DNA from: a virus
Lineage: Duplodnaviria; Caudoviricetes
Virus record (IMG/VR): IMGVR_UViG_3300032087_000151
Coordinates: 1 to 24,610 of that record
DNA: 24,610 bases
Direction: 5' to 3' (one strand)
The notes beneath the pieces are model-generated. The model saw only the letters and a program-made list of their open reading frames with translations. It was not told where the DNA came from and did no database searches. Positions 1-24,610 of the stretch are shown in pieces; within the stretch, counting starts at the first letter, position 1, and the number at the start of each line of letters is the position of its first letter. A program made the translations under genes and the position numbers.

Positions 1-457
1 GGGTTGTTAAGTCGTCAGAGATACGCCATGCGTTTCTCCACTCACGAGTAGATGGTAACTGTTCCTTGCTACATATTACCATTTTAGGGCGGTTGCCCTC
101 ATCCCAAGTCTGCCATACAGACTGCGGAACATCTTTCATAATCAGGTACTCAATAGCTTCTTCTTCTGTCATTGCACCGACAGGTTCTGTTTCGTGCAAC
201 AGGTAGCCACGAGTATGTTTCTTAAAATCTTCCTGCGCTTCATCTTTGGCTAACTCATGGTAAACCCACACAGGTGGTAAGATGCCACCCTGCAATGCAC
301 AGGCCATCCAGTTAGGGTCTGGCACAAGTATCTTGGCGCACTCATCAATGCTGTCCTCGTAGACCACACGGTAGTCTGACTGATAAGCCTCAAGGTTTTC
401 CTTTGCCCAGCATAGTCTGTCCCATAGATGTGTGCCTTTAAATTCAGGTGTGTTCAT
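1..457 (-). CDS. Conserved marine phage tail-region hypothetical protein (runs off the left edge)
   Basis: Not in the ORF track. ATG at 457 overlaps the upstream TAA (TAATG). The frame is open to the window edge: MNTPEFKGTHLWDRLCWAKENLE...REWRNAWRISDDLTT. Confidence 0.85.
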   Translation of the reverse strand, partial: MNTPEFKGTHLWDRLCWAKENLEAYQSDYRVVYEDSIDECAKILVPDPNWMACALQGGILPPVWVYHELAKDEAQEDFKKHTRGYLLHETEPVGAMTEEEAIEYLIMKDVPQSVWQTWDEGNRPKMVICSKEQLPSTREWRNAWRISDDLTT

Positions 458-870
458 TATGCGAGGTCTCCTAAAACAGATATACAGCAAATAGTTATAT
501 CGCCTGAACTACCAGAAGATATTCTGTGAATAGTTCTTTGTGAGGTAGTACTATAGGTAGAGGCAGGGTCATCCCCTGCTGTGCCAGTAGTTCTAATACC
601 TATTGCAGAGTTAGTACTAGCGGCTTCTCCCTGTGTGTTTGCCAGACTTACTGCATAATTAGCATTACCCATAGCAGATGCTATGGTGTTGGTGTAATCA
701 CCATTTGCATTGTCGGTAAGGCTACTGTGGTTAAAACTGTCACGGGCGGCAATAGTACCAGTACCATTCAAGTTCACCCAAGCCTTCGCACTACCATTAA
801 CAACATAGCTGGTGGCGATATCAGCACCAGCACCAGTTTCCAAAGTGTCTGCTATAATCTTTCCAGCCAT
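457..870 (-). CDS. Small tail-tip/fiber-associated protein, paralog 3 (AKAWVN...GDLA)
   Basis: Likely start is MAGKIIAD at 870 (TAATG coupling). Has the AKAWVNLNGTG...TDNANGDY motif typical of marine phage tail-fiber C-terminal domains. Confidence 0.75.
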   Translation of the reverse strand: MAGKIIADTLETGAGADIATSYVVNGSAKAWVNLNGTGTIAARDSFNHSSLTDNANGDYTNTIASAMGNANYAVSLANTQGEAASTNSAIGIRTTGTAGDDPASTYSTTSQRTIHRISSGSSGDITICCISVLGDLA

Positions 871-1286
871 TATGCGAGGTCTCCGAATACATTTAAACAA
901 ACAGTGTGTGAATCTAAAAGAGCAAACAAAGAATTACTCTGATAGACAACAATCTGTTGACTTGTTGTTGAAAAAGTGCCTGTACTGGCAGCAAATATTG
1001 AACCCGAAGTTCCAGATGTATTCCAAGTGCTTATTCCTGAAATAGAATATTCAGCATTTGACATTGCATTTGTATAATTAACTGAATAATTACCAGTCCC
1101 ATTATCTACCAACCCACTTACGCCTAGCGAGTCACGCTCTGCAATCGTGCCAGTGCCATTGAAGTTAACCCAAGCCTTTGCCACCCCCTGTTGCAGTTGC
1201 ATCGTAGCAGAACCGCCCTCAGAGGTAATCGTCACATCGCCAGCAGAAGTCTTGCCCGTGAGGTTGTCCGTAATTATCTCACTCAT
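870..1286 (-). CDS. Small tail-tip/fiber-associated protein, paralog 2
   Basis: Likely start is MSEIITDN at 1286 (ATGA coupling). AKAWVNFNGTG...DNGTGNY motif; ends GDLA. Confidence 0.75.
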   Translation of the reverse strand: MSEIITDNLTGKTSAGDVTITSEGGSATMQLQQGVAKAWVNFNGTGTIAERDSLGVSGLVDNGTGNYSVNYTNAMSNAEYSISGISTWNTSGTSGSIFAASTGTFSTTSQQIVVYQSNSLFALLDSHTVCLNVFGDLA

Positions 1287-1669
1287 GCTAGGTCTCCGTG
1301 TGAAACAATTTCGTTGGATTGCCAATCAAGTGCAGTTAAACCCGCACCGCCATAAGTTGTTTTCATAGCAACACTGCTTGTTGTGCTTGTGGCGTGTCTA
1401 TGACCAAGCGAATCATCGGTAACGCCCTCACTTCCATGATATGAACCGCCTCCAGTATTTGTATAATAGGCGTCTGAAAATGATGATGCGTGGTTTCTCA
1501 AGAAATCTCCTGTAGCAGTATCTCCAATACTGCTGACGTTAAGCGAGTTTCGTACTGTGTTTGCAGACTGGTCATACACAACCCACGCCTTTGCCGCATC
1601 TTGCTTAGTCAGCGTGACAGGGCTAGTGCCGTCTGCCGCTACGATTGTATCTGCTTTTAATGTACTCAT
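1283..1669 (-). CDS. Small tail-tip/fiber-associated protein, paralog 1
   Basis: AKAWVVYDQ...SLNVSSIGDTATGDF motif; ends GDLA; ATGA coupling to the upstream gene. Confidence 0.75.
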   Translation of the reverse strand: MSTLKADTIVAADGTSPVTLTKQDAAKAWVVYDQSANTVRNSLNVSSIGDTATGDFLRNHASSFSDAYYTNTGGGSYHGSEGVTDDSLGHRHATSTTSSVAMKTTYGGAGLTALDWQSNEIVSHGDLA

Positions 1670-2115
1670 AGCGTCACCAATGTACCACCTGAGTTAACAG
1701 TCAGGGTAACCCCTGTTGCTACTGTTAGTGGCCCTGTTACGTTAGCGTTCTCTGTTGCCAATATAGTTACGTCATCATTCAAGGTTTGTGCGTTGGTACG
1801 GAACATACCGCCAGCCTTGAAGTTACCCTTGTTCTCAGCAGCAGGAGCAACCGACCCCATTGATGTACCCATGTACATAACAAAGATGTTGCCAGTGCCG
1901 CTTGATGGGGCAGCAGAGAATGTTAGGGTAGTACCATCAGGCACAGTGTAGGAATCTGTCGGCTCTTGCACAACACCATCTACAGACACAACAATGTCCT
2001 CTGCCCGAACTGTTCTGTTCAGGGTAAACGTGGTTGCTGAACCAGTGCCGTTAAACTCCTGCTTGGCAGGGCGGCTTTGGAAAGCTGGTATTGGTGCTGC
2101 GCCTTGATACGCCAT
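1666..2115 (-). CDS. Tail-associated structural protein
   Basis: Beta-rich FNGTGSATTFTL...VSVDGVVQEP...TLTFSAAP module common in marine phage tail proteins; AAGGAG RBS. Confidence 0.7.
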   Translation of the reverse strand: MAYQGAAPIPAFQSRPAKQEFNGTGSATTFTLNRTVRAEDIVVSVDGVVQEPTDSYTVPDGTTLTFSAAPSSGTGNIFVMYMGTSMGSVAPAAENKGNFKAGGMFRTNAQTLNDDVTILATENANVTGPLTVATGVTLTVNSGGTLVTL

Positions 2116-2125
2116 GCCCTACTCC

Positions 2126-2470
2126 TTATGTAATATCTAGGTGGCTAAGTACAACGTCAACAGACGATGCAGTGTCAGACTCAACAGTGATTGTATCACC
2201 CGGTTCTAGCACTACCTTCTGGTCACCGCCTACAACTACAAGTGAACCACCTACAGGAATGGGTGCTGCTTTTACAAGGTGAACATTATCCACTGCACCG
2301 CTAGTACGTCCAGCACCATTTAGCTTTACGTCTACAGTAACTTGGCTAGTCACAATGTTAGCAATACTCAAACCAATAATGGTAGTTTCAGTAGAAGCAG
2401 GACAAGTGTAGATAGTGGCAGCAGATGTACCAATAGCTGTATCTGTCTCACTTAGAAATGCGTTTGCCAT
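2126..2470 (-). CDS. Small tail-associated structural protein
   Basis: 114 aa, beta-rich, with TIYTCP...KVVLEPGD motif. Follows the tail fiber; GGAG RBS and its own promoter. Confidence 0.7.
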   Translation of the reverse strand: MANAFLSETDTAIGTSAATIYTCPASTETTIIGLSIANIVTSQVTVDVKLNGAGRTSGAVDNVHLVKAAPIPVGGSLVVVGGDQKVVLEPGDTITVESDTASSVDVVLSHLDIT

Positions 2471-2496
2471 TATTTACTCCAATTAATTATACGGTA

Positions 2497-2525
2497 ATTA
2501 TACCATATTTTTACGTGGTTGTCAA
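2497..2525 (-). promoter_or_regulatory. Sigma70 promoter (leftward)
   Basis: Perfect TTGACA-N17-TATAAT with an extended TG, in the 55-bp gap between the tail fiber and the next gene. Confidence 0.85.
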
Positions 2526-4595
2526 CTACCCTAATGCAATTGCCATTGCAATACCACCATCACCACTTGCTGGTAGGTTAGTAAGCTGTGAGCCATCAAC
2601 TGCTGGCAGTCTAGCTGACCCATCTAACTGTACTACGTTGTTTGCACTTGTACCTACAGTCTGTGTAGCGGCTGTACCTAGACCTAGTGTAGTACGCTGT
2701 GCTGATGCATCTGCATCATCTAATAGTGCTTTACCTGCTGCTGTTAGGTCATATACTGCTGCAGTACCAGAACCAGTAAACTGAATACCTTTGTCTGCTG
2801 CAGATGTCAGGCCAGCAAGTGCTTGTAACTCTGCATCCAAACGTGCGTTAGCAACCGTGCCGGATAACTGTGCGGCATCTATTGTTTTGTTAGTCAGGGT
2901 TTGTGTGGCTGTTGTACCTACAATTTCCTGATTACCACCAGCAGGTAGTGTCAGGGTGTTTGTTACGCCAGCAGAGTGAGGTTGTGGTTGAAGTGTTTGT
3001 GCGTGAGCATTGCTAGACTCACAGTAGAACTTGACCTGTGAGCGTGTGCCAGTACCTGTACGAATATCAACAAGACCATCAGAAATAGAGACACCACCTG
3101 ATGAACCATCGCCATCAAGGTTTACAACTCCTGTTCCGTTTGGCAAGATGTCAATGTTACCATTAGATGTAGATACGATGTCGTTACCGTTTACATCTAA
3201 GTCACCACCAAGCTGGGGGGTTGTATCAGCAACCACGTCAGTTAATCCACCTGCAGCAGAAACAAGGTTTGCGACAGTCATCTTGCGTAACGCTGTTGCA
3301 GAGTTATCGTATAGAAGAATTAAATCGTTAGAACTGTCTACAGATGTTTCTGCAGTTTGACCTGTAATAACATTAGCATTAACCATTGCTGTTTCAACAG
3401 CACCACTGGCAATAGTAACTGCACCAGCACTGCTAATAGTCACGTCACCCGACACAGCAACTGGGTTAAAGTTTGTACCGTCAGCCACCATGATATGACC
3501 AGAGGTATTCGTACCCATAGTAATATCATCACCTGATACAGTCAGGTCACCAGTAACAGTAAGATTATTGCCTATTGTTACATTATTAGGCAACCCAATA
3601 GTAAGTGTTTGACCAGAAGCAGATGTTTCAATTTCATTAGTTGTACCAGCAATAGTCAAAGACTGCGAGTCTAAGTCAATAGCACCTGTACCACTATCAC
3701 CTGCAATGTCTAAATCTTCTGCAGTAATTTGTGTGTCTACATAATCCTTGACGGCAGCAGATGTAGGTATTGTTGTATCATTATCATTTGAGCCAATACC
3801 CTCTGACTCTAATACTATTGTAGCAGCTTTAAAATTGTCTACTTCAATATTAGATAGGGTATTGTTGTCAGCATCAATTGTTTTGTTTGTAAGTGTTTTT
3901 GTTGTGGCTGCAAGATACGTATCAAATGTATCCACAGTAGTCTGACGCATAGTTCCTGCATCGTTGGTTACAATACCATCTCCACCTGCTACAGCAGTTG
4001 TACCGATAGACGTACCACCATCCATCAAGTTTAGTTCTGCTGCTGTAGATGTAATAGCTGTACCAGCGTAGTTGATAGCGTCTACGTATGCAGTGCCATC
4101 AATGTACAAGTCTTTCCATTCAGCAGAGGTGCTACCAATATCACGAGTATCATCTGCATCTGGAATAAGGTCAGCACCTAAAGTACCAGACACAAGAACA
4201 TTGCCAGACAAAGTTACTGTACCGCCAATATTAGCCGCACCAGCAAGATGCAAGTCTTTAAATTTTTTAGAAGATGAACCTAAGTCAATATCGTTAGTTG
4301 TAGTTGGTTCAATAACACCATCTTTAACTACAAACTGTTCTGTTGATACAGAAGATACATCAATATTAAATTCAATCTGGTTGTTTGTATCGTCCACAAC
4401 AACTTTGTTTATAGGTGTAGCAACACCGGGGTCACCAATCAAACCAATGACTGGACCTTCAGCAGCAGTGCCATCATGTTTGTGGCCTGTGCTAATGCTA
4501 AATGCATTAAGTAGCTGGTTGAACTCGTCATTACTATCGGCAGCATTGATAATGTCACCGTCAGTAAATGTAGACTGTCTGGTATAACCTGCCAT
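2526..4595 (-). CDS. Tail fiber protein
   Basis: 689 aa, G/T/A/D-rich. N-terminal anchor ([11 protein letters not shown]), repeated TLTNKTID and D(L/I)GSxSxx(F/W)KDL motifs, C-terminal IAMAIALG. Lies after the nozzle gene. Confidence 0.8.
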
Positions 4596-6097
4596 TAGCG
4601 TCTTGCTCCTACATCAAATTCTAGCTGAAATCCCTTCAGCGAATACGGGGCTGATACACCCCTGTCGTTTACCCGTAGTGCCACAGCAAATCCTGACCCT
4701 TCAATAGGCTGTCTAATTAATGGGTTTGACTGACCACCGTATGTTGCTGTTCCATATACTGATGAACCATAAACCGCAACCACTGTGGCTGTATCAAACG
4801 GATATGCAGCAGGACGGGGTACTTGTGGTGACTCATAGTCGTATCTTACAAACAAATCTGCATTTACAGCAGCTTCAGGTGCGTAGTTAATAATTATCCG
4901 CTGAAAGTTTTTACGGATACCTGCATCACCTAATGATAAGTCAGGAGACCTGTACTTACCTGTAATGGTATTACCATCAAAGTCATTACCTGTTTCTTGA
5001 CGATATACATAACCATCATACTCGCCGTGTAAAACTATTGATTCACCTTGGTCAACGATAAAGTCTGTACTACTTGGTCTTATACCACGAAGGTCTGCAA
5101 ACTCATATGTTTGTTTTCTAACTGCTATAACACCTGTTGTGTTTCCACGTGTTATATTTGCATTAGAAAAGAATATGCGATACTGTGTTTTATCTGGTAC
5201 AACTACGCTGTCAAATTCATCAACATCTGTCAGACCTTCAAAGCGTGGCTGTACCTGCCGACTAATTGTGCCAAGTTCAACGTCACCAATTTTCTCTGTA
5301 CCAGCAACAGTACGCAGTCCGTCTGGACCAAGAAAGATAATATCACCACCAACTTCCTGAATAGTATGTCCATTAACACAACCTATTTCACGTGTAACAG
5401 GTAACACTTGAAAGTCTGCTATGGTATTGCCAACTAATTTAAATATACGTTCTTCGCAGAATATAAATAATTGGTCACGAAATGGAAACAGTCCAGTAAT
5501 ATTACTGTCTACATTTATTGTACCTGCACCATTAGCTGTACTAAAATCACTATCTGTAAAAGGTGCTGTAAAAGTTATTGCCTGTGGTGTAGCAGACATA
5601 CCAGCAAAGAACAGTGCATCTTTAAAACCAACTACAAACTTTGGGTTAGCAGGTGCGCCTGTTGCGTTGAGGTCAGTAACAGTAGTGCCATCATACTTGG
5701 TCGCATGATTTGCGCCATCAGCCCACACGATAAAATCTGTGCCAGCCAGATTGTAACGGAAGTGTGTGTACTTACCAGCATTTGTTCTGCCAGTGTCAAT
5801 CTGTGTCCAGCTACCTGTTGTTCCAGCTTCATGTATTTTACCACCACGTGCCGCAATAACTTTATTATTAAAGAAAGCAGACATTAGAACCTTTTCACTG
5901 GAACTAGCGTCTTGAGGCACAATATTAGTATTCCACTTTGTGTATCCTGAGATACGTCTGTATCCGCCTTTAATGTCTGGCTCAAAGTTTTGCAACTCAA
6001 GTGCCATACCCGGTTGCATTTCAAAGGTAGATAGGTCTAATACCAATCCCCCTGAACAGGCAAAGACAAATGGGCTTAATCCTGATTCGTCTGCCAT
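4595..6097 (-). CDS. Podovirus tail nozzle / DNA stabilization protein (tail tubular B-like)
   Basis: 500 aa with a beta-propeller-like pattern ([25 protein letters not shown]), directly after the adaptor gene. Confidence 0.7.
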
Positions 6098-6104
6098 GTA
6101 TCAC

Positions 6105-6824
6105 CTAAAACATTGCTGTGTTAATGCCGTATCTCTGCGAGTGCGGTATATAAGTTGACCTCACATAGTCTACCCTGTTTAACAGGATTGACTGCATATG
6201 TTTGATGCCGTCTTCAAATCTTGAAAAGTTAATGCCATACTGTTGTGCTTCGCCGCGATACTGATAGGCATATGCAGTAGCACCATCTGCAATTACCTGA
6301 CGAAACTGTTCTGGTATTGTCGGTACATCTGTTGCTGCAGAAAGAGCAGTAGGTCTGTCAAAATATTCAAATTTTAATTCATAACCTGCATCTGGATATG
6401 GATATAAACCATAGTTATTATCTGGTGTACGAAACACATAGATAGGAACACCGCCTACACCCGTAGTACTTTCTTGGTCAATGAATCTGTCTACGTATTC
6501 TTTATAGTCAAGTACTCGTAGAGTTGTACCTGCAACACCAAGAGTATTATCTTTTGATATTCTAAATGTTTCATAGTCAACATGCGTAGCTGTAGTTGGT
6601 ATAGTGTAGCGAGTTGTGTTTGCTACCAGTGTTACAGTGCTAGTTGCATGTGAAAAAGGCCAACCAAATTCACGTTGATTGACATAGTTGATAGCATCGT
6701 TTACAGCGTTTTTACATTGTACTTGAAATCCACGTGCGCCAGTTGCAAAATTAGAGGCAGTTAATTCCACCTCATTCATTCTTGCTAGCACTTCGTTTGT
6801 CAAGCCTAAGTAATCATATGCCAT
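6105..6824 (-). CDS. Head-tail adaptor (tail tubular A-like)
   Basis: YLGLTNEVLARMNE N-terminal helix and LYPYPD...PTIPEQF motifs; sits between the capsid genes and the nozzle. Confidence 0.7.
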   Translation of the reverse strand: MAYDYLGLTNEVLARMNEVELTASNFATGARGFQVQCKNAVNDAINYVNQREFGWPFSHATSTVTLVANTTRYTIPTTATHVDYETFRISKDNTLGVAGTTLRVLDYKEYVDRFIDQESTTGVGGVPIYVFRTPDNNYGLYPYPDAGYELKFEYFDRPTALSAATDVPTIPEQFRQVIADGATAYAYQYRGEAQQYGINFSRFEDGIKHMQSILLNRVDYVRSTYIPHSQRYGINTAMF

Positions 6825-6835
6825 CGTTAATTCCT

Positions 6836-6872
6836 AAAAGAGTAAGTGAGGGCAAGTTGCCCTGCCCTCACT
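6836..6872 (-). terminator. Intrinsic terminator after the capsid/decoration genes
   Basis: AGTGAGGGCA/TGCCCTCACT 10-bp stem with a GCAA-containing loop, followed by TACTCTTTT. Confidence 0.8.
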
Positions 6873-6882
6873 AAGTGATTAC

Positions 6883-7362
6883 TTATGCAAGTGTGTCACG
6901 GTCTACTTCGTCAGCAGCCATGTCACCTTGGTCGCTGATGTCCATCATCACAGCGTAAGCACGTAGCTTACCTGCTGAGAATGACGCACCACTACCCGCC
7001 AACACAAAGTCAATTGTGTCAGAAGAAGTAGATGGTGCTAGGCCATCAATTGCAACCTGTGGAGCGTAATCGCCATCAGATGCACCGTCAATGTCCAGTG
7101 CGGCTGCAAACTCATCGACATCACCACCAGTGAAACCAAGAGCAGCAGTTGCGTCTGTACCTGTATTCATAGTTGCAGATTCTACAACTTGAAAACCTGC
7201 TGCCATGATTAATGTGTTAGCAGGTACGGTAATTGCCTGAATAGTATCACCGGGGGCAATGCTATTTGTGGTCAGGTCAATTGTGACATCTACGTAGTAC
7301 GGGTTACGTCCACGCTGTGAGTTCCCTGATTCAGGGTGCAGTACTGCAGTAATGTTAGCCAT
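6883..7362 (-). CDS. Capsid decoration/cement protein (putative)
   Basis: 159 aa, acidic and beta-rich; lies between the MCP gene and the terminator, so it is probably made at high copy. Confidence 0.65.
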   Translation of the reverse strand: MANITAVLHPESGNSQRGRNPYYVDVTIDLTTNSIAPGDTIQAITVPANTLIMAAGFQVVESATMNTGTDATAALGFTGGDVDEFAAALDIDGASDGDYAPQVAIDGLAPSTSSDTIDFVLAGSGASFSAGKLRAYAVMMDISDQGDMAADEVDRDTLA

Positions 7363-7377
7363 TTTTCAATACTCCCC

Positions 7378-8433
7378 TTATACCAAGTTAATTTTAGCAT
7401 TAACAAGAGCCTCTGGACGTAGAATCTTACGACCATACAGGTGCATACCACGAACGATGTCAGCAAAGCTGTCAGGGTCACGATATGTTTCTGTCTTGTT
7501 AATCTGCTCTGCAGTGGCTACTGCTGATGAATGTCCAGCAACAATCATGCCATAGTTGGAAGCGTTAGTACCACCAACGGTATCTGAACCTGTTCCAATT
7601 GAAGGCAAGTTGTTTGAAACATACACTTGGAAGCCGTGCAAGTTATTCACTACAAGTCCGTTCTGCAGACCTGAACCACCAAAGTCTGAGTTCAGAAGTT
7701 TTGAGTCTTCGTCCTTCAGTACTTCTAGGAACACTGGGTCTACAACAAGCCAACGGCCTTGAGTATCCACATTTTGCTGGTCTAGCTTACGAGCCATACG
7801 AGCAATAACCATTGTTGGGTTAGCATTGCCTGAACCCGGTACAGCAGATGCACCCGGTAGACGTGGCTGAATCCCAATTGATGAACCTGCAGAGCCACCG
7901 AAATCGTCAGCTTCCAGTTTCATTGATGACAACAGTTCGTCAGAACCAGCAGTGCTTACAGATTTTGAACCGTTAACAGTTGTGTTAACAGTATCCGCTA
8001 CACCGTGGATTGCAGACTGTTTAAAGCCAGTTAAGTAGCCAAGAACGTCTTGGTCAAACTGGTCAGCTAGGCGATAAGCTGCACGGTCACTTGCCAATTG
8101 CTGGAAGTTTACGTGGCTGTGCGCCTCTTCAATGTCATCAACCTTAAATGCAAAGTAGTTAGCTTTGTCAATTGTCAGGTTAAAGTCTTCGTCATCAAGG
8201 TCTTGCGGTGTGATAGTAGTACCACGTGCATAGTTCTTGACTGTAATTTCGGGTTCTTTGATAATCTTAACGGAATCACCCATTGCAGCAATCTCACCGA
8301 AGTAATCATTATTAGTGATTGCTTCAGCAACGGCAGACTTGCGGAAAGCAAGCTGCACCTGTTTGCTGTAAATTACAGGTGAAAAATTACCGTTAGGAAG
8401 ATTACCATACCCACTTGCTGATGCAAATGCCAT
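7378..8433 (-). CDS. Major capsid protein (HK97 fold, HMO-2011-type)
   Basis: FSPVIYSK...GEI...GDSVKII and RDPDSFADIVRGMHLYGRKILRPEAL motifs; AGGAG RBS; follows the scaffold gene. Confidence 0.93.
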   Translation of the reverse strand: MAFASASGYGNLPNGNFSPVIYSKQVQLAFRKSAVAEAITNNDYFGEIAAMGDSVKIIKEPEITVKNYARGTTITPQDLDDEDFNLTIDKANYFAFKVDDIEEAHSHVNFQQLASDRAAYRLADQFDQDVLGYLTGFKQSAIHGVADTVNTTVNGSKSVSTAGSDELLSSMKLEADDFGGSAGSSIGIQPRLPGASAVPGSGNANPTMVIARMARKLDQQNVDTQGRWLVVDPVFLEVLKDEDSKLLNSDFGGSGLQNGLVVNNLHGFQVYVSNNLPSIGTGSDTVGGTNASNYGMIVAGHSSAVATAEQINKTETYRDPDSFADIVRGMHLYGRKILRPEALVNAKINLV

Positions 8434-8488
8434 GATTTTTCTCCTAAGTTAGCATTTTTTCTACAGATGCAAACTCACCAGACTATCA

Positions 8489-8563
8489 GAGGCTAATTCA
8501 TTTGGGTGTGTATTCAAGTAAGGTGGCCGCCCTACTGTTCAACAGGCCAAACTCGTCAGGTAA
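8489..8563 (-). promoter_or_regulatory. Structured element in the MCP 5' leader
   Basis: Nested stems CTGA/TTAG, TTTGG/CCAAA, TGT/ACA and AGTAGGG/CCTTACT, with loop CGGCCA. Confidence 0.55.
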
Positions 8564-8634
8564 TCCGTAAGCTGTGTTTGTTTGCTGTTATGTGTGGATA
8601 TATTGCGCTATACATCCACACTTGGTTACATATA

Positions 8635-8662
8635 GTTATACTGAAAAATAACTATTTGTCAA
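8635..8662 (-). promoter_or_regulatory. Sigma70-like promoter for MCP
   Basis: TTGACA-N16-TATAAC(TATA) immediately after the scaffold stop codon. Confidence 0.7.
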
Positions 8663-8669
8663 CACTTTT

Positions 8670-9545
8670 TTATCTGGCAGAGCCAGAAATATCATAGATA
8701 AACTTTCCTGTGCGGATAGCTTCCATAATATCGTCTGCGTTCTTTTCGTATTCTTGTGGCGACATTGCCTGAACTGCAGATTCTTTTAAATAAGTGGAAG
8801 CCTCGTCTGTTTGAGGTGTGCTTCTACTGCCTTTAGTGGACACCGCTTCAGCAGCACCTTTAGTTTTTTTAGACTTCTTCTCACTTGTAATCCCTCTATC
8901 TACTTTATATAAGTCAATTGCTCTAGCGGCTGACCGTGCATCATTATCATTTTCGTAGAGAGCATCTTGCACCCACTTAGGTTGCTCATCTGCCCAATCA
9001 TGAAAGTCATCACTATCACGAATTTCCAAAAAATCTGGATGCAATCTAATCAACTCTGCTTCCGCTTTTTCCTTTGATGCAGATTGTTGCATCTCGTCAA
9101 TTGCTTTCATGCGGTCTTCAAGTACACTTGCTTGCTCTGCCGCTTTCTTCATGGCAATTGTTTCTACAATCTGTGCTACATCAGGATACTCTTTGGCCCA
9201 TTCCTCTATGTCTTCATCAGACTTAGGAAGTTTCATTTCTTTTTGAGCAGCAGTACTTAGCTGTCTTTTTAGTTCATCTATTTCTTTTTTAAGTTCTTCT
9301 GCTTGTTTTTGCTGATGCCTACGTAAATCAGAGTAACGCTTTTTAAAAGTACGTTCTTCTGCGTTTGCTGGCTCTGCTTCTTCCTCTTGTGCTGGCTCTT
9401 CTACCTCACCCTTTTGTTCTTTGATGAGTTGTTCCAGTTCTTCCTCTTCACGCTTAATTCGCTCTTCTTGCGTGTAAGGTTTGTTTGCAAATGCAACCTT
9501 TTTTGGTGATTGCATTTCTTCTGCCATAATAGCTGTTTCAGCCAT
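8670..9545 (-). CDS. Capsid scaffolding protein
   Basis: Acidic coiled coil (FKKRYSDLRRH, HPDF...F..W); directly upstream of MCP; AAGGAG RBS. Confidence 0.8.
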   Translation of the reverse strand: MAETAIMAEEMQSPKKVAFANKPYTQEERIKREEEELEQLIKEQKGEVEEPAQEEEAEPANAEERTFKKRYSDLRRHQQKQAEELKKEIDELKRQLSTAAQKEMKLPKSDEDIEEWAKEYPDVAQIVETIAMKKAAEQASVLEDRMKAIDEMQQSASKEKAEAELIRLHPDFLEIRDSDDFHDWADEQPKWVQDALYENDNDARSAARAIDLYKVDRGITSEKKSKKTKGAAEAVSTKGSRSTPQTDEASTYLKESAVQAMSPQEYEKNADDIMEAIRTGKFIYDISGSAR

Positions 9546-9611
9546 TGTCTTCTCCTTATGGGGCTAACCGTAGCCAGTGTTGGGGGGTTAGGTAGCCATT
9601 GATATGTGGTC

Positions 9612-11399
9612 TTATTTTTTAGGAGTTAGACCACTTTTCTCCATCTGTTTAGCAAGACCACCTTTAGCCATGCCAAATTCACCGCCTATGCCACGACCTG
9701 AATAAGACGCTGCAGAGGAAGATTGTCTTCCTTGTCCAGTACTTGAATATGCCTGAGATGCTTGTCTATCAGCTTCGCTATCTCCTCTATCTTGTCTTGC
9801 ATATGTTGCTGCTCTAGCCGCTGCTTCCGCTTTTCTTTGCTGTTCTATTTGCTGCCCTTTTTTTCTAGCGTCTGAAAGAGACATACCCGATGCGTCAAAA
9901 CCATATTGAGAAGCTACTTTATCCCTAGCTGATTTAGTGGCACGTGCTTCTGCAAATAGTTGACCGTAAGTTTTCTCGCGTTCCGCCTTGCCGTCATTAT
10001 AAGTTTTTGACAAACCTAGTTCAGCAATATCTTTGCCTAGACCTTCTTCAGTGTTACTTATTTCCGCACGAAGGTCTTCCATAGTTTTACCTTCTAGGGC
10101 AGTATTCAAAGCAGTTTGTGTAGCTTTTAATTCACCTGCCAAACTACGTTTTACTTCAGGGGCAAGTTCATGCAAACGCTGTCCGGCAGTGCCTTCTCCC
10201 GTTTTAAACGCATCCCGTGTTCCACCGTAGGTATTGTCTAAGCCAGAAAGAAATGCATCCATAGTTACTTTTTGAGAGGTAAGAAACTCCCTACGTGGGT
10301 TAACGCCTTTAGTTTCTTTATATTTACCTACACCCGTTTGTTGAGCAATTCGTGTTCCTACTTCTTGTAGTGCGCTTCCTACTGGTGATAATCCAATAGC
10401 CATACCCATAAGTGGTCTTACATCTTTTGCTTGTGCTTTAGCTATTTCATTTAAAGCATCTAATAACTCTTGGTCTTCTACACTACCTTCTTTAGCAGCT
10501 TTTTGCATAGCACCTCTATCGTAACCGACACCTCTCATGTCAGTTGTAGAGAACTGCCCTTTGTCTCCTGAAATAATAGTATCAACTTGAGGCGCACCAT
10601 CATCATCATCTTGAGGCTGTTGTGTTACTTGAGTAGTTTCTGGTGTAGTGTCTTCTACCTTTGTTTCTTGTGGACCTGTCGCTAAGGTATATCCAGATGG
10701 TACAGTAAATGTTGGATGAACCTTACCATCTTTAAAAGGTACTTGTATTTCTTGACCAGATTCATTTCTATATGTTTTATATTCGTCTGGTGGACCTACA
10801 TCAAATCCCGCACCTGCTTGACCGGGTAGCCCAGACACTTGAGTTGTTGAAACAGGTGTTCCTGTAGTTTGTAAAGGTTGCATACCTGTAGGCTGCAAAG
10901 GTTGCATAGACGTAGGTTGAAGAGGTTGCATTGATGGTGGTGTTATAGGTTGGGGTTGAAATCCAGAAAACTGAGATTGTTGAAACCCACTAATGCCATA
11001 GTTTTGCTGTGGTGGCACAAATGTACCTGCTTGTGCTTGAACTACACCACCCTGTGCAAAATCCTGTACACCATCGTCTTCTACTTCTAGGTCATACATA
11101 TCAAATGGTAAATCATCTGGCATGGTAGCTTCTTCACTATTGCCCATTTGACCCATAGCTTCCATCTGAGCCAAACCCATCTTAGCTTCTTGGCGCATAC
11201 GCATTAAGTTTTCAAGGCCAATGTATCGTACTACGTCAGCAGGAAAAACAAATTCACCCTCACTTAGCTGGGCTGGAATATCATCACGTACTTCTTCTTG
11301 CGTAGAGCCTACAGGAACATCGTTACCCGATACAGGGTCAATAGAGCCGCCCTCTTGCATAAGGCCACCGTTATCAAACATGTCCATCTGTTTATCCAT
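9612..11399 (-). CDS. Large low-complexity protein, probably an internal virion protein
   Basis: N-terminal DDIPAQLSEGEFV motif, P/Q/T-rich linker and several (M/F)xxGG motifs; lies between portal and scaffold. Confidence 0.6.
   Translation of the reverse strand: MDKQMDMFDNGGLMQEGGSIDPVSGNDVPVGSTQEEVRDDIPAQLSEGEFVFPADVVRYIGLENLMRMRQEAKMGLAQMEAMGQMGNSEEATMPDDLPFDMYDLEVEDDGVQDFAQGGVVQAQAGTFVPPQQNYGISGFQQSQFSGFQPQPITPPSMQPLQPTSMQPLQPTGMQPLQTTGTPVSTTQVSGLPGQAGAGFDVGPPDEYKTYRNESGQEIQVPFKDGKVHPTFTVPSGYTLATGPQETKVEDTTPETTQVTQQPQDDDDGAPQVDTIISGDKGQFSTTDMRGVGYDRGAMQKAAKEGSVEDQELLDALNEIAKAQAKDVRPLMGMAIGLSPVGSALQEVGTRIAQQTGVGKYKETKGVNPRREFLTSQKVTMDAFLSGLDNTYGGTRDAFKTGEGTAGQRLHELAPEVKRSLAGELKATQTALNTALEGKTMEDLRAEISNTEEGLGKDIAELGLSKTYNDGKAEREKTYGQLFAEARATKSARDKVASQYGFDASGMSLSDARKKGQQIEQQRKAEAAARAATYARQDRGDSEADRQASQAYSSTGQGRQSSSAASYSGRGIGGEFGMAKGGLAKQMEKSGLTPKK
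10863..10934 (-). repeat. 3 x 24-bp coding tandem repeat
   Basis: Encodes SMQPLQPT-SMQPLQPT-GMQPLQTT; units at 10863, 10887 and 10911. Confidence 0.9.
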
Positions 11400-11604
11400 T
11401 TACTTCATCCCGTAAGTATTTGAGTTTACGCAAAGCGGTTATAGCACCCTGCTGACGATGCATCATTACCGTGTCATCAGATTGTTCTAGCACCTTTTGA
11501 TGCTGCTCAATAGCCATATCTACATAACTACTGAATGCTTCCCACTGGCGATTGTTGCCCACCATCGGCTTGAGTTTGCTGAGTACCTGCTGCTTGTCCA
11601 CCAT
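11392..11604 (-). CDS. Small conserved protein downstream of portal
   Basis: MVDKQQVLSKLK...HRQQGAITALRKLKYLRDEV. The start at 11604 is inferred; it overlaps the portal 3' end by 77 nt. Confidence 0.7.
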   Translation of the reverse strand: MVDKQQVLSKLKPMVGNNRQWEAFSSYVDMAIEQHQKVLEQSDDTVMMHRQQGAITALRKLKYLRDEVNG

Positions 11605-13672
11605 TACTACTAAATCCTTGTTCACCCGGAACTGGTACTTGTCCTGTTCCTATTGTTCCACCACCAGCACCTGTTGGGTCTCTTGCATCTGCCCCTGCTG
11701 GTGGAGTCATACCACCTTCAGGTTGAGCAGGTGCTTGAAACTGTTTCATCAATTCTGCTTGAAGTGCTGCTTCACTCATATTGTTGGTTACTTTGTCGGG
11801 GTCAAGGTCCATTGACTTTGCAATCTCACTGATTACATATTGGAACTTAGCAAATGGTGCAAGTGCTGGATTGCTTGCAATTTGCAAGAACTGCATTAGT
11901 CTTTGGCTACGTACTTCATTAGCCATTAGACTTTCTGTACCACGTGCCTTAACTTCCAAATCGCCTTTGATATCTGCGTCAAAGTCAAACTGCATATTAA
12001 AGCGGAAGAAACCCTCACCAAGAGGTCGTAGTAAATAATCATCTACATTCTTGATAACAGTTTTAATATTACCGCTTGCTGCATTCATAAGCATTGAAAT
12101 GCCTGACGCTGTTCTACCTACACCCGACACACCTGTTTGTCCATGTGCAAAGCTAGGAAGACCAGTAGACTCATCTGCAAGCTGACGTGCCTTGTCAAAC
12201 AGCATAAGATTTTCAGAAGCTACGTTAGGAAACTTTGTACCAAAGATAGCCTGACCCGGTGCGCCAGATTGTCTACGAAATACTTTGCCCGGATATATAG
12301 ACATGTCTTGACCCGGCACTAAGTTTGTTTCATCTACTTCGATAAGCAAGTTTCCTGATAGCACAGCATTGTCAACAGCCATACGCATAAAACCATTCAT
12401 TAGTGTTTGCGTATCATCCATGTTTTCAGCAATACCTACACCAAAGAAAGAATATGGGTTCATTTCAAATGGTGAAGCACAGTAGGGTATCTTAGCTGGC
12501 TTAAACGGATTAAGCACCATGCGTATAAGTTTATTGTTACAAATCCACACGTTTGCCTGTAACTCATCAAAGTCTTTTAGTTCGTTTGGTATTTCTACAC
12601 CCTGCTCTTCTAGCATTTCGGTGTCAACCATACCCCAATACTCAAGAACTTCAAAGCGGTCAATGCCATGCTCTGGTGCATAATCAGATAGGTCATCTTC
12701 CCAATACTTCTTGATGTAGTTTTCACCCATCTGGATGCACTCATCAATAACTTGACCACGAAAGTACGGACGCTTCTTTAACATACGCATTTGTGAGCGA
12801 GACATCTTATGACGCTCGATTACAAACTGCGCCTCATCCATGTTGTTTGAATCTGGGTCTGGATAAAAATTCCACACCGATACATGTTCTACTTGTGGTA
12901 CTGTTTTAAACAGTGGGTCATAGTTACCATCGTCATCCCAATTAGGATATTCTTTATCTTTGGCAAACGGACCTTTCATAATACCTGTGCCAAACAATGC
13001 CATTTCAAAAGCACTGCTACGTAGATTTTTGTTAGCACCTGACTCTTCAAGCTGGTCGTGTATCTTCTTCTGCATCTTCTTAGCAGCAATCATTGCTGGG
13101 CTAAATTCAATTGCAGTAGGCGTTTTGCCCGGACCTTCTTTTAGTTTTTCTTGTACACCTTCAAGTTTATCTTCTAACGGTCCAAGCTTTTCAGCCAGAG
13201 TTTTAGCTGTAGCACCCGGTGGCAAATCTTTTCCATCACCTCTAAAACCATATGGGCTAGATAAAGAAGTCTCTGCTTGTAATTGTTCAGGCTCTTTTGG
13301 GTCAAAATGAACATCTGCCACGACACCTTCTGGTAAAGTCGTAGGCTCAATAGATAAAGGAAACTTGTTATTGGCAAACAAAACATCAACAATTTGCCCG
13401 TAAGCGGCAAGAGTTTTTGTTTTAGTGACTTTAATAAAGACACGTGATTTCTCCGCTTCTGTAAATTGTACGTCAGGACCATACAAACCACGATAGTTAC
13501 GATAGGCTCTTAACCAACGCTCTTCATCCTGATAACGATAATCTTCCGCACGTCTATAACGCTCAATGACAAATGGTATGATATTAGACACGTCAGCATC
13601 AAAAGTCACAGAATCATCTGTATCCTCTAACGCAATAGCGTCATCTTCAATCATGATATCATCTTCATCCAT
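11528..13672 (-). CDS. Portal protein
   Basis: 714 aa directly after TerL; NFYPDP, FFGVGIAE and RTASGISMLM motifs of podoviral portals. Confidence 0.9.
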   Translation of the reverse strand: MDEDDIMIEDDAIALEDTDDSVTFDADVSNIIPFVIERYRRAEDYRYQDEERWLRAYRNYRGLYGPDVQFTEAEKSRVFIKVTKTKTLAAYGQIVDVLFANNKFPLSIEPTTLPEGVVADVHFDPKEPEQLQAETSLSSPYGFRGDGKDLPPGATAKTLAEKLGPLEDKLEGVQEKLKEGPGKTPTAIEFSPAMIAAKKMQKKIHDQLEESGANKNLRSSAFEMALFGTGIMKGPFAKDKEYPNWDDDGNYDPLFKTVPQVEHVSVWNFYPDPDSNNMDEAQFVIERHKMSRSQMRMLKKRPYFRGQVIDECIQMGENYIKKYWEDDLSDYAPEHGIDRFEVLEYWGMVDTEMLEEQGVEIPNELKDFDELQANVWICNNKLIRMVLNPFKPAKIPYCASPFEMNPYSFFGVGIAENMDDTQTLMNGFMRMAVDNAVLSGNLLIEVDETNLVPGQDMSIYPGKVFRRQSGAPGQAIFGTKFPNVASENLMLFDKARQLADESTGLPSFAHGQTGVSGVGRTASGISMLMNAASGNIKTVIKNVDDYLLRPLGEGFFRFNMQFDFDADIKGDLEVKARGTESLMANEVRSQRLMQFLQIASNPALAPFAKFQYVISEIAKSMDLDPDKVTNNMSEAALQAELMKQFQAPAQPEGGMTPPAGADARDPTGAGGGTIGTGQVPVPGEQGFSSNGGQAAGTQQTQADGGQQSPVGSIQ

Positions 13673-13683
13673 ACTTTTTTTCC

Positions 13684-15252
13684 TTAGTATCCAAAGGTAG
13701 CATCTGCAACTTGCATACCGCCACCGGGTCTACCCATCGGGTCATAATCAAATATACTAAACCTTGGTCGTGACATTATACCATACCTTAACGCATCATA
13801 CAAGTGGTCTTCTGCTTTCGTGTCCACATCCTCTGGATTCTTTTTATCCAACGGGATGGACGGTAATTGGGCGACAATGTTTGTGCAACTATCAAAGAAA
13901 ACAAGTCTAGGCTCTTCCGTAAATTCATCTATCTGTAAACGTCTATGTATTTCGTTCTTACCTGCTACACGGCTACCACGGCTTCTGTCTGAAGGTCTCC
14001 ACCTGCAACCTCTGCTTATCATCTGTTCCGCAAGAGATGGTCCAGTATCACCACGCTTATGCCAAAGACTACTATCCAAGACACCATATTTAATATTTCC
14101 ATCTTCGGCTTCCAATTCTAATACCATGTCAGCTAAGTCCGTAGCTAGGACTTTCGACACGTACAATTCCCTGTACACAATGAGTTGCTCAGACGGTGCG
14201 ACAGCGAACCAAACAACACCGCTGTAAGAACCATACCCGTAATCACATGCTCTAAACTTAACCCAATTGTTAGGAATATTAAAAGGTTCAACAACATGAA
14301 TATCACGGTTAAACTCTGTGAACGCAGCACCTTCTTTAATATCCCAATCGCCCTCAAGGAGTTGTCTACGCTGTTGCTCTGGGAGCGACAAGAGCATAGC
14401 TTCGTAGTCACCTGCCTCAGAGAGATACGGGTTGTCAGATAGTCTAGCAGGAATGAACCTACGTTTAAATAGTGACTTACCAGCTTTGCTATGCCCTGCT
14501 GGATACCTAAGAACTTCACCTGTTTCAATATCTGTCGCATCATATGCCTTGTTGTAGGGTGCTGGGTCAATAAACATTTTCTTTACCCAGTGATGCCCTC
14601 TTCCACCGGGATTTGTGGTTGCCCTCATAAAAATGGGCAAATCAGGGGCAGTGGACCGTAGACGACTTCGCATGTAATTCCACGCATATGGCGATTGCCA
14701 CTGGGTCAGTTCGTCAAAGCCTATCCAGCTAAAAGCTAGACCCTGATAACGCAGGACATCTTCATCTCTGTCAAGGTATGACATCCACAACCTCGCACCA
14801 GATGGCGCAGTCCACTGCATCTTTCTTTCTGACCACTTTATTCCGGGCCAGATTTTTGGATAGAGTTCTTGTGATTTAAATATTAGTTCACGTAACTCTT
14901 CCGTAGTGTGTCGTAGCAACAGCCCACTAAACTGTGGATGCCCCATGTAACGAAGCGGGTCTGCAAGCATAGCGTAGGATTTACCACCACCTGCTGAACC
15001 ACCGTATAATACTTCACGTTCACTTGCCGCAAGAAAGTCTGTCTGTGGGCCGGGGTTAGGTTTAAAGAGTACGTTAGCTGTTTCTTCTACACTCTCAAAC
15101 TCAACAGCTTCAGATTCAATTTCCTGTATCTCAACCTGCGGCTTTTGAACCTGTTCTTTCTTCTTCGAGGCTTTGCGCTTTGGCGATTGCCTTTTCCGCA
15201 TACTCTGCCCACTTGCGGAGGCTTTTAGCTTGGTTCTTACGCTGTCGCTCAT
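13684..15252 (-). CDS. terL: Terminase large subunit
   Basis: Walker A GGSAGGGKS, Walker B IGFDE, ATTNPGG, and nuclease-domain DYGY and DHLYDALRY. Start codon uncertain. Confidence 0.95.
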   Translation of the reverse strand: MSDSVRTKLKASASGQSMRKRQSPKRKASKKKEQVQKPQVEIQEIESEAVEFESVEETANVLFKPNPGPQTDFLAASEREVLYGGSAGGGKSYAMLADPLRYMGHPQFSGLLLRHTTEELRELIFKSQELYPKIWPGIKWSERKMQWTAPSGARLWMSYLDRDEDVLRYQGLAFSWIGFDELTQWQSPYAWNYMRSRLRSTAPDLPIFMRATTNPGGRGHHWVKKMFIDPAPYNKAYDATDIETGEVLRYPAGHSKAGKSLFKRRFIPARLSDNPYLSEAGDYEAMLLSLPEQQRRQLLEGDWDIKEGAAFTEFNRDIHVVEPFNIPNNWVKFRACDYGYGSYSGVVWFAVAPSEQLIVYRELYVSKVLATDLADMVLELEAEDGNIKYGVLDSSLWHKRGDTGPSLAEQMISRGCRWRPSDRSRGSRVAGKNEIHRRLQIDEFTEEPRLVFFDSCTNIVAQLPSIPLDKKNPEDVDTKAEDHLYDALRYGIMSRPRFSIFDYDPMGRPGGGMQVADATFGY

Positions 15253-15532
15253 ACTGTAACCGCTTTCTTAATCCTACGTGTGATATATATCTACCACTAT
15301 TTGTACTCAGCCAGTTAGCTACCTCACGATAGCTATATTGATTTGTGTATGTTCTGGCTTTTTCAAGCAAATCCAACTCAGTTGGGATGGGGTCAAGAAT
15401 ATCGGGGTCTTCTTCGTTTCGTTTGTAACCAAAGGGTACAGTACGTGCAATACGTGGTATCTGTACCCATTCGTTTTCTTCTTTAATATCGGTTGGCTGT
15501 GGAAGTTTCCACTGCCCTGCTGTTCTAGTCAT
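15131..15532 (-). CDS. Putative DNA-binding protein between terS and terL
   Basis: PFGY...YSYREVANWLS...ISHVGLRKR resembles a serine-recombinase DNA-binding/HTH segment. Likely start is MTRTAGQW. Confidence 0.6.
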   Translation of the reverse strand: MTRTAGQWKLPQPTDIKEENEWVQIPRIARTVPFGYKRNEEDPDILDPIPTELDLLEKARTYTNQYSYREVANWLSTNSGRYISHVGLRKRLQYERQRKNQAKSLRKWAEYAEKAIAKAQSLEEERTGSKAAG

Positions 15533-15899
15533 CGTCTTCCACAATTGCTTTAGCTGGCATAAGCATAACACCACCTGCTGCTTCTACCTGTACCTTTTCT
15601 GTTTTAATCAAACCTGTACGGTCTAGCAGTTCTTTGGCTGCTGCCATCTTGTCACGAATACCAAGTTCAGTTGGGTCATACAGTGCGCCTGTTACAGCCA
15701 TTGCAGCTTTTGGTGCATTACGTGCCATGTACATCTGCGTTGCTTCAAGTATCTCTTCCTTGAGACCTTTTACAATTGCAGTTGTTGGCGTATTCTCTGA
15801 ATACCCCGCCAGTTTCTTAGCGGAAACTACGTCACCACCAGCCTCTTCAAAGAGGACTTCAAGAAACTTCTGTTGTCTTTCGTTTAGTTCTCTAGCCAT
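15525..15899 (-). CDS. terS: Terminase small subunit (putative)
   Basis: LNERQQKFL...AKKLAGYS HTH and AAKELLDRTG motifs; upstream of terL. Confidence 0.75.
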   Translation of the reverse strand: MARELNERQQKFLEVLFEEAGGDVVSAKKLAGYSENTPTTAIVKGLKEEILEATQMYMARNAPKAAMAVTGALYDPTELGIRDKMAAAKELLDRTGLIKTEKVQVEAAGGVMLMPAKAIVEDDD

Positions 15900-16261
15900 T
15901 ATTTCTTTTTCATATTGTTTGTAGATGACATAACCATGCCGCCTTTATTAAAACGATAGTCAGTGTGTCCTGTACGTGGCTTACCAATGTATCCACCTTT
16001 ATTCCTAGTAAGACCAGACATAAAAGAACCTAGCCCTTCAGAAATAGATTTAGCTTTAGGTTTTTTCTTTGTGTCATCGTCACTACCGAACAAACCAGAG
16101 ATAGCTTTTTTAGCTGCTTCAACAGCACCTATTTCACCTGAAATGCCATATTCTTTAATATCAGATTTAGATGCTTTACCTAAACGCTGTTTAGAACCGC
16201 CCTTTGTACCTCGATATAGTACAGGTGTTCCTGATTTATCTCTTTCAATAAAAATAGCCAT
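15899..16261 (-). CDS. Small basic hypothetical protein with NKGG motifs
   Basis: TAATG-coupled on both sides; Lys-rich. Confidence 0.7.
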   Translation of the reverse strand: MAIFIERDKSGTPVLYRGTKGGSKQRLGKASKSDIKEYGISGEIGAVEAAKKAISGLFGSDDDTKKKPKAKSISEGLGSFMSGLTRNKGGYIGKPRTGHTDYRFNKGGMVMSSTNNMKKK

Positions 16262-16749
16262 TACTTTAATTCTCCATGATGCATAGCGTGAGCCAGTTTA
16301 TGGCTACGTGATTTTACTTGAACAGCCCATCTGCTGTCAAGCATTTCTTTTGCTGCGGTGCGGAAATCGTCTTCATGAATAGCCGACCACATTTTTTTAA
16401 ATTTACATAAACGCGGCACACCCATATTAAATGCCATGTCTACCAGTACAAGCTGACGTACAGCGTCTAAGCTGTCTACGCAAGGGTGCGCCCGTAACAG
16501 TTCTTCCTCAACTATCTGTACGTCATTCTCTAATAGATATGCAGCGTCATTTTCTGTAATACCATGTTCGTACACTGCTTCTATGTTTGGAAAGTCCAGA
16601 GCAGCCAACTCTTCGTCAGTAATACCTCTGTCTTCTAAGTTTCTGCCCACACCTATTGTATCAATGCCAAGTGTATCCTGATACACCTCAAGGCGAAGAC
16701 CTTCACTCTGAACAAGCTGTTTAATCAAATGTGTGCGAATATATTTCAT
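16261..16749 (-). CDS. Endolysin, T4-lysozyme-like (GH24) muramidase
   Basis: E-x8-D-x5-T triad (EGLRLEVYQDTLGIDTIGVG), plus MAFNMG and EMLDSRWA. Confidence 0.9.
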   Translation of the reverse strand: MKYIRTHLIKQLVQSEGLRLEVYQDTLGIDTIGVGRNLEDRGITDEELAALDFPNIEAVYEHGITENDAAYLLENDVQIVEEELLRAHPCVDSLDAVRQLVLVDMAFNMGVPRLCKFKKMWSAIHEDDFRTAAKEMLDSRWAVQVKSRSHKLAHAMHHGELK

Positions 16750-16959
16750 CTACTTGCCCTTTGCTTCTCTGCCCAGATAGATGCCATACACACCTGTCAT
16801 AACACCCATGATAACAGAAACAAATGCAGACTGCTGTGTTGTTGGGTCTTCGAGGTTCATAAACCACTCAGCACAACGCCACGACATTGCAACAGAAGCA
16901 ATCATGGTTAGCTTTGCTGTAATGTTTATCTTCATATATTTGTTAAACCAATCAGCCAT
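16750..16959 (-). CDS. Small two-TM membrane protein (holin-like)
   Basis: Two hydrophobic segments and a basic C-terminus; adjacent to the endolysin. Confidence 0.6.
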   Translation of the reverse strand: MADWFNKYMKINITAKLTMIASVAMSWRCAEWFMNLEDPTTQQSAFVSVIMGVMTGVYGIYLGREAKGK

Positions 16960-17066
16960 TACTTACACAAGTCCTCATAGCGTGTTGTGTGCAGTCTGTG
17001 CTGCGACAAGTCACCCACGTAATTGTACACAAATACTTTGTTGATTAGTGCTATTAGATGTTTCAT
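16959..17066 (-). CDS. 35-aa microprotein
   Basis: MKHLIALINKVFVYNYVGDLSQHRLHTTRYEDLCK. It fills the gap exactly, with an ATGA overlap upstream and a TAATG overlap downstream. Confidence 0.7.
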   Translation of the reverse strand: MKHLIALINKVFVYNYVGDLSQHRLHTTRYEDLCK

Positions 17067-17446
17067 TTTTTACCAAAGAATTTTGTAGCTGAACGTACTC
17101 CGAAAGAAGCAGCAACGATAACTCCAAGTGAGTACTGATACCATTCAGGCATTGCGTTGAGTTGTGCGAATCCGTTTGCAACTACTTCTTCCATTCCCGG
17201 CACAAAAGCTAGTATAAGTGGAATGCTAAATAGTATAGTAAGCCATTCGTCTTTCCACGAAGACTGACTTCCTTTAGCCATCTCTAAGTCCCAATCAATT
17301 TCACCCGTAGCTTTTTTTTGCATCACTACAGCTTCAGCCTGTGCTTTAGCAACTTTACTTGCTGATTGGGCTTTCTTCTCTTCTACCTTACCCTCTAACC
17401 ATGTAGAGGCAATATTACTTATTGGACCTATCAGTGCGGTTAGCAT
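17063..17446 (-). CDS. Holin, 3TM (GTA-holin-like) family
   Basis: SWKDEWLTILFSIP...PEWY...ASFGVRS pattern with a basic tail; in the lysis cluster. Confidence 0.7.
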   Translation of the reverse strand: MLTALIGPISNIASTWLEGKVEEKKAQSASKVAKAQAEAVVMQKKATGEIDWDLEMAKGSQSSWKDEWLTILFSIPLILAFVPGMEEVVANGFAQLNAMPEWYQYSLGVIVAASFGVRSATKFFGKK

Positions 17447-17694
17447 TACACACCTCTTCTGAATTTGGCGGTTTTCTTTTGTATCGCTTTAGGCTGTCTG
17501 ACGAATTGCTTACCAGCAGCAGTTCCTTTTCGTTTAGCACTGGTGGTGGCTGCGTACTCCTGCGGTGACAACGCTTTGATAGCCGCAGCAGGTAAGTACC
17601 GTTCTCCAGTTTTTCCAGACGGCTTCCCACTCTTTGTTCCCCACTTCTGTTTAGTCCATGACTTTAGACTTTTTTGTGGTCCTTTAAGTGTCAT
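17446..17694 (-). CDS. Basic protein resembling the C-terminal half of DUF5872
   Basis: QKSLKSWTKQKW.TKSG...ERYLP...GKQFV. Start is MTLKG at 17694 (TAATG). Confidence 0.7.
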   Translation of the reverse strand: MTLKGPQKSLKSWTKQKWGTKSGKPSGKTGERYLPAAAIKALSPQEYAATTSAKRKGTAAGKQFVRQPKAIQKKTAKFRRGV

Positions 17695-18134
17695 TATATT
17701 GTGCCTTTCAAATACATTGCCCAAGCAACCAAGGCAGCTACACCAAACAATCCTACTATACATAGTATAGCTATAGTACCTATTTCAATCCAGTTCTGTA
17801 TCTGCCGCCTACGGGCTTCTGCTGCAGCTAGTCTATCTTTACGTGCTTGTGCCTGAAACCTTATCCAATCATGCCACAGTCCGGGTCTGCCTGTGTATAT
17901 CATAAGCTGCTTCAGTTCTTCTTCTTGCTGCTTTAGCTTTTCAAGATGCATGAACTCTTCTAAGTCTGCACCACCCGCACCACGTTTTTTCTTCTCGCCT
18001 TGTTTACGTAGGTCCTCTGTGGCATTTACATATTTGCCTACTTGCGATGCAACGTCAGCTATCTCACGTCCATTACTGATAGCCATCTTGATTGCTGCAA
18101 ATGCTGCATTGGCTGCGGCTATCTCTGCTAACAT
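17694..18134 (-). CDS. Conserved phage protein with a C-terminal TM helix
   Basis: Amphipathic N-terminus, a coiled coil and a hydrophobic C-terminus. Confidence 0.75.
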   Translation of the reverse strand: MLAEIAAANAAFAAIKMAISNGREIADVASQVGKYVNATEDLRKQGEKKKRGAGGADLEEFMHLEKLKQQEEELKQLMIYTGRPGLWHDWIRFQAQARKDRLAAAEARRRQIQNWIEIGTIAILCIVGLFGVAALVAWAMYLKGTI

Positions 18135-18137
18135 TTG

Positions 18138-18356
18138 CTACTCCACAATCTTTACGATGTAATTCTTTCCGTCTGGACCTTTACTAATTTCAACTGTTTT
18201 GTTTTCACAAGAGTACCGCACATTACCTGTGTCTTTGTACAGGTTTCTTTCTATTGTGCGTTTAGCTTTTAAACACTTTGACAGCTTTTCAAATGCTGTG
18301 TGTTCAGCTACATTTCCTGCAAGATAAAGTATCAGAGTAATTGTTTCAGTCACCAT
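18138..18356 (-). CDS. Small hypothetical protein with hydrophobic N-terminus and two Cys
   Basis: MVTETITLILYL...CLKAKR...YSC; start inferred. Confidence 0.65.
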   Translation of the reverse strand: MVTETITLILYLAGNVAEHTAFEKLSKCLKAKRTIERNLYKDTGNVRYSCENKTVEISKGPDGKNYIVKIVE

Positions 18357-18750
18357 GATTTCCGTTTCGCATTTTCTCAAGCCGTGCTTCTATGGCACTG
18401 ATACGTTTTTCATAAAACTCCAAAGTTAGTTTCTGCTGTTGGTCATGTGGCGCACGACCTTCATCTATCTGTGCTGTCAGTTCGTCTAGCTGGTCAGCAA
18501 GATGTTCAATCAACATGAACTGTTCGCTGTCGGCAGGTAGACTGCCCATCTCGCCACGAGGCCATTTAATACGAAACTCTGTGTTTTGTCCTAAGTCAGA
18601 CTCCATCATTGTGATGTTTGTCTCTATCTGATTAAGACGCTCTATGATACCAAAGTATGCCCACGTTGCGAGTGAGGCTGCAGCAACCATGCTGATAATG
18701 TTGCGAAGGGGTAACGCAACCTCAGTGTTCTCGTTCAGTTTTGCAGCCAT
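18346..18750 (-). CDS. Membrane-anchored coiled-coil protein
   Basis: N-terminal TM segment (IISMVAAASLATWAYFGII) followed by heptad-like helices; TAATG coupling. Confidence 0.7.
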   Translation of the reverse strand: MAAKLNENTEVALPLRNIISMVAAASLATWAYFGIIERLNQIETNITMMESDLGQNTEFRIKWPRGEMGSLPADSEQFMLIEHLADQLDELTAQIDEGRAPHDQQQKLTLEFYEKRISAIEARLEKMRNGNHGD

Positions 18751-18965
18751 TAGCTTTTATAACCGCCACCTGCTTTTTTGTACTCAAGGGCAAGCAACTG
18801 CGCTTTTCTTGCTGACCACTGACCAGCCTTACCGCCACGTGTTCCAGCTTTAATTTTATTGAACAGACGTTTTCTTAACTCTGGCTTGGTATAGTTACCT
18901 GCCTCATTTACTCTGCTTTTAGCTTTCTTCTTAGCAGGTTTCTTTGGTGCTTTACGTGTTGCCAT
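18750..18965 (-). CDS. Basic protein resembling the N-terminal half of DUF5872
   Basis: YTKPELRKR...GGKAGQWSARKAQLLALEYKKAGGGY. Confidence 0.75.
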   Translation of the reverse strand: MATRKAPKKPAKKKAKSRVNEAGNYTKPELRKRLFNKIKAGTRGGKAGQWSARKAQLLALEYKKAGGGYKS

Positions 18966-18970
18966 AGTTA

Positions 18971-19330
18971 CTACCTATTTGGATTATAGAACTGACGAAC
19001 AGATATAAATACTTCTAAACTAGCACCACCATTAAACGCACCAATTTTATCGCCAGCATGTAGGTGTATTCTGTCTGCATTAATCACGTTATATACATCT
19101 TTACCTGCTATAGATTTATCATTTATAATGTGATGATATGTGTTCGTATCTGCGTGATACCATTGAAGTGTTACGTTTTGAACAGAAGTAGTTCCGTTAC
19201 TAACGTGCAAAAAATCTATTGTTGCATCGTAGTTAGGTGGGCAGGTATATATTGTATCCGCACTTGCACCGCCTGACGTAGCCGTGATTGTAATAGCTTC
19301 AGTATCTGTGGTATAGTTACGGTCTACCAT
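18971..19330 (-). CDS. Small beta-rich protein, likely structural
   Basis: Shares TIYTCP and LxxGD motifs with the 2126..2470 protein. Confidence 0.7.
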   Translation of the reverse strand: MVDRNYTTDTEAITITATSGGASADTIYTCPPNYDATIDFLHVSNGTTSVQNVTLQWYHADTNTYHHIINDKSIAGKDVYNVINADRIHLHAGDKIGAFNGGASLEVFISVRQFYNPNR

Positions 19331-19452
19331 TACCTGTCATTCCAATCTAGCACACGTTTATGCTTTCGCCAAAACCAATTGGATATAGCACTAAAGAACT
19401 TACATATGTATAGTAAGCCCCATCCTAGATATCTAACTGCAACACGTTTCAT
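19330..19452 (-). CDS. 40-aa amphipathic/basic microprotein
   Basis: MKRVAVRYLGWGLLYICKFFSAISNWFWRKHKRVLDWNDR. Starts just after the upstream stop and ends in a TAATG overlap. Confidence 0.65.
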   Translation of the reverse strand: MKRVAVRYLGWGLLYICKFFSAISNWFWRKHKRVLDWNDR

Positions 19453-19453
19453 C

Positions 19454-19615
19454 TTACTTCTTTTTAACTGCGCCACCACGCATCATCTTTTTCTTAACCA
19501 TACCGCCACGCATCATTTTCTTCTGCGCCATCTTAGCCATGCCACCGCCACGCATTTTCTTTTTGGCAACACCACCACGCATCATTTTCTTTGCTGCTTT
19601 TGCTTTACCCGCCAT
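19454..19615 (-). CDS. 53-aa K/M/R/G repeat protein (4 x MRGG)
   Basis: MAGKAKAAKKMMRGGVAKKKMRGGGMAKMAQKKMMRGGMVKKKMMRGGAVKKK; GGAG upstream of the ATG at 19615. Confidence 0.8.
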   Translation of the reverse strand: MAGKAKAAKKMMRGGVAKKKMRGGGMAKMAQKKMMRGGMVKKKMMRGGAVKKK

Positions 19616-20129
19616 TGCGAAGTCTCCGTCTGTCCAGCACGAGTGATTCATAAACATCGTCAGGAAAGTGCTGGTAGTATCCCGACTTTTCTAAACTTAA
19701 TGATGCATCGTCCAGTGTGGACAATCGTTGTACGAATACCATACAATACTCAAGGTCTTCATCTGTAACATCATCTACTAAAAAGTCCAGACCCGCTTCT
19801 TCTGCATCATAGTCTGGATGAAACACCATCAGGTGCATATCTTTATCGGCTAGTGCCAATGCCTCGTTTATGCCATCACAGAAACCATCTAAGTATTCCA
19901 TGTCTGGCATTAGATGTGTAGCCCATACTACAATGTCAAAGGTATGCTGGTTAAAGTCTGCGACTTCTTTTACTAGACCCTCTAGCCCCGTGTTAATGCT
20001 AAAGGTTACTTTCTTATCTAGCCATGCTTGCTTTGCGTATGGACAGGGTGGTAATCCATTTAACTTTACATTTGGTATCTCAAGAAAATCATTAGACCAC
20101 TTGCGGATGTCAGCTTCAATAGGATGCAT
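19605..20129 (-). CDS. DUF1415-like protein
   Basis: LNGLPPCPYA and FHPD motifs recall DUF1415 (LNLCPFA...FHP). Confidence 0.55.
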   Translation of the reverse strand: MHPIEADIRKWSNDFLEIPNVKLNGLPPCPYAKQAWLDKKVTFSINTGLEGLVKEVADFNQHTFDIVVWATHLMPDMEYLDGFCDGINEALALADKDMHLMVFHPDYDAEEAGLDFLVDDVTDEDLEYCMVFVQRLSTLDDASLSLEKSGYYQHFPDDVYESLVLDRRRLRNGG

Positions 20130-20524
20130 TATTTCTTGAGCATTTTAGCTACTACGTCTGGACGTTCTTTTGCCAAAGCACGTAAGCCGGGGTTCATCTT
20201 ATCTTCTACAGAACCACCTGCTGCGTACATATGCTCACGTTTGTTTGCCATACCCCCACGCATCATCTTGGCTTTGTTCTTACCATTCTTTGGTACTTCG
20301 ACCATGCCTACGCTTATGGATATAGCTGGCACTTTCTTTTTAGCAGCACCACCATCTTTGAAATTGGTACGTGCTTTACCCGGCATCATATCATTCTCTG
20401 TGTTCTTGTTAAACTTTGCCATACGTGCTTTAGCATCTTTTATTTCTTGGGCAGTGAAACCTTTTTCTTTAGCAGTACCTTCTTGCACTGCCATAATAAT
20501 TTCGTTTGCTTTCGATATGTTCAT
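20129..20524 (-). CDS. Basic hypothetical protein with three (F/M/Y)xxGG motifs
   Basis: FKDGG, MMRGG and YAAGG; TAATG coupling downstream. Confidence 0.75.
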   Translation of the reverse strand: MNISKANEIIMAVQEGTAKEKGFTAQEIKDAKARMAKFNKNTENDMMPGKARTNFKDGGAAKKKVPAISISVGMVEVPKNGKNKAKMMRGGMANKREHMYAAGGSVEDKMNPGLRALAKERPDVVAKMLKK

Positions 20525-20526
20525 AA

Positions 20527-21453
20527 CTACCTCTTCACTACATATGTTTTGCCGCCAATGTTTTGCAGCTTATGTGTCTTGCTGTTGTATGAACCTTGAA
20601 ATCTTTTTGCACCTGCTGGTATCTTAGGTTCTGCTTTCTTTGGGCGTAATACTTTGCTCTGAGAACCCGGACCAGTTACTGGATACTCTTTTCTTGCACT
20701 TGCCAATGGTCCTTTTTTACCCGGTGTAGCTTTTGAAGAAAAACCTTTACGTGGGTCTTTCTTGTCTGTCTTTCCTACACCCGGACCTTTAGATGCACGT
20801 CTGCCTGATGAACCAGCTACAGTGTTACCTTCACTCATGCCTGTACTACGTTTTTTAGTAGTAGGACGCTTTGGACGTGATGTAGGTGTTGCTACTGTTG
20901 CTGCCTGTGTCTTCTTTTGTCCTTTGTTTCCCATCAAAGCTGCTGCACCTAATGCCGTTGTTGCTGCAACTGTAGCAGCCGCCTTTGCCTTTGATACTGG
21001 CTTAGTGCTTTTCTTTGGTGGTTTAGTTGTAATCTTAGTACGTTTAGTAGGTGTGATATTCTTCATCTCACGCTTCGGTGTAGATGGTTTCTTTGGACCA
21101 ACTGCTGTGCTTCTAGGCTTAACTGCTGTAGATGGACGTGTGGCAACTGCCCTGCCTGTAGTAGACTTTGTTTTAGGTTTGGTTGTGGTTGTTAGCGCAC
21201 GACTCGTCTTAGCTGCCGTCTTAGCAGTAGTACCACCTTTGATTACTTTACTTGCCATTGATACAATACGTCCAATAGGAAGCAATGATGCTGCACCACC
21301 TAGTACCTTTACATATGTGTCTTTCTTTTTCTTTGCAAGTTCTGCTGGTGTGATACCTTGCTTCTTTGCATCACGTGCTAGACGAGCAGCACGGTCTTTA
21401 ATCATTTGCTCCCTACGTTCCATAGGGGTCATGTCTTTTTTCTCTTTAGCCAT
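20527..21453 (-). CDS. K/T/A/P-rich basic disordered protein (histone H1-like composition)
   Basis: 308 aa, extremely basic and low-complexity; AGGAG RBS. Confidence 0.75.
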   Translation of the reverse strand: MAKEKKDMTPMERREQMIKDRAARLARDAKKQGITPAELAKKKKDTYVKVLGGAASLLPIGRIVSMASKVIKGGTTAKTAAKTSRALTTTTKPKTKSTTGRAVATRPSTAVKPRSTAVGPKKPSTPKREMKNITPTKRTKITTKPPKKSTKPVSKAKAAATVAATTALGAAALMGNKGQKKTQAATVATPTSRPKRPTTKKRSTGMSEGNTVAGSSGRRASKGPGVGKTDKKDPRKGFSSKATPGKKGPLASARKEYPVTGPGSQSKVLRPKKAEPKIPAGAKRFQGSYNSKTHKLQNIGGKTYVVKR

Positions 21454-21464
21454 TGGTTAGTCTC

Positions 21465-21758
21465 CTACCACTTCACTTTATGTGACCAGTACTTCGCTGA
21501 TAGCTTGCTGGTCGGTTTACCCTGCGCATTATGTCTGGCATAATACGACCTCTTACGTGCTTTGTCCTTCGCTGTGGTAGGACTCTTACCAGCACCTTTT
21601 ACGCCCTGCTGACCAAAGCGTATAAACTTGTATGTGTCACCTTCCTTCGCCATCACACAATGTGACTTCGTTGGATGCTTGGGAGTACGTTTGGGCTTAT
21701 TGACACCAGTAAGCCCTTCCTCTTTCATCTTGTTCTTTACACGTTCAGGTATAGCCAT
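21465..21758 (-). CDS. Conserved small basic phage protein
   Basis: IRFGQQG...RKRSYYARH...AKYWSHKVKW motif. Confidence 0.75.
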   Translation of the reverse strand: MAIPERVKNKMKEEGLTGVNKPKRTPKHPTKSHCVMAKEGDTYKFIRFGQQGVKGAGKSPTTAKDKARKRSYYARHNAQGKPTSKLSAKYWSHKVKW

Positions 21759-21760
21759 TG

Positions 21761-21973
21761 CTATGTATTCTCACCCTGCACTACTGTACACATTGTGTGA
21801 TTAACTGTTAGTGGCATGTTGTGTTTCTTCCACAAAACTTCTAAGTTATACTGCATCTCTTCTAAACGAGTATAGCATCTACCCTGCCCGTCATATGGAC
21901 CATAGGTGTCTGAAACTTTCATGCAGGAATCAGGATTGCCTATTACACAGGCTATAAGTATTGCTTGGAACAT
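21761..21973 (-). CDS. Small Cys-containing protein with hydrophobic N-terminus
   Basis: MFQAILIAC...C...C...C; TAATG coupling. Confidence 0.65.
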   Translation of the reverse strand: MFQAILIACVIGNPDSCMKVSDTYGPYDGQGRCYTRLEEMQYNLEVLWKKHNMPLTVNHTMCTVVQGENT

Positions 21974-22191
21974 TATTCGTTAGGCTCTTTCCAACCTTCA
22001 GCCCTCATTGCGTCCTCTACGTGTTTCAAAGTAAATGAACGCCCATAGTGTGCCTCTACTGCTGTACGCACATAGAAGACATCACTGTGAGGGATATGTA
22101 AACGGTCTAATGAGTTGGTACGTATAGCTTCATAGAAAGCATCAAGTACATTGTCTGTGTATAGTTTTACAGATTTTCTACGTTTTGTCAA
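21973..22191 (-). CDS. Hypothetical protein, first gene of the late operon
   Basis: LHIPHSDVFYVR...AMRAEGW; stop is coupled to the next ATG. The TTG start is uncertain because it coincides with a TTGACA. Confidence 0.6.
   Translation of the reverse strand: MTKRRKSVKLYTDNVLDAFYEAIRTNSLDRLHIPHSDVFYVRTAVEAHYGRSFTLKHVEDAMRAEGWKEPNE
22163..22191 (-). promoter_or_regulatory. Possible leftward promoter
   Basis: TTGACA-N16-TAAAAC(TATA), same layout as the MCP promoter. Confidence 0.5.
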
Positions 22192-22246
22192 GGGAAAACT
22201 TTCATAGCACGTATATTTACTTACGTATCTTATTACTTACCAATGT

Positions 22247-22321
22247 CACTTATAGTGTTACATTGTAAGTGTATTTAACAAGATAATATTAATAACAATT
22301 ATAAGTGAAACACTTTAAGTG
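22247..22321. repeat. Four degenerate 11-bp palindromic repeats
   Basis: CACTTATAGTG at 22247, CATTGTAAGTG at 22261, AATTATAAGTG at 22297 and CACTTTAAGTG at 22311. Confidence 0.6.
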
Positions 22322-22338
22322 TGTTTTGTTATACTATA

Positions 22339-22367
22339 ATTATACTCAGAAATGGGTACACTGTCAA
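22339..22367 (-). promoter_or_regulatory. Main leftward sigma70 promoter
   Basis: Perfect TTGACA-N17-TATAAT upstream of the late operon. Confidence 0.88.
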
Positions 22368-22645
22368 CCCCCTTTTTGTGAATTTAACATCTTTTTATCA
22401 TTTAGTGTGTCTTGGTCCACACACCCCCACCTATTCTGCACAATAAATAGGCAGCTAGTTATCTATAAGGGTGACAGTTACCTTTGTGGTTAACACTTGA
22501 TTTTCCTAATCTGTGTATTTATGTGTATATATAACTATACGTACCGGGGTGGCGTCCTGCCCTACCACCTTGAGTTGTAAAGGTTTTGTTGCTTTGCTAC
22601 TTTAAATTGTAAAAACCAGCTATCAAATAAGATAAAAAACAATTA

Positions 22646-22658
22646 AATCAATAAGTTA
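22646..22658 (+). promoter_or_regulatory. IHF consensus site 1
   Basis: AATCAATAAGTTA matches WATCAANNNNTTR and has an upstream A-tract. Confidence 0.65.
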
Positions 22659-22798
22659 ATAGTAAATCGTTAACTGATACCATATGAATTGCCGCAATAG
22701 CAGTATTAAATAAAGTAAAGAAAGTTAGTCGAGGCTAAGAATGTTATCCGGCCGTGTATCTAATCCTATACCCCCTACTATATTATATACACGTAAGC

Positions 22799-22813
22799 GT
22801 TCCCCTTTTGTTC
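22799..22813. promoter_or_regulatory. Alphaproteobacterial LexA (SOS) box
   Basis: GTTC-CCCTTTT-GTTC, an exact GTTC-N7-GTTC. Confidence 0.75.
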
Positions 22814-22834
22814 TCATCCTATCTGCTACACATA

Positions 22835-22871
22835 GAACGAAACAGGAACGAACTAGAAACAAACCATGAAC
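22835..22871. promoter_or_regulatory. Tandem LexA boxes
   Basis: GAAC-N7-GAAC-N7-AAAC-N7-GAAC with an 11-bp period. Confidence 0.75.
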
Positions 22872-22902
22872 AGTCACCAGCTGGAATATCAAAATCCAAT
22901 AA

Positions 22903-22915
22903 AATCAATGACTTA
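22903..22915 (+). promoter_or_regulatory. IHF consensus site 2
   Basis: AATCAATGACTTA matches WATCAANNNNTTR; 16/19 identity with site 1 including the upstream flank. Confidence 0.65.
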
Positions 22916-22926
22916 TGAGCAAGGGG

Positions 22927-22957
22927 TTTACATTCATTTCGGATTAGTGTTTACTTT
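22927..22957 (+). promoter_or_regulatory. Early promoter 1 (weaker match)
   Basis: GGGG-TTTACA with a TTTACT/TACTTT -10; same GGGG lead-in as promoters 2 and 3. Confidence 0.45.
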
Positions 22958-23042
22958 AATCATCAGCGAGGCGATAACGGCTTCACCTGATTACCTCTTG
23001 AGACTATGGGTCTCTTAACAATCCGCACCAGCGATTGAGGGG

Positions 23043-23071
23043 TTGACAGGGAAAAGCGGTTCTGCCATAAA
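23043..23071 (+). promoter_or_regulatory. Early promoter 2
   Basis: TTGACA-N17-CATAAA, a degenerate -10 of the kind common in alphaproteobacteria. Confidence 0.6.
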
Positions 23072-23154
23072 CTGATGAGGCCATAGGTCAGACGTAGTGC
23101 TTGCCCCAAATTGTGGGGGCTTTATCATCCGCACACTAGCGATGAGGCAGGGGG

Positions 23155-23183
23155 TTGACAGGCCAAGCGCAATGCCCTAGCGT
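23155..23183 (+). promoter_or_regulatory. Early promoter 3
   Basis: TTGACA-N17-TAGCGT. Confidence 0.7.
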
Positions 23184-23186
23184 TAA

Positions 23187-23599
23187 GGGGCAGTGGATGA
23201 GGCCACTTAAAAACCTGCTAGTCGATGGACTATCCAAAAACAGAACCTTGAGACAGATACCTGCGGGGCAACGCACTCAAGATACGAACGGCTCTATGCT
23301 AGAGAACCGTCTTGTAACCAGAACTGTGACCAAGTGTAGCGGTATCGAGGGCGAGATAGGACTAGCGGCTGAGGTGGCAACGGGCGGCAAGCAAAGTAAT
23401 GTAGGGTGAGCGTATTACCGCAGAACTACCCCAAACCGATAGGCGAGGTTCAATAATAGTAATCGACAATTTTTGTAACGAATATTCCGAATACCACTTG
23501 GGGTTGCAAGTCTATCGCTGTATAGCTAACAGAAATTGAAATCCAAAAATAAACAGGGGGGCAATTGCGCTAGGCAATCTGCCAGTTAAGCACTGCCCC
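23187..23599 (+). ncRNA. Candidate large structured non-coding RNA (~410 nt)
   Basis: Begins at the predicted TSS of promoter 3. The ends are complementary over 9 bp, at least 8 further mutually nested helices were found by eye, and there is no credible ORF. Confidence 0.6.
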
Positions 23600-23600
23600 C

Positions 23601-23629
23601 TTGACAACGATGCTTTTACTAGGCATTAT
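23601..23629 (+). promoter_or_regulatory. Early promoter 4
   Basis: TTGACA-N17-CATTAT, upstream of an AGGAG RBS and the ATG at 23675. Confidence 0.7.
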
Positions 23630-23674
23630 CTGCCTACACAGCCAAGAAACACAAACCAACAGGAGATTTTTATC

Positions 23675-24034
23675 ATGGCTAATGTATCATTTGTAGTATC
23701 TTATTGGAAGCAATCAACAGGCTTGACAGGTCAAAACTTAAACGAGGATAATGCTCGTAAGTTTGCTAGGGTTGCCGCTAAGTTCGAGAAAAAGACAGGC
23801 AAAGAATTGTCTAAAACTCGTGCTTACAAGGCAAGCCGTACAGCCGCACGTCAAGTGAAAGCTGAGTTTGGCAGTCGTATTGTCTCAAACTCTAAGGCTA
23901 CGTTTGATTTGCTTTTGACAGGCATTGACAAAACTCTTGACCGCAAAAACCATACCATTGACATGGGGGCTTTTGACGTGCAGGATATTGTTGAACTTGC
24001 TAATCTGCCGAAAGGTAAGCGCAAGTCTGCTTGA
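23675..24034 (+). CDS. First early protein, basic, function unknown
   Basis: 119 aa; AGGAG RBS at 23661; has its own promoter. Confidence 0.85.
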   Translation: MANVSFVVSYWKQSTGLTGQNLNEDNARKFARVAAKFEKKTGKELSKTRAYKASRTAARQVKAEFGSRIVSNSKATFDLLLTGIDKTLDRKNHTIDMGAFDVQDIVELANLPKGKRKSA

Positions 24035-24059
24035 CACTACAGGGGCAATCTGCTAACGT
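24031..24059 (+). promoter_or_regulatory. Early promoter 5
   Basis: TTGACA-N17-TAACGT, overlapping the previous stop codon. Confidence 0.7.
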
Positions 24060-24099
24060 GGATTGTGCCTAGTAAACGCATCAATGACGGGAGATAATC

Positions 24100-24610
24100 A
24101 TGACGTATAATCTTATCGGTGTGGGCAACAATGCCAAGACAATCAAGGGTGATGGGTCTGAATATGAGACAGGCATCCAGTATATGAAACCATACAAAAC
24201 TGTATTCAAGGGCAAGGTGCATAATCTTTGTGCGCTTGCTGACAAGGCTAAGTGCCATGAGGGTTGCCTCAACAGTGCAGGGCGTGGACAAATGGGCGTG
24301 GTGCAAAAAGGGCGTGAACGCAAGACTATGCTCTATCTATCAGACCGCATTGGGTACATGGATGCGCTGTACAAAGACTTGACAAAGTTTAGCAAGCGCA
24401 ATACAAAGAAGGGCGTAAAGCCTTGCGCTAGGCTCAATGGCACAAGCGACATTCAGTTTGAAAAGACAGGTATCATGGAGCAGTTCCCTGAGATACAGTT
24501 CTATGACTACACAAAGATTGTCAAGAGGGCGTATGCCAAACTGCCAGAAAACTATCACCTGACCCTGTCATATTCTGAGGCTGACCCTGAGTATGCCGAA
24601 CAGGTATTGA
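24100..24610 (+). CDS. GP88-like Cys-motif (radical-SAM-like) phage protein, truncated at the right edge
   Basis: Not in the ORF track. GGGAG RBS; MTYNLIGVGNNAKTIKG...CALADKAKCHEGCLNSAGRG...RLNGTSD...QFYDYTK...NYHLTLSYSE; open to the window edge. Confidence 0.75.
   Translation, partial: MTYNLIGVGNNAKTIKGDGSEYETGIQYMKPYKTVFKGKVHNLCALADKAKCHEGCLNSAGRGQMGVVQKGRERKTMLYLSDRIGYMDALYKDLTKFSKRNTKKGVKPCARLNGTSDIQFEKTGIMEQFPEIQFYDYTKIVKRAYAKLPENYHLTLSYSEADPEYAEQVL

Follow-up and report, generated by a model that had tools for sequence, protein, structure and literature searches.

A covarying structured RNA, probably of a new family, between the early promoters of uncultured HMO-2011-type phages and its shortened variant in one viral contig

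What is carried by roughly 410 nucleotides of phage DNA that stand at the head of an early region and yet hold no credible open reading frame (ORF)? This question is raised by a stretch of viral DNA (Duplodnaviria; Caudoviricetes) of 24,610 nucleotides, positions 1 to 24,610 of IMG/VR record IMGVR_UViG_3300032087_000151, which we call the window. A preliminary description made from the letters alone had noted that positions 23187-23599 lack a credible ORF and lie between two TTGACA promoters, and both statements hold. The longest entry for this interval in the ORF list is a frame of 84 aa whose TTG start lies within a -35 hexamer, and the promoters read TTGACA-N17-TAGCGT (23155-23183) and TTGACA-N17-CATTAT (23601-23629). 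More generally, several TTGACA promoters and inverted repeats crowd this region. The main features of the locus are as follows.

23155..23183, + strand: promoter P2 of the RNA, with -35 TTGACA at 23155-60, a 17-nt spacer and -10 TAGCGT at 23178-83
23190..23600, + strand: predicted RNA of ~410 nt, a shortened ('W') variant, placed by synteny and family alignment, both ends being predicted
23601..23629, + strand: promoter P3 of the early genes, TTGACA-N17-CATTAT, scan score 10/12
23675..24034, + strand: first early ORF, 119 aa, no known family (context, outside the RNA)

P2 is absent from the promoter-scan list because its -10 element has only three of six matches; its 13-nt extended -35 element (AGGGGGTTGACAG) is the same as that of a leftward promoter with a 12/12 consensus. 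Judging from the position of P2, the RNA would start near 23190.

An element of 400-560 nt occupies the same place in about 30 uncultured contigs of HMO-2011-type phages, a group that ranks among the most common marine phage types. The order is host-type promoter, element, second promoter and first early gene. Among 35 distinct contigs collected via two proteins downstream of the element, 27 carry it at the same place, six are without it, and two are cut off. Scans of viral contigs with DNA patterns yielded further members, the full scan returning 23 stretches of which 20 are real. These elements form a family. In 22 of 26 members, a TTGACN-N17/18-TAnnnT promoter lies 114-164 nt 5′ of an ACGAAC anchor, and all 27 members have a TTGAC hexamer 0-25 nt 3′ of a terminal hairpin, whereas no reading frame is constant in place or strand among them. 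The element is accessory, being absent from the ends of HMO-2011 and from the relatives L004 and L033. No cultured phage carries the RNA: the version in L025 has no match among cultured phages, and the only cultured-phage matches to the window are to a 64-nt piece of an AT-rich block (HMO-2011, CRP-1 and CRP-345). Likewise, the literature on HMO-2011-type phages and noncoding RNA yielded nothing describing this RNA. Coupling of the RNA to the neighboring 119-aa protein was considered and rejected, since each is found without the other: L008 and L009 have the RNA and lack the gene, and L033, L034 and L004 have the gene and lack the RNA.

The window shows the family arrangement in abbreviated form. 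Promoters are present at 23155-83 and 23601-29, and both junction motifs can be found, ACGAAC at 23284-89 and GGUGGYC-AAYG..GGGCG at 23373-87, the latter with a GGUGGC that is one base shorter. The W variant, which is common to the window and two other contigs (L005 and L007), retains the 5′ hairpins and the 3′ hairpin, together with a single core subdomain and the two kissing loops. The full core is not present in the window, where hairpin H1, the long-range helix Pb and helix Pc (positions 1-50 and 120-157 of the covariance model R1 described below) are missing, and ~45 nt 3′ of ACGAAC are absent from all three contigs. The 5′ domain shows 91% identity between the window and L002, a contig in which the core is complete. 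Because only R1 positions 51-119 align and these ~45 nt are missing, the window holds a reduced variant.

The case for a structured RNA rests foremost on covariation among homologs, a check that the preliminary description had called for and that gave a strong signal in the core, the 3′ domain and a loop-loop contact. In alignment A1 (16 sequences, 48 pairs), 88.4% of cells pair, as against 75.4 ± 1.0 in shuffled versions (none of 500 attains 88.4%) and 31-42% when partners are slid. Changes on both sides affect 24 of the 48 pairs (115 cells), and the covariation score is 0.396 versus at most 0.148 when slid, with the understanding that the aligned sequences are related and that covariation counts include inherited changes. 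For the 3′ domain and hairpin, again with 16 sequences, 16 of 37 predicted pairs carry compensatory changes. Three G-U pairs are invariant in 16/16 sequences of A1, and therefore the RNA is on the + strand. Model R1, built from A1, found eight held-out members (E 1e-24 to 2.8e-15) and nothing in element-free relatives or the HMO-2011 ends. Its match to the window (R1 51-119 against 23298-23367) scores 17.4 bits and is weak but specific, with rough E-values of 9.3e-5 in 601 nt, 0.0038 in the window and 0.02 in 127 kb; on L007 the model gives E 0.95.

Few classes of large (>400 nt) structured RNAs are known in bacteria and phages, and the functions of most of those borne by phages, such as ROOL and GOLLD, are open. 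A comparison with Rfam, also proposed at the outset, produced no match at gathering score in the window or 18 loci, and none at E up to 10 in window 22200-24100, L025 2250-2960 or L006 1950-2580. Models without a match in the window and these 18 loci, and in the three regions at E<=10, include ROOL, GOLLD, HEARO, IMES-1 to -4, raiA and OLE; those for tRNA, tmRNA, RNase P and phi29 pRNA found nothing in the window. The earlier suggestion of an undescribed class of structured RNA is thus supported by strong covariation in homologs together with the lack of a matching Rfam family. We consider it highly probable that this is a real structured RNA of a new family.

Guided by the family, we assign the following parts to the window RNA.

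23192..23207, + strand: hairpin HA, AGUGG-AUGAGG-CCACU, with compensatory changes in relatives
23219..23232, + strand: hairpin HB, UAGUC-GAUG-GACUA, with both sides changed in L006 (UAGCC-GAUG-GGCUA)
23247..23281, + strand: hairpin HC, outer helix CUUGAG/CUCAAG, inner hairpin UGCG-GGGCAA-CGCA
23282..23289, + strand: conserved junction AUACGAAC, its CGAA invariant in 27/27 aligned members
23298..23367, + strand: core subdomain matched by R1, with Pd (GCUAG/CUAGC), Pd2, Pe (CUUG/CGAG), Pf and an ACCAAG loop
23330..23336, + strand: CCAAGUG, loop 1 of the loop-loop contact, with 7 predicted bp to 23495-23501
23373..23387, + strand: conserved junction GGUGGC-AAC-GGGCGG, family form GGUGGUCAAUG..GGGCG, from the alignments
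23396..23418, + strand: peripheral hairpin GUAAUGU-AGGGUGAGC-GUAUUAC, where most members have GGCUAG-UUUUGUnnGUUGU-CUAGCC
23449..23540, + strand: 3′ domain with closing helix UUCAAU/AUUGAA, assigned by position and by analogy with the family 3′ domain
23493-23504, + strand: hairpin ACC-ACUUGG-GGU in the 3′ domain, carrying loop 2 of the contact
23517-26, + strand: hairpin GCU-GUAU-AGC in the 3′ domain
23557..23600, + strand: 3′ hairpin with GGGGGCA/UGCCCCC, internal loop UUGCGCUAG/CAGUUAAGCAC and upper stem GGCA-AUC-UGCC

Many of these helices persist while their sequences change. Counterparts of HA read GGUUG/CAACC in L002, L003 and L006 and AGGUG/CACCU in L029 and L030, and in RNA contig X5 the pairs 23194+23205 and 23195+23204 change together and are retained. 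HB stands one column off register in four rows of the 5′ domain alignment A3. In HC, L005 and contigs from three RNA runs combine 23251 A>C with 23277 U>G, which turns A-U into C-G. L005 also lacks one pair of the inner helix. The changes that distinguish L005 and L007 retain every pair of the core subdomain (C-G to U-G, U-G to C-G), and in the same two contigs an A..U replaces the G..C that closes the peripheral hairpin, a position at which one alignment has a gap. Across the family, the closing helix of the 3′ domain (CCCGA/UCGGG versus CUCAA/UUGAG) and the stem under its CCUUGG loop covary. This closing helix is ambiguous in L005, a W variant, and the 3′ domain of the window is the weakest part of our structural model.

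The 3′ hairpin is found in 27/27 members, with stem sequences that vary by clade. The internal loop of the family, UGCGCUAG/CAGUUAAGC, is present in the hairpin of the window, and seven of the 27 members have the variant UAUGCUAG/AGAUAUUUAUUG. A terminator scan did not call this hairpin, and the window contains no canonical U-tract. We regard the hairpin as the likely 3′ boundary of the RNA, either a terminator or a processing site. A DNA operator was also considered for this hairpin and rejected, as the two halves of the conserved loop form no palindrome and covariation is seen in the stems.

A different architecture had originally been proposed for the same nucleotides, in which 23187-95 pairs with 23591-99 to close a nested fold containing the long-range helices 23215-23/23360-68, 23230-34/23355-59 and 23256-61/23341-46, and which would switch against the terminal hairpins. 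Every complementary segment listed for it is indeed present in the window. Moreover, the minimum free energy (MFE) structure includes both the closing helix and 23215-23/23360-68, and the unconstrained MFE (-112.1 kcal/mol) is 20 kcal/mol below that of the homology-guided fold (-92.2), and contains only 30 of the 66 pairs of the latter. The 5′ sequence GGGGCGGU of L002, L003 and L006 can still pair with the 3′ arm via G-U, and in an X5 contig 23215 and 23216 change without loss of either pair, C-G becoming U-G and U-G becoming C-G.

Other observations run counter to this nested fold. Its closing helix competes with HA and the 3′ hairpin, both of which covary, and bases 23187-89 probably lie 5′ of the RNA start. 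Inspection by eye of the displayed clade A and C sequences revealed no 5′ complement to the 3′ arm, and a rough estimate places the chance expectation of a perfect 9-bp match in 410 nt at ~0.3. The related contigs also break helices: 23233 U>A with 23356 A>G leaves A-G in L005 and in contigs of four runs, 23361 A>U disrupts 23222-23361 in L005, and 23295 U>A disrupts CUCUA/UAGAG in L005 and L007. Altogether, 23215-23/23360-68, 23230-34/23355-59, the hairpin at 23278-23314 and CTAT/ATAG each incur a disruptive change in L005 or L007. No variation was met in the closing 9-bp helix, GATACC/GGTATC or ACCCCAA/TTGGGGT, and two of these three are in competition with helices or loops for which the family shows covariation. 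What survives of the proposal are TGCG/CGCA (23262-75) and GTAATGT/GTATTAC (23396-418), which agree with the family structure or close variants of it, and the hairpins at 23192-207 and 23557-600, which had been viewed as local competitors and which carry compensatory changes. Neither the nested fold, with the long-range helix that closes it, nor the switch that depends on this helix is supported, and the proposal seems to us quite improbable.

Folding energy would have been a poor guide to this locus. The region has an MFE of -121 kcal/mol versus -111.9 ± 5.9 for shuffled sequences (z -1.55), a value equaled or bettered by 8 of 100 shuffles, such that the comparison with shuffles suggested in the preliminary description does not distinguish it. 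That description had counted such an outcome as refuting its RNA. The corresponding z values are -1.66 for the minus strand, -1.38 for L006 and -3.21 for L025. Given that the relatives covary despite this unremarkable energy, reliance on energy alone would have wrongly rejected the RNA.

The compensatory changes in the stems bear on the idea that the region is not an RNA gene, and is instead a DNA control region of promoters and operators or a coding sequence for the 84-aa frame (23155-23409). The density of TTGACA promoters and inverted repeats fits the former, and for the latter the frame is open in the window and, at 82 aa, in L005, with 8 of 21 changed codons synonymous. However, the stems covary as their sequences change and the G-U pairs are strand-specific, unlike protein-binding DNA sites, and two of the 'synonymous' changes are the compensatory pair 23251/23277. 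We rejected the 84-aa frame because it begins at the TTG of the -35 hexamer, has no ribosome-binding site and is not conserved, with no frame constant in position or strand in the 27 members. A region without an RNA gene is therefore a very remote prospect.

Pairing between two loops is a further feature of the family. CCAAG in loop 1 is invariant, and the base that follows it covaries with the base 5′ of CUUGG in loop 2, forming G/C in 20 members and U/A in seven. This agreement in 27/27 members comes from tabulation, as MAFFT set CUUGG one column apart in two groups. Complementarity between the loops reaches 7-10 bp in some members.

Loops of this kind might also pair between molecules, and perhaps the RNA assembles without protein into rings or cages in the manner of ROOL, GOLLD and phi29 pRNA. 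In favor of such an assembly are a loop pair that covaries in 27/27 members and has extended complementarity in some, and the nature of the RNA, which is large, phage-borne and has A-rich linkers. There is also a precedent, in that a published report (PMC12286853) describes a ROOL kissing loop that was first read from covariation as a tertiary contact and that in fact joins chains. Nevertheless, covariation is blind to whether pairing is intra- or intermolecular, the family RNA matches none of the Rfam models for ROOL, GOLLD or pRNA, and it does not adjoin a tRNA island, with the nearest tRNAs ~1.5 kb downstream in only four relatives and none in the window. We therefore view assembly as improbable. 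If true, an abundant group of marine phages would have the first ROOL- or GOLLD-like quaternary RNA known from an immediate-early position, and a ring or cage formed within minutes of infection might capture a host factor ahead of the synthesis of any phage protein.

Sequences from RNA libraries are consistent with transcription of the region. Contigs covering parts of 23105-23599 with 90-99% likeness occur in four of four marine runs from three studies, and 14 rows recorded as RNA contain part of the stretch; being assembled contigs, these show no ends, strand or level, and DNA carry-over is possible. One contig from X3 passes the 3′ hairpin by 30 letters and enters the next promoter of a relative, and on the other side contigs from X1 and X3 reach as far as 79-95 letters before P2. 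The stops near 23548 belong to contigs of a single study, which carry loose ends, and give no evidence of a 3′ end. No contig of the four RNA runs covers the flanks 21916-23059 and 23788-24610, which says nothing on whether they are silent.

Because contigs extend beyond both ends of the predicted RNA, read-through and upstream starts are possible, and this favors a leader that acts in cis at the 5′ end of early transcripts. Transcription from P2 would then continue through the fold into the early genes. The fold might modify the transcribing polymerase, as HK022 put elements do in processive antitermination, or it might protect early mRNA or serve its processing, whereas transcripts from P3 would remain unmodified. 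The placement of the element directly behind an early promoter and ahead of the early operon agrees with such a role, as does a 3′ hairpin that is no canonical terminator. In addition, HMO-2011-type phages have, to our knowledge, no RNA polymerase of their own, and on that premise the host enzyme would have to read long operons. Against a leader stands the promoter between the RNA and the genes, conserved in 27/27 members, by which much early transcription would bypass the RNA. Furthermore, a perfect promoter of its own serves the 22-kb leftward operon, where no such RNA occurs, the single copy of the RNA being in the rightward arm, and relatives without the RNA retain the early genes. HK022 put elements are several times smaller than the family RNA, and 400-560 nt with a conserved tertiary contact far exceed what put-type function needs. 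On balance, we judge a leader, although it is the chief alternative to our preferred explanation, to be rather unlikely.

Our preferred explanation, to which we give slightly better than even standing as a whole, is that the window encodes a shortened RNA of an uncatalogued family that is made by the host polymerase and serves as an early decoy or scaffold. Host RNA polymerase would likely transcribe 23190-23600 (+ strand) as the first product of infection. We infer that this transcript ends at the 3′ hairpin (23557-23600) and that its timing is immediate-early. The folded RNA would then act in its own right, perhaps by binding a host factor for the purpose of host take-over or anti-defense. 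Action in trans as a decoy or scaffold is a guess prompted by position and architecture. The choice of a discrete trans-acting RNA rather than a leader is evenly poised, and the specific role as decoy, scaffold or anti-defense factor is put forward tentatively, as a possibility that we would not yet expect to prove right.

Several known systems share features with the family. In T7-type phages, the variable first-expressed slot serves anti-restriction (gene 0.3), and the accessory occurrence of the RNA fits such a slot. Like the T7 left end, the locus has tandem host-type promoters heading the early genes and a variable, dispensable first position, but its first product would be a conserved folded RNA of 400-560 nt rather than a protein, and we know of no evidence that the T7 leader is a covarying structured RNA. 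The HK022 put elements are comparable in position only, lying directly downstream of an early host-type promoter in a phage that relies on host polymerase; they differ from the family RNA in size, and here a promoter separates the RNA from the genes and one copy is present. An early promoter close to one end of the gene map drives the phi29 pRNA, whose two loops covary while their sequence drifts, and both features recall the present family, yet the family RNA has no Rfam match to it and is more than twice its size. The family RNA also resembles ROOL and GOLLD, which are >400 nt in length, have many helices, A-rich linkers and covarying loop-loop pairing, and are phage-borne (PMC12286853). The family RNA differs in matching neither model and in being set between early promoters rather than beside tRNA islands. 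PMC12286853 also reports that GOLLD rises at lysis, whereas the family RNA is predicted to be early.

Since an RNA can act before any translation has taken place, it would be suited to host take-over or counter-defense. With its strong covariation, defined promoter, conserved tertiary contact and natural size variants, among which the window is a 'minimal' form, the family offers a compact model for what ornate phage RNAs do.

The window, a 24.6-kb fragment from an uncultured virus record, contains a gene-free region in which the candidate RNA is bounded by two promoters, arranged as follows.

1-22191, minus strand: leftward genes, filling the whole interval
22192-23674: gene-free region
22367-22339, minus strand: leftward promoter, 12/12 consensus, inside an AT-rich block
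23155-83, plus strand: promoter P2, TTGACA-N17-TAGCGT, bounding the RNA region on its 5′ side
23601-29, plus strand: promoter P3, TTGACA-N17-CATTAT, bounding the RNA region on its 3′ side
from 23675, plus strand: first rightward gene, 119 aa, no family
from 24100, plus strand: GP88 family gene (PF17338)

The longest frame inside 23187-23599 is 84 aa, and its start is the TTG of the -35 hexamer. Among cultured phages, the window matches only Puniceispirillum phage HMO-2011 and roseophages CRP-1 and CRP-345, over a single 64-nt piece (22472-22535), and because of this common piece it is reasonable to label the phage as HMO-2011-type. The piece (84-90% to these phages) is the core of the AT-rich block (22223-22965; GC 0.27-0.41), which is conserved much more widely than the RNA, with alignments of 68-94% across roughly 400-790 nt at many loci. 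The extended -35 elements of P2 and the leftward promoter agree perfectly over 13 nt and form an inverted repeat (AGGGGGTTGACAG; 22361-22373 and 23149-23161) with a third near-copy at 23039-23051. A GC hairpin followed by a T-rich tail (23103-23120) resembles a terminator; it lies 3′ of a weak promoter-like TTGACA (23043-48) and 5′ of P2, would yield a transcript of ~50 nt, and is not conserved in the related contig L005.

Loci of relatives were collected via the two downstream proteins, and their gene-free regions were compared. The candidate interval is conserved whole in only two other contigs (L005/L017, 94%; L007, 93%). Four more (L002, L003, L006, and L023) align at the ends only (23143-23289 and 23542-23670), and their middle is a longer, mutually related element whose hairpins carry changes on both sides. 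As judged by nhmmer and a covariance model, the element is present in 27 of 35 distinct protein-fetched contigs (24 with the full core, 3 with the window's short form) and absent from six (L004/L034, L033, and L012-L015); the other two are truncated too near the gene to show it. Pattern scans gave further members, for a total of about 30 contigs in IMG/VR. The element is not present in HMO-2011's own ends, and a typical member had no match among cultured phages. Four relatives carry a tRNA gene ~1.5 kb 3′ of the RNA (L022, 4475-4545; L025, 4359-4429; L029, 4168-4238; L035, 4640-4710), and the window has none. A typical member, L025, is about 512 nt long, and the family has the following parts from 5′ to 3′.

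Promoter TTGACN-N17-TAnnnT, 114-164 nt 5′ of the anchor (the junction ACGAAC), in 22/26 members
Two or three 5′ hairpins with A-rich linkers between them, in two architectural types
Junction ACGAAC, 3′ of the 5′ hairpins
Core of nested helices: Pb, hairpin H1, Pc, Pd, Pe, and Pf (Pf loop ACCAAG)
Junction GGUGGUCAAUG..GGGCG, 3′ of the core
Variable peripheral hairpin, most commonly GGCUAG-UUUUGUnnGUUGU-CUAGCC
3′ domain, including a hairpin with a CCUUGG loop
3′ hairpin whose asymmetric internal loop, UGCGCUAG / CAGUUAAGC, is conserved (variant loop in 7/27)
Next TTGAC promoter, 0-25 nt 3′ of the 3′ hairpin, in 27/27

The element is a structured RNA family encoded on the plus strand, and its conservation and covariation are clear. 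In a MAFFT alignment of the core from 16 sequences, 88.4% of cells pair under a 48-pair structure derived from RNAalifold runs on clades, vs 75.4 ± 1.0 for column shuffles (0/500 reach the observed value) and 31-42% when the 3′ partners are slid by 1-3 columns. Double-sided changes occur in 24 pairs (115 cells), and the covariation score is 0.396, compared with 0.175 for the shuffles and no more than 0.148 after sliding. These figures are biased toward the structure because it was derived from these same, related sequences. An independent check comes from R1, a covariance model built on this alignment, which retrieves eight non-seed members (clade C, L002, L020, and L039) with E values from 1e-24 to 2.8e-15 and finds no match in relatives without the element. 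For the 3′ domain and hairpin (16 sequences), 16 of 37 RNAalifold pairs have compensatory changes. The strand is assigned because three G-U pairs are invariant in all 16 core sequences and would be C-A on the opposite strand.

The Pf loop (CCAAG) and the 3′-domain loop (CUUGG) are complementary and both invariant, and the pair flanking them covaries with no exception (CCAAGG/CCUUGG in 20 sequences, CCAAGU/ACUUGG in 7). The U-A state is scattered (the window group, L002, and L023/L063/L082) and the close kin L003 and L006 are G-C, and therefore more than one change is implied. Complementarity extends to 7 bp in the window (23330-36 with 23495-501) and to 10 bp in L006. The loops probably form a tertiary contact, either within one molecule or between molecules, and the covariation fits either arrangement.

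By its sequence, the RNA of the window is a reduced variant of the family. Its 5′ domain is 91% identical to that of L002, whose core is full. It retains the junctions, both loops, a peripheral hairpin, and Pd-Pe-Pf, the last matching R1 positions 51-119 with a score of 17.4 bits and E values of 9.3e-5 for a search space of 601 nt, 0.0038 for the whole window, and 0.02 for 127 kb; in the family alignment, H1, Pb, and most of Pc are missing. The 3′ domain is restructured, the 3′ hairpin is identical to that of L006, and helix assignments at 23449-23540 are putative, made by analogy only. Structure is still under selection within the short variant. Two compensated pairs of the 5′ hairpin HA (23194+23205 and 23195+23204) change in one RNA contig, 23251+23277 of hairpin HC goes from A-U to C-G in L005 as well as in contigs from three runs, the closing pair of the 23396-23418 hairpin is A-U in L005 and L007, and every change in Pd, Pe, and Pf preserves pairing. 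The tetranucleotide CTAG occurs six times in the 491 nt of 23150-23640 (12.2 per kb vs 2.5 per kb elsewhere in the window; p about 0.002, Poisson; family mean, 8.9 per kb); several copies are at conserved positions (-10 region, Pd, and 3′ hairpin loop), and the palindromic core allows several alternative pairings.

The preliminary description had proposed a different nested fold for 23187-23599. Two of its local hairpins agree with the family-based fold, and four of its helices are disrupted in the closest relatives, by 23233 U>A with 23356 A>G (giving A-G), 23361 A>U (U-U), 23295 U>A (A-A), and a 1-nt deletion in CTAT/ATAG. Three others (the closing helix, GATACC/GGTATC, and ACCCCAA/TTGGGGT) show no variation. 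In the shortened variant, some long-range pairs of the proposed fold may have taken over from the lost core helices, since the closing helix and 23215-23/23360-68 are present in the unconstrained minimum free energy (MFE) fold, which outscores the homology-guided fold by 20 kcal/mol (-112.1 vs -92.2) and contains only 30 of the latter's 66 pairs. However, bases of the closing helix likely lie 5′ of the transcript start, and this helix competes with HA and the 3′ hairpin. Taken alone, the interval folds no better than shuffles: it has an MFE of -121 kcal/mol vs -111.9 ± 5.9 (z -1.55; 8/100 as good), and the opposite strand folds as well (z -1.66).

A run search returned 14 rows recorded as RNA that contain part of the stretch. 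All four RNA runs examined (three studies) yielded contigs on 23105-23599 with 90-99% likeness. Two of these measure 479 and 432 nt and the others are shorter; the contigs are uninformative on ends, strand, and level and might derive from DNA in the libraries. Two contigs carry 79-95 letters 5′ of P2 that fit the upstream promoter module of a relative.

The family combines a promoter signal of its own with a conserved 3′ hairpin, and another promoter follows. Host polymerase would transcribe the RNA as soon as the DNA enters, and the RNA would end, or be processed, at the 3′ hairpin. We favor a trans-acting RNA that would bind a host factor. The main alternative is a leader acting in cis, for antitermination or mRNA protection, for which speak the 3′ hairpin, a non-canonical terminator, and one RNA-run contig that extends 30 letters past it. 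Trans action is favored over such a leader because a promoter separates the RNA from the genes in every member, because the RNA is accessory (some kin lack it, and L033, L034, and L004 have a small basic ORF instead), because it occurs independently of the 119-aa gene, and because it occupies a variable first-expressed slot. T7-type phages use such a slot for anti-restriction.

Several features of these loci also deserve mention. In L033 (about 2634-2850), L034, and L004, the ORF in the RNA's slot encodes a ~70-aa lysine-/arginine-rich protein, and thus a basic protein replaces the RNA there. In L008 (2300-3010) and L009, the RNA is present, the 119-aa gene is missing, and the RNA and its downstream promoter lie directly 5′ of the GP88-family gene. 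In the window, a 22-nt inverted repeat (23609-23630/24061-24082; 86% complementary) flanks the 119-aa gene on both sides and may serve as an operator or for processing. Its left arm overlaps the P3 spacer and -10 and would therefore be in RNA only if transcripts read through. Other clades also have a short inverted repeat around the downstream promoter's -10, with differing sequences.

A bolder reading, by analogy, is that the RNA might assemble via the loop pair into an RNA-only multimer, as shown for ROOL and GOLLD (PMC12286853). Rfam gave no match at gathering score, and none inside the interval at E values up to 10. The family resembles the "ornate large" phage RNAs in looks, and presumably in manner of working, but falls outside each Rfam family tried, and a literature search of limited reach found no description of it. 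We rate the RNA as a new class within this known kind, one that RNA and phage biologists should find highly interesting.
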